Assembly (NCBI GenBank): GCA_002811645.1
Contig: PDIP01000011.1
Location: 66,435 to 130,434, forward strand
Reading direction: 5' to 3'
DNA length: 64,000 bases
Origin: Corallochytrium limacisporum Hawaii
Taxonomy: Eukaryota; Protista; Pluriformea
The notes beneath the pieces are model-generated. The model did not search any database and was not told the DNA's origin. It worked only from the letters and a program-made list of their open reading frames with translations. Shown here one piece after another: positions 1 through 64,000 of the stretch (the stretch's first letter is position 1; the number at the start of each line of letters is the position of its first letter). The translations under genes were made by a program, and so were the position numbers.

Positions 1-1606
1 TTGATAAGAGTGTGTTATACCTCTTTGCTTCTTTACCCGGTACTACTTATGCCTTAAAGCTCATAACAATTTCCCGATGAGGCCTGTAAACCCGTGGCCG
101 TTCTTGTCTCGTCCCCATATATACAATGAAATACTGTTAGATAACTTTTTCGCTGGAATTCCGATAAACAGATCTTTAAGTAGCCTCGTGACAAAAGCCC
201 CCAGTTCCCATGATGTCCTTTCGTTCACCAACAAGAGCCGAGCATCTGATTCCATCCTTTTGTGCAATGGTGGGCCGGTTGTTCGTAATAGTAGCAACTG
301 ACGAATGCGCCTGAGTGTTCACAACATGAAGACGAGAAGCTCAAATCATGACGCACTAACTCTCTCTCTCTCTCCCTCATTATTTATCTCTATCCTTTCC
401 TGTGAGACCCTGCCAATTGCGCCATAGTCGCCAGCGAAACAAAACGAAGTGATGATGGTATTGCACTTTTGCTGCACACTCTCTCCCCCACACACTCAGC
501 ACCGTTCGCTCCCTGGCACGTAAATTCTATTTTCGAAATTTTGGCGCGGTTTCCATCGGCAAAACCCCACCAAATCTGCGCTAAAAAGTAAAAAGCGGGG
601 AGGAGGGGGTTAAGACCTTGGAAGTGAGAGGCGGCCGTTTGGAATTGGGCCTCATACCCCAAAGGGCAGTGAAAAAGTGAGACCCCGGGTAGGGGCTCTC
701 CAAAAATATTCCCGGTACATTCTCAGTACTTAAGCTGAAGGGATACAGTCCCCCCCCCCAAAAGCTGAGATCGCTCCTGGAACAGGGAACGAGAAATGAA
801 GGAAAACCACTGGAGATTGTATGGCTGAGCGCTAATGCAGCGGGGCTCTGTGACATGTAAGTGCCCGTTGTGCAGGTCCGAAGACTGATCATGGGGCTGG
901 AGATTATGCGCCCGACTGCGGGGCGTGCCTGCCGAGATCTGCAACTGTTGATTTGGGCAACGAAATCAAAACGCCATGTCCAGAGTGCCCGGCCAGTACT
1001 TTTGTAAAAAGCTGTGTGGTATGTACGAGCAAAAAATTTACTATGGAAGTGTGCTGTGTGCCGGAGGCTTTCTGCGGCTTCTATAGCCAATGTACCCACC
1101 GGCGGCTGCCCCTACCCCGGGGGGTGGTCCTGAAAGTGGCAATGAACGGCATCAATTGCGCATTTGGTGGAGCTGCATTTTGGAGGCGCGTAGCGAATGA
1201 ACGGCAGTCCCCCTGCGTTCCAGCCAACAGTCACGGAAGGGCACTAATTGCCGCCCCTCAGCTCCCAATCTGCGGAAGGTACGTTGATTCCAAAATTGAT
1301 TGGATTCCCAGCACTCCATTGAGGTGAAACGTTGCGGGAGAGGCGGGACCGGGCCCGAGGCGAGACTATATAGCTATCGGATTGGTGAATACACGACAAA
1401 TTCACTTCGTCCTGGTGCCACTTGCGGAATGTGCAAATTTGGAAACACTTTGCCTGTGTGTGGGCATGTGCGGAAAGAAAAAAAAATGGGGGGGGTTGGG
1501 GAAGCCAGGGGCCGCCCGGTCCAGTGCCCGGTCACCGTGGGGCGATAATACTTCGATACCCTTTAGTGTCTCAATTGCTGGCGTAGGGGAATACTGAAAG
1601 GGGGTA

Positions 1607-1672
1607 GCAGGGGCGAAGTGGCAAGAAAACCTCCCCTGTGCAGGGGCGAAGTGGCAAGAAAACCTTCCCTGC
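1607..1672. repeat. 33-bp tandem duplication, each unit able to form a hairpin
   Basis: GCAGGGGCGAAGTGGCAAGAAAACCTCCCCTGT (1607-1639) is followed by GCAGGGGCGAAGTGGCAAGAAAACCTTCCCTGC (1640-1672). Confidence 0.9.
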
Positions 1673-2346
1673 TTCCGGCAGGTGTGTGTTCTTTGTTGTT
1701 GTGCTTGGGGGACAAAAACTCGTGGGTTCTTGGTGTTAGTGCGGAGACTGGGCCGGCTGACACCGGTTGGGGAATACTCGTGGGGTTTTAACCCAAAGGT
1801 ACGATATTGAAAGGTCGCAGGCAAACCCGCACCTTTGGTCCAAGGCGGCGGCCGGGCTTTGGGCACGCACGATTGAGGAGGTGAAGACAGGAGGACACAA
1901 TGCCAATGGCTCCTAGTCGTTAACCCCAACTAGCGAAGTAAACACAGGGGAGACTCGGGGAAAAAGGACTCGGAAAAAAGGTGGTGGGTGTGGAGAAGAG
2001 CCCCCCCGGGGGGGGGGAGGGGGGGGGGCAAACATGGAACACGGTTGTTACCACCGTTCAATGGGGTCTCCCAAGTCTTCGGCTCGCTTCCGTGTACTGG
2101 CTGTTCGATACCGATGTGCGTACGGAAAACGACCTGGCCAAATCATGCTTCAGGTAATAACCAGATGCATGGCAGATTGGGACGCGCACTTTCAAGCGAT
2201 TTAAAACAGTGACAGCAGCGCATAGAATGACTTTCTGGTAATATTACCTCTAAGAAACCACCTTCCAGTCTGAGGGCAAGGGTATATGGGTATTGGCTTA
2301 GGAGGTCTAGTAGCACAGCTGATAACACATCTGGCAAACATTTGCG

Positions 2347-3951
2347 ATGGCAGGTGCATTGAATTCATTGCTCCGCCTTCTTGTTTTTGGTGTAATCGCT
2401 GCGGCAATCCTCTTCGGAATTGATGCCCCGCCTGCTGTAGAACCTGTCAAGCAGTCTTTGAAAACGGCAGTCGAATCAGACAACAAAGCAGACAAAACAA
2501 CCATGAGTCCTGTAAATGCCGACGATGTGCGCAGTGTCGTGGTGGTAGGTGGCGGTCTCGCCGGACTCAGCGCCACCATCGAGGCCTACAACACCGGCAA
2601 CCTTAAAGTCACACTTGTGGACAAGAACAAGAGTATCGGAGGCAACTCTGCCAAGGCCACTTCGGGCATGAATGCTGCAGGAACTGAGGCGCAGAAGACT
2701 TTGAATGTCACTGACTCTGTTGAGCAGTTTGTGGAGGACACCATGAAGTCCGGTGACAATGAGAATAATCGCAAGCTCGTCGAGGTCCTCGCCGCAGAGT
2801 CTCGGGAAGCTCACAAGTTCATCCGTGATGCTGGTGTTTTCCTCGACAATCCGATTCAGTGCGGTGGCCATAGCGCCGCCCGAACCCACCGTGAACCGAA
2901 TCGGGCGGACGGAAAGCCGTCTCCAGTTGGTTGGGACATGATTAGTGCTCTGAAGAAAAAAATCGAATCCTTCGACCAGGATCGCATGACTATCGTCACC
3001 AATGCCGCTGTCAAGGAATTAATCACGGACCCCAACACCGGCCAAGTGGTAGGTATTAAATACAACAATGGTGAGGAGATCAGGGCGGATGCCGTGGTAT
3101 TGACCACCGGTGGCTTCGGCCATGATTGGTCCGAAAACTCCTTGCTGAAGGAATTCGCACCCCACACTGTCAAAATGTCCACCACAAATGGAGACTTCGC
3201 CAGCGGTGATGGTGTTAAGATGGCCCGCAAGCTTGGCGTCTCCCTGGTCAACATGGAAAATGTCCAAGTACATCCTACAGGTTTCGTCGATCCTAAGGAT
3301 CCGAACGCGGCAACCAAGTTTCTTGGTCCAGAAGCTCTGCGCGGCAGCGGTGGCTTCATGGTCAACAAAAAGGGACAGCGCTTCTGCAATGAGCTCGGTA
3401 GGCGGGACTACGTCACAGGCGAAATATTTAAGCACTGCGACAATCTTGGTGACGACGGTCCATGTGTAAGCTACCTTGTCATGAACGAAGACTGCTGTGA
3501 CAAGTTTGGACGTCCCAATCTTGGTTTCTACATTTTCAAGGGACTCCTTGTCCAGGCCGATAACGCAGACGATGCGGCTGCGAAGTTTGGCATCGACACT
3601 GCAGGCTTGAAGAAGACCATTGAAGAATACACAAAGGACGCCGCTGCAGGCAAGGATGCCTTTGGTAAGACTGTCTTCCCGACCAAGACCTTCTCTGCGG
3701 ATGAGAAGCTCACGGTCGCCATGGTCACTCCCTCTGTCCACTATACCATGGGCGGCATCAAGATTGACGACGAAGCACGCGTGTTGAAAGGGGATACCGC
3801 CATCCCTGGCTTTTTTGCCGCTGGTGAGGTCACCGGGGGTGTTCACGGTGCGAACAGACTGGCAGGTAACTCCCTGCTTGAGTGTGTGGTCTTTGGCAGG
3901 CGCGCGGGTCGAAATGCCGCCAAGGCTGCTCTGGCTTCTGCCAACCTTTGA
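2347..3951 (+). CDS. Soluble FAD-dependent fumarate reductase (Osm1/Frd1, flavocytochrome c flavin domain) with N-terminal signal peptide/anchor
   Basis: 534 aa. Rossmann VVVVGGGLAGL, GGNSAKATSG, GGHS, VQVHPTG, EALRGSGG, VHYTMGG and GVHGANRLAGNSLLECVVFG motifs. Hydrophobic N-terminus. Confidence 0.93.
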   Translation: MAGALNSLLRLLVFGVIAAAILFGIDAPPAVEPVKQSLKTAVESDNKADKTTMSPVNADDVRSVVVVGGGLAGLSATIEAYNTGNLKVTLVDKNKSIGGNSAKATSGMNAAGTEAQKTLNVTDSVEQFVEDTMKSGDNENNRKLVEVLAAESREAHKFIRDAGVFLDNPIQCGGHSAARTHREPNRADGKPSPVGWDMISALKKKIESFDQDRMTIVTNAAVKELITDPNTGQVVGIKYNNGEEIRADAVVLTTGGFGHDWSENSLLKEFAPHTVKMSTTNGDFASGDGVKMARKLGVSLVNMENVQVHPTGFVDPKDPNAATKFLGPEALRGSGGFMVNKKGQRFCNELGRRDYVTGEIFKHCDNLGDDGPCVSYLVMNEDCCDKFGRPNLGFYIFKGLLVQADNADDAAAKFGIDTAGLKKTIEEYTKDAAAGKDAFGKTVFPTKTFSADEKLTVAMVTPSVHYTMGGIKIDDEARVLKGDTAIPGFFAAGEVTGGVHGANRLAGNSLLECVVFGRRAGRNAAKAALASANL

Positions 3952-4478
3952 GAATGCGACAGAGAAGCCGCCATCTTTCCTAATGTTTATGATACCATTT
4001 GAGCGCTTGAACAGAGAACACACGAAAACAAGAGAAGGGCGTCAGTGGGCATCGCTGCTTTCAGCGGACTTGAGTCCAGCCCCTATCCCATTGAATTGCA
4101 ATAGATCCTGAACAGAAAATGAGAAACTACGAAAACAGCCGAGACACTTGACTTGTTGTTATGTACGATGTAGAAACAATCTGTTTAATGATGTGAAACT
4201 TTGAAGTTTGATTTAGCTGCAAACCGGTTTCTAACAGTTTGTTGCCCTTCTGTGATTTTGTGTCTTTGCAGTACACATACACAGCATCCGTTACGGTTTA
4301 TGTTCAACTCCCGAACGATAGCCTATGATGTCTTCCGCAATGCTTACGTGTTCGAAACGCTTACTATTCACGATGATGCTAAACTATGTGATGAAAATTA
4401 TGATGCCAAGATGTTTGATATAAGTTCAAAGAATGATGAGTAAGTGAAAGAGTGTTTGAAACTGACTTTCAAAAACAT

Positions 4479-5051
4479 TTACTCATCCTCGGGAGTATCG
4501 ATGGTGGTCTTTTCAGACACGTAGATACCATCCAAGAACTTACGGATATCCTTAGCCTTGACGGTGGTGGACTGCTGAATCAGCGCAGCGCAACGGGATA
4601 CGGCCTCAAGGTCGTTGCCCTGGACGGCAATCTCGTCCTTCTGTCCGGTGAAGTCAACGTTCACACCCTCGATCATCTCGACGGAACGCAGACGCTTCTC
4701 ACCCAAGAAGTTGCGGATGTCGATCTTAGTCTTGTCGTCGTTGATAGCGCAGTTAATGGGGAAATGAGCATACACAAAGCGCATCTTGTACTTGTAACCG
4801 TACTGCACACCCTTAATCATGTTGGAAATGTGAGAGCAGACAGTGCGGAGAGAAGCCTTCTGCTTGCGGTTAGCAAACCACATATCAGCCTGCAGCTTAG
4901 TCTTGGACACGCGGGTGAACTCGACAGAGATGTGGCGGAAGTCCCGAGCGAGAGTACCCCGAGGACCGGTGACGGTCAGCTTGCGACCGTTCCAGTCGAG
5001 GGAGACATTGGCAGGGACGTTAACGTATTCGGTGGACAGAACAACCTTCAT
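4479..5051 (-). CDS. RPL9: 60S ribosomal protein L9 (uL6)
   Basis: 190 aa. VTGPRGTL, YKMRFVYAHFPIN, IRNFLGEK and KDIRKFLDGIYVSEK motifs. Confidence 0.98.
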   Translation of the reverse strand: MKVVLSTEYVNVPANVSLDWNGRKLTVTGPRGTLARDFRHISVEFTRVSKTKLQADMWFANRKQKASLRTVCSHISNMIKGVQYGYKYKMRFVYAHFPINCAINDDKTKIDIRNFLGEKRLRSVEMIEGVNVDFTGQKDEIAVQGNDLEAVSRCAALIQQSTTVKAKDIRKFLDGIYVSEKTTIDTPEDE

Positions 5052-6003
5052 GGTGACCCGTATTCCCGTAATCTAATATGTATTACTGATTGGATAGATG
5101 AATCCTCAGCTATGAGTGCATTGTCCACTCATATAGCCTGCTATAGCTTTACAGCAATAGAATGACCGCCTGTTCAGTAACAATATAACACTCTAATTTT
5201 CATTATGGAACGTTACATATGCTGCTAGGACCGGATAACTGTCCCTTAGAGAGAAAGCACTGGTGTGTTGTAAGCCATTCGGTCAATCTCCTGTGGTAGA
5301 CAAAGCCCTGGCCCACTGAAACTCAGTAGAACCCGTGGGGTCCACTGTGAGGGATTGCATACTGAAAGACTGGCAGAATGAATGCCCCAGTACTTTCATT
5401 ACTACACATAACTCTACCCTGAGCTACATATATATTCATTATCAAATTGACCTTCCCCGTAGATGGCTCCCAAAACCAGAAAATGCTTTTCCAAATTTTC
5501 TCTGCACTTTTCCCTTCACTTTCTTTCATCGATTATTTTTTGTGTGTGTATTGTGTGTGTGTTTCCCTCCCCGCCACCCTCATCCTCGCCGTACGAAGCA
5601 CTTGGAATATCGAGAAATATACAAATCATTCAAATCTCTTGGAATCCAAGTCATCGGCTTCGCCCAGTTTTCGTAATGAATGTACTGTAATCCTGATGTC
5701 TGTGCTCTTCTCCAAATGGCAGCCGAGTAAGAGTCCCAGCCGTCTGTGAAACGGGCATATTAGAGTAGTTGGGTCTCCCACTGCTGTCCGTCCGTACGGA
5801 TGAGACCCGCCTCAAGGTCTTTGGTATTTGGGTGTGAGTTGCCCTTCATCAACCACAGCGAGGCGTTATTATTCATAATGCTGCATCTGGGAAACTAGAA
5901 GTTTGAAAACTAGATCGCAGGCCCTGACTTTTCAGGGTGTAAATGCGCCATCAAGACCACCCTAGGTACTTTGTGCACCTCAGTCTACAGCTGTCGAGAA
6001 ACG

Positions 6004-7743
6004 ATGGCCACGAAACAGCAAGGCCAGGACACTGCCATGGGGTCCCAATTTGACCTGCTCACAGCTCACTCAGCGTCAAGTTTTACGGATTCCGATCAAG
6101 GAGTATCTCTAGAAGTCAAACATATTTTGAAAGGCCTTTCTCAGTTCGGGAAGACTGTCGGCGGCGCCTTCGCATTCAAAAAGGTCGATCTCCAGGGAAA
6201 TGAATTGACAGATGTTATCATCCTGGAAGAGTACGAGCACCTGGAGCATATAAACCTCCGTGACAACTTACTGCGGGATCTGAGGACTCTGCAGTCCATT
6301 ACACATCTCTTGATTATCGATGCGAGCGGCAATAAGATTGAGTCTTTGCAAGCGGTGCCCACCCTTCTGAGCCTGGTACAATTGGATCTTAGTTCCAACA
6401 TGATCACAGGTTTGGAAAACATCTCTCGTTTTAGTTCCCTCCGGACATTGGATCTCTCTTCTAATGGTATAACATCCATCGATGAACTTAAGGAGTGCAA
6501 TTCTCTGGAGACTCTGATCCTGGACAACAATCGTCTGCGGAACCTCGGAAATATTGAGCTACCCGGCGTGCAGACTCTGAGTGTCAGAAACAATGCTATC
6601 CAGTCCTTTGTGGGGCTGGAAAACTTTCCTAGCCTAAACAAACTAACAATGTCCGACAATGGACTTCGCAGTGTTAAAACCATTGTCCACGGTCTTGCTT
6701 GCCCACTAGTCGATCTCGACCTGGCCGCCAACGATCTCAACGATGTGACCGATCTGACAATATTAATGCAGTTTCCGTCCTTAAATTCCCTGAAGCTGGA
6801 AGGAAATCCCATTTGCTCCATGCCATCGTACCCTGCTAGCGTACTCTGTCGCCTAGAGCGCCTGAGCTTTATGGACGGATCTGTGATTACGGAGAAAAGC
6901 AGAGTGCGTGTGCAGAACGAGATTGACCCACCCCTTCACGTCCTGCTCGCCGTGGAGCATGCCAACCGTCTGAAGAATTACATCCGCAGGCCTATCCGCA
7001 TTCATGCCCATGACCTGAACGATTCCTTATCCATGTACCGCCCTATTGTGCTTGCAGGGCCCATGGGGGCCGGTAAGAGCGTTCTCATGCAGCAACTGGT
7101 CGAGAGGCATCCAGAAGGTTTTGAAATCACCAACACATACGTGGCTCTGGGCAAGAAGCCTGACGCAGATACTGCAGATGCTAGCGATCAGCTCGCTCAC
7201 GAAGGACAACATGTTCATTTTGTGGAGGATGACGAGATGCGGACCATGATTGACAAGGGCGTCTTTGTACGAACGGCCGCGATTGCCTACAGGACGTTTA
7301 GCGGTATATCAGTCGATGACGTTGAAGAGATTGCTGGCCGGCAGAAGCATGCTCTGATTGAGTGTGACCTAGAGGGCGTGCAGCTTCTGAAGCGCACATA
7401 CCTAAATGCGTTCTATGTATTGATCATGCCGCCGTCCTCCGCCGTGCAGGAACTCCGTCTCCGAGGTAAGATGGACGGGGAAGTTCAGGAACTGGCGCTC
7501 AAGGTTGCCAAGGCCAACTTCCATCATGATACTGTTTTTGACGAAAACAAGGCTCTGTTTGATCTTCACGTGGTGAACCATGAATCCAACGAAGCCTATC
7601 GGAGACTCTTCCACTCCCTCGCGCACGCCCTCCTGTTGGAGAAATGCAAAAGTCGCAATCGCGTCGATTGCCCGCAGCCCACCCAAGGTGTCAGTTCAGC
7701 GACCAACTCGGGTCCAAGCAATTCTGCGACATTGATGACATGA
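6004..7743 (+). CDS. LRGUK: Leucine-rich repeat and guanylate kinase domain protein (axonemal LRGUK-like)
   Basis: SDS22-like LRRs with an LRRcap (LEGNPIC...Y...L..LDG), then RPIVLAGPMGAGKS P-loop and a GK-like domain. First ATG at 6004; the ORF track starts at TTG 5971. Confidence 0.85.
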   Translation: MATKQQGQDTAMGSQFDLLTAHSASSFTDSDQGVSLEVKHILKGLSQFGKTVGGAFAFKKVDLQGNELTDVIILEEYEHLEHINLRDNLLRDLRTLQSITHLLIIDASGNKIESLQAVPTLLSLVQLDLSSNMITGLENISRFSSLRTLDLSSNGITSIDELKECNSLETLILDNNRLRNLGNIELPGVQTLSVRNNAIQSFVGLENFPSLNKLTMSDNGLRSVKTIVHGLACPLVDLDLAANDLNDVTDLTILMQFPSLNSLKLEGNPICSMPSYPASVLCRLERLSFMDGSVITEKSRVRVQNEIDPPLHVLLAVEHANRLKNYIRRPIRIHAHDLNDSLSMYRPIVLAGPMGAGKSVLMQQLVERHPEGFEITNTYVALGKKPDADTADASDQLAHEGQHVHFVEDDEMRTMIDKGVFVRTAAIAYRTFSGISVDDVEEIAGRQKHALIECDLEGVQLLKRTYLNAFYVLIMPPSSAVQELRLRGKMDGEVQELALKVAKANFHHDTVFDENKALFDLHVVNHESNEAYRRLFHSLAHALLLEKCKSRNRVDCPQPTQGVSSATNSGPSNSATLMT

Positions 7744-8714
7744 AAGAAACCAGGACCTCGCATCCCAGCAATAGATATATGTATTCATAACCAACCGCCA
7801 TCCCCCGGGTTTGCAATCTTCCCATCCGCTCTCTGTTTCGGGCCTCGCCCACTGAATGTCACAGCACAAGGGAACGACCGCTGAGGAAATTGGTGTGGAG
7901 GGGGGGGAGGTGCGCGGGTGATTATTCACTCCCCTCCTGTGACGTCTTCGGTTCTTGTTTCGAGCCCTTTAATGATCAGCCTCGCCGAGAACTGCCACCC
8001 CAGAACCGCAGCCCGAAAACTGCCAACTTCCTCTCCCATTCCCTCCCCCACCAAATTCAAAACGGAACGTCTGCCTAAATCTTGTGCGCAAAAGCCACCC
8101 CAGCTCCACCTCGCTGCTGCACCCGGGGGCAAACCGAGCGGTAATGGGTGTACTACCTTGCGGCGTCCCCTTTCGTGCCATCTTTCCCTTCGTCGCAACT
8201 GGCCCGCTTCGAGACCAAAAGGAGCGCAATCCTGGAAGGGAGTGAAATTGGCAATCATTAAGGGAAAAATACAGGGAGAGTGGCCATATCTTACCAGCAA
8301 TTGTCGCCCCGCAGGTGCGGGAGCAACAGCAGCAACCATAGAACTAGAGGCGGGAAGCCTTGCGGAAGAAGGCAGTCGGTGGTGGAAACTTGGGAGGGAG
8401 ATCTAACGGGTAGGCCAAAGGTCAGTGAGGCCTAGCGTGCTGTTGATTGATTCATAGATGGGAAAAAGATGGTCCTCGTCGAAATGGCATGATTTGGGAC
8501 ATTGACAAAGGTATGAAGGACAGCACAGTGCCTTCACTTACTGCGGGATTTGCGTCTGTGAAGGATCCAGTCGAGCGAGTAATCGGCGCAGTTGAGAGAG
8601 GGATCTGTACGTTGTATGCGACAAGTCTTCGGTCATGGTGTCTGGATCTCTTAACAGCTGGGCAGCGTTCAGCTGAGCTTCTGTGCGCTTGTTCATATAA
8701 ATTACAATTGTAAT

Positions 8715-11700
8715 ATGTCCTCAGAACGGGTCTTTGGCAAGCCGAAGGCGCAACCGGTGTTGCGCAGCCCTGCTGGCAAACAGGCTCAGTCACGTCTCAC
8801 CGCGGAGGATGAGATAGCTCGGTTACCCAGTGGCAGCCATGTGCGCACATCCAGGCTACATAGTTTCAAGAAGCCGATTAATTCGGAGTCATCACATGGT
8901 ACACCATATGGATCGCTAACCAGCGCTGGTACCCTGGATCGTACTCCGCAGAAGTCGAGTGTGACCGACGCAGACCTTTCGCCGACCATGCAACCGACTT
9001 CAGCGGAAGCTATCAATGTGAACAGTGGCGCGTCGGCCAGTAAAGACACTGATCATGAAGCTGACAAAGCCGTGTCACAAATGGATCTGGGATCGTCCGT
9101 GAGTGATCCGCGGGCAGAGCAAAACAGTATCGACGACGAAACTCGGCCACTGATGCCGCTGAGCCGGAGACGGAGCTTTGATTCAAACAGCACCGCTACG
9201 CACGGCGGTGGTGGGACGTTTCTCGGGCTGGCTGGTGAACCACGAATTCGACTTGAAGTTCTGGGACAGGCTTCGCTCAGTGTGATTCTGGGACTGACCT
9301 ACTTAAGCCTGATCATGGCTATCGTGTCCACGGTCTTCGTCAAACCATTCTACCGATTCGAGACGGATATTCTGTGGACCTCAGAATGTATTGACGGAAA
9401 TCCACCGGCTCCCAGAAGCAATCAGGATGTCACTTCCTGCCTGGAAACCAACGGGACTGTATGGAAGGTGCAAGCTGTCGAATGGAGCTCACTTCGAGGG
9501 CCCCCACAGCTCAATGTGGATTTGAGCATGATCATTTCGGAGAATGACGAGGAACTCCGTGAATGCGGGGAGCTTGACTTTATCATGCCAGAAGCCCCTT
9601 TCAATCAGCCTCAAGGACATAGACATATGACAGCACGGAAACAGGAAGTGGATCATGATTGGGGCGTGATGAACAGCGATCATCGGGACATCATTGCCGG
9701 CAGCGAAGACGGGAAGATCGTGCGCTTGCATTACAATATGACCCTGTACCAACTGAATTGGAAGAATGGTCATGCAGCCAAATATCCTTTTCGCCGTGTA
9801 GAAGGTCTGTACATGGATGTCATGCTTCGAAACAACACCTCGACAACAGCCCGAGTGGCCAGTACAGCCACACTAGTGCGCCGCGTAGACTTCTTAAGCC
9901 CGGATCTGACAGTTAGTCCGGACATCTTTCACGGTTGGGCTGTGGCCATTGAATTCAATATGAAGATCAGCCATCACAGCCATGCAGCGTTCAGCATTAG
10001 CCATCGCAATGGGCGCTACGAACTTGCTGACTTGATCATTCGTGGTGTATTGCTATGCATTAGCATTGGTTTCGTGGCATACTACATGCATCGACTCTTC
10101 CGATATGAGGGCAGTGTAGCCCTTTGGATGAGTGAACAGAAGTACATTTTGGTGGCGCTTCTAGGGTTGGTCAGTTTCCAGGATCCTCTCTTTGCCTGGT
10201 CAAAATTAACACTCTCCATGACTGCGGATGTTCTGAGTATGATATGCATCAGTGCTGGGGTAAGTACAATTGGTACTTCTTGGCTGCTTTTCGCAAACTT
10301 AATGCGTTATGAACTGGATGAGCCGCTCCCGGAGAACTTCAGTAGAGGGAAAGTGCTGTGGGGATTCGGATGTTTCACCATGCTGGTTGGTTTCCATCTG
10401 ACAGCATGGATCCTGTTTGCCAGTGACCCAGATGCCCTGGGCTATGAGAAAGTGTTGCGTCCCTTAAGTCAACTAGTTATCTATCCAGTCCTGGTTGCCT
10501 CTCTAATCTGGCTCTGTGTGTCAATCTACCAAACACGCAAGACTCTGAGATCCCAACCCTACCTACGAAACCGGTTCCGCCACCTGGCGTTCAACTTTTA
10601 CCTGATGCAGAATGGTCTGGTCGTCATGTACTGGATCATTCAGAGTGCGGCCTACCTCTTGGCATCATCCCAGATGGAAGACTTTGTAGCGTCTGACGAG
10701 TTCGGTATGAGCGATACGGGTACAGTGATTATGATCAGTGTGTATCTTTACATGCTAGCATACGTGTACCTACCCGTAGATAATCGTACCATGATCTACA
10801 ACAAAATTAACAATGTCATCAGTCACCATTTTGGCGTGGATTACGGCAGCACCAGCGGCTCCCACTCTAGTTTGAGTGCCGCACCTATCGACGGTCGCCT
10901 CACACCGCGGCATGCCGCGTCACGCTCCGTCTCAGGTTCCCCGTCGCCGCTGGCTCGGCGACAGTTAAACCACCGAAATCCGAGGACAGCGTTCAGTTTG
11001 TGGATCGCACGCTGGCTCCTTGACTACGCTGAGCAGGCATTCTACGATCCCGAGGGTGTTACCACCGTCAGTGGCTGGGGCAAAATGGATCCAGAGAGGT
11101 ACCGCTTCGAGATTGCCAACTTCATCGTGCACGAGGAGACCGATTGTAACTGTCTGGTAGCCAAATGTGGTTCAAACATTGTGGTGGCCTTCCGTGGCAC
11201 GTCAAGCACAACGAATTGGATGAGTAATGCACGAATGCACCGCAAACCGATCCCCCGTGCCGAAGTACCGAACCAAAGGGCCCATGATCTCATGCGTCAT
11301 GCCTTCCAGAGTACCTTTCAGAGGGCCACGGTCCATTCCGGTTTCTGGAATATGTTCAAAAGCATCGAGACCACTCTGAAGGACACCCTGTTGGAGCTGA
11401 CATCGGCCGGTGGTATCAGGCACGTCTACTTCACAGGCCATAGTTTGGGAGGCGCCTTGGCTGTCCTGGCGGGCAGCCATCTCTACCGCTTCCTCAGTGC
11501 GCCTATTGCCATATACTCCTTCGGGGCACCCCGAGTGGGGAATGCTGGCTTTGCGAACATGGCTGATATGGCCGTGCCCTGCACCTACCGCATTGTTATG
11601 GATGGTGACCTGGTTACGAATTTGCCCAAACACTGGCATTTCGGGAATCCTTATAAGCATTCGGGTTATGAGATTATTGTCGATGAGCTTGGCAACGTTT

Positions 11701-11969
11701 TGTTCAGTGCCACGTTCGTTGAGAAGGCCTTCCGATTACGCGGTCGTACATATCTGAGCAGCCATCTCGTGAGCGCATACCGTGCTGCCTTAAATGAAGC
11801 GCTCATGGAACAGGGTCTGGATCATATCAACCCTCAACTCAAGCGCATCTATCCGATCCCATTCGATGAGATTGAAATGCCCAGTCGCATCGGCCCTGGG
11901 CCAGAGTATGATCGCATCAGTGCCAGCCTTTCGTGGCTCCAGGACATCAACGCCGAATCCCTTGCATAG
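8715..11969 (+). CDS. Multi-pass membrane protein: TMEM181/Wntless-like 8-TM module fused to a C-terminal class-3 lipase
   Basis: 1084 aa. One TM, a ~225-aa luminal domain, then 7 TMs with W..EQK...LL.L..FQDPLF and YLYMLAYVYLP (TMEM181-like). Lipase motifs IVVAFRGT, VHSGF, FTGHSLGGALA, YSFGAPRVGN, DLVTNLP and SH. Confidence 0.85.
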   Translation: MSSERVFGKPKAQPVLRSPAGKQAQSRLTAEDEIARLPSGSHVRTSRLHSFKKPINSESSHGTPYGSLTSAGTLDRTPQKSSVTDADLSPTMQPTSAEAINVNSGASASKDTDHEADKAVSQMDLGSSVSDPRAEQNSIDDETRPLMPLSRRRSFDSNSTATHGGGGTFLGLAGEPRIRLEVLGQASLSVILGLTYLSLIMAIVSTVFVKPFYRFETDILWTSECIDGNPPAPRSNQDVTSCLETNGTVWKVQAVEWSSLRGPPQLNVDLSMIISENDEELRECGELDFIMPEAPFNQPQGHRHMTARKQEVDHDWGVMNSDHRDIIAGSEDGKIVRLHYNMTLYQLNWKNGHAAKYPFRRVEGLYMDVMLRNNTSTTARVASTATLVRRVDFLSPDLTVSPDIFHGWAVAIEFNMKISHHSHAAFSISHRNGRYELADLIIRGVLLCISIGFVAYYMHRLFRYEGSVALWMSEQKYILVALLGLVSFQDPLFAWSKLTLSMTADVLSMICISAGVSTIGTSWLLFANLMRYELDEPLPENFSRGKVLWGFGCFTMLVGFHLTAWILFASDPDALGYEKVLRPLSQLVIYPVLVASLIWLCVSIYQTRKTLRSQPYLRNRFRHLAFNFYLMQNGLVVMYWIIQSAAYLLASSQMEDFVASDEFGMSDTGTVIMISVYLYMLAYVYLPVDNRTMIYNKINNVISHHFGVDYGSTSGSHSSLSAAPIDGRLTPRHAASRSVSGSPSPLARRQLNHRNPRTAFSLWIARWLLDYAEQAFYDPEGVTTVSGWGKMDPERYRFEIANFIVHEETDCNCLVAKCGSNIVVAFRGTSSTTNWMSNARMHRKPIPRAEVPNQRAHDLMRHAFQSTFQRATVHSGFWNMFKSIETTLKDTLLELTSAGGIRHVYFTGHSLGGALAVLAGSHLYRFLSAPIAIYSFGAPRVGNAGFANMADMAVPCTYRIVMDGDLVTNLPKHWHFGNPYKHSGYEIIVDELGNVLFSATFVEKAFRLRGRTYLSSHLVSAYRAALNEALMEQGLDHINPQLKRIYPIPFDEIEMPSRIGPGPEYDRISASLSWLQDINAESLA

Positions 11970-12443
11970 TAGCTGTTCCGATGACAAGGCCAAATCAGAT
12001 GCTCTCGTTTGCTGCCTTGGCAAACTAACCATCACCACTAGTATACATTAATTTACTTACGTGCATTATTATACAATCGAAGCAGTTGTAGTTGACTTGT
12101 TTATTGGGTCCCCCTACCGAATGGGCTGTTGTTGAGAAACACGGGTGTCCTTGCCTTGTCTTCCAATAAACCAGTTCCTTGCCCTTCTTTCTCCCCCTCC
12201 CCCCGCCCCCCCCCCTCCGGTGGGGGGCGGGCGATCCATTTGTCAAGGGGAATGCGGAAAGCTATTTGGCCGCCGTTGCATGTCCGGACGGTCCGTACCG
12301 CTGCCGTACTCACACAAACAGGCTGATGTGGCACGTGACGAGCGATAGTGAGCCTGGACATCAGACTTCCGTATACAGAACACACAACTATGATGGGTAT
12401 GACATAAGACCTGGGCACTTTTCGTCATTCAACAGAACACGAT

Positions 12444-14387
12444 ATGTTTGAGTCGTTCAAGAAGGCCCTGATGGGCAATGAAATCAATCGAGAATTCCAA
12501 ATAGGACCACAGATCGCTTCTGCCGGGCCAGAGGGGTTGTGGCGCATTCATGATGGAAAGGAGAAAAAAACAAACAGACCGTGCGCAATATGGATCCTCG
12601 ACAAGCAGCAGCTCTTGGACCGAGGAGTAGTCGGTGGCCTGGCGATGGACGCTGTACTGAAGATCTGTCGGAACGAGATCCAGACGCTCAGCAGGGTTCG
12701 ACATCCTGGTTTTCTGATGGTTATGAAAGGGGCATGTGAGGACAGGACCTCCCTAATATTTGCAACAGAACCAATTCACGTCAATGTTGCCAATATGTTG
12801 GGGCAGTGCCCCAATCTGGCACCTATCCCACAGAGGCTGCTGGATGCACAGCCTCAATCCAAGAAAGACGATGTCAGTCTCCGCTACGGACTAGCCAAAG
12901 TTGCGGAGAGTCTGAGGTTTTTGCATACCAATGCACATATTGTTCATAGAAACATACAGCCGGGATCACTGTTCATCACACCATCCGGAGATTGGAAAAT
13001 TGCGGGTTTGGCTCACGCACGTTTTGTGGAGGAATTGACAGGCACATCTGCTCACGAACGCATTGACTACGACCTCGACAGTGTTCCGGGCCGTCATTCA
13101 CAGACTCTGCTTCTAACCCGACCAGATCTCAACTTTGTGGCGCCTGAATGTATCCAGGAACACCGCGCAACTGCAGAGGCTGACATCTTTTGTTTGGGTC
13201 TGGTCCTTTACGCCTTTTACTGCCGCGGTCACAGCCCGATCAACTGTGGTCCCACGGACATTGAATCCTACCAGAATCAGACCCGCAAGCTCTTCCAGAA
13301 TTCAGAATACTATATCACATCGCAAACCACGCTACCGAATGATGTCTTGCAAACGGTTCTGGCCTGCTTGCGGGAATTGCCCCAGATGCGGATCAGTCTC
13401 GATCAGCTATTGCAGTCACCCATGTTCGACACTATTGAGGTGCTGTGCCTTCGCTTTCTTGACAACTTTCTTGCCAAGGACCAGGCTGTCAAGATTGATT
13501 TTCTCAAGAAACTAAGCACTGTGCTCAAAAACTTCCGGCCGGATATGCGTGTGCAGAAGATCCTTCCGCCACTATTCACGGAAATGAAGAATGAAGGTAT
13601 GGAAGTGTATTGCTTGCCTCTGATTGTTCGAGCCAGCTCAAATTTGGACAACATCACCTTTGAACGCTCAGTCTTTGTACACATTCGGGAGAGCATCCGC
13701 AAGGCCCAACGCGCAGACATGCTGCAGGCCATCATCCGTCTTTCTGGCATCTTCTGTGAGAAGCTCGATAAGCCAAATTTTGAAGGGTATGTGATGCCTG
13801 CTCTCATCACGGCCTTAAAATCTGGTAATCCTCAGACCCAATGTCTGTGCATCATGCACCTGAAGGACTATCTTACTCATATCGATGCTAAAGTCGTGGA
13901 GAAGCAAATTATCCCCACTTTCTGTTTGCTGCTAGAGACGACAACCTCGGCGTCAGTACAGAAAGAGTGTCTGCAGGCCCTGATTGACAGCTCTGAACAT
14001 CTCTCACCAAGCAATGTATCTCAGCAGATTTTGCCTTCCATGCAAAAAACAACGCCTCTGGATGAGGTTAACATTGTTGGATTTACAAGAGTAATTGTGA
14101 AATTCGGCAAACAAAAATCAAGTGATGGCAACGGTGCTTTTCTAAGCAATGATGTAATTATTGACCTGCTGGTTCCCATGCTACTCAATTTGTCACGAGA
14201 TCCCAAATTGCTAACAGCAGGTAGGCACAAGACTGTCTTTGATGGGATAAAGACTTTGATCATACACATTGAGCAATTGCAGAAGAGTATATTAACACAG
14301 AGAAAGCGTACAGGCACATCCAAGTTAGAGGTGACCAACCCAAGACCCACCCCCATCTCAAGTCAGAGTGCGAATTTGTTGGATTAA
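12444..14387 (+). CDS. SCYL2: SCY1-like pseudokinase 2 (CVAK104-like) with HEAT repeats
   Basis: N-terminal GN.I.REF.IG.QIASAGP..LWRIHDG, LSRVRHP, FLH.NA.IVHRNIQP and GDWKIAG, followed by helical repeats. Confidence 0.88.
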   Translation: MFESFKKALMGNEINREFQIGPQIASAGPEGLWRIHDGKEKKTNRPCAIWILDKQQLLDRGVVGGLAMDAVLKICRNEIQTLSRVRHPGFLMVMKGACEDRTSLIFATEPIHVNVANMLGQCPNLAPIPQRLLDAQPQSKKDDVSLRYGLAKVAESLRFLHTNAHIVHRNIQPGSLFITPSGDWKIAGLAHARFVEELTGTSAHERIDYDLDSVPGRHSQTLLLTRPDLNFVAPECIQEHRATAEADIFCLGLVLYAFYCRGHSPINCGPTDIESYQNQTRKLFQNSEYYITSQTTLPNDVLQTVLACLRELPQMRISLDQLLQSPMFDTIEVLCLRFLDNFLAKDQAVKIDFLKKLSTVLKNFRPDMRVQKILPPLFTEMKNEGMEVYCLPLIVRASSNLDNITFERSVFVHIRESIRKAQRADMLQAIIRLSGIFCEKLDKPNFEGYVMPALITALKSGNPQTQCLCIMHLKDYLTHIDAKVVEKQIIPTFCLLLETTTSASVQKECLQALIDSSEHLSPSNVSQQILPSMQKTTPLDEVNIVGFTRVIVKFGKQKSSDGNGAFLSNDVIIDLLVPMLLNLSRDPKLLTAGRHKTVFDGIKTLIIHIEQLQKSILTQRKRTGTSKLEVTNPRPTPISSQSANLLD

Positions 14388-14483
14388 ATTGAATTCATTA
14401 GAAAGATACATTCTAAATTGAATAATTTACACAGGGTTAGGAATCATAGTATTATGTTTTGAATATATAATTTACATGTTAAA

Positions 14484-15242
14484 TCACGGTCGTCGATAGA
14501 TCCATACAGAATGGATGCCTTGCTCGCCGGCGGGGTCCACAATTTTGTAGTTGGGTTTCCATGTTGCCAATTTAAACCGACACGCAATGACAGTCCCGTT
14601 AGGCATCATTTCCGCAGCCATTTTCCTTTCGAGGTCAGACATCATTTCTTTAACACCGAACACTACAATATGGTCATATGTGGAAATATCGAATTTCCAA
14701 AGATCGTTGCAATAGAATCTCGTATTTTTGCTCACTCCACTGCGGAATGCACTCCACTTTGACCAATATACAAGAGGGCGATTCAATTCCACGCCTTCTG
14801 CTTGATAGCCTGCCTTGGCAGCTGCAATCACCACCCTACCATCGCCTGAGCCAATATCCAAAACTTTCCTTGCATTTCCACGCCTTAGGGCATCGAGGAC
14901 CATTTCTATTTGCTTCGGTCCCGCTGGTACGTACGGTAAGGGGTGCTTTCTCAAGACTGGGCTTACAAAGGGGGCAACCAGGACAGCCCCTGTAAGGAGC
15001 AGACCTGCTGTTCCACCTACCAGCCACTTTCCCCAAGAAGTCTTCACTGTCGAGGCTACATTGTCTTCTTCTGCATCGGCGAACCAGTTATGTCGAGGGG
15101 CTTGATCTGTGTCGGTGCTCCCAGGGCCAGGAGGGTCTACCATAGTCATATCTCTAGACTGGTGTGACATATTGTTCTGCTCCCCTAGCTCATCATGATC
15201 CATCAATACAGGAAAGCCAGCTCTTGATTTGTCCTCACACAT
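14484..15242 (-). CDS. FAM173-family (ATPSCKMT/ANTKMT-like) mitochondrial protein lysine methyltransferase; start codon uncertain
   Basis: TM segment followed by PF.SP.LRK..LPYVPA, VLDIGSGDGRVVIAAA, GVELN..LV.WS, VVFGV..MM..LE.K and VIACRF. Confidence 0.9.
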   Translation of the reverse strand: MCEDKSRAGFPVLMDHDELGEQNNMSHQSRDMTMVDPPGPGSTDTDQAPRHNWFADAEEDNVASTVKTSWGKWLVGGTAGLLLTGAVLVAPFVSPVLRKHPLPYVPAGPKQIEMVLDALRRGNARKVLDIGSGDGRVVIAAAKAGYQAEGVELNRPLVYWSKWSAFRSGVSKNTRFYCNDLWKFDISTYDHIVVFGVKEMMSDLERKMAAEMMPNGTVIACRFKLATWKPNYKIVDPAGEQGIHSVWIYRRP

Positions 15243-15674
15243 GAATCATGATGAAGGTTTCAGTGCATGATCATTGCTATACCCCTCAAGTAGTCAAGGC
15301 ATGCTGCATGGCAGACGAAGCAAGCGCTCCAGCTTGGATGCCTCACGGCTGTGTTCCCTTCCCGCTTTTCTCCCGGGCACCCCCCACGCAGTCGCTCGGC
15401 TGCTCCCCTCCTTTCTGCATTGGCTTTGGCGCCAAGGGGGGAGGAGAACGAGACGACAAGCGCAGTGACAGCTGTCCATTGTGGCGGAAGACAGTTGCTA
15501 TTTGGGACTATGATAATCATCACAGTGACTTGCGATAATATGGAATTATGTAGAAGGAAGAGTGAAAGATGATCGCTTGCTAAAATGCACTTCTAAAGCT
15601 GGTATCGGATACAATATGTAAACCATTTGGCAAAAGGCAATACATTAGAGTCCTCACAGTTCAGATAGAAAGCC

Positions 15675-16430
15675 ATGTTCAATGTGCAGCGCAATCAGGC
15701 ACCAGGCATGGTCCCGCAGCAGAACAGCTTGAGTGTATTGGAGCGTGCTAACTTCAATATTAGCGCCCTGTATGCAGCTCCGGTGAAATTTGAGGATATG
15801 CCCGAAGATGCGCGGAACAAAGTGGCAGAGTTCCACACTAATTTAGACAAGTTCTGCAAGCAACAGAACGAAGTAATTCGGAGTCTTCAGAACAACCCAC
15901 TCACAGAACTTAATGACTTACAGCAGAAACTGCACGCTGCTAATGAAACCCATGCGTCACTGGAGACAGAACTGCAGCTTTGCAAGGTGAAGGTCGTGGC
16001 GCTGAGGAGCCAGAGTTCGGCAGACGCACGTGAAGCAGCGAGTCGTGGAGGCAATGCCACCTTCACCGGAGGTCAGGCAGGGGCGGGAAACGTACGTCAG
16101 CAGCAGCCTCTGCAACACCTCTTTGCTGGAGTGAACGACGCGAGCCTGAACGAATTCTTTGCGTCGCAGATGGTCAAATTGGAGGGGCGATTGCAGGCAA
16201 CCCGGAAGGCACTAAATGAGATATCCAACAATGTTAAGACACGGTACGATGAACAGGCTACCAATCCACAAGTACTGAGTCAAGTCATTCAACAGGAAAA
16301 TGAGGCATTTCTAAGCTTGGCTGGAGAGATGGCGGCCTTACACGAGCATGTAGAGATCCTAAAGGAGGATTTCCAGCGTGTAATGCGGCATTATGGCGTC
16401 AAGGACGATGCCATGTTCGGTGCACAGTAA
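15675..16430 (+). CDS. Nup58/Nup49-like nucleoporin, coiled-coil core only
   Basis: KFEDMPE start of the coiled coil, FF..MV..LE.RL, and C-terminal AFLSLAGEMAALHEHVEILKEDF matching the Nup58 FVALAA.L..IHE.V..LKE.Y pattern. Confidence 0.7.
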   Translation: MFNVQRNQAPGMVPQQNSLSVLERANFNISALYAAPVKFEDMPEDARNKVAEFHTNLDKFCKQQNEVIRSLQNNPLTELNDLQQKLHAANETHASLETELQLCKVKVVALRSQSSADAREAASRGGNATFTGGQAGAGNVRQQQPLQHLFAGVNDASLNEFFASQMVKLEGRLQATRKALNEISNNVKTRYDEQATNPQVLSQVIQQENEAFLSLAGEMAALHEHVEILKEDFQRVMRHYGVKDDAMFGAQ

Positions 16431-16478
16431 TGATACATTTATGATCGTAGAGCTATAGAGCACTCTGTTCAGATATCT

Positions 16479-18720
16479 TTAAATTTCAAACTTTATGAGT
16501 ACGGGCTTTACTTTGAGACTGCCACCAGTTGGGTGTTCCTTGCTTTACTGGTTGGGGTGGAATCAACAAAAGACGAGACTGGAAAGGCGGTCATTGAAGT
16601 GGGCAATTATGGTCCCATCAAGCGGTTCGCAATGGATCAAGTCTTGCAAACAACACCATCAATGTCATGCATTGGCAACTCTACGCTGGGCATCAGCAAT
16701 ATGTTCAATGCGGCTCATGGGCTCATCGAGCTGGTCGAAAACTACGGTTGGCTTTTCTTCGCATATTGAATCAGCAGTGTACAAGTTGTGGGCCTCAACA
16801 CACATTTGGTGCATCAACTTGGCATTGAGCATGGCACGACCACACTACTCACAGAGAATTGCCAACTTCATGAGACCGTAGGAGACAGACTTGGTAAGAC
16901 TGTCAACGCTAAAGGCACTGGCGAATTCCTGAAAAGTAGGCTGCATGGAGAGGACCAGTCCGGACAGCAACTTGAACTCAGAGACTGACTCAGAGCTCGT
17001 GCGGGTGCTTCCTGGAGACCATTTTTGAATGACATTGGGCAGCGCAGCTACGCTCTTGGTGGGTTGTGGATTGGGCTCATAGAGCGTGAGCAATAGAGAG
17101 CTCGGGTGCATCTCGAGGCTTCCTTTAATGACGATATCGCCGGTCCGTACTCCACGACTGTCGCCGTCCCGTAGAAGCTAGATCTTGGAGGCCGAGAGGT
17201 GTCAAATGTGGGCACTGCACTGGTAAGACCTGGTGCTGCACCTGTTCGCGAGTGAGATTTTCGTAGGGCTACGAGGAATTGCTCGACGTAGCGTATATGC
17301 TCATCGACGGCCAGGCCACGGGCCGCAGTGTGTCGTTCGATCAAGTGGAACACAAATACTTCCAGTGCCATGAACTTCCTGTTTTCCTTATTATTTGGGT
17401 CATGGAGAGACTGCTCTCCAATCTATCTGAGACTCTTATCGCAGAGATTTGGGTCTAAATAGTTTCCATGGTTTGCTGGAAGACTTTCTTGGCATGGTAT
17501 TCCTGGATGCGACTTGAGAATGGGACTTCAGTGTGGGTATCCGTTCTGTTCAAGTGCTGAAGACATCCACGGGCGTACATGAAGACATCTAAGTGCTTGA
17601 AGCTCAAACTTCCTTCCATGAATTGCGCAAAAAGCCCACATACGGAATGCTGGATCTAATCCCTAGAACTGTCCTTATGAAACGATCTATGTCAGATTTG
17701 ATAACGTCTGGCTCACCACAGGATTCGAAGTACACTCGTGCCATCATAAGAAGACTGCGGCGGGGCTTGGCCGCGGCCATCCTGGGCCGCATCGGAATTT
17801 TCCTTAAGGTCATAAATGCCCTCGATGCTTTGGGACACTCTGCCTAGATCCATGGTCTCATCGAGCTCAGAATTGAGGCCACCATCAGTAGCAGCCAGCG
17901 CACCCTAAATCCTGGAAACAAGCAAGACGGACCCAGTGTCATCAAGCGATTTATAGTCGCGGCCGGGCTCAGAGCATCGTGCGGTAACTTGCCTTGTGAG
18001 CCTTTCCTTTGCTACCCTGTTTCTTGGAAACCTGGCTGAAGTCAATACCAATCTGTTGCCAATGGCTGAGCTTGGCCTTTGCAAACTCTAGCTGCATCTC
18101 TGTCAGGTGGGTCAGCAATTGCCTAGCCATCCTGCGGCTGGCAGGATTCAGAGTTGGTCTCAATTCGCTGTTTGCGGTCGACTCTTCTTCATCAACACAT
18201 GAAGTGACTTGCTGACGTGCATGATTGAAGACCATTGACTCCAGTTGTTGGGCCGGGTCAGGGCTGCGCTGTGTGATCATTGGTCCTTCCCACCGGAAAC
18301 TGACATCTTCGGGCGTACATCCTCGCCGTTTTAACAAATGCCCGAATCGCTTTGAAGTGTTTGGGTAGTTCCAGAGAGGTTGTTCCCTTTGATTTTGATT
18401 AATTGATGGAAGTCTAAGGGTTTGGGCCGATTGAGGACGCGGTGGCAGGATTGCCGGGCTAATTCTGCCGGCGTCTAGTGCCTCCAGCTGGGCTGAGACC
18501 CGAGCAATCTTCCCTTCGAGGTCCTCCGCGTGCTTCTTTCTTTCCCGATGACTTTCTTTCGGATCTCGGTTAGGAATGATCCATGTTCTACTTAGAGGAG
18601 CATTCTGAGGTCATGGAGAAGATAGTATTCCTTACAAGTTCATAGTGATGACAAATCTTTCGCTTGTCACTCCTACATCTCAGCGCAGAGACTTCACTAC
18701 GTTCTTTGATCCCTCGGAAC
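16479..18720 (-). pseudogene. Decayed ~700-codon gene of unknown family with a coiled-coil N-terminal part
   Basis: Protein-like reading continues across many in-frame stops and frameshifts, e.g. EYYLLHDLRMLL*VEHGSFLTEIRKK / RKKHAEDLEGKIARVSAQLEAL and LAILCE*CGRAMLNAKLMHQMC...ANA*H*WCCLQDLIHCEP. Confidence 0.6.
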
Positions 18721-18833
18721 GATGCCGTTCCAATCACTTGTCATTGCAAGGGTCCCTAGGTCCGTGTATTATGTTACTGACTGTCAACAAGTCAGTTTGT
18801 GGCGTTTTTTAATCTCACAAATTACACCATGCG

Positions 18834-18917
18834 CTGGTACCTCCAAAGCATCACTTCGCCTGAGACCGCGATCAACTGGTACCTCCAAAGCATCACTTCG
18901 CCTGAGACCGCGATCAG
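18834..18917. repeat. Near-perfect 42-bp tandem duplication
   Basis: CTGGTACCTCCAAAGCATCACTTCGCCTGAGACCGCGATCA(A/G) x2. Confidence 0.95.
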
Positions 18918-19110
18918 TTCGTATGGGGGGAAAGGCGCCAGCCACCTCGGATGGATACGTTTGAGTGGGTGAGTCTTCTCGGGTGACAGAAACACAATCA
19001 ACTATAAATCAAAGTAAATCATGTGCCATTTTCCACCACGTTGAACTGATTGTCCCAAAACAATCATAGATCAAGACCTTCCATCCGAACGGTATATTTA
19101 CTATGGGGTT

Positions 19111-19154
19111 CTGAATCAGTAAGTGATTTTGTTGCTATGAGGATCCTAACTTAC
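19111..19154 (-). other. 44-nt spliceosomal intron candidate in the 5' leader of the decayed gene
   Basis: Minus strand reads GTAAGT...TACTGATTCAG: canonical donor, branch-point-like motif and CAG acceptor. Confidence 0.6.
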
Positions 19155-19898
19155 ATCCCCGCTCACTTTACCATACTTAGGGCATGGGAAGAGGTCCGGC
19201 TCTAAGGAGGATGAGGTAATATTTTGATAGTGACTGGGTCCCGCCGGCCTAGACCTGGTCCGTGGAGCCTCCTAAGCCCATGAACTAACTGTGAGAACCT
19301 GCATTCCACCCAATATTGGACTGTTATGCTTCGCAACGACTTAGACGAACTGTATACCCACAGCCTTAACGTGCCCAAATGGTTGGTAGTGACTCCACGT
19401 AATCCCAAGTTGAGATGATCGAGTACAAATTGTATGGTCTTGTGTGCATAGAAATCGCGTCCGTATGATGTGCACAACACCACTACCACACCAGTGGTGC
19501 AGGGGCCACACAAGAGACATCCCCTCCCCCGCGCCTTTTGGTACACCAGTATTCAATCTATTCGCCAGGAAGAGGCCATAGGGGAGCGAACATGCAGTGC
19601 TCGCTCGCTCGCGGTCTCACCCCAGAAGGAGGGAGGCTGGCGGGTGCAAAAAAAAAGGGATAGCCTGAATACGCTTCCACTGGCTCCTAAATTCGGTAGT
19701 CACTTGCCACCGTGGAAGGTACTCCAATGGGAGGTAGGAGAAGATGAAAATGCGATTGTGTAGCGACTACGCATGCTGTCTAGGGCTTGAAACGAGTGTG
19801 CATTAGGACGACTACACTTGTTCATGATCATCGAAAGGAAAAACATGTAGAGGAATACCCTGCTTGCAAGAACTAAACCGCTACACATACAACCAAGT

Positions 19899-20828
19899 AT
19901 GGCATCTCGTGAGGTCTTTGTTGATCTAACAGCTGGAACCTTTGGAGGTTGCTTCGGTACCTTAGTCGGGCAGCCACTAGATACCATCAAGGTCAGACTG
20001 CAGGCAGAAGCCGCTTTGCCACAGTCGGGTTCACGGCAACTGTACAATGGCACATTTGACTGCATCTCGAAAACTTTCCGCAACGAAGGCATTTTGGGTT
20101 TCTACCGTGGAATGGCTACACCGTTGGCTGGCGCAGGTGTTTTGAATGCAGTGCTGTTCTGCAGCTACGGACTAAGCAACCGAATCCTGGGGGAGGACCG
20201 GAAGCAAGGATACTTCGGAGTCTTTGTGAGCGGTAGCATTGCGGGATTCTTCACCGGGGCAGTGAGCGCGCCTATCGAATTGATCAAGTGCCGTCTGCAG
20301 GTTATGCATGACAGCAATCAAATGGGACGGGTACGTAGAGCAGTACGACAGTTGCTGCAGACAGAAGGCATAGTGGGACTTACCCGAGGTCTAGGGACCA
20401 CGCTGATTCGAGACACACCGAGTTATGGTGTGTACTTCCTGGCCTACGAGTACATTGTAAATCTCTTTCCCAAAGTACCGGCAGGGAAGCGGTCGTCCAC
20501 AGAGCCCTTGGACCCAGTCGATCACGAGGAGCATAGTGCCCCGGCCATGCTGATCGCTGGTGGCTTTGCCGGCTGCATCAGTTGGGCCAGCATTTACCCT
20601 GTAGATGTAATGAAGAGCAGAATGCAGGTGAGCACAAGCAACGCCGGCTTTCTAGAGTGCTGGCGGCAGGCTTTCGCTGAAGGGGGAATAAAGCTGCTTT
20701 ACCGTGGTTTAGGAGCGTCAATGGTGCGAGCGTTCCCGTTAAACGCAGCAACGTTCTACGGCTATAATATGGCCTACCGGGCTTTGATGACAGCCTCAGA
20801 GTCCGCCACTGCCTATGCAACTGATTGA
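19899..20828 (+). CDS. Mitochondrial carrier (SLC25A29/45/48-like, basic amino acid/carnitine class)
   Basis: Three Px[DE]xxKxR signatures (PLDTIKVRLQ, PIELIKCRLQ, PVDVMKSRMQ), plus GFYRGMATPL, RDTPSYGVYF and RAFPLNAATF. Confidence 0.93.
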   Translation: MASREVFVDLTAGTFGGCFGTLVGQPLDTIKVRLQAEAALPQSGSRQLYNGTFDCISKTFRNEGILGFYRGMATPLAGAGVLNAVLFCSYGLSNRILGEDRKQGYFGVFVSGSIAGFFTGAVSAPIELIKCRLQVMHDSNQMGRVRRAVRQLLQTEGIVGLTRGLGTTLIRDTPSYGVYFLAYEYIVNLFPKVPAGKRSSTEPLDPVDHEEHSAPAMLIAGGFAGCISWASIYPVDVMKSRMQVSTSNAGFLECWRQAFAEGGIKLLYRGLGASMVRAFPLNAATFYGYNMAYRALMTASESATAYATD

Positions 20829-20953
20829 TCGTACCCGTCTGTACATTACGATCCTCCTAGTCCAGTATTTGCTTTCGTCTAGTAATCATCATCATGCTTA
20901 CATCGTAATAAACTGTAATCTACTAGATATTTAAGGAGCCAGGATAGTGCTAC

Positions 20954-22444
20954 CTATGCATGTTTTGTAATTACTGCGATGAAAAATCCGATTGACTCAT
21001 CCTCTCTGCCTGGTTCGAAACGCTGAACCATGTCAGCAGGCACTTCATCGCCCAGGTAGCTTTGCATGCCTGGTCCCGCTAGGCGGTACTTCGGAGCCTT
21101 AAGGCGGAATCCCTCCCGAAAGAGTCGCTGATGACAGGCTGCAATCACTGCCTCGTTCTCCAGAGGATTAATGGTACACGTACTGTACACTAAGGTTCCC
21201 CCTGATGTCAGGCGTTTGAATGCAGCCTCAAGGATCTTGCGCTGATAGTCCCCGTTTCTCGACACATCGTTCAGAGTGACTCCAGTGCGTATTTCAGGTC
21301 TCTGGCCAAGAGCCGAGCAGGGTGCATCCACCAAGATGCGGTCAAAGACTTCGTCAGTTTTCCACTTGAGCACATCCCCTGTACGCACATCAACCAGCTC
21401 TGGCAGATTGAGGTCGAACTGACCCAATAGATTCCGGACATACTGTGCACGTTTCTTCGAACGTTCAACACCAACAAGAGGCTGCCAGTGTGCACGGCCT
21501 GTGTCTCCTTCCCTGCTGTCGTCACGAATACGCTTCAGAATCGATGCAATGGCTGTGGTCTTGCCACCGGGTCCGCAGCACAGATCAGCGACCCGTAAAT
21601 CCGGACGGTCCAACTGCAGCTCGTAGACTGCTGCAATGGAAGGGATATTCTGCGGGTAGACCATCTTTGTCACATCTACTTCGATCTCTTCATCAGTCGT
21701 GCTCCGTTCCACACCTTCTGCAGCTTCCTCGGCGGGAAAGAAGTGATCAAAGCTGGGGGATGAGTAGAAGACTTCTTGCATGACCACACCCACACCACGC
21801 CAATTGGGTTCCTGTCCGTCCTCGTCCCTTCCAAAAACGTCCTCACGGCCGACCAGAGCTGTACCATTGCCAATGAAGATCGGTTGTTCAATCGCTTCTG
21901 CCACCTTCCGAGCTGCTCTCAGCATTTTCCCACTCACATCAACATACACGCTGACCCGATCCCCACTTTCTACGGCCTGTGTCATGCCTAGTATACCACG
22001 GGCGTAGATGTGGCTTCCTCTCAGGACACTGCGTCCGCAACGGTGGTCTACAAAGACACGATGGAATTCGTCCAGCGGTTCCAGCTCCGTCTCGGATCGG
22101 TAGGAAGTAGGTGCAACCAACGTGTAAGGAAGGATGGGATGAGGTTCCCATTTCGTTGTGATCACAGACTTCCCGACTTTTGGTTGTATGGATGTGGCCC
22201 GTGGTAGACAGTTGATCGCCGCCAATACCTCGTCGACATTCTTAGCGCTCGACGGATTCACGCGTAGCGAGCTCAGAGTCGGCTGGTGAGCCAGAGACTC
22301 CAAAGTCCGCTTAAAGCAGAAGGTGTCCACTTCCTTAGCATAAAGATCCGCCAGGAACTTGAGCACATCATCTGCAACACGCACTTTGGCCAACGGGTGT
22401 CTTGCTCGCATCTCTACTCCGTCACCCATGGTCATCCAGTGCAT
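20954..22444 (-). CDS. NSUN6: tRNA m5C methyltransferase NSUN6-like (PUA + RsmB/NOP2 domain)
   Basis: PUA motif VD..CG.SVLRGSHIYARGI, QNIPS, DLCCGPGGKT, FDRILVDAPCSALGQRP, YSTCT....ENE and IGFFIA. First ATG at 22444; alternative at 22429. Confidence 0.88.
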   Translation of the reverse strand: MHWMTMGDGVEMRARHPLAKVRVADDVLKFLADLYAKEVDTFCFKRTLESLAHQPTLSSLRVNPSSAKNVDEVLAAINCLPRATSIQPKVGKSVITTKWEPHPILPYTLVAPTSYRSETELEPLDEFHRVFVDHRCGRSVLRGSHIYARGILGMTQAVESGDRVSVYVDVSGKMLRAARKVAEAIEQPIFIGNGTALVGREDVFGRDEDGQEPNWRGVGVVMQEVFYSSPSFDHFFPAEEAAEGVERSTTDEEIEVDVTKMVYPQNIPSIAAVYELQLDRPDLRVADLCCGPGGKTTAIASILKRIRDDSREGDTGRAHWQPLVGVERSKKRAQYVRNLLGQFDLNLPELVDVRTGDVLKWKTDEVFDRILVDAPCSALGQRPEIRTGVTLNDVSRNGDYQRKILEAAFKRLTSGGTLVYSTCTINPLENEAVIAACHQRLFREGFRLKAPKYRLAGPGMQSYLGDEVPADMVQRFEPGREDESIGFFIAVITKHA

Positions 22445-22716
22445 TCTTGCGGACTGCCAATATGCTACCCCCCGGAGGCTCAAGGATCCCTCCCCTGTGC
22501 GCTCTACCAGAACAGTTTTGTAAGGCTATCGCAGCTCTGTAATTACAGTTGCCCTGAGTCAGACATTTTCAGCATTTCAATCGTCTAAGTACCCAAGATT
22601 GTCTCTCCCAGCTGTCTGCATGCCGTGCTTGCGTCGGCCAGTGAGGATCGTAAGTGGGGCCCACCTAACTCTCTCCACTTTGACCCGCACCGTGTCCCTA
22701 AGCGCACGCCAGAATT

Positions 22717-22780
22717 AGCCCCCCCCTCTGCATCTGAAGCAGCTCCCCCCCCTGCATCAGAAGCAGCCCCCCCCCCGGGG
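22717..22780. repeat. ~24-bp C-rich tandem repeat (about 2.5 copies) ending in a CCCCCCGGGG junction
   Basis: AGCCCCCCCCTCTGCATCTGAAGC AGCTCCCCCCCCTGCATCAGAAGC AGCCCCCCCCCCGGGG. Confidence 0.8.
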
Positions 22781-23524
22781 TCCCGCTCTCTTGTGGGTAT
22801 CCCAAGCTCAATCCACGAGGCCAGAGGGATGTCTTGAGTCCCGCGCTTCCCATTCTACAGCCTGTACCTTTTTTTTGCTATTCTATTTTGCCTAGGAAGG
22901 GAAGGTCAGCGAAAAGACTGTGGTTATGCAATCGCGGCAGGCGCAAACAGGGAGGTAAAACCGGAGAGGGCTGTGCTTCTTAAGAAGTATCGTAATCATT
23001 CTCGGGCCTAGGACCGCGTTATTTTTTTTTTTGTCTTCTGTACTTTGCCCATCCTTAGAGTCGTTTCCATGGACCATTCGTTCGTCGTTGTACTTTCAGT
23101 ACTGAAACCGCGACCCATTCCTTCTCGCCAGCAGCTTTCCCACCCCTGAGGTCTCTGTGGCCGCAGTGTTGCCAACCTTTGAGGACCTTTACCCGCCATG
23201 ACCTAGCGGTTGCCTTTGACCAGGTTGAACAAACAGGTATACAACAATCTGAGTCGCTTGCGATATCAAAGCCGTTGCTGTGTTTAATTGTGCATTCAAA
23301 CGGGTTACGTAACGTGTGCGACGGGTCACGACAAGATTGACTAGGGGAGCAATTAACCACCAACGGCCAGCAACACTCGTGTCCGCTGGAGTGTGCAATA
23401 TTTTAATAGGCGTCGACCAAAACCGTGTAGCTCGACGGTAAGACCCTCATGGATTGGTCAACATATACACTCTGGGTGACAACCAAACGTTTACAGTGAA
23501 AGTGGTCCCAATCTAAGTGACCAA

Positions 23525-24556
23525 ATGGAAAACATGAAACCATCCGGCGTTAACAACGCTGGTATTCAGACCGCGTCCTTTGTAGTTGTGACGCTGCTGA
23601 CATGCAGCTACAGTCTCTTGGTCGAGGGATCTAAGAATGATGCGACTAATGGATATGCATACGACTCTGCCACAGTTGTTGTTGCAGCAGAAATGTTCAA
23701 ATGGGGCCTGAGTGCCTTTCTGTTGAATCGGGATTTGAAATCGGGAAATCTGCCTTCTGGCCGTGAGGTCACCTTTACACAGAAGATAAACCAACAGTTC
23801 ACAGCGCAAGAGCTGCTCAAGTATAGTGTACCGGGTCTGATATACTTTATCAATAACAATTTGGTCTTTCTGGCATTACGTCACTTGAGCCCGCCTAAGT
23901 ACCAACTTCTGAGCAATTTCAAGATTGTGTCCACCGCGGTACTCTTCCGCGTCATCATGAACCGGCACCTCACTAACCACCAATGGATTGCTGTTATCCT
24001 CCTTACTGTTGGGTGTTGCATCCCCGAGCTTGATGCGCTGAACCGGAGCGAGAACGATGTGATTCATCTTAACGATGAACAGATTGAACCCATTCCAGTG
24101 GCCAATACTTTTGGAGAGTTTATCGGTCTCGGTGTGGTTATTATTATCTCCCTGCTCAGTGCAGCTGCCGGTGTCTACACAGAGTGGATGCTAAAGGGCA
24201 GTCAGCAAAGCATTCACCTGGAGAACATGAAACTATACACTTCTGGCATTGCCATGAACTTTGCGCTGCTCACCTACCGCAGGGGTATAAACATCGCCGG
24301 CTATTTCTTTGAGGGGTGGGACCTCGTCACTTTCATCATCATGTTGAACCTTGCATTGAATGGTGTGGCCATATCCTTTGTCATGAAGTATGCAGACAAC
24401 ATTATCAAGCTGTTTGCAGGCGCCACTGCCATGTTCATGAGCATGTTCCTCAGCTCTGTCTTCTTTGGCTACGAGGTTGATCCTCCCTTGGTTGCCGGTG
24501 CGACTGTGGTATCATGTGCTATGTACACTTACAGCGTGCGTGAAACCCAGACATAG
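23525..24556 (+). CDS. SLC35A-family nucleotide-sugar transporter (CMP-sialic acid/UDP-Gal/UDP-GlcNAc type)
   Basis: 343 aa, about 10 TMs. AEMFK, YSVPGLIYFINNNL, YQLLSNFKIVSTA, LSAAAGVYTEWMLK and MKYADNIIKLFA. Confidence 0.92.
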   Translation: MENMKPSGVNNAGIQTASFVVVTLLTCSYSLLVEGSKNDATNGYAYDSATVVVAAEMFKWGLSAFLLNRDLKSGNLPSGREVTFTQKINQQFTAQELLKYSVPGLIYFINNNLVFLALRHLSPPKYQLLSNFKIVSTAVLFRVIMNRHLTNHQWIAVILLTVGCCIPELDALNRSENDVIHLNDEQIEPIPVANTFGEFIGLGVVIIISLLSAAAGVYTEWMLKGSQQSIHLENMKLYTSGIAMNFALLTYRRGINIAGYFFEGWDLVTFIIMLNLALNGVAISFVMKYADNIIKLFAGATAMFMSMFLSSVFFGYEVDPPLVAGATVVSCAMYTYSVRETQT

Positions 24557-24916
24557 AGCAACTTAGCGCTTGTTCCTTTCGATTATAAACCGATGTAGTA
24601 AGCTCTTGACTTTCGTTGTGGATACCCTTGACTACGGACCGAAAATGCATCGCCGAGCTAGCGAGGGCGACCCCCCGGGAGGGGGGGTCCGTCTAGTCTT
24701 CTCTCCCGCCGCAGCAGCTCCGAAGGGTTCCAAAGTGGGAATGGACTGGGCGATCTCCCACTGAGTCAAACGGGGCACCGGTCAGATGGTCGTTGACGTC
24801 GGAACGAGCTCGAGCGCCAGAAAGGTGCTATATGAAAGAAGGGCTCACGGATACATTTAATCAGTCAATGTGATGGAGAAAGTAGCAATAAAGGAGGCAT
24901 AGAAGAAATAGCGACC

Positions 24917-25746
24917 ATGTTCAGAGTCTTGGGGTCACCGAGTCCGTTGTTGACACCGTCAGGTATGGGCACAGCTCTTGCTCGACGTTCTTTCACGGAC
25001 GGCCAGCGCAAGCCCGACGACTACCAGTGCGCGGTAATCCAGGGGGCTAGCAGAGGCATTGGATTGACTTGGGTGAAACACTTATTGCAGAGAGATTGTC
25101 CGAAGGTCTATGCAACCTGCCGAAACATCGAGGGCTCCAGGGGTCTGAAGCACCTACAGCTGGCTTATGCAGACAGACTGACTGTACTCCAGCTGGATCT
25201 CACAGATGAAGATAGCATTTTGCAAGCAGCCAAGGCTGTGAAGGCAAATCACAAGGAGGTTGACCTGCTGATCGCCTAGACGTCCTCGCGGAGACGACCA
25301 TTCGTAAACTGTCAGCTCGAGGTGCTCTGAACACATACGCCATCAACACAGTAGGTCCCATGCTCGTACTCAAGCATTTCCTTCCTTTGCTTACTGCTGG
25401 CAAAAACCTGAGTGTGAGTGCGTCGATCAGCGCCCGAGTAGGGTCCATCAGTGACAATGGCATCGGTGGGTGGTACTCGTATCGAGCAAGCAAGGCAGCG
25501 CTGAACCAAATGAACAAATGCTTGGCCGTGGAGGTTGGACGGAACAAGAAGTCATTATGCACTATTGTTCTGCACCCTGGAACGGTGGACACTGATTTAT
25601 CAGCACCGTACCAGAAGGGAGTCCCGGAGGGCAAAGTATTCACTAAGGAGTACAGTGTGGATCAGATGATGAAGATCTGCAACGCGGTAGATGAGGAAGA
25701 CAGTGGGAAGTTCTACGCTTGGGATGGTAAAGAGGTTCCATACTGA
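24917..25746 (+). pseudogene. C-factor/CsgA-like short-chain dehydrogenase, frameshifted at ~25276 (disrupted gene or assembly error)
   Basis: Frame A: QGASRGIG...LQLDLTDEDSI...VDLLIA* (stop 25277-79). Frame B from 25276: LDVLAETTIRKL...YAINTVGPMLVLKHF...SARVGSISDNGIGGWYSYRASKAALNQ...LHPGTVDTDLS. Confidence 0.85.
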
Positions 25747-25856
25747 TGTTTGAAATGTTCAATATAACTAAAAATTGTAAAAAGCCAATAGTATCGCCAG
25801 ACTAGACTAATTTTCTTTATTGGGTTCCTAGTCTGGCTCCTGTGTGGCCAAAACCC

Positions 25857-26726
25857 TTAACTCGGTTGCGACGGAGGCTGGGGGCAGTTGACTGAAACTG
25901 TTGCCATACCATCCGCGTTCAGGGCAACGAGCTGATTAATGGCGAAGTTTACAGTGGAGCCGACGATGTTCTCGCAATAGTTGAGGTAGTAGCCGTCGGG
26001 GTACTCTGGTCCACCTGGGTACAACCAACCGTAATACTTACCGTTGGCGTCCGTGTAGCCTTCGGCATCGGCATTTGCGACAATGTCTCCAGGAGGACAG
26101 CCACCGCAGCTGGATGCATGCCACACGTCAGAGATCAGCACCATCTGTTCACCTTCTGAGAAAGCCAAATCGAGATTTTGGGTGCAGATATTGCCAAGAG
26201 GGGAGGAAGTGCAGTCAACGTTAGAATAGCCATCAATGGTGACGTTTGCGTTACCGTGGCTAAAGTCTTCCGTGAAGTTGGCGTAGTGTACCTTGCCGTC
26301 ACACATTGTGGACTTGACGAAGTATTTCTGATCATAATCACCCTGCAAAGAGCTGGTGAGCACACTACGGTATGGGAAATTATGAACACCTGGCCGGGTG
26401 ATCTCCTTGCAGGTTACATTGGGATGGCATTTGGCGAGGTCACAGAGGGGACCGGTCTTAACGTCAAAGCCGTCGATAGGGAACGCGTAGATGTCCTGCT
26501 GGACGCAGAAATAACTGTCCCCTTCCGGAACGAATACCTCAGCTGTAGCGCTAAGATACTCGTACTTGTAGTTTCTGTTTGATTGCAAGAAGTAGGGCGT
26601 GATGGCTTCCTGCCAATTGAAAGTGGTATCTGTGACGTGGGGAAATTGATCCGGGCAAGGCCTGCTCATGCCGTGGGCGGTGGCCACGAGGGCAAGGCCG
26701 AGGATGGTAACCTTGGAAGTGTTCAT
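25857..26726 (-). CDS. Secreted Cys-rich acidic protein of unknown function
   Basis: 289 aa. Signal peptide MNTSKVTILGLALVATAHG, about 13 Cys, several NxS/T sites, strong coding-like codon usage. Confidence 0.75.
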   Translation of the reverse strand: MNTSKVTILGLALVATAHGMSRPCPDQFPHVTDTTFNWQEAITPYFLQSNRNYKYEYLSATAEVFVPEGDSYFCVQQDIYAFPIDGFDVKTGPLCDLAKCHPNVTCKEITRPGVHNFPYRSVLTSSLQGDYDQKYFVKSTMCDGKVHYANFTEDFSHGNANVTIDGYSNVDCTSSPLGNICTQNLDLAFSEGEQMVLISDVWHASSCGGCPPGDIVANADAEGYTDANGKYYGWLYPGGPEYPDGYYLNYCENIVGSTVNFAINQLVALNADGMATVSVNCPQPPSQPS

Positions 26727-27799
26727 GATGTAATGTGGAGACTATTCATAAACTGAATTCTACAAATTTTTGTCTGCGCTTGATGCTGATCCATCTTCCA
26801 TTTCCTCCTCTACATGTGTCCGATCCACATTTAAATACCCTTTTGAGTCGTCAAGTTCCTTGTCACATATTTGAGCGTGGTCCAATACAAAGAAAAAACT
26901 CGAGGATATCCCCACAATAATTTAGTAACGACTCGGAGTTCGACGTCTAATTCATAAAACAGCCTCGCAAGTCTAATCATTGTGTAACCTTTCACCAGTC
27001 TTGGGTGTGGTGGAGTACATCACTTTGTTGCCCTTTCCCCCCCCCCCCACGTACCCAAAGTCCCGCTGGCAGGCTGATACCTACACTATTAACGATTAGT
27101 GAACCCGCCCGCTTCGCGCCGTCCCCGTTTAGGAAGTTTTTTTTTGCTGCGGAAGCATAACGGTTAAAAGGTTAGGTGAGGCTCAGAGGCGAACTGCTGG
27201 CAACAGAGTCACTGCGACTGGGGCCTGGTACTATTTGCTGCATTGCACCGTCGGTGGGTTTTTTGTTAGACAAACCCTCCCCGCTTCAAACCCCTTCTTA
27301 CCCCCTCCCTCCCTTTTCAAGAACGTCGGCTGTTGCTTTCAGCCCGGCCTGCTTTACTGTACTGGACTATCGAGAGGAACGAACTTTCTTCAGGAACCGC
27401 TCCCTGTTCCACCGTACTCGAATAAATGGCGTTCGTTTTCGAATGCGAGGAGGGGGGTATCACCCATAATTTGGGTAGCTGCTGAGCCGGGCTTCTGTAG
27501 AATTTTCTCTGCCGGCGACGGGAGGGCGAGACAACCCGCAGTTGTGTGGCAAAGTCATGCCTGTGCTTCGATTCTATTCCCTTTATACTCACAGGATGCG
27601 GAACAGTGAAAAGTTTGTCCCGATGCACACAATTGATTCCCAAAAGGGGGAAAGTCCAGACGTGATGATGGTTGATGTTTGAGTGGCCTGAATTGAGCTA
27701 CAATCGGCGGTGCATGAGCAAGCATGCAATATGCCACGAACCTATACACTCACTCTATCACCTCATAGAGGACAGTGAACTATGCATGGTGTATACTAC

Positions 27800-28350
27800 G
27801 CCTATAACTCATTATGAAATTTGACCTTGTCAATGTATGCTTTGACCAACTGCGTGCTCAAGACCAATTGTTGAAGACGGAAAATGCCACGGTTGGTGGT
27901 ACGAACAATATACTGATGTGTTGCCGCAGAGCCAATACCCTTCAGAGAACCGGGGTGTGGGCGTGGTTGGCGTGCACATAGCAAAACCATGGCCTGCAGG
28001 GTCAGACAGCTGCGACATAATTTGTTACGTCCCTTGATATCTCCTAAATACCCGCAAGGATGGTTGAATATGGACAGGTCACGGACATTCAATAGATTTG
28101 CCGTCCAATGCAAGCTAGTAGTTCTGTTACAATTGACTGTGGCTATTCCAGCACCCGCCGGGGCGAATAGTAGATTCAGATAGTCTCGTAGGAAGTACAC
28201 AGCAGAACGGGGACCGGCAGTTGCGGGCGTTGGGTACTCCACAGCAGCAGAGTGCCCGCGAACGGTTTTGCGCTTGCCCGGCAGAAGGCATTTCCCTCTA
28301 GCAACCCTCAATTGCAGTGTTGATGTCCCCTGGGAGTCGTGCGGGCGCCC
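27800..28350 (-). mobile_element. Degenerate Tc1/mariner-superfamily (pogo/Fot1-like DDE_1) transposase remnant
   Basis: Across frameshifts it reads CYVHANHAH...ALRQHISILFVPP / RLQQLVLS..LVKAYID, resembling the DDE_1 pattern D.H.SH...NI.LLFLPP.....LQPLD....KAY. Confidence 0.45.
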
Positions 28351-29322
28351 TCTTACTGTCAGACTTGCGCACACCTGCCAACTTTTTCCTGTGGGCCCGG
28401 TTTGTCGTTGTGGAAAACAGGCAGACACTTGCTCACTCGGGGCCAGTACGAGAAAAGTACGAGAAAAGTACAAGGTGTTCGCGCGTATGTCTCAGGAACA
28501 GATGCAGGCTCCATGGAAGCAAAGCACATATTGAGTCGTCGGTAAGACAAGAAAGGCGGGGACGGCAAGACACAAATATATTTTTTTTTCTTAAATCGAA
28601 CCATCGAACCTGGAGCTTTCGCTGAATTGGCTACCAAATACCTTCGAAAAGTTCTTCAATTTCATTGTAATTCCACTATATCATAAAGCAAATGTGGCGG
28701 CCGCTTGCCATTCACGTCCAGTTCCGACTGTACCTTGTTCACGAGCGCTGTGTTATATCACAAGGGACACTGACACGCTCTCGATGCCCGCCGTCCAGCC
28801 GCCCCCTGAAGTGCACCAATGCATGATAGTGACCCGATTTCTCTATTGTGGTGAACTTAATAATACCCCCTTTTTATATATTCAACAAAGCTATCTGTCT
28901 TCACCCCAAGCTTGGGAGCGAGGGGGGAGGGGGGTTGGTTGCGGGCGGGTCTGGTGAGGTCATACCCTTTCCGAATAGTTGCTGGTTGGGGTGCGGAGAT
29001 CGATCGAAGTGAACTCGATGTACGGCCTGAATGATGTTTCTTTTCACTGCTTGTATGGGATGCTCAAGGATTATGATGTTGGAGACCCTAGTCGTGTAGT
29101 TCTGACCACTCGCGGTCATAGCACACGGCCACCTCCGTTTGTGTTGGACCGTACGCGGCGCTGCCGCCCGATTGCCTTACATAATCTTTAGATACTCACA
29201 GGACGTCATCCATACCCAGAATTCTGGAAGAAATAGATTCTTTATTGTAGTTGGTCGGTCTCAGGATCTTGTGAGCTACCCATGTTTTCACCACGCATCT
29301 GTTCGGTTTTCATCTATCCTTC

Positions 29323-30771
29323 TTACGTGGATTTCTCCTTGCTGTTCTGAATTACCTCGATGCGCTCCAGCATGGGTGGATGACTGTACTTGCGGGTGCT
29401 GTAGAGCCAGTCCGGATCTGGGAACCCAAGGTTGTCTGCGTTGATCTTACGCAAAGCCGTTACCAGACTCTCCTTGAAGCCTTGGTCAATGGCATATCGG
29501 TCAGCTTGGAACTCAAAGGTACGGGACAGATAGTTCAGCACGAATCCAAAGATCTCAGACGGCAAAATCAATGCCCCTGTGGCAATCACATACATCCCAA
29601 AGATGATGGGCTTCTCGTGCTCAAATCCGATAGCCTTGTACAGATTGTCATAGTCCATCAGTGCAGCAATCACACTGAAAGTGAACAGGCTCACAATCTG
29701 CTGCAAGACAAAGAATAAGATAGTATGCATGTGGGCCCAGTGACCGAGTTCGTGGGCGAGGATGGCGCAGACCTCGCGATTGGTGCATCCCTCAGATTCT
29801 TCCTTATCATTGCGCTTCTTCTCCCTGTCTGGAAACACTAGCTCTCTTGTCTTCAAGTCCACCAGAGTGTCGAAGAGTACGATGCGCTTCTCAATCAAAC
29901 CAAAGAAGAATGCATTGGAATGATTGGACCGATTACTGGCGTCCATGACGAAGAGCTTGGCCAGTGGAAACTTGACTGACACAGCCAGGTTCTCAATGTC
30001 TGTCTTAAGGGAACCCTCCGGCATTTCCACGTAGTTATCAAAGAGGGGTGCAATGTAAGCAGGGAAGATGCTTATCATGATCAAGCTGAAAACGAACACG
30101 AAGCCAGCAGCCATAAACACAACATACTCACCACCGTAACGCAGAATAGGAATCAGGATGGAGATAAGAATGGTCGTGAAGACGACGTTTAGAGCAAATT
30201 TCTTCAGTGTATCCCTGATCCAAAACGAAATGGTCTGGTTGTTGAACCCGTGGCGCTCCTCAATGACAAAATGATAGTAGTAATCCCAGACAGAGTCAAA
30301 GATCAGATCCCAGACCATGAACGCAGAAAGCACTAGGATGGTCTGCAACACCTCGTAATCAGGCCGGGGAGTGAATCCGTACTGATCCATGTACTCACCT
30401 ACAAGGCCCCAGACTACGGCATGCAACCCAAAGAACAGCCACACGGACTGCTCACATTGGCTGTAGAGCCCCTTGGCACAGCCAAAATAGTTTTTGTCCA
30501 TGGAATATAGTCTACTACGCTCGTACTGCTCATCGTCCATGAGCAAGTGCACGTTCGGTTTTGGGGTCTCCTGTGCATACTTCACTCGTTGCCGATAGTT
30601 TAGGTACTGATCCCACAGTTGCTTGGTCCAGGTTAGTACCAAAAGCGCATAAAGAACATCCTGGGGTGCCAACGACTCCAACCATGAACGTGGCCGCCGT
30701 TTCTCCACCAGGCCGATGTCAGCCAACAGAGAATCCAGAGACGAACCCAGCGATCCCAATACGTCACTCAT
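29323..30771 (-). CDS. STE24: CAAX prenyl protease 1 (Ste24/ZMPSTE24, peptidase M48)
   Basis: Y..FVIEERHGFN.QT, DAS.RS.HSNAFFFG..KRIVLFDTL, zinc site AILAHELGHW, SRTFEFQAD and YSHPPMLERI. First ATG at 30771. Confidence 0.96.
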   Translation of the reverse strand: MSDVLGSLGSSLDSLLADIGLVEKRRPRSWLESLAPQDVLYALLVLTWTKQLWDQYLNYRQRVKYAQETPKPNVHLLMDDEQYERSRLYSMDKNYFGCAKGLYSQCEQSVWLFFGLHAVVWGLVGEYMDQYGFTPRPDYEVLQTILVLSAFMVWDLIFDSVWDYYYHFVIEERHGFNNQTISFWIRDTLKKFALNVVFTTILISILIPILRYGGEYVVFMAAGFVFVFSLIMISIFPAYIAPLFDNYVEMPEGSLKTDIENLAVSVKFPLAKLFVMDASNRSNHSNAFFFGLIEKRIVLFDTLVDLKTRELVFPDREKKRNDKEESEGCTNREVCAILAHELGHWAHMHTILFFVLQQIVSLFTFSVIAALMDYDNLYKAIGFEHEKPIIFGMYVIATGALILPSEIFGFVLNYLSRTFEFQADRYAIDQGFKESLVTALRKINADNLGFPDPDWLYSTRKYSHPPMLERIEVIQNSKEKST

Positions 30772-31432
30772 GTCTGCCACTTGTTCACTGTACTTAAATG
30801 TTCGTTCGGATCCTTTCCTCCCACACTGCGCCTTTGGTCGCTGTTTGAATGCTCTGATATACGAGCTTACATACCTTAGCGCTATTGCTCGCACCAGGGG
30901 GAGTCGTCTTTCGCTGCGGAGACCCAAGTGAGGCTACGGAAGAAAATATCAATATCCGTATAATTTTAAATCAGTATACTACCGTTAAATCTAGAAAATA
31001 TAAAACTCTGGAGGCAAAATCAGAGAAAAAGTATATTTATACATACATAGACCAACTATAATGTACCAGGGTTGGAGGCACAACAAACACTGCAACGGAA
31101 CTCGATGCGATTGGTTGGGGGAGAGGGGCAGTGGGTCCGGTACTGTACCACACTGCTGGAGGTAGTGCCCACCCTCCCTTCCGTGGTGGCTATTTGAAGA
31201 ATAGGGGGCCGCTGTCCAGAAATGTCATTTTTCAAGAGTCATTGTCGAGAGAGATTGAGAATGATTTGACGACAAGCAAGAGTGGACAACACGTCAGGGT
31301 CGACTAGGAAGGATTTGACGACAAGCATCAGTACAAAACACTCAGGGTAGCTTTTCAGTGGAACCGAATGAATACTTTCTGACATACACGCAGGCACGGA
31401 TACATAGACACTCTTGTACACAAACACCCACC

Positions 31433-31777
31433 ATGGCTCAGGATCAGACTAGCTCCTTTGGGTCCACAGTAGACACGGTGATCAAAGCGTACTACAAAGA
31501 AACTCCTGCGAAGCTGCAAATTCTTGACGTCTACCTTGCCTTTTTACTGGCCACAGGAATCCTACAATTCGTCTATGTGTTCATCAGTGGAGGATTTCCA
31601 TTCAATGCCTTCTTGGCCGGATTTATTAGTTGTGTAGCCTCATTTGTGCTTACAGTAGGATTACGCATGCAGCATACTGTCGTAAACGGGAAGGCTGTGA
31701 CCCCTGGGAAGGTTATCAGTGATTATTTTGTCTGCCATGCTGTCTTGTTCCTCGTCATTGCTATGTTCATGGGATGA
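31433..31777 (+). CDS. DAD1: Oligosaccharyltransferase subunit DAD1/Ost2
   Basis: TPAKLQILDVYL, GILQFVY, GFPFNAFLAGFISCVASFVL.V.LR.Q and C-terminal FMG. ATG in CCACCATGG context at 31433. Confidence 0.96.
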   Translation: MAQDQTSSFGSTVDTVIKAYYKETPAKLQILDVYLAFLLATGILQFVYVFISGGFPFNAFLAGFISCVASFVLTVGLRMQHTVVNGKAVTPGKVISDYFVCHAVLFLVIAMFMG

Positions 31778-32101
31778 GCACAATAACGGGAATGTAAACA
31801 TGCGTAAAGTAGAGAAACAATACAAGCTTTTCTCAAATCGTCAGTGACTCCGTCTATGACTCTTTAAGGCGTATTTCGTTTAATAGTAAAGGTGGGATTG
31901 ATTTCAAAATTGATGTGCGAAGGTGTTAGAAAAGTGTGGTGAACCTTTGAAAAAAATACCGTTTGTGATATCTCTCTTTTCTATCTCCAAGCCTTCTAGG
32001 TAGAAAAGCAAGGACGAAAGACAACATGTTTTGAATGTCATGCAATGGAACATAAAAATGTAAAATGGATTTTTGAAAGATATAAAGCTGTGTGAAACCA
32101 T

Positions 32102-34396
32102 TTAACGGCGGCTCCAGCGGAGCTTGCGCTGCATCACAACGACAAAGCTGAAGAAGGAAACGGTCAGCAGCAGCTGGACCAGAGCATAGACATAGTCCTC
32201 CTTATAGTCGGTGGCCTTCACGTAGTTGTTGAAGAACACAGTACCATTGGGGTACAGGCAAGACACAGTCTCGGGCAGAACATTCGTGGGGCATGTGTTT
32301 GCGCATGTAGGATCTGAGTCCGGGCACTCAGGCGCAAAGACCTGGTTGAGAACACCGAGGGCCTGAACCTGAGCGGCATTTGTGGTACCGTTCTCATAAC
32401 CACCAGGCTCGGGCCAGTTGAGACCAGAGTGGGCATTGACGGTGTTGTTGGCCACGTCCATGGCGCCGTTGAGGGCGGTAATGAAACCGAATTGGTAGGT
32501 GATAGTAGTGTTCAGCTGGGCAGCTGTTTCAGCAGCAAAGATAGAGTTGTTGCTGGCAACCACAAAGTTGGTCTGGTTGACCAAATCTGCAGTCTCGTCG
32601 TAGGAGAGGAAAGGATTGAAGGCCGCTCCCATTGCAGTGACCTCGGTTGTGGTCATGTTCAAGCCCTGTGCAACAAGAGCCTGGGTGCAAATAGTAATTT
32701 CCTCATCGGGGGTGCACTCGACGGTACGGTTGAAGAAGACAGCCTTCCACATGGGGATATTGTAGGAACGCATGAGAGAGAACCAGTACAGGAAATCAGT
32801 GCAGAAGGAACCACACTGGTCCTCCCACTGCTGATCCACGACAATGTAGGCACCGAACAGCAAGTTGAACAGGAAACCAACGGCAGACAGAGAAATAGCA
32901 CCGGGAACGGATGGAGAGACGTTGGCGTTGAACAAAGTGAAGGTGACAGCAGTTGCAACTTCAAGGATAGTAGCCCAGATCAGAGTACCCCAGGCGGTAC
33001 CGATGTCGGCCATACCCCAAGCGATGAAAGACAGGATAAGCTGGCAAGATACAACAGCGAGGTACTCAATCACCCAGAAGCTAGTCAGGTAGGCGAAGGG
33101 GTGGTAGAAACCGGCCATAACCTCCTGGTAGTACAGAGTACGGGAGTGAATCCAAAGGGGCACAGCAGGGGCAGCCAGCAGCAGTGGCAAGTTACCCATG
33201 GAGTAGACCATGAGATGGATGGTCTCAGCGTAGCGAGTACCGAACCCACGATCCCAGAATACAGCACCCAGGAAGAGACCCATAGTAATACCGAAGAAGA
33301 GACGGGCCAGACCCATGGTTGGCACACGAACATAGCGCTTAACCATACGCTCAGCCAGCTGAATCCACTGTGTGGCGAAGCTAGCATGAGTCACACCGAG
33401 AACTTCATTCCTCTTACCCAAGTGGCGAGGGAGGTTCTTCCAGTCACGGGCGTCGCTTCCGTGGATGTCGCACACCTTCTTGCGCAGCTCACGAGCGACG
33501 TCGCTCTTGCGCCACTGCTCTACAACACCAGTGGGCTGAGTGGCCAGGACGTCGAGGTAGGTCTCGGCAGGGTTGAAGCCAATCTTGTGGCCGGCAGCTT
33601 CAAAGTAGCGACGTGCACCCTCAACCTGACCGAAGAAGGCAAGGTCACCCTTACCGATCAGCTGCAGCTTATCAAAGGCTTGCACGATCTGGTAAGAAGG
33701 CTGGTGGATGGTCATGATGACAATCATGCCACGGCGCTTGGCCAGCTGGTTGATTTCCTCGACCAACTCGCGACCGGTGGTAGAGTCCAGACCGGTGGTG
33801 GGCTCATCCAAGAAGAACAAGGTGGGCTCTGTCAGCAGCTCAATGGCAACATTTAGACGCTTGCGCTCACCGGTGGACAGACCACGAACCAGCATGGAAC
33901 CGACCTTCTGGTCACGGCACTTCTCAATCTTCATAGTCTTGAGAACTTCATTAATCTTGGCCTCCCTCTGCTCGGCAGTGGTGTCCTTAGGGAGACGGAG
34001 ACGAGCAGCGAAGCACAGCGTCTCGTAGACGCTCATTTCGGGGACCTGAACATCGTCGGAAGTGACATAGCCAGTAATCTCGCGGTAGTGTTTGTCATCG
34101 AGGGGCACACCACCCATGCGAATATCATGCTGATAGCGACCCAGAGTCTTGCGCATAGTCAGAGTGTCAAGGAAGGAAGTCTTACCAGCACCGGAGGGAC
34201 CCATGATACAAAGAGACTCACCAGGGTTGAGGTATCCATAGCAGTCACGGATAACGGACTTCCAGCCGCCACTGACGCGGACCTCGGCAGCAATGCCAGC
34301 CCATGAGAACGTCTGGCTCTGAATAGTCTTGATCTGGATGGGAGAGCCCTTCTGCTCTTCCTCATACTTAGCGTCGGCCTTCTCGATATCCGTCAT
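32102..34396 (-). CDS. ABCG (White-type) half-transporter with a very large extracellular loop 3
   Basis: NBD-TMD order. Walker A GPSGAGKT, signature LSTGE, Walker B FFLDEPTTGLD, H-loop TIHQP, NPAE motif, 6 TMs. Confidence 0.93.
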   Translation of the reverse strand: MTDIEKADAKYEEEQKGSPIQIKTIQSQTFSWAGIAAEVRVSGGWKSVIRDCYGYLNPGESLCIMGPSGAGKTSFLDTLTMRKTLGRYQHDIRMGGVPLDDKHYREITGYVTSDDVQVPEMSVYETLCFAARLRLPKDTTAEQREAKINEVLKTMKIEKCRDQKVGSMLVRGLSTGERKRLNVAIELLTEPTLFFLDEPTTGLDSTTGRELVEEINQLAKRRGMIVIMTIHQPSYQIVQAFDKLQLIGKGDLAFFGQVEGARRYFEAAGHKIGFNPAETYLDVLATQPTGVVEQWRKSDVARELRKKVCDIHGSDARDWKNLPRHLGKRNEVLGVTHASFATQWIQLAERMVKRYVRVPTMGLARLFFGITMGLFLGAVFWDRGFGTRYAETIHLMVYSMGNLPLLLAAPAVPLWIHSRTLYYQEVMAGFYHPFAYLTSFWVIEYLAVVSCQLILSFIAWGMADIGTAWGTLIWATILEVATAVTFTLFNANVSPSVPGAISLSAVGFLFNLLFGAYIVVDQQWEDQCGSFCTDFLYWFSLMRSYNIPMWKAVFFNRTVECTPDEEITICTQALVAQGLNMTTTEVTAMGAAFNPFLSYDETADLVNQTNFVVASNNSIFAAETAAQLNTTITYQFGFITALNGAMDVANNTVNAHSGLNWPEPGGYENGTTNAAQVQALGVLNQVFAPECPDSDPTCANTCPTNVLPETVSCLYPNGTVFFNNYVKATDYKEDYVYALVQLLLTVSFFSFVVVMQRKLRWSRR

Positions 34397-35404
34397 GGTG
34401 ATTGTGATTTGTTGATGTGACTTTGTGTATTAACTTGCAGACATCAAAGACGGATGATCTTGCTAATGAAATACCAAACACATCTGACTTAATGTACTGC
34501 ACTAACCTTCAATAAAAACCTTTTGGTGTACAAGTGAGACAACTTTATTCCTCTTTTGCCAGCATTGGGGCACACTATAAAAAGTGTGTCAATTTCTTTT
34601 ACGCATTCAGAAAGGCCCGACCAGAGTGTATAGACTTGCTAGTCGTTTGTGTGTCTTCAACTGCTTGCTGCCCAACATTTTGTTTGCGTTTTGGCAAACG
34701 TTCTAGCCGGGGCATGCCAAAAGAAGAGTGACCACTTTTGCAAAAGAGGGGGGGGGAGGGGAGAGGGGGAAGACTCGGAAGCAAAACAAGTAGGGCTGAA
34801 AATGGGAGGGGGAGAAGGTTCCACTGCCCCATCCCCCTTCCCCCAATAGTGAGGGGGGAAGGGGGAAGGGGTAAGACGGGGCAAGGAGGAGTGTGAGTTG
34901 TGTGTAACGGTTCCGCCACCCTTTCCCCCTCTCGATGTGAACAAAGTTCTTACCTCTTGACTCTCCTACCGTTCTTCGCTTTCGCCCCCACTCTTTTTCC
35001 GACGCACGACCTTTTTTCTTTTTCATTTTATTTGTCGGTCCCGGGAGTCCCACACTCTACTTTATCCAACACGGAAAGTACCGAAACGAGAGATTGTGCA
35101 GTTTTGCCACTGGCTCGTTAGGTCTCTTACTAAGTCAGAAAAAAAGTGAGAGATTGAAACACACTGGACCGCTCCCCTTTGAGCAACCAGCGATGTGCTA
35201 CACTAAAGTTTTTTTAAGTGAATATTGTTTGGCCGTTCCCGTTGACTTTTTTTGGTTCTGCGGTGCAAATGAATAGGGAGAAAGCGACGGAGTCTCCCCC
35301 CCCCCACCTCCCCCGAGTTGAGCCACACTCCTCATAGTCAACACACCGCATTGACTCCTTTCCCCGTCCATCCGAACTCGTTTACGAGGGAGTTTGTGGC
35401 TTTC

Positions 35405-35586
35405 NNNNNNNNNNNNNNNNNNNNNNNNNNNNNNNNNNNNNNNNNNNNNNNNNNNNNNNNNNNNNNNNNNNNNNNNNNNNNNNNNNNNNNNNNNNNNNNN
35501 NNNNNNNNNNNNNNNNNNNNNNNNNNNNNNNNNNNNNNNNNNNNNNNNNNNNNNNNNNNNNNNNNNNNNNNNNNNNNNNNNNNNNN
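35405..35586. other. Assembly gap (N run) next to a poly-C tract
   Basis: Run of n characters. Confidence 0.99.
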
Positions 35587-36899
35587 CCCCCCCCCCTCCC
35601 CTACTTCCCTCCCCCTTTCTCCCCTGCCCCATCTCAGACTGCAACCTTCAAATCCTCGAGCGTTTCTGATCCCTAACATTTAATATAGGAAGCAGTCGGG
35701 CTCTGGCAGAAGGATCGCTCCACCAATTTCGACTCTGCAGCGCGGTGTGGCCCCCCCTCCCTGTCCCCTTCTGTCATACTCACAATTCACATACTTCCTT
35801 GGCGTTGTACACTTCGGACGAAACGTGCACTTAACACATATCCAGATAGGACTTCTCTCATTATAGGACATGTATGACTTTTTCTTTGTTAACGCAGTCT
35901 GCACGCTCCATGTCACAGCACTAACATGCCCATCACACCTCCGCCTTTGGTGAAGAATTGGACGAACGGGGTGATTGGGCATGGCAGTGTAGCAATATGT
36001 AGCAATTTGTGAGGGGGCGGGAGCCGACACACACCGGCGAGCATAGAGTCAAACGGAAGAGGAGATGTGCCAAAAGAACCCCAGGCCATTTTATTTCGAC
36101 TGATTAGTTCTTCACCCATTGCCTTTCTTTCTTTCTTTCTTGTGTCTGTTTGCCGCGGCTTCGCGAAAGAACACAAGGCACTGTACAGCTCTCCGAATGG
36201 AGAACTATTCGAATGACATGGACAAAACAAAAGAAAAGAACGGAGACGACTCAAGTACGAGACTTTGTTTGACACAATAAAAACCGACGCACATATTCAC
36301 GGTTTCAACACTGTAAAACCGCAGGTTGCGCGAAAGAGTATGTCACAAACTGGACGGTGGAAAAGGCAACATTTCATCGCCTGCGGGAGTCACAGAGAGA
36401 AGAGGGACAGAGCGAGAGAGTCCTAATTTCTTCAAACGTCGCAGAAGAGCCGCATTTTGTGAGTGGGAGAGAGACAGAAACAGGTGGCGCAGCAAGAACG
36501 CGCAACCGATGCAGGCGCCCCCTGCCGCCGCCGGTGCAGAGTGGTGTGCAAGCACAATGCGGAAGGCAGAACCAGTCAGTCCTGCTGCATCTTTTTAAGC
36601 GAGTGGGCGTGACTAATTTCTCCCGGCGTTCTTCCACTCAATAAACAATACACTGACGTCTGTAAGAATCGATCTTTGAAAGCGGGATTCTGCAGCGATC
36701 GTTCAACCCTGCCACCAAGCTCTACTTGCGCGAAAGGGGCGGGTTCATTTCCGCTTTGTTTAATTTCATCGTGTAGGCGCCAAAAAGCGATGAGATCTCC
36801 AGGAAACGATTTTCCCATCTCTCTTGTCGTTTCCCGTTCTTTGTCCGTTGTGTATTAGTAAACGAGTATCAATATAAAATGTATACTATGAATTCTTGA

Positions 36900-39800
36900 C
36901 AGTGCCGATTCATCTCACCGTCGTACTCGCGAACGAGGATGAGCAACATTACAATGATCCCGCTTCTTCCCCGACCAAAAAGTGCGCAGAGTGTCGGTTG
37001 TCCCCGACTGTGGGCAGTGGGCCATCCCTGGCCCTGTGTTTGTGTGGTTTGGCATTTATTTCGTCACAAGTGACGAAAGTATCAAATGCTTCCCGGCTGC
37101 ACACTGTCAATGATAAGCCCCGCAGGTCACCTTGCCTGTTGGACATTCAGTCCACATATTAAATATACTGCAGTAATTCAAGCACAATCTTTAAGTTATA
37201 CTGTTTTCATAAAGGATACATAAGTGTTCTTCAGCAATTACTGTTGAACCGAACAGTTGTCGGAAGGTCAGCGAGCCGGAGATCTCATAGAACTCATACT
37301 GAAAAGTATTGACGTCCCACTACAATGTCCAGACAGAAAGCCCTTGGGAATAGGTTTGTCTCGTATGGAGTCTGCGCGACTGTGGGGGTGACAGGGGCGA
37401 ACTTGCGGGGAGAATTGGGATTCTCTTGCCCTCGGTGGCGCTGAGGAACCACTACCAGTGCCTGATCTCCGCGCTGCAAGAACAGTTACCACCCTTCTCA
37501 CTTTGCTCCGTTTCCCGTCTACTTTGTTCCGTCTTTGTAAGCAGGGACTAATTGAGTCAGAAGCCCGACGATGAATACGTAAAACGAGGGACTGTGTGCG
37601 GTGTGATTGTTCTCTATCGTGTTCGCCAAGTTGGGCCATTTGTTAGGTATTTCTATGGATTTCTTTCCAGGGTTGGGGTTTTTCTGTTTCAGTTCCTCAG
37701 TCTATAAAAACTTCTTTATTGTTCTACGAATCGACTCGCACCACCGCTATCTAACCCTTACTCTGAAATTGTCGCGTATTTAAGCAGGGTAATGAAAGAG
37801 GATGATGCGAGCATAATTCGCGTGCTGGAAAGCAAGCAAACAGTAAGCGTACTATGCCTTCGTCGCGGTAATAGCCACCCGCACATGTGGACAATTTAAA
37901 AATTTGCCTACGCCCCCCAACTCTAGTGTGAGCATGCACTTAGCCAAGCCAAGTTAGAGTTCGTTCAGACATCCTTTTGTCCTCACGGATGTGTCCCCGA
38001 GATGATTTGTTGTCTTTATTGTCGCAATAACTCAATTCGTGGTACTCTTCACTGGGGTGGGGATTGCACGACTGCTCGCACGGGGTGTTAGTTTCCATGG
38101 TCAATAATCCGACTATACAAAATGTAGGCGCCGCGGAGAGATATGTTTCCTGTGTGGTTTTCTCAGACGGACGCGATTAATAACTAAGAGCAGGCCTGAA
38201 AGTTTGCTGGCGCATTCCGCTGCAGCAGATTTGAATCTGGTCCATTCAGAATGGTCTTTTGCCAAGTACGGTCACTATGCCTATAACAAATATATTACTA
38301 TTGGAGTTGTAATTTCTCACACTGTGTATTCAATGGAAAGATCCTTCACAGGCACACAGAGCAAATGCATTGGAGCTTTCACTGTAGATGGGTGTGTTTT
38401 CCGTAAAGCTTCCGCTTCCTTTTTGGCCGCTTGGACTCTCGACCAAGTGGTTAACCTGGGGAAAAATTTGGTAGTGCAGACAGAACAAATGGCCCACTCT
38501 TGCACTTTGCTCGTCCTTCCGTTGGCTGCTCTAAACCTCAATATGTCTCTCAAACAGAAGTTGTTTATGTTGTGTTCCTATTCCAAATCTGCATCCTTCC
38601 GGGATGGTGATTATACTCTGTTTCCTCTTTCTTCGGTTCCTGTGGTTGTGTTGGTAGGGGTGTTTTGTGCTTGGGTGGGTGAGTGGGTTTCGTAGAGATA
38701 CTTACTGCTGTGGCCAGTTGCACGGTTTCATTTCGTCGGCGGTAGAACATGTGCGCCATTGTTGTCTCCTTATGGATTATCAAAAGGCCTACCGCGGTAA
38801 TGAGAAGAGAGACTCGTGTGCGTTTACGGTGGTACCCAACAGAGCACCTGCAACAGAAAATCCAAATTTAAATGTTTCCACAAGTGAAAGCTAGCCACAG
38901 CTTGCTGAGCTCCAGTACTGTGCCCCAGTACACAGTGACGCGACCATAGGCTCAGTTCACCGAAGAATAAAGTGAAACAAATGACAATTTTGTAGGCTGT
39001 CTATTGTGCTATCTCAATGCACGTCGCACACAATTAGAACAATACCGAAGAATAGGGCGGGCTCAATGTTTACTCTCGTGCCATATGAAAGTCACCTCTC
39101 AGTTGGAAGATCGGTGATTGACGATTGACAGGGAGCAAGGGAGGGGTCCATGTGCCATCATCGGAGCATAAAAACTCCCACTCCCACTTACACACGCACA
39201 CTGACCCATCCTCTCGTTCTCGATTTTGTCGGTTCGGTGGAGCCAGTCAGTTTCCAAGGCGTTCCTATAGTGAAGGAACTGATAGAACATCGCGTTAAAT
39301 GTCACAAGCACAAGGAAAACGAAAGGATGAGGAGGGAGGAGTTTGTTTGAACTTCAAATGTCGGGGCCCAGTCTTTAAGAAATATGGAGGCATGCCCGCC
39401 CATTTCCCATCCCTTACTACAAAATTTTCCTTTGATGCCCTCGCTTCTTATGTGCGGGTATGAATGGACGTGTTTTCTTCTTCCTCCCTCCTGGCCCTAC
39501 TGCTTGTGTGATACTTTCGTCGTCTTCGTGGTGTGCTTGTGCTCAGTATCCGGTAGGTGAGACAGTTTGGGACGGCTTTCCGAACACACCCGACTACAAC
39601 AGCCGCCATACCATGTCCAGACTCTCTTTTTATGTATATGTTTAAACCGCAATTCTATTCCTACAGCAACAGCACCACCCCCACTTGGCTTTTTTCCGCT
39701 CCCTCCAAATGACCCGATGCGGTCACAAACTTGTGAGACCTAACCCATCTCCGTGTATTACGGTTTGGGGCGAACAGCGAATTTACCTAATAGACATATT

Positions 39801-41800
39801 GCACCTTTGCAGCACTTTCGGCCCAGCGGGAGTGGTCTCCTTGCAGCCATCTTTCAAAACTCTCACAGAGGTAAAGTTAGATGGGCATAGAGCTGAACTG
39901 TCTATAAAGTCGGGGCACACGGACATTGCCTGCACATCTATTCTTCAGCATGTGTTACCGAATCTTCTAGTTTCTACCATTGTGTTTCCTTCCCATTCTA
40001 GTAGGTGAAGAAGAAAAAGTTTGCAGTGAAGGTAACGATTCAGTTTGAGAATAAACGACGCCAGTTTGAAGGTGGCAGTTAGGGAGATCGGAAAGAGATT
40101 CTAGATATGGCCTACGTAGCCAATCTGCGATATACTTGCCCTCTTCAGATAACGACGCACAGGGTCGAAGACTCACGCAATACAGAAACGTTTCCGACTC
40201 AAAGCCTCACTGGAGACTGGCTTCAGGATATTTCGATCGAAGGTTAGAAATGTGTGCGCATTCACTCTCCTGTGTATGCTGGAAACACTGACAATCTGTC
40301 TCAGTGGCTAGCGAAAGGAATTTCTTCAAGTTTTTTCTTTGAAAGAGGAACGGAGATGACAACGAACATATGGCTGCGTTCCTATGGAACTAGCGTCAAT
40401 CTTGAGAGACGTCGGGCACCCCGCACAAATTTGAATCTAACTGGAAAGTCTCTAACATTTTTTTTTTGCAATCTAGTCGTATTTTCGTCTATCTTTTGTA
40501 GAAACGAATCCGGAAAAACTCACTCTGTTTTCATTCCTCATTTCTTCGACCAAAAATACTTCCTATGCCGGCCTCACTTTCACTTTTTCAGGTTCTCATC
40601 TACTACTTGCCCTAGAAGTAAGAGAAGCTGTTGCGGCCTGTAACAGGTTTCCTCGAAAAGCTGAGAGAGGCAGTTTTCATCACAACCCAAGTCTGTATTC
40701 TACAGTGCTACATTCGGTCCATAGGTCAATGAATATAGAACTCTTGGTTTATCAACTTCGTCCCATCTGCGTGTCGCCACTGCTGCGGGGGCTGAAACAG
40801 ACGATGGCTTCACAACTCGCTCAATTTCGTTCTAGTCGTAACACTGATCATCTACACACCCATGATCATCACTATCTCTGTGGAAATCAGTAACACCCAT
40901 CCCTTGTTTGCCGCATTTGTGCCCGAAATCTGCTCTTCCTAGCAGCCCGGGTGAGAGCAGTAGGGCGAAGAAGTCCAGTACCGCAACGCTGGTTCTTTTT
41001 TCGTGCTTTATCCTCCTCCTTCCGATGGCAATGAACAGGGGTTCCTTCCGGCATTCTCCCACTTGACCAACTTCGGACAAAGCTTTGTCGAGCACTATAC
41101 ACACCTATGACTCAAGTCCGACAGTATCAGAACAGCGTGGATGCCCTCGCACATGTACACAACATCCAAATAGCGTTGCGTTTCCGGATAAGCGAACAGA
41201 ATCGGGACCTGAGGGATGCTAGTGGTAGTGGGTGGATCAAAGTTGCCCTATGTGTTACGCACACGCGCGTGGTGTTGCTCAACGCCAGATTGATCCTGCG
41301 GATCAAAGACATGCAGTCTCCTTAAAAGTGTCCCACTGATCCCGTCCAAAGCCCCACCCAAACCGTTTTGCGCTTTGATTCCGTGTTTGGAGGATTGCTG
41401 TGGTGATGATGAACGATGTCGATGTGGATGCCCAGAATGAACACGGTTGTGTTCCGATCTGATGAACGTCCACTCCTTTCTTGGGTTGGTTCTGCCTTTT
41501 GAGCACCTTGTCCAGTGTTCTTGCTTGGATGTTTGGGCCACTATACCTTCCCCAATCGACTTCAACATCTACTGACTTCCCGTTTGGAAATCGCAGTTGT
41601 TTTTTTATACTTTCGAATTCGTAATTCGCAAATTGTGGTTGTGCTGCCTCAATGTCCACCCGATAGAGTCATTTCGTTGGATTCAATATACCCGCTCTTT
41701 GATAGCTTCATGAAGATTACAGATACTGTGCACAATGATCGCTCAATCCTGTTAGTATAGATTACTCAATACGTGTTTCTGTGGTATTTACTTCCGAAAC
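36900..41800 (-). pseudogene. Tract of decayed coding-like sequence or spliced non-coding transcription units; family not recognised
   Basis: High-complexity sequence without the local homopolymers. Protein-like minus-strand frames are broken by stops. Strong minus-strand splice signals at 41791-41749 (GTAAAT...TACTAACAG) and 38705-38640 (GTAAGT...CACAG). Confidence 0.3.
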
Positions 41801-42865
41801 CGATATACGTTTGGTGCACAACTTTCTGAATAAATTGACGGCGATATCTCATACGGAAATTAGCCGTGGATAAAGCACCGCGGCCCGTTTGTGTGTGTAC
41901 ATGTACTCACGATCTTCTTCCCGGCCGCATAGGCTCTCCACTACTGATTGCGCAGTACGTGTGTAATGCAAAACCTCATGCATTGACCTGAGCAAGCAGG
42001 AGGCACCACCAATGAATTTTTTTTCTTGCCACAAGAATGCATGATGCATCCCGAACGGTGAAGCTGTGAAAACTTGGCGAGTCATTTAGTTTGCTTCAAT
42101 CCAGTGAGTGGCGAACTTCCTAGGCGTCAACAGAACGGCCACTGTCGGAGCTTTGACCTTTTGCGATCCATGCGCCGCTGCTGAAGAAGCCGTGCCGGTC
42201 GGCGTGGTATTCTTTATCGAAGAAAACAATCAGTGCGCAGAAAACTGGCTTGAGCCCCATGGTAAACCGAGTTACGAGGGAAGGCGAGAAGACGGCTGCT
42301 GAAAGACGATGAGTCACGCCTGCTCGGGAAAGACACTGCCAACCGATCCCAAGGACCGAAAGGTGGCTGTTCGAACTTTGGCACGGTAAGGTGCGGTATC
42401 CCAGGAAAAACGTTGGAAAGAGCAGACAGCAAAAAGACCAAAAGAAGACTGCTGCGCGTCCCGCGTCGCAAGAATCTCTCTGGCACTGTTCGCGGATCTG
42501 GATCTGTCCATCTCCCTGGCCCTTTCTCTGGATCTGCAGTGTTGTGTCTAGTCCTTGTCTGTCACCAACTGTGCAGTCTCTATGTGTGAACAATGGGTGT
42601 GACTGGTCTACGAAGCGTGTGGTGCTAGTTTCGATGTCCCGGGAACAGTGACCGGCAGAAAGACCCTGGGTGTGAAGAGTAGGTGCAGGGGTGTGTGGCA
42701 CACCAAGGATTGTATGGGCAAGGCACCGGAAGGGCGCAGCATGCCTAACACACCTAGTCATACTGAACATACCGACAACCTACACAATTTGCACACACCT
42801 TCACGCTGCGACGTGGGCTTTTGCTTGTGCTCCGTTGGTTCATGCTGCGCGACCATACCCGATCT

Positions 42866-42868
<3 letters not shown>

Positions 42869-42956
<88 letters not shown>
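42869..42956. repeat. (CA)n microsatellite, about 44 units with one interruption
   Basis: Direct reading. Confidence 0.98.
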
Positions 42957-42957
<1 letters not shown>

Positions 42958-43665
42958 CATGCCGGCACATGGTGGACGATCTGTATTCATCGGTGCCGTT
43001 GTCTACTTTCCATGTCCAATCCATCCACCTAGTGACAATGGAAATGCGGGAGTACTTCGACTTTGGTGGTACGAGTTGGTTGGCAGTGATGGTTCATGTT
43101 TGGTTTCTTTCAGCCAGGGAAGCATATGATCGCGTGGCCGGGGAACCGAGCACCCTTCGACTTCTCCCTCAAGGGAGACACGCATACCGCCTTTGTTGCA
43201 TGTCAGCAAAGTATCACTCACGACGTGTTCTGCAGCCCATTTTCAATGCAAAATCTATGCTTCTTCTGGGCATGACCTGCATACTTCACTGGCACTCCGC
43301 ATCTGTCACCCTTTCTTCTCGTCTGTCCGTCTCCAACGCACGACACCAGGCTCATTCCCACCTCTGCATAGATGGCAGAACTGAACACGGGAGGGTGTGC
43401 AGTAGCCCTACGTTTAGTACCCAATCTCCCCATCGATGATTTTGTGTGTCCCTGCTGCGTTTGAAACTTGCGTGTTCGTTTTCGATCGCCCTCTGTCCCT
43501 CCCTCTCCCTCTCTCTCTCTCTCGCTCTCTCGCTCTCTGTGCGATGGCCCACACCCCTCCCCCCCCCACGGCACCTTCCCCGGGGGACCCCAAATTGCAC
43601 GCCCCGCGTGGCCATCTCTCACGTTTGGGCCTAGACAACCAAAGCAGCGAAGCGAGCGAGAGCGC

Positions 43666-43696
<31 letters not shown>

Positions 43697-44149
43697 CGCG
43701 CGTGTGTGTTTTTATGTGTGACTGACCAAAGAGACAGAAGACAGAGAGAGCGAAAAATGCCGGCGTGCTTATTTTTTGAGCCCGGTGCAACTTGTCCCTC
43801 GGTGTCTATTTTCTGAAAAAAATTGTTTGGCCGTGAATTCTTTCATTTTTCATTGTGGCTGATGTGACGGAGAGAGAGGATAAATTGGGCTGATGAGAAA
43901 AACGGTTCGTGAACGGAGAGTTTTTTCTTTTCTTTCTTTCGTTTTTTATATGTTTGGAGGGAGTGTTGTGACAGAAAATATCACGCTGTGTTTTTATGCC
44001 ATAGTTCTTATGCTGTGTGCAGTGGTGCGTGTGTTTTTCCCCCGCGGGGGGAGGGACGCAGAGAGAGAGAGACAGAGACAGAGAATAGAGAGGACACGCC
44101 CCTTTCAGTTTTCCCTGGTATGGTCACGCTTTCGGGCCAATCGATACCA

Positions 44150-44674
44150 TACTGGCGACTCTGCCACGGTTGGACCCCACTTTACTGACGACTCTGCCAC
44201 GGTGGTGGTGGACCACCAGCTCACCCTACTGGCGACTCTGCCCGTCCATCACCACCGGCTAACAGACTCAACCCACCCCCCTCTCCCGGTGGGGGAGGGG
44301 GGCACCGGGCTTTTACTGGCGACTCTGCTCGTGATTTGGCCCCACACCTGGCGACTCTGCCGTTCGAAGGAATTGGGTAGAAACTCAGTGGGAAGAAGAA
44401 GAAAAAAGTTGTTGTTCCATCTACTAGTCTTTTGGCTTTTCTTTGTCCCTGCCCAACACCTCCCTCCCCCATCTCTGCCTCTCTCACTCTCTCTCTCTCT
44501 CCGGCCGGTTAATTTGCATTACCGCAAAGGAAGAGAGGAGGGGGGGGGGGGTGGAGCACGCGCCCGCCGAGCATGTCGACTCTGCTGCCCTCCCCTCCCT
44601 CCCCCCCCCCGGGGAAAATAAGGAAGAAAAATGAAGAAAGGAAGGGTTGGATGACCCATACTTGCGACTCTGCC
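44150..44674 (+). promoter_or_regulatory. Same-orientation cluster of the 16-bp motif TACTGGCGACTCTGCC (6-7 copies)
   Basis: Copies at 44150, 44183, 44227, 44314, 44346 and 44659, plus a degenerate copy at ~44573. The repeat is certain; the regulatory role is inferred. Confidence 0.55.
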
Positions 44675-44780
44675 GTTATCGGCGTTTTCGGGAGTGCGGG
44701 AAAAAATGGGGAGAAAAAACCTTGGACGAACGCGGGCAAACGTGGCATCCCCGTCTGCAGCAGCAGCAGCAGCAGAAGCA

Positions 44781-45707
44781 GTGAGTGAGTGAGTGAGTGA
44801 GTGAGTGAGTGAGTGAGTGAGTGAGTGAGTGAGTGAGTGAGNNNNNNNNNNNNNNNNNNNNNNNNNNNNNNNNNNNNNNNNNNNNNNNNNNNNNNNNNNN
44901 NNNNNNNNNNNNNNNNNNNNNNNNNNNNNNNNNNNNNNNNNNNNNNNNNNNNNNNNNNNNNNNNNNNNNNNNNNNNNNNNNNNNNNNNNNNNNNNNNNNN
45001 NNNNNNNNNNNNNNNNNNNNNNNNNNNNNNNNNNNNNNNNNNNNNNNNNNNNNNNNNNNNNNNNNNNNNNNNNNNNNNNNNNNNNNNNNNNNNNNNNNNN
45101 NNNNNNNNNNNNNNNNNNNNNNNNNNNNNNNNNNNNNNNNNNNNNNNNNNNNNNNNNNNNNNNNNNNNNNNNNNNNNNNNNNNNNNNNNNNNNNNNNNNN
45201 NNNNNNNNNNNNNNNNNNNNNNNNNNNNNNNNNNNNNNNNNNNNNNNNNNNNNNNNNNNNNNNNNNNNNNNNNNNNNNNNNNNNNNNNNNNNNNNNNNNN
45301 NNNNNNNNNNNNNNNNNNNNNNNNNNNNNNNNNNNNNNNNNNNNNNNNNNNNNNNNNNNNNNNNNNNNNNNNNNNNNNNNNNNNNNNNNNNNNNNNNNNN
45401 NNNNNNNNNNNNNNNNNNNNNNNNNNNNNNNNNNNNNNNNNNNNNNNNNNNNNNNNNNNNNNNNNNNNNNNNNNNNNNNNNNNNNNNNNNNNNNNNNNNN
45501 NNNNNNNNNNNNNNNNNNNNNNNNNNNNNNNNNNNNNNNNNNNNNNNNNNNNNNNNNNNNNNNNNNNNNNNNNNNNNNNNNNNNNNNNNNNNNNNNNNNN
45601 NNNNNNNNNNNNNNNNNNNNNTGAGTGAGTGAGTGAGTGAGTGAGTGAGTGAGTGAGTGAGTGAGTGAGTGAGTGAGTGAGTGAGTGAGTGAGTGAGTGA
45701 GTGAGTG
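44781..45707. repeat. Long (TGAG)n tetranucleotide satellite spanning an assembly gap (N 44842-45621), preceded by a short (CAG)n
   Basis: Pure TGAG repeats on both sides of the gap. Confidence 0.95.
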
Positions 45708-47319
45708 TCTATGTGCGGGCGTGTGTGCAGAGCCGATCGTGTGTCCGCTCCCCGCTTCTGTCTCTATCGATCTCTCCCTTTCTGTGTCTCTCTGTCCGTG
45801 TCCCTCTCGGGGTTGTTCTCTCTCCTTTTTTTTCCCGTTTTTTCTTTACCTTTTTTTATTACTGGTCAAGTACAAAAAGAGAGGAACCGGTAAGAATCTG
45901 CCCTGTCCGAACAATCACAGCAACACACACACACACACACACGCAATCTCCCTCTCCTGCTCTCTCAGTTTCCCCTCTCTCCGTCCGCTTTGTTAGGTAC
46001 GTCCAGTACCCTCCTTTTCCTGATCCCCCCCCCCCCTCTCGTCTTCCTCCCATCGCTCCGGAGACACCAAAGTTTTCTTTGTCTTGCTCCCTACTAGTGC
46101 CCCATGTGTTCAATCTGGCGGCCGTCCTAACGCAGTCAATATTCCATACTAAATATACCCAATGTGAAAGTCATAAGGAACACAAGATCACAGAATGGCA
46201 CGCCGCTTGCCCGAATTGGCGTGTGGATGGGGGCCGCTAGTGTTGGGGGTATTTTCACCTTTTCATCTATTTTAATTCCCCTTGTCCTCTACCCATTTAT
46301 TTCTCTTAACATAAATACTACGGTACCAAACTTGTGAATTCCCATCATCCAACGCCAATACACAACCCGCGCCGGTGTGGTGGGACGGTTGTCTCTTTCC
46401 TTTTTGTGTGTGTGTGTGTGTGTGGCACAAAGGACCGTTTATTATAGTTGGTTTGGTTTCCCGGGTCGGTGGTCTCTCTCTCTTACCCTCCCTCCCCCTG
46501 TCTTGCCCTTTCTTTTTCATTGACCCATCACCACCACCACCACCACAAAACAGAATAATGGGAAATAGCAGGTTGTTTACCAGTGTGTACGATTCTACTC
46601 CGTATATTCTCAGTACCCATCGGTTCACGTGCCGTGGCGAGACATCCCTCCTTGTTTTCTCTAGTCTCCCTCTGCTGCGCTTCGCTCCGCTTACTCGCTC
46701 GCCACTTCAAAGGCAACTCCTCCGCCCAACCCCCGGTGTCTTCTCCCTTCCCAAGTGTACGACCGGACAACTTGGGAAAAATGGCCACGAAGAAAAATAC
46801 CCAAAACCCAAGAAAAGAAGAAGAAAAGAACCAAAACGGATCTGAGTTCGCCGGCCATCTTCAGAACCCACACCACCGCTCCTGCAGCCAACGCCGCAGC
46901 CAAGCTCCAAAGAAAACTTTCAAAATCAACAAAACTAAAAAAGACAAAACCAAAAATAAAAACCAGAACGAAGGGAGGAAACAAAGCGGAGAATAAAACT
47001 GAACACCCTAGATATTGTAATTAATCGATTTAAAGGGCGCGAACTGTCTCACCGGCAGCACAGTTGGTGCCGCCTGGACGGACCCGGATCAGTCACTGTT
47101 CGGGCATAGTAGTACCTACCGAGTTGTCTTGTCTCTGAAAAAGACGCGAGATGCTGCGATACTTTATTATCAAGTTGGTAGCTGTTATACCCTTAGTCAG
47201 GTTTTGCTGCGTCGAACATTGTTAAAAGTCGACTGCACAAGAGAAGTTTCCTCTTCCATAATTTCTAGTTAATGCACCTTGTGATCGACCGTGGACCAGG
47301 AAGACCACAAGCTGGATAG

Positions 47320-49086
47320 TCATAAGGTTCTGTACAGGCGGAAAATAGCAAACGCTGCCACCAGGACGATGACAACGATGTACATTAGGGACGGAACGCC
47401 TGCCCCTGGCGAAATCCCGTCGTAATTGCCGCCTGGCATATATGCGTTGTCGGCAACACCAGTGTACTTATATGCCGAGCCCTGGTCCAGCTCGTGGCGG
47501 AGTTTGACCTGGGACAGGAACAGGGAGCCTGGTTCCACGCGCTTACCCAGTCCATCGTAGTAGAGACAAGAGTTGGTCTCCAGGAGGAAATTATCATACC
47601 CAGAGATACCGATGATGAACGGCATCATGAACAGGTGGCGGTCGCTGGACGACTCGGACCAAAAGTCGTAGATGTAGTCGTGGTTCACATTGCCAGATTC
47701 GTGGTGGAAATTCCAGATGACCATGTCATGGCCGTGATGGGGCAAGCGGTTGTTCGGGCCACCGTTCGGGGTCAGTGTGCCTCCTCGAACTTCTTCGAGA
47801 AGAGTTGCATAGGGCAGGCCACCGTGGAAGTCCGTGGACGACTTGGCGCCCATCTTGAACTTGCGTATGACAGATCCGACGGCATTGAAGCCGACCGAAG
47901 GACCAAAGAAATAACCCACAGAGTCTGTAATCTCCTGCACAAGTACACCATACGTGAAACGCAGGCGGATGGTTACGTAGCCCGGAGTACCCCGGAAAGT
48001 GATTGCCTCTATGGTGGTTGCACTGCAGCTGTTCATGTAAATGCCAAAGGTCATGTCCGTGAAGGTCATGTCGCGAATCCAACCGTTGCGAACGTTGTTC
48101 ATGCGGATGCCCGAGAAACCATAGCGTTGACGATCGGTTGGATCGGCCTTGCGCATCCTGAAAGGTTTATGGTGGTTGCCCTTGATGTCGATGCTTTCAA
48201 CCGCAACGTTGGTTAAGTGCAAGTATTCGACAATCTCAAAATCTAGAAACTGCTCAAAGATGGATATGTGGAGCGGTTCGCTCAGAAGCAGAACGCGATT
48301 CAATGCGTCGATACGTTCGATGCAGTGAATCTCGTTCATGTGGAAGCCGTTTTCGATCAGACCCTTCCGTTTGGGCAGCCTTGGAGTGTCGTAGTAAATG
48401 CGGGCATACTTGAACCCTTCATACCGTAGACGGAAGCACATGCCTTCCCGTAGACCGGAAATACTTTCCACCGACATCACCCGTGTGTTTTTCTCAATTG
48501 GTCCAGCCAGGCGAGTCAGGCCTTTGCCTTGGACCTCCTTTGGTCCAATCTCCAGTCCAAAGATACCCTCCGTCGACGGGGTATCCCTGCCTCGCTTCAT
48601 AATTATGTTTGTCCGCTTGTCACCGGTGGTGCAGCCTTTGAGTATAATGTTGCTTGATGAGATCCGCAAGGCCGGTTTATCGGCCTGCATCATGATCTCG
48701 TAATATCCACAGTTAAAGTAGACGATTCCGCCGCCGACCTTCTCCGCTGCAAAAATGGCATTTTGAATGGCCTCTGTGTCATCGACCTTGTCGTTGATCT
48801 GTGCCCCGTAGTCCTTAACGTGGAAGAGGTTTTCACCGGTAGCCACAGCTGCCTCAGGAGTGTCCGGAATCCTGGGAATATAACTGTTCTGGTACATGTA
48901 CCCAGCGTATGAAAAGTCAGGCAGATAGCTGACCGGTTCCCGCAATCCTTGTTTCACGGGCGCCAGCCGGAGATCTTTTTCGTAAGCGGTCCACATTTTG
49001 GCCTTAATGGTCGAGGCCGCATTGTCAACTGCTGTAGTTCCGCTCACTGTGGCGAGAAAAGCTACTAAGGAACCCAGAACCTTCAT
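47320..49086 (-). CDS. Type-I membrane-anchored right-handed beta-helix polysaccharide lyase-like protein (Pectate_lyase_3 + DUF4955; PL29-like)
   Basis: 588 aa. Signal peptide, LPDFSYAGY, FHVKDYGA..D..DDTEAIQNAI...GGGIVYF..G.Y, DFHGGLPYATLLE..GG...GG...LPHH...VIWNF, VEP.SLF..Q, C-terminal TM with a short basic tail. Confidence 0.75.
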   Translation of the reverse strand: MKVLGSLVAFLATVSGTTAVDNAASTIKAKMWTAYEKDLRLAPVKQGLREPVSYLPDFSYAGYMYQNSYIPRIPDTPEAAVATGENLFHVKDYGAQINDKVDDTEAIQNAIFAAEKVGGGIVYFNCGYYEIMMQADKPALRISSSNIILKGCTTGDKRTNIIMKRGRDTPSTEGIFGLEIGPKEVQGKGLTRLAGPIEKNTRVMSVESISGLREGMCFRLRYEGFKYARIYYDTPRLPKRKGLIENGFHMNEIHCIERIDALNRVLLLSEPLHISIFEQFLDFEIVEYLHLTNVAVESIDIKGNHHKPFRMRKADPTDRQRYGFSGIRMNNVRNGWIRDMTFTDMTFGIYMNSCSATTIEAITFRGTPGYVTIRLRFTYGVLVQEITDSVGYFFGPSVGFNAVGSVIRKFKMGAKSSTDFHGGLPYATLLEEVRGGTLTPNGGPNNRLPHHGHDMVIWNFHHESGNVNHDYIYDFWSESSSDRHLFMMPFIIGISGYDNFLLETNSCLYYDGLGKRVEPGSLFLSQVKLRHELDQGSAYKYTGVADNAYMPGGNYDGISPGAGVPSLMYIVVIVLVAAFAIFRLYRTL

Positions 49087-52000
49087 GGTGGCTAATGGTT
49101 GTGAGGGTTTCTGATATGAATTTGAGATGCTGCAAGGGTCAATATATACACACCTCGGTCACGGTGCAGTCGCTCTCACACTAATGACTTGAAGGAACTA
49201 TAGGGTTTCTGTCATTTCTTTACTTCGAGGTGTCCTTTGAATTTCAGTGATATATCGCCCTGGGACTCGAAAGGGACAGATTTGCGTTCCCGAGCAAGTT
49301 TCCACACCTACCATGAGTGTCACAGATTTTGGGGTAGAGAAGAAGGCCACCGACCTTGTTCTACCCGGCACGTTGTCACCCAAAAACACACTTTTGCTCG
49401 TCTCGTGAAGCAAAACCATAACACCATTCTGGGTTTCGTCGCTACTGCAAAAGGTTCGAAAAGAAGGTTGCGGATTCGCAAGTGACGGGCCAAAGAATTC
49501 CACCATCACCAGGAGAAAGAGGAGGGGTTACTTTCTTATTGTGGCTTGTCTCTCATCCGTTGGCCCGGCCGAGTTGGGTGCACGGGAAGGGGGTGTCCCT
49601 CCTTCCTTTGCCAGGCCGTTTCAACGTTTTGCCTCGTTCTTTTTGAGACTGTTCCCCCCCCCCCCCGGGCCTCCCCGGGCCTCCCCCGGGGCCCCGCTGC
49701 TACGGAGGTTGCTTCCTGGCTTCACCACCAGCGTCCGCCCTCCGGACCTCCCCCCCCCCTTCCTCTTCTCCGTGTGTTTCCTGGTATCTCTGTGTGTGTG
49801 TTCTTGCCATTGCCTGCCTTCCTGGTTGCGCGCCCGCTCCCCGGGGAACCCTCGGAACCTCTGGGCACCCTCCAAAGTTTTTTTTATTTTGAGAATTTAT
49901 CTCGCTTTCTCCCTACAACCCCTCCCTCACAGGAGCGAAGGAGAGCAAAGCGGTCACGAATTTCCCCCGGGGAAAGGTCTGGGTCCAGGCAGTATAGCCC
50001 CGCGGGGGGGGGGAGGCGGGGGAGAGCAGGCAGTGGTGGGGAGGGCGGAGTATGTGTTTTTTTTTCGTGTTTACCGTCCTCACCACCAAAAATCAACAAG
50101 CAAACACCACGCAAGACCAAGACCCACCTCAACAACCGAGTGGACCCCAACAACGATTGACCAGCTAGCTACTCGTACGTAACGGTCTAAGTTATTCATA
50201 CCGTACCCTAAGGACTAACAAAGACCCTGTTTGCCCTTTTTATTTTTCTTCCTTTTTTTCAAAAAATGAAAGACATGTTTTTTTTCTTTCGGGTCTCTGT
50301 TTTGCCTTTTCGTTCGTCAGTCTCTCTCTCTCTCTTTCTCTCAGTGTCTCTCCTTCCCAAGCCAGGCGGGAGTATTCAGACCGAAGTTCCAGTGTTTCAG
50401 TGGGGGTCCCAACGCAGTGTTTCCTCCGGGAAAAGGAGCGGAGAGCGCCGCACCACGGATCCACTACTCCCCACCACCACCCCCGCTGCGGTGTTTTTCC
50501 TTTTTTTCTTCCTCCCGCACGTCCCCGCTACCGGTGACACTTCCGATACTTTCACTATTGGCGCTCTGCCCCGGGATGCTCTATCTCTGTGTTCCTTGGC
50601 CCGCCACACAACCCTGGGCCGCAAAACCAAAATCTCCACAATTTTTATTCTTGCCCTGTATTCTCTCGTTTTACTGGTCCAACGTCCCGAGATGGATTGC
50701 CTTTTGTACTCATACTTTTTTCCGTCCCGGTCCTTATCGGCCCTGCCTGGCAGAGGTCGTAGTTTCGGTATAGATCTCGCGAGGATCGGTTAGATCCCAA
50801 TATGGACTCTGGGCGGCTATCGGTCAATACTAATCTTCTTTTCCTCCCCCCCCCTTTTTTTCTTTCTTCCCCTTTCCTTTGTCTATTTTTTTCCATTCTT
50901 TGGGAGCCCCATTTGTAATACACGGTCTGCAAGGCTTACCATAGAGCCGGGAGGGAGAGGGTGAGGGAGAGGAAGGGGGAGAGCCCGGGAGAGTGTGATT
51001 AATGTGCCAATACGGAGAAAGTCTGAGAAACGGTGGCTGGGATGGCTGGGCAGTCTTGGCCGGGCCATGGGGGTGATTTCAAAGGACCATCTGAGCCATC
51101 GAGGACAAAAGGACAACAGCGAAGAGAGCTAAAAGAGCTGTGAGAGAGGGAGAGAGAGAGCGAGAGAGAGAGAATACGCGTCCCCAGCCCCGGTGGGAAA
51201 GCAAATCGATACTTAATGTATAATAATGAACTGGACAAATAGAATTCCCGTGGACCAGGTGCATGGTCAAACCTAAGGAATTTTCAAACATTGCGGAGAT
51301 CGTGAGACACCATGGCGTCCTTGGGTTTGTTGCCTAGAGTGTGGTTTCAGTTTCTCTTCTCAGCAACTGTTGTACTGTATTTCTTAGACATCCGACAAAG
51401 CCGGTGATTCAGTTGCCCTGGCCAAAAGGAGTCCCAGTGGGCTGTGGGTTGGTGTGACATACGGACCATAGCAAAGCCATCCGTGCCATGGGGCGATCCG
51501 TCGTCTGCCCCAAGGCGAGCGAGCCAACTGCGTTCCGTGATCGTACAGTGTCCCACTGTTCCATAGTGGAGATTCTTGAACAACTCAGGTTGCTTCCGTG
51601 ACGTTGATTACATAGCGGACAGTATGTCCCCGTTCATCGAGGAAGAGATTCAAGGCAAAGCGGCGAGCAATGCGACAGCTAGCACGGGTTAAGTGTATGT
51701 ATCCACGCTCCGGAAATTTGCCAACAACAACACCTCCCCTTCCCCGGGACACCCCCCAAAACATCTCGTCAACCGGCGTGAGATGCCCCTCTGTCTGACC
51801 CAGCCATTGGAGTGGTAGTTCTGCCCGTCATCGGTTGCCAATTCGAGTGGTGGTCAGCACAGACGAAGAACAGCGCAAGAGAGGCAACGGGGGCCGAATA
51901 AGATCTTTGGTTTTTTGCTGCGGTGGTGAGGGAAGGGGAGGGGGGCTGTGAGGAGAAAATGGAATCCCCCTGTATGAACCGCCGAGTAATGTGAACCCCA

Positions 52001-53601
52001 CCACCCAGCGTGTGTGGCAACCTCGAACGACTCTCGCTCAGGTCCGCGTTCGTCCGACGCACGCCGAAAAGATGCCGAACCAATCTGGGACTGAGCCTCC
52101 CCCGCGGTTCCCCTGGACTGTTTCGGTTGAAGCAAGTGGACGTTCCCGGGTTCTCTCGCGTTCTCCGGTCGCAATTTTCTTTGTGGCCCTTGTGGTACCA
52201 ATGGGGGGATTCTTGCTCCTTCAGATCAGTACTGAACGTACGTCGGTTCCGAGCTGGTCTTTTGATTAATCAAGCGACCGCCACCGCACTCAGACAGACC
52301 GAGGACAGTCACTGTGTGCGAGCATAAGGGGACCCCAAGTCAGCAAGCTGCTCAATGTGCCAAGCGCAGGCAGGAGACACAGAGAGAGAGAGAGAGATAA
52401 GAGAGCGCATGAGGGGGGGGAGCCCACAGCACTTGGCCCCGTAGAACCTCTGCCCTCCAAGCCCCCCGTTCGTCCATGTTTGATCTTGTATTTTGTCGTC
52501 GCGTCGAAGTGTGGGAGGGTGGGCCTCAGTCCGGCGCATCCTTCCAAAGGCACAAACCCGTACATTCAATATAGAACTTCCTGACTGTGGCCATAACAGT
52601 GTTTTCAGCCAACCCCGAAACCACCTCTCGCGCGCTGGTTGCTCTATCAGTTAGTATATGACTCGATCGGCTCGCTCGTTCCCCTGTTTGCGATGGTGTG
52701 TTTGTCTCAGTATGTGAACTGTATCCTCGTGATTGGTGGCTGCCCCTCATCCGTAACGCGAGATGGGACTGGGTTGTACGTACGGTGGGATACTTCGCAG
52801 GGGGGCACCGGGTTTGCTTCCAATTACCTCCGTTCGTCAGCGGTGCTTGTGAGCGGCTGATGGGTCAGCACCGGGTTTTTTTTCTGCCCTACTCCACTTC
52901 CCCCCCCCCCCTTGCCCGGGGGTCTTCTCGCAGACCGCCCCCTTCACGGGCCTCTCTTTCTCGGCACGGGGACGGTTGTACGCAAGTGCGGGCCGGAGAC
53001 GTCAGCGCTTCGAAATTTTAGCTCTCGCGGCCACCCACCAGCTGCTGCTGGCCCAGTATTTTTTACTTTTTAGAAATTGTGGCAGCAGTGAGACTTTTGG
53101 GGGGGGGTTCTGACGGGGAGTGTCAGGACCGAGGGAGGGGGGGTGTGGGTGCGCGTGTGTGCATGGTTGTGAAGAGGTGTGTGTGTGTATTGTATGTTTG
53201 TTTTCTGGGGAGTTCCGGACCTGTAGACGTCAAACAGATGGGTTCTAAGTATGTCCGGTATATCCGATGTGGTTTCGACACGTCAGCGAATCTGAGAGCA
53301 GTCAGCAAGGGAAATCTGTCTAGTCTGGGTCCTTGAAGGTGCGCAGCCAGGGGTGCCGCATCACGGTCAGCACTCGTCTCAATATTGACGGCGAACACGC
53401 TTTGGGAATGAGTAGAACCCATCGGCAAAAGAGTTTCCAATGTATGTGAGAAGCCGGGGTTGGAAATAGAGAGAGAGAAATACTATAGTTCGGAACTGAG
53501 GAGCTTGATCCATCGGAGCTTAGACGGAGAGATCCCACGATTATATACCCACTTCCGGAACGAGAAATACAAATTGAGATCAAATGTGCGTCGTGCCCAC
53601 C

Positions 53602-55656
53602 ATGCCGGCGGTCAACAAGCCACTTCCCATTATCTATGCGAGTCAGACTGGCAATGCAGAGTACATTGCACGGGACATCCACAAGCAGTGCGGGGAAAAT
53701 GACATCGATGCCACTGTGGACTCCATTGAGGTATACGTCAAGGACCGGAAGTTACCTGACGAAAAGATCGTAGTCTTTGTTGTGAGCACAACTGGAGAAG
53801 GTGATCCTCCGGATCGTATGACTCGGTTCTGGCGACGCATTAAGAAGGAAAAAGATGGTAGTCTGCTTTCGCACCTGCGGTATGCGATTCTGGGTTTGGG
53901 AGACACCAACTACTCCAACTTCTGCAATACAGCCAAGATGCTCGAGGCCAAGCTCAAGGAGCTTGGAGCACGATCATTTTACGACACAGGGTATTGCGAT
54001 GACGGTACTGGACTAGACAAGGTGCTTGACCCCTGGGTCGACGGATTTTGGGCCGTGGTCAAGAAGGAACTCAACGCCCTGTCCGTAGCGGCGGCAGCAG
54101 CAGGAGCAAGTGAACCTGGCAAGGATGTAAGTAAAGATGCCAACAAGCATGCTGATAACAACGGAACGGGAACTCCTACCAACGGTACTCTGGGTAAGGG
54201 AGCTAAGGGAGGGCTAAACGACCTCCCGGAGGTCGAGATTCCAGCGGGCGCGGCGCGTCTGCCGAAGCCCTTCCTCGAAGTCGTGGACGTCGCAGAGCAG
54301 TCATCGGAGGACCAGGCAAAGTCCTTCAGGGAGCTTCTGCTCTCCCTGGAGGGCGAGGGCAGCGTACTACTGCCCATGGCTAGCGTCCGCATCTTGACCG
54401 CACCGGAGGCCATGAAGCGAACCATCCACTTTGAACTTGACACCACCGACACGCCGCTTGAGCTGTTCCACCCGGGCGACGCCTTCGCGATCAAGGCGCC
54501 CAATAGTGGGCCGGATGTCGAGGCGCTGATCACGCGCCTACAGCTCGACGGTGACCGTCGCATTGGAGTGAAGCTGCGGTCGGACGCCCGCCGAAGCAGT
54601 GTTCTGCCTTCGATTGTCCCGAAAGAAGGCGGAATCACCGTCCGAGATCTGTTCACCCACTGCTTGGATGTGCGGTCACTGCCTCGGAAGTCTTTCATTC
54701 GGATGATCGCGGACTACGCTGTAGATTTGGAGGAGAAGAAGACTCTACTCCACCTCAGCGCCAAGGAAGGGTCAGCGGACTTTGACGCAAAGATCCGCGA
54801 GCCTGGAGCATCGCTGCTGGACATTCTCACCGCCTTCCCCAGTTGTACACCGCCTCTGGATCGTTTGCTCGAGACCCTTCCGCCACTAAAGCCCCGTTGG
54901 TTCAGTGCCAGCAACAGCCCGGCTCTGCACCCACACCGGCTTCACTTTGCTTTCTCTGTTGTTGACTACGTTTACAAGCCAACGGAGACGCCCCGTAAGG
55001 GTATCGCGACCGGGTGGATGGAGCAAATTTGCGAGACGTACAATGCTCTGGCCGGGGCCAGTGCTTCCGGAGTCGTCGATCAAGCCCAGCTGGCTGCCAA
55101 GCTCAGCGAAGACTTCCACATGCCCGAGGGCAAGTTTGTGGTCAAGCGCCGCGGTGGTGACACTTTCCGACTGCCAGTTGATGTCTCCGAGCCCGTGATC
55201 ATGGTGGGTCCCGGAACCGGTGTGGCTCCATTCCTTGGGTTTGTGCAGGAACGCACAGCGGTGAAGCAACAGTCCCCCGATGTCAACCTGGGGCCGATGT
55301 GGCTCTTCTTTGGCTGTCGAAATGAGGATCATGACTATCTGTACCGCGAGGAGCTCCAGCAGGCAGAGGAGAAGGGGGTGCTGTCCAGGTTGAGCGTGAG
55401 CTTCAGCCGCCAGGAAGGTGAGTTGAAGTACGTGCAAGACGCGATCGTGGAACATGGGGAGGAGATCTGCGCCTGGTTGCTCGAGCGGAAGGCGTCGGTG
55501 TATGTGTGCGGCGATGCGGTCGGCATGGCACCGGGGGTGAACAATGCGTTGCTACAGTGCCTTATCAAACACGGAAATATGGGTGCGTCGGAGGCGGAGA
55601 AGTGGCTACTTGAGCTTGCCACAGAGAAGAAGTACCACCGCGACGTGTGGGGCTAA
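53602..55656 (+). CDS. MTRR: Methionine synthase reductase (diflavin reductase)
   Basis: YASQTGNA, VVSTTGEGDPPD, LGLGDTNYSNFCN, DDGTGLD, PRWFSAS, MVGPGTGVAPF, LFFGCR, YVCGDA.GMA and C-terminal DVWG. No membrane anchor. Alternative ATG at 53584. Confidence 0.88.
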   Translation: MPAVNKPLPIIYASQTGNAEYIARDIHKQCGENDIDATVDSIEVYVKDRKLPDEKIVVFVVSTTGEGDPPDRMTRFWRRIKKEKDGSLLSHLRYAILGLGDTNYSNFCNTAKMLEAKLKELGARSFYDTGYCDDGTGLDKVLDPWVDGFWAVVKKELNALSVAAAAAGASEPGKDVSKDANKHADNNGTGTPTNGTLGKGAKGGLNDLPEVEIPAGAARLPKPFLEVVDVAEQSSEDQAKSFRELLLSLEGEGSVLLPMASVRILTAPEAMKRTIHFELDTTDTPLELFHPGDAFAIKAPNSGPDVEALITRLQLDGDRRIGVKLRSDARRSSVLPSIVPKEGGITVRDLFTHCLDVRSLPRKSFIRMIADYAVDLEEKKTLLHLSAKEGSADFDAKIREPGASLLDILTAFPSCTPPLDRLLETLPPLKPRWFSASNSPALHPHRLHFAFSVVDYVYKPTETPRKGIATGWMEQICETYNALAGASASGVVDQAQLAAKLSEDFHMPEGKFVVKRRGGDTFRLPVDVSEPVIMVGPGTGVAPFLGFVQERTAVKQQSPDVNLGPMWLFFGCRNEDHDYLYREELQQAEEKGVLSRLSVSFSRQEGELKYVQDAIVEHGEEICAWLLERKASVYVCGDAVGMAPGVNNALLQCLIKHGNMGASEAEKWLLELATEKKYHRDVWG

Positions 55657-55837
55657 GGGCACGGAATAATCCCTGGTCGCTGGACACGTTCCCTGTGAGC
55701 CGCCTTCCGGTTTAACATGTATCATAGTATGGCATGACCAGGTAATAGAATTGTAACGTTTTTATGATAGAAATGTAATGGATTCTTCTTTAATAGTTGA
55801 TGTGTGTTCATCTCAAATTTGTGGCAGGGAAGCACGG

Positions 55838-56383
55838 TCACGCATCCATCTCATCAAATTGAAGCAAGAAGCAGAATTCCTGTGCACTCACATCCCGAAC
55901 CGGGATGGGCTCCTCAAGGTGTCCACTCTGCAGCTTCTCACTGCTGTAGTAGATCGGGATCAGGTGGCAGGCCAGAACGTGTTTGCACACCAAGGCCTTG
56001 CCCACACTGACCGCCTTCTGAAAGAATGAGCAAGTACATGTACTCTCCAGGGCCATGACAACGTGTTGTCCCCGGTCGTCGTCAGTACGGTAAAGCTCGG
56101 TCTCTCGTCCCCCCAGCGTCAGGCGAGTGACGCACCGGCGGTCCAGGAGGTCAAAAGCTCCAACAAGTGAGCCTGTGCCAATGACATGACTCATACGCGC
56201 CAACTTTGGCAGATCGTCCTCCCATGTTCCAGACAGGGATTGAAGCAGCGCCGCGTAGATTTCGTGACCCCGATGCAGCGGTGGCAGAAATGCCCAATTG
56301 TCGTCGTGGTCTCTATCCGCGGTGACCGGATTGTCTCCGATCTCTGTGGTCCCGTCGTCCCCAGTGGGGACTCCCACTGGCAT
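55838..56383 (-). CDS. ZSWIM7: SWIM zinc-finger protein SWS1/ZSWIM7 (Shu complex, homologous recombination)
   Basis: A.DLLD...V motif followed by SWIM CxCx14CxH (CTCSFFQKAVSVGKALVCKHVLA). Confidence 0.78.
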   Translation of the reverse strand: MPVGVPTGDDGTTEIGDNPVTADRDHDDNWAFLPPLHRGHEIYAALLQSLSGTWEDDLPKLARMSHVIGTGSLVGAFDLLDRRCVTRLTLGGRETELYRTDDDRGQHVVMALESTCTCSFFQKAVSVGKALVCKHVLACHLIPIYYSSEKLQSGHLEEPIPVRDVSAQEFCFLLQFDEMDA

Positions 56384-56706
56384 GGTCTTATCGTTTTGGT
56401 AGCGTGGGCCCTTTCTCTCCCGGTCCGGTGAGCTTTTTTTAGTGGCCAGAGCCTACGACCGCCACAGATTTGCCCGCCGCCGGTTCTCTGGCCCATGGTC
56501 TGAAATACGCGGTCCATTGCAGCGCGGTCGGTGTCATGCCCTGGCTGATTCAGTACGTCTCAGTCCACTCATTAAACGGAGGTTAGAACTTGGGACAGAA
56601 AACCATCGCTTCCCATATGGCAACCACCATCAACAGCAGCCGTACGCACCCCTTTTGGGCCACTCACCATAAAACCCAAACCGCCCGGTGGTACGCACAA
56701 CCCCCC

Positions 56707-56850
56707 TTTGAACGTTTCGCGCGCGCCCCCCCCCCCCCCCGGGGGTGAGGGGACCGCCTTTCGCGTTGCAAGTGCCACTCACCCTCCCTCAGCGGCTCTC
56801 TCTCCCTCTCTCTCTCTCTTTTGCGTTACGGGGTTCTGGCGAATTTCAAA
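56707..56850. promoter_or_regulatory. Candidate E2F/CHR (DREAM-type) sites upstream of SWS1
   Basis: TTTGAA (56707) next to TTTCGCGC (56715), TTTCGCG (56759), GGCGAATTTCAAA (~56838). Confidence 0.4.
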
Positions 56851-59800
56851 GTTCTCTTTACAGGTATATGAAATACGCTACTCCCTGTTTGCGTGACAAA
56901 GGGGCAAGCGAGCTCGCGCGCAGGGCCCCCCCCCCGGAGGGGGGGGGGACCGGCCGTCGGTCCAGGGGGCCGTGAAGCAAAGAGTCCTGATTTCATAGTA
57001 AATACACTCAATTTTATTGGCCGGGCCCCGCTGGGCGCATAACGCTTGCCCCCTTTTGTTTTTTTTCCTTATGGGAGGGTTTTCAAGCCGCTTGCCGTTT
57101 TGCGAAAAAAAAAAGACATTTTTTCATTTAGTTTGCAGCTTGCCCCAGTATTCAGTAGTAAATGTACTGAAATGACTACACAGACAAGCCACCCGGTACG
57201 TAATTGGCCCCAACTTTGGCTCCATTGGGCCCAATTTTGTGTTTCTCTGCGCGGGAGAGAGCGGGTTTCGTGGCTTTTCGGTAAATGAAAAGAATGCTTG
57301 GCTTGGCTGTCTCTTAACCTCAGTCTTTCACTGCCCCAGTTTTCCCACAGCGCAACGATGGCGGGACGTACTAGAGGCTTTAAAATCTTCGAAACCGGAT
57401 GACACCGGTAAGTTTTTTTGTTTATTTTTTTTCCTTTATATCTTTCCTTCCCCCCCCTCGCAGCAGTTGATGACCATTTTGTGGTTGTGCTGTTTCATTA
57501 GCCCCCAAATCATAAGTTCAATTAGTATGCAAGGGTAATCCCCGCAAGGTGGTGTCGAAAGCAAAAAGAAAATAGAGCCTATGGGGCCCACCTGCCCGAG
57601 TGGGGGGGGGGCCTTCGCGGCTCCAGGACTCAATCAAAAAAATGATGAAAGCACAGAAAAAGTTCAAACGCTCCAGATCGATCCCCTCCCTTCGCTATGG
57701 CCGCACACACGCCATAGATTTTTCATAGAGCCATGCCCCCAAATAGAATTGATGGCACCGACAACAAGCCGCAAACACACATGCACACACAGGGGCACGA
57801 ACGGGCTGCCGAGACCATAGGACTTTAGTCATGAGTTCGATCTTCCAGTACTGAATATACTGACATACTGCACACCACCGAAATGTGTTTCCATCTTATC
57901 TTGGCTTTTTTTCTCTATTTTTTTTTTGCATCCGAGCAAAGTACCGGTCACTGGCACCTCTCGTTTTTTTCCTGGTACTCAGGACCTACTCTCCCGCTGC
58001 CCACAGAAAAAGAAGGGCTGGTTGGTGCGCGGCCCGGAGGCCCCCCGGGGGGGGGGGGGGGGGGGGTTTTTTTTTTTTCGGCTGGTTTCATTTTTTTTCC
58101 TCGTTGGAGCAGGAACGGCGGTTGAATTGTTCATTGCTTTTGTATAGAAATAGAACTTTTCTTTGGCCCTGCCCGTCGGCCGCAAGCTCTCCACTCCGGG
58201 CTCCTCCCTGCGCGCTCTCTCTCTCTCTTGCGCTGCCCAATGCAAAACCCCCCTCACTTATCACTGGCGTGGTAAGATCGTTGCACATGCGAACTATTAC
58301 TACAAGTCAGTATATGAAATATAATTAAAATATATGAATATGTTTTATTTTATGTAGATATAAGTATATACATATGGATACCAGCGCAAGTGATACGCTA
58401 GGGCACGCCTCCCGGGCAAAAGGGGGGGTCCCGACGCGCTCTCTCTCTCTCTCTCTCTCTACTCGCTTCTGCCCAAAATAGCCTCACCGTACACGGACAC
58501 ACGTCCCGGTTTGCTCACACTTTCCCCTCCCCCCCCCCTTTTTTTATTCCCTTTTACCGTTTCGGCAACACGCGGCACATCGTAGCGATGAGACCACCGC
58601 GGTGAAACCACGGTTGTGCGATCGCCTATTTTGTCTATCTTTCCCTAAATTTTTCCTTTTCTCGTTTTTTTTCTTGACTTTTTATTTTACAATCCGCCCT
58701 TGGGTCTCTCCAGTTTTGTTCCTTTTGGGCCTCTGCTTCCGGCGTTCAACAGCGACCGTACGTTCAGTATGGTCTGTGGGGAGAACGGAGAGTTGCAAAT
58801 CCCAAATCCCATCTCAGTGATACACAGAGACACTGGCAAGTGAGAAACCAAAACCCACCAGCAAAATTCCTCTTTCTTGGGACCCATTTTGCCTATTTTT
58901 GGCTTACGTCTTCCGCTTTTTCTTCCCTCTTTTTTTTCTCTTTCCTTCTTCCCAACTTTCTTTTGGTGGGCTTTCTTTCTCTTATTTTTTGTGGATACGG
59001 AAGACATAGAGGACACTATTCTAATACTGAAACAATGGCGCGAGTTTCTCAAATGCCGTCTTCAGACCGACCAAAGTGACACGCACACACACGACACCCG
59101 CCCTCCCGGCGGCACTCAATATTTTTCTGGGTCCGATCGCACCACCACCAACTTCTCCCCCTTTTCGGTCACCCACTCATCAACCCTTCCTTCTCCCCCA
59201 CCAAATCACACACGCCCACAATACGCACACTTTCCAGCGGAGTTTGCGTTTTGGCTGATTACTACCGAACTGTTTTTGGTCTTTTGGTCTCTGCCTCTCT
59301 CTCACCTCTCCCCCCGCCCCTTTTCTCTGTAGTTGCATTACACCCTTTTTGTTTTGCTCTATTTCTCTTTCTATTTTTTTTCTTTCGTTTCTTTTCTTTT
59401 TTTTTTGGGTCCTTCGGGGGTTTTTGTTTTTAAAATTATTAAAATTATCCAAAATCCTTGCCCCTTATCTCTCTCCCTACTTTTCTCCCCCCCCTCCCCT
59501 CCCCATCGCAGCACGCTCATTCGCTCACTACTGAAAGGGGACAAAAGACGGAAAAAGGGGAAGGGGGGCCCCGCGGGGGGGAAGAGAGAGATAATTTTCC
59601 AAACGATTTTGGGGGTGTGGTCAGCAAAATTTGGGCTCCCGGAGTGCGGCCGTTGGTGGTGCCGAGTCGACTACCCAACCAAAAAAGTTAAAAATGAAAC
59701 ACCCACTAAAGAACGGGACAGCCAATTGGAAGAAAACGTGGTTGTGCCGCAGGTGGTCGTACATTTACTACCAATTGAGCCAGATCGTAAGAAGAAAAAG

Positions 59801-61062
59801 AAAATGGGAACTCGCAGGGTAAAAAGGAAGAGGGGAGGCGGTCAGTCACGGCCAACCAACCGGCTTCGATTTTGCACCCCAGCACCGCGAGCTGGCGCAC
59901 ACACGTACGTCGCGATATATCTCTCGTTTGAGTAGAGTGTGTTCATAATAAAAATATAGAAAAGGAATTTCACGGATGGGGCACATTCCGGAATCACGAC
60001 CTTTGCCCTTCGTTGCCCTTTCCGCCTGCTCGCACCTCTTCCCTCTCCCCACCCCTCCCCCCTCAAGAGAATCATGGTCCTCCGAACGCGAGATAACTTT
60101 CTTGGTGTCCGCTTTGAATACTAAATATAGGGAGCTTATTGTGGTCAATGTCCTAATTATTGCTCTAATTAGACCAAGTCTCAGGAACCCCTCCGCAAAA
60201 AAATGAATGTAATCTGGACCCTGAGAGCCCTGGTGGTCTCTCTCTCTCTCTCCTTCCGCTCTTGCTTTTTCCAATTCTGGGGGCCCCGCGGTCTCAGCAG
60301 GCGTGAGTGGACGGGAGTTTGAGAGCAAAAAACGGCAAGGTGGCACTGGCTCTCACTCACTCACTCCTTCTTTCCCCCTCTCCCCCCCGTGGCAACTGTG
60401 GGGAGAGAGAGGGAGAGAGAGAGAGAGAGAACGTGAAGAGAGCAGAGTGTCTAGCGTGTGAGGGGTGGGTGGGTGGTGGTGGTACACAGTAAAATTCGTG
60501 CTCCGGGTGGGGGCGGATCGGACACCAAAAAAGTTGGGGAAGAGGTGCGAGGCCTTTGCGACCAGTGCCAATCTCCCTGTTTTATTTTTTTTTGGGTGAC
60601 TCGTTAGATCCTTTGGTGTTTTATTTTGGGTCCTGTGCCCATCTGGACGATGTGTGCAATGAGCCAATCGTCCAGCTGTGTGGCTCTTTGGGCTTATTTT
60701 TGTGGTGTATGGGTTCATGGGTGTTCGGTGTTTATATGGACACACAGACTGCATGTTTGTTTGATGGGTACTTTGTCTTGGAGCAGGTATTTGGGGCTTG
60801 TGTCACTAGTATTTGAAGATTTTCATGCAGTCCATCGCAAAGAGCGAACCACATATTATACAGCAATCTGTTATGAACCATTAAAGAAAACGGCGACTCA
60901 TACAGAGAGATAATTCTGTACTAGCATGCGGACATAGTCAACGCAGAAACAAAGGGTAAGGAAGAACAGACCGTTTTATCCCGACGTTTGTACCATAGCT
61001 GAAATGACCAAGCATGGATGAACAGTAGTTTATTTCAAATTGGATCCCACACAGAAACCACA

Positions 61063-64000
61063 ATGAACGCAGAAACGTTGCGTGAATTGACAGAACGGTC
61101 GCTCAATTTGGGCGACCCGGAAGTGAAGTCAGAGTTTTGCCGGGACGCTAGCTGTCCAATGTACTTTAATACAACGGGAAAGGATAAGATGGACGGTAAG
61201 GGTATGAGCGGCAAGAAACATTCCAAGAAATGTAAGGGTAAGGGTAGGAGAATGGATCACATGAGCCTCTCGGAAGTCTGGACCCATTTTCATGGCAAGG
61301 ACGAAGTAGGATCACCGGCAGCGGACGGTGACGACCAAGAGTCATCACAACAGATTAGTAGGGGAAATGACGGCAGTGGCAGTCCGCCCGTGGATAGCAG
61401 CTGGCAGCGACTGTACAGCAACGGGCTCAGTGTAACACAGGCTCGTCGGAGTGTAAGTTTTTATGACCACAACAGACCTTCGAAGCCTGCGGCTCTGCGG
61501 AACGAATGGAATGAGCAGTACAAGCAAGACGCCATTAACGGATCACTCAGGGAGCAGAAGATGCGGGTCAGATTCGAGGACAATGAATCGGAGTTACCCT
61601 TACGGTCGACTTTCTCCGCTGGTTACGATCACAATGTCCGCCCTTCGCATCCGCTTTTCAAGAGTCACAGTTTCCGGGACACGGTCATGCTCTGTTCCAC
61701 CCCGAAGCGGGAATCAAGAGAATCGAAGCATAGGGTGAGCACCTTTGCAGCTGATATTGGAGACTGTGGCGGAAGTTTACAAACTTTTGAACCGTTCAGC
61801 GGCAAAGGCAGACGTCTTGGGTCAACAACGGAAGGCGTGGACTTTGACGAGAGACCTGGTGCAGCTGACCTGCACTTCCAGCTCGATCTGCAACATATGG
61901 CCCGCACCGTCGCCGACCTAGTTTGTTCGAACCCGAACGCCGGTGATGAACTCCCCGACCTCCTACCCCGAGACGCTTTAACACAAGTCACGCGCCTGAA
62001 TCTTCGGCGCATGAACCTAGAGAACCTGCCGGGCTGGCTGAAGCACTTCCGCAATCTCAAACACTTAAATCTCGCCAGTAATCGGTTCCGGTCCATTCCT
62101 GAGGTACTGTTATGTGGGGTAAAGAATCATTATCATCAGGATCAACTTCTCGATCAGGATGGTAAAGCTCCGAAGTCCTGCGGCTGTCGCCTGGGATTTT
62201 CCCTAGAGGACCTGATTCTGAGCCACAACCAGATGCGCGAATTGGTCACTGCCAACGAGGACCTTGGTGTCGCCCTACCCAATCTGAAACTTCTCCGCCT
62301 GGACGGCAACCGCCTGACTTCCCTGCCAGATAGTCTTGGTAATCTGACGCAGCTCGAGACGCTCGTTTGTGGCTCCATCTACGGCGGCAACCGCATCACT
62401 GTTCTGCCCCACACGGTGGGCCAGTGTGATCAACTACGTGAGCTTGACGTCCGACGCAACGAGCTTGTGTCCCTGCCGAAAACCATGGGTGAGCTGGTCA
62501 GCCTCCACACTCTAAACGTGAGCCGGAACAATCTCGAGAACGTGGCGGATGTGGATTTCCGGGGAATGACCTCGCTCCTGACTGTCGACCTGAGCCACAA
62601 CCGCTTGCGTCGCATTCCGGAGACAATCGCCGACAATCCCACACTCCGTCTTCTTGATGTGAGCAACAATGCCATTGACTACCTTCCCACCGGCTTCCAC
62701 GAGCGCGTCAACCCACAGGCCACCGTGCTCATGCAGAATAACCCCTTGATGGAGGACGTCATTGTCATCAATAATCCTGCGGACAACCGTCTGCGAAGGG
62801 AACGCAGCACTGGTAAGGAAGGTGACCGTGTGCCAACCCTGATGCAACTGTGTTACCAACAGATTGCCAAGCGCGTGGAAGAGGAGCAGCAAGAATTGGT
62901 GCGCAATGCCGCGCAGAAGCGCCGGAGCAGTTGTGCTGCCCCCACTGCTGGTCCCTCGACCCTGGCTTCCGGCGTGACCACTACACACTACACTCTGAGC
63001 AAGCGACCGTCCCTGAGACAGCGCACAAAGTCGGAGAGTACGACGGCGTCCATGTCATTTGCTCGCTCCGGTCTTGTCAAGCAACGATCGATTGTGTTGT
63101 CCGTGGGTCACCGCCAGCATCGGAATTCAGAATCCTCGTACCCGATCATGGAGACAACCACCCCGCGCCCGGGCATGCCTCTGCAACGCCAGCGTGCAGT
63201 GCGTGGTTCCTTCGCCAGGCACCCGACCCGCCCATCAACCGGGTCTGATGTCAACGATACCCGCATCTCTCTCGCTGATGTGCACGAGCACATTGCGGCC
63301 ATTGCCGCTCTCGCGGCGGAGACGAACGGAGACATTGACGAAATGGACGACACGGATGCTGGCCTGAGCTTTATTGGTGAATCCAGTCCGTCAGAGGACG
63401 ACGACGACCAGGCGAGTGCAGAAGGTTCTGAAATTCCTCGCGATGAGACGCTGGAAGATATTGAACAGCTTGACATTGCTCTGTTCGAGGATCACGATGC
63501 AGTGAGATGTGTCGTTGATCACAAGCGCAAGAACGGCAGAAACCAGGACAAGCAGGACGACCAATTTTTGGGCATCCCGCGCAAGGCAGACCGTGATGAG
63601 TGCCTCAGCGAATCACTCGCTTCGCTGCCCCTTGAACTCCAGAAGGACCTCAAGGATCGCTACCGTACCTGCATGACCTGCAAGACGAAATTCTACCACC
63701 AAGGCCTGACCTCGGTGCGGCTTCTGTCCATTCTGGGCCACCGGCGGATTGCTACCCTGTCCACATTCTGTTCTATCAAGTGCCGCGACGCGAACCAGAA
63801 TCGGAGCCCGTACATCAGCGCTGAGGATCTTTCCCCTGGACAGCAATCTATGCCCAACCTGTCCGAAGAAGGCTTCTCAGTCATGACGCCACGCCGCCGC
63901 CGGTTCAGCGTCAGGCCTCTACCGTATACAGCGGCTGCAGCGGCTGCAGCTGTGAACCGCCAATTCCGTCGCGTGGGAGGCACGGACGATTCCGGTGCAG
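61063..64000 (+). CDS. LRR protein with SHP box, BC-box, cullin box and C-terminal Cys4 motif (LRRC58/LRRC28/LRR1-like CRL substrate receptor); 3'-partial and absent from the ORF track
   Basis: Frame open from 61003 to the window end (ATG at 61018 or 61063). About 9 LRRs (e.g. LKLLRLDGNRLTSLPDSLGNLTQL), FSGKGRRLG, VPTLMQLC, LPLELQKDL, CMTC...FCSIKC. Confidence 0.88.
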   Translation, partial: MNAETLRELTERSLNLGDPEVKSEFCRDASCPMYFNTTGKDKMDGKGMSGKKHSKKCKGKGRRMDHMSLSEVWTHFHGKDEVGSPAADGDDQESSQQISRGNDGSGSPPVDSSWQRLYSNGLSVTQARRSVSFYDHNRPSKPAALRNEWNEQYKQDAINGSLREQKMRVRFEDNESELPLRSTFSAGYDHNVRPSHPLFKSHSFRDTVMLCSTPKRESRESKHRVSTFAADIGDCGGSLQTFEPFSGKGRRLGSTTEGVDFDERPGAADLHFQLDLQHMARTVADLVCSNPNAGDELPDLLPRDALTQVTRLNLRRMNLENLPGWLKHFRNLKHLNLASNRFRSIPEVLLCGVKNHYHQDQLLDQDGKAPKSCGCRLGFSLEDLILSHNQMRELVTANEDLGVALPNLKLLRLDGNRLTSLPDSLGNLTQLETLVCGSIYGGNRITVLPHTVGQCDQLRELDVRRNELVSLPKTMGELVSLHTLNVSRNNLENVADVDFRGMTSLLTVDLSHNRLRRIPETIADNPTLRLLDVSNNAIDYLPTGFHERVNPQATVLMQNNPLMEDVIVINNPADNRLRRERSTGKEGDRVPTLMQLCYQQIAKRVEEEQQELVRNAAQKRRSSCAAPTAGPSTLASGVTTTHYTLSKRPSLRQRTKSESTTASMSFARSGLVKQRSIVLSVGHRQHRNSESSYPIMETTTPRPGMPLQRQRAVRGSFARHPTRPSTGSDVNDTRISLADVHEHIAAIAALAAETNGDIDEMDDTDAGLSFIGESSPSEDDDDQASAEGSEIPRDETLEDIEQLDIALFEDHDAVRCVVDHKRKNGRNQDKQDDQFLGIPRKADRDECLSESLASLPLELQKDLKDRYRTCMTCKTKFYHQGLTSVRLLSILGHRRIATLSTFCSIKCRDANQNRSPYISAEDLSPGQQSMPNLSEEGFSVMTPRRRRFSVRPLPYTAAAAAAAVNRQFRRVGGTDDSGA

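Follow-up and report, generated by a model that had tools for sequence, protein, structure and literature searches.

A TMEM181/Wntless-type membrane module fused to a predicted class-3 lipase in Corallochytrium limacisporum Hawaii, and its relatives among eukaryotes

Gene locus and transcript

The window analysed is a 64,000-nucleotide stretch of the genome of Corallochytrium limacisporum Hawaii (GenBank assembly GCA_002811645.1, contig PDIP01000011.1, positions 66,435 to 130,434 of the forward strand), and all nucleotide positions refer to it. The gene under study is a single intronless ORF with an ATG start that encodes 1,084 amino acids, followed by a stop codon; the surrounding open frame comprises 1,104 aa without internal stops. 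Its product carries matches to two Pfam families, WLS-like_TM and Lipase_3, with scores that are both well beyond chance. The properties of the gene and of the segments of its product are summarized in Table 1. The motif positions of a preliminary description of this DNA proved exact, for the membrane part (LWMSEQKY, 10122-10145; LLGL, 10158-10169; FQDPLF, 10176-10193; YLYMLAYVYLP, 10743-10775) as well as for the lipase nucleophile motif (GHSLG, 11436-11450).

One contig of sequencing run X1 (3,511 nt) spans the whole gene with zero gaps and no joints; coverage by this run is absent at 7768-8503 and at about 12083-12270, and the genes on either side are covered by contigs of their own. Run X1 was taken as RNA by guess, and its coverage, which follows the genes one by one, is as expected of a transcript assembly. 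Because this contig is gapless, the fusion gene looks like it is transcribed as one mRNA. Run X2 covers both halves of the gene with zero differences. The single ORF and the one probable transcript contig thus bear out the earlier claim that the membrane module and the lipase are encoded in one frame.

Table 1. Coordinates of the fusion gene and of the segments of its product in the window
Feature	Residues	Position	Strand	Basis or remarks
Probable mRNA		8572..12082	+	143-nt 5' leader, ORF, 113-nt 3' tail; contig 2 of run X1
ORF	1-1084	8715..11969	+	intronless; stop codon included
N-terminal region	1-189	8715..9281	+	no hydrophobic segment; 31% Ser/Thr/Pro
TM1	190-210	9282..9344	+	hydropathy peak 2.27; long helix, model residues 16-44
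Luminal/extracellular beta-rich domain	211-436	9345..10022	+	beta strands in model; GOLD-like by position
Seven-helix WLS-like TM core	432-688	10008..10778	+	Pfam PF06664, family conservation, structure
Ser-rich disordered linker	689-757	10779..10985	+	pLDDT 29-44 (model residues 529-588); composition
Class-3 lipase alpha/beta-hydrolase domain	758-1039	10986..11831	+	Pfam, PDB sequence matches, Foldseek
Predicted catalytic Ser in GHSLG	910	11442..11444	+	aligns with nucleophile motif of Thermomyces lipase 1dt3; Ser in 27/28 members
Predicted catalytic Asp in DGDLV	965	11607..11609	+	aligns with Asp of NDIVP in 1dt3; Asp in 24/24 aligned members
Predicted catalytic His in H-x4-Y	1017	11763..11765	+	His in 22/24 aligned members, Tyr1022 in 23/24

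Lipase domain

The core of the C-terminal domain (residues 823-972, positions 11181-11630) matches Lipase_3 (PF01764) at 97.8 bits (cut-off, 22), and the pLDDT of the domain is above 90 in the model. The Thermomyces and Rhizomucor lipases were retrieved in a search of PDB sequences (E 1e-13 to 1e-17), and the same two lipases together with feruloyl esterase A (FaeA) in a Foldseek search (E 5e-12 to 1e-8; TM-score by target, 0.6-0.76). The domain has its fold, with TM-scores of 0.72-0.75 by target, and its catalytic motifs in common with the fungal class-3 lipases and feruloyl esterase A (Rhizomucor, Thermomyces, Aspergillus). The fungal enzymes are small and secreted, whereas the domain described here is tethered to a module of eight transmembrane (TM) helices and is predicted to lie in the cytosol.

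All three residues of the predicted catalytic triad are intact and conserved (Table 1), which agrees with the earlier proposal of a catalytically complete lipase; the motifs DLV and SH that had been listed in its support are D965-L-V and S1016-H1017, and both fall on conserved catalytic columns. The assignment of His1017 is based on its conservation in the family and on where the histidine usually lies in class-3 lipases. Ser, Asp and His are also present in both paralogues that were found in the genome (see below). The substrate class is not readable from the sequence, as the nearest solved structures comprise a feruloyl esterase as well as triacylglycerol and diacylglycerol lipases.

Membrane module

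The match to WLS-like_TM (PF06664) scores 43.4 bits, above the curated cut-off of 28.3, and covers positions 1-246 of the 247-position model; in a genome-wide six-frame scan the score is 47.4 bits. The hydropathy plot shows TM1, a loop of 226 aa, and seven hydrophobic segments between residues 437 and 688, which together give eight TM helices. An AlphaFold model of residues 170-720 (pTM 0.79) contains TM1, a luminal beta domain and seven TM helices; the layout of eight TM helices with a large luminal domain, as described earlier, is thus corroborated by hydropathy and by the model. The N-terminal region preceding TM1 is probably disordered and, by analogy to the topology of WLS, would be cytosolic; it carries sites like those of basophilic kinases, e.g. 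RRRS at residue 151. The luminal domain has three N-glycosylation sequons, at N246, N341 and N373, and three Cys, two of which are in family-conserved columns. Signatures of the family within the TM core are EQ (474-475), Q-D/N-P (489-491), YLP ending at P687, and a basic cytosolic loop around R620 with the consensus LPYxxTRYRQLSFRFF; among the family members R620 and P687 are found in 29/29, Q475 in 26/28, and P491 in 27/28. The linker that follows (residues 689-760) contains 12 Ser and is 22% Ser+Thr.

Among solved structures the best match to the model is human WLS (Foldseek E 4e-10 to 1e-9, TM-score 0.53-0.61; VIA Z 20.4-22.4, rmsd 4.4-4.8 Å over 392-402 residues), and in the VIA alignment WLS residues 3-498 pair with model residues 8-522, from TM1 through the luminal domain; Z-scores are lower for other 7-TM proteins (TMEM87A, about 18; GPCRs, about 14). 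WLS and the fusion protein are alike in having eight TM helices with a beta-rich luminal domain that separates TM1 from TM2, whereas the sequence identity is about 10-13% and WLS has no lipase. Among predicted structures the best match is TMEM181 (TM-score 0.65 by query and 0.68-0.74 by target, 418-423 residues); this match spans TM1, the luminal domain and the seven TM helices, and the next row outside the family has a TM-score of 0.39. TMEM181 is also the top match by language-model features (0.92), and the Pfam TM family is common to both proteins. The Pfam profile and the Foldseek and VIA matches hence agree on a module of 1+7 TM helices of the TMEM181/WLS type, as had been suggested.

The luminal domain gave no match to TMEM181_GOLD (PF21885) or WLS_GOLD (PF21883) at Pfam E-values up to 1, there were zero matches to PF21885 across the Corallochytrium genome, and a family HMM run against PDB sequences retrieved no WLS or TMEM87 chain at E-values up to 10; the tie to WLS proper is therefore through the Pfam profile and the fold. 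The clusters of animal TMEM181 comprise proteins of 482-528 aa without an enzyme domain, and for the atlas clusters of TMEM181 and WLS taken together (449-528 aa) no lipase family is listed, in accordance with the earlier statement that animal members lack an enzyme.

Orientation of the lipase

The preliminary description had placed the lipase on the cytosolic side. This fits the count of eight TM helices, the N-in/C-in topology of WLS (PMC10112924) and the distribution of charges, for there are 11 K/R in the short cytosolic loops and three in the luminal loops; in addition, the N-glycosylation sequons of the luminal loop have no counterpart in the lipase domain. By homology and the positive-inside rule, the cytosol is the most likely site of the lipase, which is tethered there by a linker of about 70 disordered residues.

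Relatives and phylogeny

An exhaustive HMMER search detected 42 relatives of the TM module, of which about 26 carry the lipase. The fused relatives are from ichthyosporeans (Sphaeroforma, Creolimax), an amoebozoan (Phalansterium), oomycetes (Bremia, Pythium), rhizarians (Norrisiella, Amorphochlora, Paulinella) and a diplonemid (Rhynchopus), so that the fused architecture is found in at least four eukaryotic supergroups. All of these relatives are unnamed; two were labelled automatically as "Lipase (class 3)/Wntless-like" by JGI. The idea that the fusion is a peculiarity of this gene was consequently not borne out: it represents a widespread family, whose members already receive labels from automatic pipelines. 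The exhaustive search was the sole source of TM-module relatives; a word-index protein search with the single sequence as query returned lipase-driven matches only, and the same type of search with family alignment A2 found nothing beyond the query.

The Corallochytrium genome encodes two more, divergent fused paralogues (C245 and C235 of G000), which brings the number of copies to three; no stand-alone copy of the TM module was found in this genome, and all three detectable copies are lipase-fused. Stand-alone WLS-like_TM proteins are present also outside animals, e.g. in Entamoeba. Maximum-likelihood analysis of 27 fused members over 732 columns gave a star-like tree with long branches, and five of its 24 inner branches were well supported, all of them shallow.

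Proposed mode of action

We consider it reasonably probable (about 0.6) that the gene represents an old and widespread eukaryotic family in which a GOST-type module of the TMEM181/Wntless branch is joined through a Ser-rich linker to a competent class-3 lipase that is cytosolic and cleaves glycerolipids. The protein would be composed, in this order, of a cytosolic N-terminus, TM1, a luminal beta-sandwich, a seven-helix bundle, the flexible linker, and a serine lipase of the Lipase_3 type; the lipase would face the cytosol and cleave glycerolipid acyl esters at the cytosolic leaflet of its host membrane, with a mode of action much like that of the 4-TM diacylglycerol lipases. These sn-1 diacylglycerol lipases (DAGL-alpha and DAGL-beta), in which a multi-pass anchor precedes a cytosolic Lipase_3 domain, offer the closest analogy for such a working mode. 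DAGL have four TM helices and no luminal domain, in contrast to the eight TM helices and the 226-aa luminal domain of the fusion protein. The GOST module would then serve as a membrane anchor and for sorting between Golgi, endosome and cell surface, and it may also be regulatory, with the invariant basic loop between TM6 and TM7 and a phosphorylation of the linker as candidate elements. GOST proteins are described as trafficking proteins with a lipid-filled cavity that is open to the membrane (PMC9711517; PMC10112924).

Alternatively, the protein may work as a receptor-enzyme, in which a luminal or extracellular ligand or cargo shifts the helix bundle and switches the cytosolic lipase, to yield a lipid second messenger. 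The model for this are the GPCR-bigrams (GPCR-PIPK, -INPP, -AC, -PDE, -TKL), in which an N-terminal 7-TM part is followed by a C-terminal, predicted intracellular catalytic domain that is often lipid-related (PMC6033456), a published concept into which the fusion protein fits by its 7-TM module and the lipid-metabolising domain at its C-terminus. Bigrams are a typical feature of oomycetes and further protists, taxa in which the lipase-fused family is found as well, and no element of this family is more conserved than the basic cytosolic loop with its invariant R620, which is the expected contact site for a cytosolic partner. However, the 7-TM part of the fusion protein is GOST/WLS-like and is accompanied by an additional TM1 and a luminal domain, and a lipase is not a described accessory domain of bigrams: the published list (PIPK, INPP, AC, PDE, TKL, AP) is without one (PMC6033456), and the word 'lipase' is absent from both core GPCR-bigram papers. 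Further, signalling has been shown for no GOST protein (PMC12716839; PMC9711517), no ligand is known, and a disordered linker of such length is ill suited to transmit a change of conformation. Signalling of this kind hence appears rather unlikely.

In the model of the preliminary description, binding and hydrolysis would be mechanically coupled, with an acyl chain held in a WLS-type cavity and its ester handed straight on to the fused lipase. The cavity of WLS encloses the palmitoleate of Wnt and otherwise contains phospholipid (PMC10112924), and the structure entry 8hsi of TMEM87A is titled 'PE-bound'; moreover, the conservation of the fusion across large evolutionary distances suggests a joint working of both parts. 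The geometry argues against such a hand-over, however, since the WLS cavity is described as open to the membrane and admits the lipidated hairpin of Wnt from the luminal side, and the lipase would lie across the bilayer, on the cytosolic side and at the end of a long disordered tether. We regard a direct transfer as distinctly improbable. A role as Wnt carrier cannot apply, because no match to the Wnt domain (PF00110) was found in the Corallochytrium genome, an absence that the search controls cannot validate.

A role of the lipase domain as a scaffold without catalytic activity, or as a lipid-binding pseudoenzyme like plant EDS1/PAD4, proteins of which type are among its weaker sequence and structural matches, is very improbable and was rejected: the triad columns and the FRGT oxyanion strand are kept in nearly all members of the family and in all three paralogues of the genome. 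An artefact, i.e. two adjacent genes in chance read-through or a mis-assembly, has no point in its favour and is effectively refuted by the single stop-free frame, the one X1 contig, the coverage of both halves by X2, and the recurrence of the identical domain order in dozens of proteins from unrelated assemblies.

Implications

In our literature search no paper was found that describes a fusion of a WLS/TMEM181 module to a lipase; the presumption that the fusion had not been characterised was thus upheld, and automatic pipelines do detect the architecture. To our knowledge, no biochemical function has been established for most of the GOST proteins other than WLS (TMEM87, GPR107/108, GPR180, TMEM145, TMEM181), and TMEM181 in particular is all but an orphan. 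The conserved fusion to an active-looking lipase may be taken as a "Rosetta-stone" hint at a role of the TMEM181/WLS branch in the handling of membrane acyl lipids. Corallochytrium, in which it is found, is a unicellular relative of animals, and no Wnt domain was detected in its genome; the fusion would add a lipase type to the 7-TM-plus-enzyme fusions of protists. The architecture is already detected automatically and is not unique to the Corallochytrium genome, and our functional statements are all inferred.

With considerable doubt, the lipase-fused form might be seen as the ancestral state of the TMEM181/WLS branch, in which case the lipase would have been lost in the animal stem lineage and the 8-TM module kept, to be recruited later for lipidated Wnt. 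The three fused copies in Corallochytrium, the fusion in ichthyosporeans, and a report that TMEM181 and WLS were not detected in choanoflagellates (PMC12716839) speak for this unlikely, yet attractive history; the stand-alone WLS-like_TM proteins outside animals and the poorly supported family tree speak against it. If the fused form were ancestral, the original task of the module would have been to present or to sense a membrane lipid for the tethered hydrolase, which would provide a concrete biochemical hypothesis for the orphan GOST proteins.

Gene and transcript

The gene lies at positions 8715-11969 of the window (forward strand) as a single unbroken open reading frame (ORF) of 1,084 codons with an ATG start; the frame stays open for just 20 codons upstream of this ATG. 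The preliminary description had claimed a Wntless/TMEM181-like module of eight transmembrane (TM) helices fused to an intact class-3 lipase; every motif that it named was found at the position it gave, and the Pfam families WLS-like_TM and Lipase_3 were both recovered within this one frame.

Two public runs (X1 and X2) were aligned to window positions 7400-12900 (5,501 letters). One X1 contig of 3,511 nt spans 8572-12082 without gaps or joints, and so covers the TM and lipase parts together rather than as the two transcripts considered as an alternative; the RNA nature of the run is a guess. X2 is identical to the window over 7400-12900, but is split into two contigs. The intergenic stretches 7768-8503 and ~12083-12270 have zero coverage in both runs, and the neighbouring genes are separate contigs. 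Because coverage runs gene by gene and the intergenic DNA is empty, these are probably transcript assemblies and not genome assemblies, the RNA label itself being guessed. X1 shows 15 single-base differences from the window over 5.5 kb, seven of them inside the ORF (four synonymous), so that, judged by sequence, its source is another allele or strain. With X2 identical and X1 divergent over this region, the sequenced material of this organism represents two or more strains or alleles. The probable 5' leader (8572-8714) holds two upstream ATGs, at 8616 (in the frame of the main ORF, with a stop before 8715) and 8635 (in another frame), which may represent uORFs.

Elsewhere in the window, the GC content falls sharply at 44001-46000, to 0.335 versus ~0.5 outside this stretch. 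The low-GC stretch is flanked by perfect microsatellites, (AGTG)15 at 44780-44841 and (TGAG)21 at 45622-45707, between which lie two overlapping 263-aa ORFs in different forward frames.

Membrane module

Hydropathy analysis predicted one TM segment (residues 190-210), a hydrophilic stretch of 226 residues, and seven hydrophobic segments within residues 437-688. WLS-like_TM (PF06664) matched residues 432-688 over the whole model with 43.4 bits (curated cut-off, 28.3), and Lipase_3 (PF01764) matched residues 823-972 with 97.8 bits (curated cut-off, 22); since both families exceed their curated cut-offs, the two-domain observation is confirmed, far beyond chance.

An AlphaFold2 model of residues 170-720, based on a 28-sequence family alignment (mean pLDDT 76.6, pTM 0.79), comprises an extended TM helix at the N-terminus, a beta domain of roughly nine strands, and a set of seven long helices. 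WLS has the same layout: of its eight TM helices, TM1 and TM2 are separated by a luminal domain built from eight beta strands, and the N- and C-terminus both face the cytoplasm (PMC10112924). The best four Foldseek matches among solved structures were all human WLS (7drt_B, 8tzr_B, 8tzs, 7kc4_B; E 3.7e-10 to 1.1e-9, TM-scores 0.53-0.61), followed by TMEM87A (E ~1e-7) and then ordinary GPCRs (E >1e-3). Similarly, VIA-align gave Z 20.4-22.4 against WLS (rmsd 4.4-4.8 A over 392-402 residues; model residues 8-522 against WLS 3-498), ~18 for TMEM87A, and ~14 for GPCRs. Among predicted structures, two TMEM181 clusters ranked top (TM 0.65 by query, 0.68-0.74 by target, 418-423 residues aligned), followed by a WLS cluster (0.55 and 0.68), with the next row at only 0.39; a language-model feature search placed the same two families on top. 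The TMEM181/WLS likeness of the TM region therefore stands, and of the two TMEM181 appears to be the closer.

Wntless itself was rejected as the identity of the module. Identity with WLS amounts to just 10-13%, the family HMM did not find WLS in a search of PDB sequences, and the luminal domain matched neither Pfam GOLD model; the module is therefore described, by profile and fold, as a TMEM181/WLS-type module of the GOST family, to which WLS and TMEM181 were assigned by Hoel et al. (PMC9711517). A search of this genome for a Wnt domain was negative.

Lipase domain and topology

Residues ~758-1039 are modelled mostly with pLDDT >90 and match fungal class-3 lipases and feruloyl esterase A, both in sequence (E 1e-13 to 1e-17) and in structure (TM 0.72-0.75 by target). 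Ser910 (GHSLG) and Asp965 (DGDLV) align to the catalytic motifs of Thermomyces lipase, and His1017 is the putative triad histidine by its conservation and usual position. In counts drawn from 29 fused family members, the serine is conserved in 27 of 28, the aspartate in 24 of 24, and the histidine in 22 of 24, and the FRGT strand (826-829) shows almost no variation. By sequence comparison the lipase is thus catalytically complete, as had been proposed, and from the conservation of triad and FRGT strand it looks active and maintained as such by selection.

Eight TM helices place both protein ends on one side of the membrane, and we infer that this side, and hence the location of the lipase, is cytosolic. 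This is suggested by the cytoplasmic termini of WLS (PMC10112924); by the short loops, which carry 11 Lys/Arg on the presumed cytosolic side versus three on the luminal side; by three N-x-S/T sequons and two family-conserved cysteines in the large loop, with zero such sequons in the lipase domain; and by the disordered, Ser-rich linker (~70 residues, 12 Ser, pLDDT ~30) that joins TM8 to the lipase.

Paralogues and distribution of the family

The genome contains 14 Lipase_3 loci. The same order of parts, with a single TM helix, a loop of ~200 residues, a bundle of several TM helices and then Lipase_3, recurs in two further long ORFs (Table), whose triad motifs are intact.

Further multi-TM lipase ORFs of the genome (L002, L003 and L005 are DNA pieces cut from its contigs)
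Feature	Piece and positions	Contig	Strand	Length
Paralogue 2	L002:2647-5787	C235, ~140.6-143.8 kb	-	1,047 aa from first ATG
Paralogue 3	L003:36-4604	C245, ~70.0-74.6 kb	+	open frame of ~1,590 aa
Other multi-TM lipase ORF	L005:2634-5669	C233	-	1,012 aa

Paralogue 2 has seven TM helices after the loop, a Lipase_3 match of 107.7 bits, and a TM module that matches the family profile (hhalign probability 98.3%, hmmsearch 6e-14; signature MPYIPTRYRQL). Paralogue 3 has a long N-terminal extension ahead of TM1, a Lipase_3 match of 80.8 bits, and a TM module that matches nearly the full profile length (hhalign probability 98.2%, hmmsearch 3e-33). Neither TM module matched Pfam PF06664. A genome scan with the family profile returned exactly three loci, the window gene and these two; thus, all detectable WLS-like modules in this genome are lipase-fused. 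The ORF on C233 combines some ten hydrophobic segments with a weak Lipase_3 match (30.4 bits) C-terminal to them; it did not match the family profile and therefore represents a multi-TM lipase of another design within this genome.

When residues 170-720 were used for an exhaustive HMMER search of 1.84 billion representative proteins, 43 proteins including the query were returned at E up to 1e-3. About 26 of the 42 relatives carry a lipase domain C-terminal to the TM module and one more ends within its lipase domain; the remainder are mostly short fragments, with a few apparently true stand-alone WLS-like_TM proteins. Four environmental relatives without lipase (P0066, P0028, P0048, P0067; Pfam 41-77 bits) are encoded on contigs of up to 118 kb, and show that fused as well as unfused forms occur outside animals. 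The survey of architectures proposed earlier found the fusion in holozoans (Sphaeroforma arctica, SARC_06843; Creolimax fragrantissima), an amoebozoan (Phalansterium solitarium), stramenopiles (Bremia lactucae, Pythium oligandrum), rhizarians (Norrisiella sphaerica, Amorphochlora amoebiformis, Paulinella micropora) and a diplonemid (Rhynchopus euleeides). The best-scoring matches of the window protein are ichthyosporean (~220 bits, <=28% identity), which fits a unicellular-holozoan host; the host genome is 24.1 Mb in size and intron-poor. Family conservation is highest in TM3 (EQ where it starts, Q-N/D-P where it ends), in YLP at the end of TM8, and in the basic cytosolic TM6-TM7 loop (consensus LPYxxTRYRQLSFRFF, R620 invariant). 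A tree of 27 members gave no resolved branching order.

The fused family is real, ancient and uncharacterised. Full-text literature searches found no paper on a WLS-like/lipase fusion, and named members are all annotated as hypothetical proteins; the architecture is already visible to automatic annotation, with two JGI entries auto-labelled "Lipase (class 3)/Wntless-like, transmembrane domain". A survey from 2025 of GPCRs among close animal relatives did not detect WLS and TMEM181 ("GPR181" there) in choanoflagellates, and makes no mention of lipase (PMC12716839).

Functional implications

The protein would be an integral-membrane lipase working on the cytosolic leaflet, for which DAG lipases are the nearest working analogy. 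The GOST module would anchor the lipase in one particular membrane; GOST proteins have been described as trafficking proteins of Golgi, endosome and cell surface (PMC9711517; PMC12716839). Regulation may act through the invariant basic loop, and through phosphorylation of the linker and of the N-terminus.

A more specific but less likely model would be a receptor-enzyme after the manner of the protist GPCR-bigrams; lipase is absent from the bigram types described (PMC6033456). Direct coupling of a WLS-type lipid cavity to the lipase, as first proposed, is disfavoured by geometry, since in WLS the cavity is open to the membrane and is loaded with the Wnt lipid from the lumen (PMC10112924), whereas the lipase would lie on the opposite, presumably cytosolic face on a floppy tether.

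The fusion is of moderate interest, chiefly for what it may hint about the function of the orphan TMEM181/WLS branch.
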